NCBI RefSeq assembly: GCF_006345805.1
Contig: NW_021827713.1
Location: 1-10,051, forward strand
Direction of reading: 5' to 3'
DNA length: 10,051 nucleotides
DNA from: Octopus sinensis
Lineage: Eukaryota
Positions 1 to 10,051 of the stretch are shown piece by piece. Both the position numbers and the translations under genes were made by a program. The notes under the pieces were generated by a model. The model had not been told where the DNA came from and did not search any database. It worked only from the letters and a program-made list of their open reading frames with translations. How positions within the stretch are numbered: position 1 is the stretch's first letter; each line of letters starts with the position of its first letter.

Positions 1-350
1 TTCTAAATATTAGCAAATATTTTGAAGGAGAAGACAAATGTGATATTTTTCTTAAAAACATGAAATACATCATAGGAATCGGGGAAAAAAAAACTTGAAT
101 CACCTTGGAAACTTTTGGTAAAATATTTACAATATTTTATTGCTGGTAAGGGTTATAACATTGGTTATAATATCAAGAATTTTACCAAAAATGGGTTTAA
201 CTGTATTTATTTTTTCTTTTCTTTTATTTATTTATTTATTCTCTTCTTTACCGTTTATAACAACAATGACAATGGTGAAATTGAAACAAAAAGATCATTT
301 TGAAATATTACCGTGAAATATCTATAGAGTAGTAGTTGTAGTAGTAGTAA

Positions 351-397
<47 letters not shown>

Positions 398-797
398 ATA
401 GTATAGAGTTGTAGTAGTAGTAGTAGTAGTAGTAGTAGCTGTATTGAAGTAGATATGTAGCTATTTAGGTAGATAAGTAGGTAAGTAGATAGGTAGATAG
501 ATATGTGTTATAGTAAGACGAAGTTTGGAATGATTGTAAAGGATAATTAAGAAACCGAAGAACGATATGGTAGTTGAATATGGAACAAACGATTATTTTA
601 TTTTTTTAGTAAATTTAGTCAGAATATTTGGTGCAGTAGGGGTTGGTGAGGTGAAGGCAGACGAGAGGCCTTTTTTCATTCCCTTCGAACAAACAGTGAC
701 GAACAGATAGCTGTGGGTGCAGTCTCCCGTTGACATTGTTTTTTAATATTTTATTTTCGTACTGCAGAAGCGGGGCAAGAGATTCAGCACAAATATT
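1..797 (-). other. 3' UTR and downstream region; true end not determined
   Basis: Follows the stop at 800-798. Candidate AATAAA hexamers lie on the minus strand at about 750-755, about 597-602 and in a cluster at about 223-240. Confidence 0.5.
329..438. repeat. (TAG)n / (CTA)n microsatellite
   Basis: Directly visible, imperfect; followed by decayed (TAGR)n up to about 502. Confidence 0.95.
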
Positions 798-832
798 TTA
801 CTTTTGTTGTTTCTTTATCATCTTCACGAATT
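798..832 (-). CDS. Terminal coding exon of the squidulin-like gene, (E)FVKMIKKQQK*
   Basis: Minus strand reads attaatattcttgctactttcatttcag|AA TTC GTG AAG ATG ATA AAG AAA CAA CAA AAG TAA. A phase-1 join with the 8494 exon gives YEEFVKM, the expected end of EF4. Confidence 0.9.
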
Positions 833-1349
833 CTGAAATGAAAGTAGCAAGAATATTAATACGTGTACACTTCCAGAGATTCTCAATATAGAAAAAACTT
901 CGTAGCGCTCAAATAATTTGAACATACACTCCCAAACGTTTATCGAGGACCAAGTGCCATGGTGTGGCTAGAAGGGGAATCCAGGTGAGCAGATGTGGAA
1001 ACAATGATGCAAATAAACAAATAAAACGGTTTGGGTGAGATGTACAAAATATGTATATAGATATGTACACATGTATGCATGTAAAAAGAAAGCAAAGGCA
1101 GATATATTTTAGACGATGAGTATTCAAGTATAAATATATATTGACACAGCAAACTTACAGACAGAATATAGGCTCAGAAAATTAAAGTGGGGAAGGTATG
1201 GTGTTACAAGTCCGACATCTGAGGCTTGGGGTTACTTCATAGCTTTGGCAAATAAACATGCAATAGATCCGGTCTCTCTATTCAGTGTGCAGCGATAAAA
1301 ATCTAACATTTTTCACCTCATGATGTAGGGAAATTTAAATGTAGAAACT

Positions 1350-1416
1350 TATATATATATATATATATATAAATATTATATATATATATATATATTATAC
1401 ATATATATATATATAT

Positions 1417-1468
<52 letters not shown>
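1350..1468. repeat. (AT)n microsatellite
   Basis: Directly visible. Confidence 0.95.
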
Positions 1469-1475
<7 letters not shown>

Positions 1476-1497
1476 TATCAAGATTAAAATTATTTTC

Positions 1498-2019
1498 ATT
1501 ATTATTATTGAGTGAAAGAGCAGCGCATGCCATCAAAGGGACACTGGGGTAAAATATACGAAGCCCAGTATACCCATCATGACTACCCGTTTGATAAGGG
1601 TACACGAAGCACAGGCATCACAACCATATGTGCACAACATGGTGATCACATATCAAGATAAACAGCGCATTAACTTGCAGGTAGGGCCCAGCTAGGAATT
1701 TCTTCAGTCTGAATAGTCCATCCTGCTCAAAAGGTCCCTGAAAGGGTTTTTTTCAGAATGTTGAACGAAACACCCTTGTTTCCAGAGGTAAATTATTCAA
1801 ACCCCCAAGAATTTCTCCCAACACATGGCTATGATGCTCCCACACTACTTCGGCTCGTGATCCGAGATGCATATATCGTCAACCACCAAGGAACTTGTTC
1901 AACTGGTAAAGGTCAAACAACTGAGAAGCAAATCTGTGGTATTGAGCAGAGTATTTGCTGTAGCCCGTCTTTTATACCAAGAGAAATCAATGAACATGAT
2001 AACACTTCCAATTAGTTAA
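1498..2019 (-). mobile_element. 3' end of a non-LTR retroelement-like interspersed repeat with an (AAT)n tail, 5'-truncated
   Basis: Block of higher GC ending on the minus strand in CACTCAATAATAATAAT. It resembles a common octopus repeat from memory. No recognisable protein domain. Confidence 0.6.
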
Positions 2020-2024
2020 TATTT

Positions 2025-2182
2025 ATATTTTGTTGTGCCTGGGTAGAGCCATTTTCTGTTAGTGCCTTATTATTTAACACACGCACCGGTAAAGTTTCCA
2101 CTCAGTTATTTACTTTACCGGTGAGTGTCTTAAGTAATAAGGCACTAAAAGAAAATGACTCGCCCCAGGCACAACAAAATAT
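2025..2182. repeat. Fold-back palindrome, 71-bp arms (2025-2095 and 2112-2182), 16-nt loop
   Basis: ATATTTTGTTGTGCCTGGG...CACCGGTAAAGT versus ACTTTACCGGTG...CCCAGGCACAACAAAATAT; 64/71 complementary by hand count. Confidence 0.9.
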
Positions 2183-2243
2183 GCTTCAACCGCACGAACT
2201 CACATAAAGAATCTTGCCAACCAAATCCAAAAGGGAAATATAT

Positions 2244-2324
2244 AGAGAGAGTGACAGAGAGAGAGAGAGAGAAAGACAGACAGAGATGCAGGGAGAGAGG
2301 GAGATGTCTAGAGGGAGAGGGAGA
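2244..2324. repeat. (AG)n-rich purine tract
   Basis: Directly visible. Confidence 0.85.
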
Positions 2325-2874
2325 TAGTATATAGACCAATTCGTTGATAGACATACAAAGAGGTAGGTAAGTAGATGAGTAATTAATAGACAAACAAAAT
2401 TCAAATACATGAGTTCATTTGTCTTAGACTTGACTAACTTGAACATCTGCCTCAGTCAACGTTTAAAAAGTTTTGCTCACAAAGAAAGCAGGGACAACAC
2501 CGTTTATGCTAAAGCAATTTACACCTTTATTTGAGGAATGTGTAAATATCTTATAATTGGCTTGCTTCAAGGAAAGAACATGGTTGTGCTGAAAATATTA
2601 TTTGAGCGAGAAGTAATGTTCCACACCTGCTTCTTAATTGCTTATTCATGCGAATTCTTGATTACTCGAGATTATCTCCCCCTTCAATTCGGAGTTGGTT
2701 CCATTCACTGCTAGGTGTTCGTATAGTTACCTTTCCACAAAGCGAAAATAATTTTACTAGCTCAAGAGGATACATCATGTATAGGTCTTATAGTTTTTTG
2801 CTCTCGTCTCCTCTCGTGTCTCCCTTTTGCACACAAAGACCCATATGTTGTTAAATCTAAGAGGTGTTACAGGA

Positions 2875-2877
<3 letters not shown>

Positions 2878-2922
<45 letters not shown>

Positions 2923-3050
2923 TATATATATAATATTATATATATATGTATACATATATAAATATATTGTATCATATATAAATTATATGTATACATATAT
3001 ACATATGTGTGTTTGTGTATATAATATATAATAAATATATATATATATAT
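2878..3050. repeat. (AT)n microsatellite, imperfect
   Basis: Directly visible. Confidence 0.95.
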
Positions 3051-3678
3051 TGATTTTTTTAATGTCTCTACCCCCATATTTGCGTGAGTTGAATTGAGCA
3101 AACCTATATGAGAGAGGTTTTTCTTAAGTATTAGAAATAGTTTAAAAAAGTTTTTAGCTGCTATTTCTAATGAGTTCAGTATGCGGCAAAGTAATTTATT
3201 TTCTAAGCCCTTTTATATATGTAATAATTTGAATTCGCCTTAAATGGTCCCTTTGCATACTGATACTTGGTGAAATTGATTAATTAATTAATTTTACCTC
3301 AATTGTTGAAATTATATATATATATATATAGGTATGAAGCAAAAGTAGAGCTAGTTTTGTAAACATTATCGACGCACATACACAGTGATATGTTTTATAT
3401 AATTTTTTTCCTTGTAAGTTCGGATTTTATTTCCTCAAATAATAATTATATGTATATATATATATACATTAAATCGTAACCGCATTACATTATCGTAATT
3501 CAGCATGTGGATTATGTAAGATTAGCGCGTGACTAATATCACGAAAGAATTTTTATTTCAATTTGTTTCCCTTCCTGACAGCATAAGTAAATCGCACTAT
3601 AGAAAATTGCAATGTGTTGTATAGTTTGAGAGAGATGTCGATACTTTATTTGTTTCGTGCATTTTTAAATACATGCTT

Positions 3679-3682
3679 ACAT

Positions 3683-3718
<36 letters not shown>

Positions 3719-3797
3719 ACATATATTACATATATATTTTTAAACATATATAACTATATACATATATATTCATACAAATGTATACATTACATTATAT

Positions 3798-3833
<36 letters not shown>

Positions 3834-3835
3834 CA
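3679..3835. repeat. Compound (CA)n/(AT)n microsatellite
   Basis: Directly visible. Confidence 0.9.
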
Positions 3836-4201
3836 TCTAATGTATATAGTGTTCACTTCCGGACTCTCTCACTCTGTGAAAGATTATAGTTCGAATCACA
3901 CGTGTCTCGAGATGTGCTGAAGATTTTCTATTTTGGATATATTTGGGGGTACTTAGGTCTGCTCAGGACTGTGCTTGCTTTTTCCATGGTTATGAGTAAG
4001 TATTTCATTTATGTCTTACGTATTTATCGCTGACGATATTATGAATTAACTCTGAAATTGGGACCAATACGGTAATAACGGAATTTTTAGAAATTTCTAT
4101 CGGCTTGTTTCGAGACGCATTAATTATAATGGTTATTGACAATTTGTCAATTTTCGGCATATTTGGCATTAGAATTTTTCTTTTGCCCTTATTTTATAAG
4201 T

Positions 4202-4233
<32 letters not shown>

Positions 4234-4238
<5 letters not shown>

Positions 4239-4447
4239 ATTGCACGATACAAATATATGAAAGTATTTTTTCGAACGCAGAGTTGCCGTTAGAACAGCAG
4301 AAATATTGGGTAAACTATCCTTACAAGACTGGTTGTTGTCAAAATTTTCCGTCTTCTAAGGGTAATTTACCCAGTATTTCTGCCGTTCTAACGGCAACAG
4401 TGCATTGAAAAAATTTTTATCTACTTATTCGTATCGTACAATACACA
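4234..4447. repeat. Fold-back palindrome, about 96-bp imperfect arms, 21-nt loop
   Basis: Inner arms 4282-4329 and 4351-4398 pair at 43/48. Outer arms are TGTGTATTGCACGATACAAATA and TATTCGTATCGTACAATACACA. The sequence is homologous to 7721-7790. Confidence 0.9.
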
Positions 4448-4461
4448 TTTCGACGTTGCCT

Positions 4462-4568
4462 TATATATATATATATATATATATATTATATTATATGTGG
4501 TGTGTGTGTGTGTATGTGTGTGAGTGCGTATATATATATATATATATATGTATATGTGTGTGAGTGCG

Positions 4569-4601
<33 letters not shown>

Positions 4602-4675
4602 TATATATATATATAATACATATATATATAAAATGATATGTATATTTATGTTGTGGTGTGTGTTTGTGTGTGTGT
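4462..4675. repeat. Compound (AT)n/(GT)n microsatellite with an internal 40-bp duplication (4511-4590)
   Basis: TATGTGTGTGAGTGCGTATATATA occurs twice, 40 bp apart. Confidence 0.9.
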
Positions 4676-4962
4676 AGTAGGAAATAGCGGACTAAATATT
4701 TGAGCCATCATATTGTAAAGAATACCCAATCACTATAAATATCTTATAAATATTAAAGATCATCATTTACATTGTGAGTGATATTTCTGGAGTCTAAATC
4801 ATGTCTCAAGCTAACTATTGATATACGTACATGCTAATCCATTAACCTACAGAGACGTTGACTTCCCACATATATCTATAAATAAATTTACCTTTGCGTA
4901 CTTAATAAGCATACATGTAAACACTTCCACCCAGTTTTCCTCTCTCCTCCTCTCGATGAATA

Positions 4963-5025
4963 TTCGTGCATGTTTGATTATTGTTCTTGCCTCGGAACCA
5001 CAACGTTCCAGGTTCGTATCATCTT
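4963..5025 (+). mobile_element. Degenerate tRNA-derived repeat head
   Basis: CTTGCCTCGGAACCACAACGTTCCAGGTTCGTATC contains a B-box-like GGTTCG and resembles octopus SINE heads. The A box is decayed. Confidence 0.35.
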
Positions 5026-5408
5026 GAGTAAGTATCATTTACCAAAGTTCCAGGCCGATCAAACCACCTGAGCGAAATTGGGTACACGGGAACTCTGTTG
5101 CTAACTAATTTTATAAATTGATCACAGAATTTAAAGGCCCGGTCTTGTCACACAACCTATTTTTGATGATTCTGTCGGATGTATATTTTTAGGGTACACT
5201 TGACCAAGGGATGCCCCAGCCACTTACCAATGATTGAATGGTGAAACATATTTATCGAACAACTGAAAACCCATCGTGGAAACCGACGAAAATCCATTTA
5301 CTTACTTAGAAGTACCCAGATAGATAGATATGTATAAATGTATGTGTACATCAATGTATGTACATACGTATGTGACAGTATATATAAATATGTATGAAAG
5401 AGAGAGTA

Positions 5409-5412
<4 letters not shown>

Positions 5413-5451
<39 letters not shown>
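5413..5451. repeat. (TG)n microsatellite
   Basis: Directly visible. Confidence 0.95.
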
Positions 5452-5453
<2 letters not shown>

Positions 5454-6194
5454 TGGTGTTTACTAACTTAACGCTCTTCTCAATTATGCGATCTTTCCTA
5501 CTTAACAGAGTTGGCATATATCATGTTGTCGCTGAATGAATCTCAGAGTTTTATTTTGTCATTTCAAATGTCTCGAAAAGCTGTTAAATGTTGGCAATGA
5601 ACCAAAGCTATTTAGCCTTTAACTCTTTTGCTGTTATTGATCAATGCTGCTTCAAATGTGTGAGCTGATCTTTAAAGATTGGTTGTTCAGTTAACAGTTG
5701 GCAAGTAAACCTGTGCAAAAATGATGGAGGGGAAATATCTGCGTGTTTCGAAGATATGAGATGATTTTCTCGGTTTCCATGGCTTATTCTGCCACGACAT
5801 TAGGTTCAAGCATGAGAATACATGAAAAATGCTAACGTAAAATAAAATTACCTTTTATGAATTTCAGAGTATACAGACTCCTCATAAAAATTAGTTTCTT
5901 GCTTCAGTAGAATCAAACATATATATTGAATGGGTATACGTATGGTTGGTTGAATAGTGTCCGGTACACAAATATTTATCGAGAAAGGAAGAAATGATAC
6001 TTTATTTATTTCCATCCAACTCAGATGAGCTGGCAAAAATGCTAATTCGATCTCGGTTGGAAATTTCATATATGGTCGTAGTAGAATGAAATTAAATATT
6101 GTCAGCTAATGTATCACAAAGCCAGCACTCTGCGGATCTAATATGGACCACCCTCTAATTCCTATTAATATTTCTTTTAGACAGTGAGACATGG

Positions 6195-6487
6195 CCAACA
6201 GTACTGAGATAAAAGTGTAGACATTTTATCGACCATGAAAGGATCAATAGTCAAGCTGACCAAGACTGAATTAAAAACTACAAACGTGAAAGTTCACTTT
6301 GTTTGGCAGCCTAACTTTAAAGTTTCTGCCATTTATCATTCACCAATATAAAATTATATTGATTTCTAACGCTATCACAATGCCCCAACGTTTTGGAATG
6401 GAATATAATCTATTAAATGAGCTATCAATATTTGAGTAGTCCTTTAATTTATCGACACTAATGATAAACGGCAGAGTTGACCACAGG
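6195..6487 (-). mobile_element. Two old, diverged SINE fragments (Meta-domain-like)
   Basis: TTTTATCGACCATGAAAGGATC...AAGCTGACC at about 6225-6262 and TTTATCGACAC...AGAGTTGACC at about 6448-6482 resemble the antisense of the CATCCTTTCGGGGTCGATAAAAT motif. Confidence 0.45.
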
Positions 6488-7183
6488 AGAGGTCAGTTGC
6501 TCTTTTCTGTTTCAAATACCTACATAAAAGCTCGGTAATATTGTTGGAGATTTATAAATTTGCCAATACAACTGCTGTTCTTCGAATATTTAAACCGGTT
6601 ACTTTGAACTCCTCTGATTCTGAACTCCTCTGACTCAACTAACGAATAAACTTTTCGTTAAAACAATAAATACGGGTAATATATTGCGAACATCGACACA
6701 AAGATGGTATGTTCTGCATTCGTCGCACAATAAATCACAGCTAAATCTCTCTGGATCTCAACTTCCTAATGATAAAAACGGTAGGGCGCATATACTAATA
6801 TAGGACTAAATGTAGAAAACTGCGGTGTAATCACCGTTAGAATGATTTTGATTGTATAAATCTGGATAAGACATGAAAAACAGCAATGATTATCTTATCA
6901 GATTCCATTTATTGGTTTAAGAAAACTATCAGCCTATAAAGGAGTGAAACAGCATAACATTATATTTATTCGCATGATACTATCTGTTAGCAACCATTAT
7001 ATCATGAAACCAAATAAATTATGATACTATATTATCCTATAGCCTATCATGTGGTGACCAAATTGACCGGAACAGAAGTAAAAATTAGTGATTCACATCT
7101 ATTATGTAACATGTAGACAGACGTAAACCTTCATACATTCACATACACAAATCCACACAGACAGGTGTATATATATAATGCAT

Positions 7184-7236
7184 GTCTCTCTCTCTCTCTT
7201 TCTCTCTCTTTCTTTCTCTCTCTCTCTCTCTCTCTC
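7184..7236. repeat. (TC)n microsatellite
   Basis: Directly visible. Confidence 0.95.
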
Positions 7237-7640
7237 CAGCTGTCACATCCTCCCTATTCCACGGATTAAAAGTATTGATGCCTGCGTGCACCTATGTAGG
7301 AAGCGAAAACAATTAGCGAAAGTATAGCGTAAGCAAGTGGTGCGTAAGCTTCATATGTGTGTGTGTATGTGTGTGCGTACAACTTGCCCGACACGCACTG
7401 ACACACATATCCACATGTACATACATTCATATTTAAATGTGTTGGTAAACCAGAGTACTTGGTATACTTGACGTTTGTGAAACGTAAATATAACACTGTC
7501 TCTCAGGTGCACGGTACATTTGGTTATTGGAAAATAGTCCCATTTATCAGCACTCAATGACATCTCAGTTCGAACACAAACGTATTACTAGCGCTACTTT
7601 GTCTGGCATTAAAACACCTAAAATATACAAATTTGTCAGC

Positions 7641-7790
7641 GGGCGGTTTAGCTTAATGGTAAAGCACTCAACCGGAGACTATGAGGGATATGGGCTCGAG
7701 TCCCATGGCTATTAGGTGATAAATTTTCCGCTTTGTAAGAGTTATTTACCCAGTATTTCTGATGTTCTAACGGTAATTCTGAGTTCAAAT
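7641..7790 (+). mobile_element. tRNA-like head (Pol III A/B boxes) joined to a repeat body; SINE-like fragment
   Basis: A box TAGCTTAATGG at 7649-7659, D stem GCTT/AAGC, T arm ATGGG-CTCGAGT-CCCAT at 7690-7706. There is no acceptor stem. The body at 7721-7790 matches 4342-4410. Confidence 0.65.
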
Positions 7791-7874
7791 GAAAATCATC
7801 TAATTTGTAGCATTCAATATTAAGTATGTATGTATGTATATATATATATATTATAATATATATATATATATATG

Positions 7875-8168
7875 TCAAAATAAGCAACAGGGATATCCAG
7901 AGGTAATGCAGTACGATCGCTTCATGCGACTCCATTTAATTGAACAATCCTTACTTCAATTTAAAATGTAGAGCAATCTTCAGCTGCACAAAAACATAGA
8001 ATTTAATTTAAATTTGAAGGATACATTAGTATAATTTTACCTAAAATCTCCAAGAGGATAAGGAGATAGACAAAGAAGATGTTTTACCAACAACATCACA
8101 GTTATAAATGGAGTCGCATGAAACGATCGTACTGCATTACCTGTGGATATCCTTGTTGCTTATTTTGA
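7875..8168. repeat. Inverted repeat, 64-bp arms (7875-7938 and 8105-8168) with 166-nt spacer; probable Penelope-like pseudo-LTR remnant
   Basis: Arms are 61/64 complementary by hand count, contain the 3' half of the hammerhead motif, and lie between (AT)n tracts. Confidence 0.85.
7906..7989 (-). ncRNA. Putative type I hammerhead ribozyme (Penelope-like minimal stem III), A15.1G variant
   Basis: Minus strand reads GTGCAG-CTGAAGA-[53-nt hairpin]-GAAG-C-GATC-G-TA-CTGCAT. Stem I is GTGCAG/CTGCAT. Stem II is TGC/GCA, CTC/GAG, CATTT/AAATG and AATTGAA/TTCAATT. Loop III is the palindrome GATC and the cleavage triplet GUA is at 7914-7912. Folded by eye. Confidence 0.65.
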
Positions 8169-8493
8169 TTTTAATCACCTTATTTTAAATTGTATAGATA
8201 ATACTAAACTAAATTCTGGTGCCTCAACTTAAGTACCATATTCATCTGAGTCTAAATTTTAAATATATATATATATATATATATGTTGAGAGTGCGAAGA
8301 AGAATGGGACGGGGATGACTGATAGATGGGCAGATAAATAGACAAATCATTTAAAATCGTATTTTTGACGAAATCAGTCTGGATTCCATGGTCACGTGGC
8401 TTGATGCCTCTGCTCACATTATACTTCTCTGAATCTCCGAACAATGTCTGTAAAGGTAAACACACGTCAATAAATAGAATTCTTAATATTTAC

Positions 8494-8739
8494 CTTCATA
8501 ACTGACCATCCCATCACCATCCATATCTGCCTCTTTCATCATATCTTCTAGTTCTCCTTCGGTCAGCTTTTCTTCCGAGAAACTAAGCATGACTTGACGC
8601 AGTTCGGTAGCTGTTATAAGTCCATTACCATCTTTATCGAACACCTTGAAAGCTTCTTTCATTTCCCTCTCTGCGTCTGGTGGACCCATCTGTCTCGCCA
8701 TCATCTCCACAAATTCGGGATATTCGATTGTGCCATTTC
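8494..8739 (-). CDS. Internal coding exon of a calmodulin-like four-EF-hand protein, squidulin-like (end of EF2, linker, EF3, EF4 loop)
   Basis: Translates as (G)[81 protein letters not shown](E), with canonical loops [12 protein letters not shown] and [12 protein letters not shown]. Acceptor is ttttcttctag at 8750-8740 and donor is G|gtaaat at 8493. Both are phase 1, at the conserved calmodulin intron positions. TIEYxEFVEMMAxQMGP, GLIT and FSxEKLT match squid squidulin as I recall it, rather than true calmodulin. Confidence 0.95.
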
Positions 8740-9076
8740 CTAGAAGAAAATAAAATTACTTTTTCAGAAATAGAAGGAAAATTTGTTTTTGAAGTTTAAT
8801 TTCTGATAAATCCATATTCTTTACATTGAATACATATTGGATTGTTAGAAATATTCGTCTGTTGTTTTACTATTTATTTTAAACTTTTCCAACTTTATTT
8901 GAATTAGAACAAAAAATATTTTCTCGTGGTGTTTTGCATATCTTTTTTTTTTGTTTTGCTTTGGAGTAACTCTTTTCGTCCAATGCAAAGTTTTTTTTTT
9001 TACCGCTTTTAAAATACGAATAAATTTTAGTTCTTTTCAGACATTTGGCGATGGAGTGTCATATAATAAAAAAAAT

Positions 9077-9817
9077 GCGCCCTTTTAAAGCCTAGCCAGG
9101 CTCATGGGCCCGGTTTCCCAGTTTCTATGGCGTATATGTTCCCTAGGTGGACGGGACGCCAGTCCATCGCAGCGTTACTCATTTTTGCCATCTGAGTGGA
9201 CTGGAGCAACATGAAATGAAGTGTTTTGCTCAAGAACACAACGCGTCGACCGGTCCAGGAATCGAAACCACAATCTTATGATCATGATGCTGACACCCTA
9301 ACCACTAAGCCACGAACCTCCACTTGCGTCCTTTTAAAGCCTAGCCAGGCTCATGGGCCCGGTTTTCCGGTTTCTATGGCGTATGTGTTCCCCAGCTGAA
9401 CGGGGCGCCAGTCCATCGCAGCGTTACTCATTTTTGCCAGCTGAGTGGACTGGAGAAACGTGAAATGAAACGTTTTGCTCAAAAACACAACGCGTCGCCC
9501 GGTCCAGGAATCGAAACCACAATCTTACGATCATGATGCTGACACCCTAACCACTAAGCCACGCACCTCCACTTGCGTCCTTTTAAAGCCTAACTAGGCT
9601 TATGGGCCCGGTTTCCCAGTTTCAGTGGCGTATGTGTTCCCCAGGTGGACGGGACGCCAGTCCACCGCAGCGTTACTCATTTTTGCCAGCTGAGTGGACT
9701 GGAGGAACGTGAGATGAAACGTTTTGCTCAAAAACACAACGCGTCGCCCGGTCCAGGAATCGAAACCACAATCTTACGAGCATGGTACTGACACACTAAC
9801 CACTAAGCCATGCGCCT
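9077..9817 (-). mobile_element. Head-to-tail trimer of a 249-bp tRNA-derived SINE with a CORE-like domain (units 9077-9325, 9326-9574, 9575-9817)
   Basis: On the minus strand each unit starts with A box TGGCTTAGTGG and B box GGTTTCGATTCC (tRNA-Arg-like head). It continues with TTGTGTTCTTGAGCAAAACACTTCA...CTCAGCTGGCAAAAATGAG, resembling the CORE domain. A T-run at 9075-9068 ends the array. Units 1 and 2 differ at about 17 of 249 positions. Confidence 0.88.
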
Positions 9818-9901
9818 ATACGAAGTGCCATATAGTGAGGAAGAAAAAACGAATTTATATGCCAGCCCAACATATAAGCTTATGAGTCTTGGGATTTCTT
9901 A

Positions 9902-10051
9902 TACTCTTTTCTCTTTTTTTTACTCTTTTTACTTGTTTCAGTCATTTGACTGCGGCCATGCTGGGGCAACCGCCTTTAGTCGAGCAAATCGACCCGGGAC
10001 ATATTCTTTGTAAGCCCAGTACTTATTCTATCGGTCTCTTTTGCCGAACCG
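9902..10051 (-). mobile_element. 3' part of an abundant octopus-type SINE with an (AAAAGAGT)-like tail; truncated by the window edge
   Basis: TTTTACTTGTTTCAGTCATTTGACTGCGGCCATGCTGG...GTACTTATTCTATCGGTCTCTTTTGCCGAACCG is recognised from memory as a high-copy octopus repeat. The repetitive tail is at 9902-9933. Confidence 0.75.

What the first reader, a model, noticed from the sequence alone, without database searches (positions are those of the whole stretch)
7906..7989. Hammerhead ribozyme fold in the sense strand of the squidulin-like intron, with an unusually long stem II
Seen in sequence: the core elements occur in order on the minus strand (CUGAAGA 7983-7977, GAA 7923-7921, GUA 7914-7912). 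There is a 6-bp stem I, a 53-nt hairpin stem II and a 2-bp stem III capped by palindromic GAUC. Established knowledge: short palindromic stem III type I hammerheads characterise Penelope-like elements and often cleave as dimers. Inference: it would be co-transcribed about 500 nt after the splice donor and could cut the pre-mRNA between 7912 and 7911. Caveats: position 15.1 is G instead of A, and the base of stem II is a U-U mismatch, so this copy may be weak or inactive.
Basis: partly seen in the sequence, partly recalled or inferred. Interest (0 to 1): 0.75.

Follow-up and report, generated by a model that had tools for sequence, protein, structure and literature searches.

The report
Disabled long-armed hammerhead, octopus retrotransposon fossil
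This is a real hammerhead (self-cutting RNA) motif from the tail of a Penelope-like jumping gene that landed in an intron of an octopus calcium-binding gene, but this copy has a damaged catalytic core and an adjacent inverted copy predicted to smother it, so it likely does not cut, while its unusually long arm is shared by thousands of intact relatives in the genome.

Summary
The motif is the type I hammerhead in the 3' terminal repeat of a Hydra-clade Penelope-like retroelement: longer copies link it to RT and GIY-YIG coding sequence. A strict pattern for intact cores with a 54-62 nt stem II has 7,394 matches in this genome (control 0). Across sister families all three stems covary. The stem III palindrome also covaries at positions too close to pair within one strand, which supports dimer cleavage. 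The U-U at the base of stem II is normal for the clade. It lies sense in a 7,661-nt intron of squidulin-like, spliced in three studies; cutting there is unlikely. Cleavage is untested. Published Hydra hammerheads have 12-26 nt stem II, so the long arm is a variant; a spike-moss PLE has one of about 54 nt. This scan already reported the long-armed family on other DNA (26 notes).

The parts
7875..8107 (-). Sense arm: 5'-truncated 3' terminal-repeat fragment of a Hydra-clade Penelope-like element, short 3' end, sense to the host gene
   Evidence: 2543 candidates, 40 scored, 39 other full-length copies 89-94% identical; 89% to the 3' end of the RT+EN-bearing copy L125
7906..7989 (-). Type I hammerhead motif, decayed (predicted cut site 7912|7911)
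7984..7989 (-). Stem I, 5' strand
   Evidence: pairs with 7911-7906; 4 of 6 pairs change on both sides across families
7977..7983 (-). Core CUGAAGA (C3-A9)
   Evidence: each position kept in 26-28 of 28 other copies
7924..7976 (-). Long stem II, 53 nt (family 58 nt); U-U at the base; 5-nt deletion near 7950 removes the apical helix
7913..7923 (-). GAA (7923-7921), mutated G15.1 (7920) and palindromic mini stem III
   Evidence: A15.1 in 28 of 28 other copies and in 97 of the 100 listed of 411 pattern matches
7906..7912 (-). A17 and stem I 3' strand
8105..8260 (+). Inverted arm of the same element: 3' half of the hammerhead only (keeps A15.1, lacks CUGANGA) plus the long 3' tail; antisense in the host pre-mRNA and transcribed before the ribozyme
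   Evidence: duplex -105.3 kcal/mol
7834..7873 (.). (TA)n target microsatellite on one side of the insertion
   Evidence: sequence
8262..8284 (.). (TA)n target microsatellite on the other side
   Evidence: sequence
8494..8739 (-). Penultimate coding exon of the host squidulin-like (calmodulin-family EF-hand) gene
   Evidence: Pfam EF-hand; 100% identical over 82 aa to P0031 squidulin-like, Octopus; contigs
833..8493 (-). Host intron, 7,661 nt, GT..AG, containing the insertion
   Evidence: contigs of X1, X3, X7 leave at 8494 into letters equal to window 803-832; acceptor found
798..832 (-). Coding part of the last exon (EFVKMIKKQQK, stop)

Best explanation
This is a decayed copy of the type I hammerhead carried in the 3' terminal repeat of an octopus Hydra-clade Penelope-like retrotransposon, inserted as a head-to-head inverted pair into a (TA)n in a squidulin-like intron, and it likely does not cut the host pre-mRNA. 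Shown: the motif, its family, the link to RT and GIY-YIG sequence, the covariation, the two lesions of this copy, the inverted arm and the intron. Inferred: in the active element two hammerheads (one per terminal repeat of a tandem transcript) pair through their 8-nt palindromes to make a stable stem III and cut the precursor RNA; a lone hammerhead stays uncut, which would explain why most genomic copies run across the cut site. The long stem II is a conserved rod under structural selection in the element lineage, role untested. In the host transcript this copy is predicted to be trapped in a 64-bp duplex with the upstream inverted arm.
For: Family. Link to coding sequence: L125 has RT-region and EN matches to the intact 947-aa L123 protein (43-69% identity) and, about 2 kb on, the hammerhead region at 89% to the window; also L130, L061, L062, L135. 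Hydra motifs in L123: RWK, ADKT, YRDD, CxCX5C, GIY-YIG, CxxC, LLN, CxH (vs PMC8557442 section 11). L122 has 483-bp direct repeats (99.4%) on both sides of its ORF, each with a long-armed hammerhead. Covariation: 16 of 30 pairs change on both sides, score 0.384 vs 0.201, 0 of 500 shuffles, slid controls <=0.113. Palindrome pair at columns 84/87 is G-C in 7 and A-U in 5 of 15 rows with only 2 nt between, so it cannot pair within one strand. Monomer stem III +2.1 to +2.4 kcal/mol, palindrome duplex about -10. Inactivation: G15.1; changes at 15.1 cost at least 10-fold (PMC3088659) or over 100-fold (PMC4075628); duplex. 24 of 30 position-ordered copies run 25 nt or more past the cut site.
Against: No cleavage was measured. 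The structure was drawn by hand from these 15 rows, which are related, so the shuffle count is not a probability; RNAalifold recovers stems I and II only in part, and pairs UGA of the core with stem III instead. Of six EN-linked copies of this exact family shown, five carry a change in the core or palindrome, and no intact ORF of this exact family was found, so Hydra motifs were read fully only in sister families. G15.1-U16.1 keeps the palindrome duplex (-10.6 kcal/mol), so residual trans activity is not excluded. Equilibrium folding may overstate how fast the duplex forms. Three of 100 listed copies also have G15.1.
Confidence: 0.85

Rival explanations
1. The copy is a working intronic ribozyme that cuts the squidulin-like pre-mRNA co-transcriptionally and tunes its output.
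For: Sense orientation, 504 nt after the donor; all core positions but 15.1 intact; the gene is expressed and spliced; slow intronic hammerheads need not block splicing (PMC2995048 passages), so normal splicing does not exclude cutting.
Against: G15.1; loss of the apical helix; the antisense arm is made first and pairs at 0.99+ as soon as the 3' half emerges (prefix folds); even without the arm stem I forms with probability about 0.04; no partner hammerhead in the contig; 13 differing columns over 223 nt against the family majority look like neutral decay.
Confidence: 0.04
2. The motif is a structured RNA handle: the family kept the hammerhead fold and long stem II mainly as a binding site for the element's RT-EN protein, with little or no cleavage even in intact copies.
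For: Stem II is conserved in length (56-60 nt) and fold across families (z -2.0 to -4.7 in five sister families); most copies span the cut site; metazoan PLE hammerheads cleave poorly in vitro even as dimers (PMC4209133).
Against: The catalytic core and the dimer palindrome are invariant or covary, which is what selection on catalysis predicts; Hydra elements with 12-26 nt stem II transpose too, and a 17-nt stem II occurs beside a related EN here (L095). Not exclusive with the best explanation.
Confidence: 0.1
3. The motif is a chance match in AT-rich repeat DNA.
For: No Rfam hammerhead hit; unremarkable folding z-score.
Against: 0 of 300 shuffles; 7,394 vs 0 genomic matches; covariation; position in PLE terminal repeats.
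Confidence: 0.01

Closest known systems
Hammerheads of Hydra-clade Penelope-like elements (Craig et al. 2021, PMC8557442, section 11, File S2; includes Hydra-1_Obim of Octopus bimaculoides)
   Same: Type I topology near the 3' end, tiny self-complementary stem III, (TA)n targets, inverted 5'-truncated arm, U-U at the base of stem II (14 of 26 rows), same protein motifs.
   Different: Stem II is 12-26 nt in those 26 rows against 56-60 nt here; Hydra-1_Obim has a different, short hammerhead; described elements are generally under 3 kb, while this family is about 5.3 kb with about 2.2 kb after the ORF (L125).
Metazoan PLE minimal hammerheads (Cervera and de la Pena 2014, PMC4209133); dimer-cleaving PLE variants (Lunse et al., seen only as a reference title)
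   Same: In the terminal repeats, palindromic 15.2-16.2 region, dimer logic, pairs of motifs on opposite strands 100-700 bp apart.
   Different: Helix II there is 6-8 bp with a conserved G10.1-C11.1; here a three-segment rod with G-C, A-U, G-U or U-U at that position.
PLE-X1_sMoe hammerhead of spike moss (PMC8557442 File S2, flagged as deviating)
   Same: A PLE hammerhead with about 54 nt between the two core halves: a precedent for a long stem II.
   Different: Unrelated EN-less plant clade, one row, no palindromic dimer stem shown, no covariation analysis seen.
Functional intronic ribozymes such as CPEB3 (search listing only) and the amniote intronic hammerheads (recalled)
   Same: A ribozyme motif in the sense strand of an intron.
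   Different: Those are conserved single loci with intact cores; this is one decayed copy among thousands of repeats.

Membership tests
Type I hammerhead ribozyme | CUGANGA, GAAA, UH in order around three stems, open at stem I | tested here: met
   Family: every core position kept in 26-28 of 28 copies; window copy meets all but A15.1
Type I hammerhead ribozyme | A15.1-U16.1 pair | tested here: not met
   Window copy has G at 7920. Met by the family (28 of 28) and by the adjacent inverted arm
Type I hammerhead ribozyme | Stems I and II supported by covariation | tested here: met
   4 of 6, 8 of 13 and 3 of 7 pairs change on both sides; related rows, hand-drawn structure
Type I hammerhead ribozyme | Match to an Rfam hammerhead model | tested here: not met
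   No hammerhead among 44 matches at E<=10; the long stem II probably falls outside the models (inference)
Type I hammerhead ribozyme | Self-cleavage after H17 | not testable with these tools
   Needs an assay; only assembled contigs were available
Dimer-cleaving PLE hammerheads | Short stem III with a palindrome able to pair between two copies | tested here: met
   CGAUCG / CAAUUG / CGUACG across families; monomer hairpin +2.4, duplex -10 kcal/mol
Dimer-cleaving PLE hammerheads | Two copies in one transcript (terminal repeats) | tested here: inconclusive
   Met in sister element L122; not met at this locus, where the second arm is inverted and lacks CUGANGA
Hydra-clade Penelope-like element | Single ORF with RT and C-terminal GIY-YIG | tested here: met
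   Broken but collinear in this family (L125, L130, L064); intact 947 aa in sister L123; Pfam GIY-YIG only E=0.011, below cut-off
Hydra-clade Penelope-like element | RWK, DKT, CxCX5C linker, CxxC and CxH around E and N | tested here: met
   All in L123; in this family ADKT (L130), CKC, CxxC (L061) and CxH (L062) seen in separate broken copies
Hydra-clade Penelope-like element | (TA)n insertion, 5' truncation, inverted arm, tail at one end only | tested here: met
   Window anatomy; inverted arm adjacent in 16 of 30 copies
Hydra-clade Penelope-like element | Length generally under 3 kb | tested here: not met
   L125 spans about 5.3 kb; a descriptive trait in the paper, not diagnostic
Hydra-clade Penelope-like element | Phylogenetic placement of the RT among reference Hydra proteins | not tested
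   Reference sequences were seen only as supplement text; resemblance to Hydra-1_Obim is by eye

The most novel reading that the evidence does not exclude
Octopus Hydra retrotransposons carry a distinct long-armed hammerhead subtype (over 7,000 intact cores, invisible to Rfam) that is gated by dimerisation: tandem precursors are cut, while a short RNA started at an initiator-like site about 195 nt before the cut site holds one hammerhead, escapes cleavage and is retrotransposed as a 235-330 nt non-autonomous unit, with the conserved 56-60 nt stem II as the handle for the RT-endonuclease. The window copy would be one such unit.
Probability: 0.25. Interest if true: 0.6.

Novelty: new variant of a known kind. 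Interest (0 to 1): 0.3.

Why it matters
For this locus, little: it is a dead repeat copy, and it warns that a hammerhead read off an intron must be folded with its flank, because PLE insertions often bring their own antisense arm. For the family, it gives thousands of natural variants, including near-intact elements with a hammerhead in both terminal repeats (L122), to test what PLE hammerheads do, which is still open (PMC8557442 calls their function unclear). It also shows that standard models miss a very abundant ribozyme form in this genome. The recurring 5' boundary offers a testable start site for the terminal-repeat RNA.

Tried and rejected
Rfam scan: no hammerhead hit. Plain MFE folding does not give the active fold for this or intact copies (active monomer 3.6-6.5 kcal/mol above MFE), so it does not discriminate. 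U-U as a sign of decay: rejected (PMC3088659 reports U10.1-U11.1 in natural hammerheads). G15.1 as an A-to-I editing scar: not supported, only 2 of the 13 differing columns are A-to-G. Cap-derived extra G at the 5' boundary: 5 of 18, p=0.21, and the 'short' class held about five misclassified long copies: inconclusive. RNA evidence: no RNA holder listed on record; contigs cannot show cut ends, and depth over the repeat comes from paralogues. Presence of this insertion and of G15.1 in other samples or species: unresolved, contigs break at the (TA)n runs. Naiad clade: rejected, EN is C-terminal. Retrozyme: rejected, no tandem units here and a coding master exists. Lunse et al. not held. Literature searches found no paper on long-stem-II hammerheads in cephalopod PLEs; this does not prove absence, and the supplements of PMC4209133 and the Lunse paper were not seen and may show such variants.

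Full report
OBSERVATION. A relaxed type I descriptor finds this one site in the window and none in 300 dinucleotide shuffles. Folding energy alone is unremarkable (z -0.72) and Rfam gives no hammerhead among 44 matches at E<=10.

THE REPEAT. The window is a whole 10,051-nt contig of a 2.72-Gb genome. The stretch 7875-8100 has 2,543 candidates; 40 were scored and the 39 other full-length ones are 89-94% identical. The insertion is a head-to-head pair between two (TA)n runs: a sense arm 8107-7875 and an inverted arm 8105-8260. The arms share 64 nt at 95%. The inverted arm holds only the 3' half of the hammerhead, with the canonical A15.1, and about 95 nt of extra tail. In 30 copies taken in genome order, 16 have an adjacent inverted arm and 18 an intact core.

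THE MASTER ELEMENT. Walking 5' through longer copies reached a GIY-YIG frame about 2 kb upstream of the hammerhead (L061, L062) and RT fragments (L064). Protein searches gave 17,108 and 7,410 candidates, 150 scored each. L123 has an intact 947-aa frame with RWK, ADKT, YRDD, CxCX5C, VIYK-YIG, CxxC, LLN and CxH. These are the Hydra-clade marks of Craig et al. 2021 (PMC8557442; I read the abstract, passages, sections 6 and 11, supplement parts 1-2 and searched rows). L125 and L130 are broken full-length copies of the window's own family: they match L123 along RT and EN (40-79% identity) and carry the hammerhead region at 86-90% identity to the window. No intact frame of this exact family was found. 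Sister element L122 has 483-bp direct repeats (99.4%) on both sides of its ORF, each with a long-armed hammerhead, the classic PLE layout.

THE LONG ARM IS A LINEAGE TRAIT. A strict pattern (intact core, 54-62 nt spacer, palindrome) matches 7,394 times against 0 for the reversed control. From 111 hits (81 distinct, 19 clusters) I aligned 14 representatives with a 56-60 nt stem II plus the window copy, leaving out clusters with other lengths or obvious indels. On a hand-drawn structure, 16 of 30 pairs change on both sides; covariation 0.384 vs 0.201 shuffled (0 of 500) and at most 0.113 when slid. The rows are related and the structure came from them, so this is support, not a p-value. RNAalifold recovers much of stems I and II but mispairs the core. 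Stem II alone folds with z -2.0 to -4.7 in five sister families and -1.35 in this family. The inner palindrome pair is G-C in 7, A-U in 5, G-U in 2 and unpaired in 1 of 15 rows; with 2 nt between, it can only pair across two molecules. The monomer stem III costs +2.4 kcal/mol and the 8-bp duplex gains -10. This fits the dimer model for PLE hammerheads (PMC4209133, parts 1-2 of 4 and passages; PMC6765202 passages).

THIS COPY IS DAMAGED. Against the majority of 28 other copies it differs at 13 columns over 223 nt, among them G15.1 (A in 28 of 28) and a 5-nt deletion that removes the apical helix of stem II. Among 411 exact family matches, 97 of the 100 listed have A and 3 have G. The neighbouring arm has A, so the change probably arose after insertion (inference). 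Changes at 15.1 lower activity at least 10-fold (PMC3088659 passages) or over 100-fold (PMC4075628 passages). The U-U at the base of stem II is not damage: it is the family state, stands in 8 of 15 aligned rows as an unpaired cell, and in 14 of 26 Hydra rows of File S2 by my count.

HOST CONTEXT. The exon 8739-8494 is 100% identical to a 152-aa squidulin-like protein named for Octopus. Contigs from three runs of three studies join 8494 to letters equal to window 803-832 (the fourth run did not list this end), so the intron is 8493-833 and the hammerhead starts 504 nt after the donor, in sense. The polymerase transcribes the inverted arm first. The predicted duplex (-105 kcal/mol) pairs at about 0.99-1.0, already in prefixes that end before stem I is complete, and stem I, II and III pairing probabilities round to zero; without the arm stem I reaches only about 0.04. 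Normal splicing is weak evidence either way, since slow intronic hammerheads need not block it (PMC2995048 passages).

MECHANISM. Shown: anatomy, family, covariation, lesions, intron. Inferred: active elements transcribe two terminal repeats, the two hammerheads pair by their palindromes and cut; single ones do not. In line with this, 24 of 30 copies run at least 25 nt past the cut site, 2 stop near it and 4 earlier. Also, 19 of 30 copies begin within 25 nt of one point, the same as the window's 5' end; exact-match counts drop from 117 just inside to 16 just outside it (different patterns, so rough). Long copies read TCAGTT there (25 of 26 with C before AG), which resembles an initiator (recalled consensus) and overlaps a 5-bp inverted repeat. 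Drosophila Penelope has an internal promoter in its terminal repeat (PMC2377424 passages). A start site, a 3' splice site or an RT stop at the hairpin all remain possible; the cap-G test was inconclusive (5 of 18, p=0.21).

NOVELTY. Hammerheads in Hydra PLEs, including an octopus one, are published. Their stem II spans 12-26 nt in 26 rows; a spike-moss PLE row has about 54 nt. Searches found nothing on long-armed cephalopod forms; the giant squid paper only counts 235 Rfam hammerheads (passages) and the 'long helix II' of PMC13725137 is 6 bp (passages). The Lunse paper and the supplements of PMC4209133 were not seen. So the family is a new variant of a known kind. This scan has noted it before: 26 notes in at least 3 genomes, several in this one; these are not independent support, and the protein-docking idea for stem II comes from them and is untested here. 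None concerns this locus.

VERDICT. Real motif, right family, wrong functional inference for this copy. Interest 0.3.

Noticed in passing
window 8100-8110 and L167-L196: 19 of 30 family copies start within 25 nt of the same 5' point, at a TCAGTT initiator-like word overlapping a short inverted repeat; the opposite arm starts at variable places. Possible start site of a short terminal-repeat RNA.
   Followed up: partly
window 7875-7938 with 8105-8168: A predicted 64-bp near-perfect double-stranded RNA in a well-expressed intron; a candidate A-to-I editing substrate in a cephalopod (inference; no matched reads).
   Followed up: no
L131:208-1843 and 2561-3155: Tandem units of about 540-600 nt each with a type I hammerhead (26-nt and 76-nt stem II, CGUACG palindrome): retrozyme-like arrays beside a Hydra element.
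   Followed up: no
L072:536-620, L132:1085-1168, L095:2508-2572, L117:9630-9723: Other hammerhead families in this genome with 17, 45-46 and 55 nt stem II and palindromes CAAUUG or CACGUG: a graded series of arm lengths.
   Followed up: no
L123:1498-4338: Intact 947-aa Hydra RT-EN frame with a long Asn-rich insert between RT and EN, and an inverted arm 100% identical over 1,499 nt: a very young, possibly active family.
   Followed up: partly
L061:6574-8540, L125:4630-2760: The window's family has about 2.1 kb of AT-rich non-coding 3' sequence with internal repeats about 67% alike, much longer than in described Hydra elements.
   Followed up: no
window 7642-7714 (+): tRNA-like stretch above the Rfam gathering score (33.3 bits), probably the head of a tRNA-derived SINE.
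   Followed up: no
window 9080-9810: Three tandem copies of an approximately 250-nt repeat upstream of the exon, in the preceding intron.
   Followed up: no
window 2050-2157 and 4279-4401: Long imperfect hairpins with terminal inverted repeats, MITE-like; part of the second resembles sequence at about 7740-7775.
   Followed up: no
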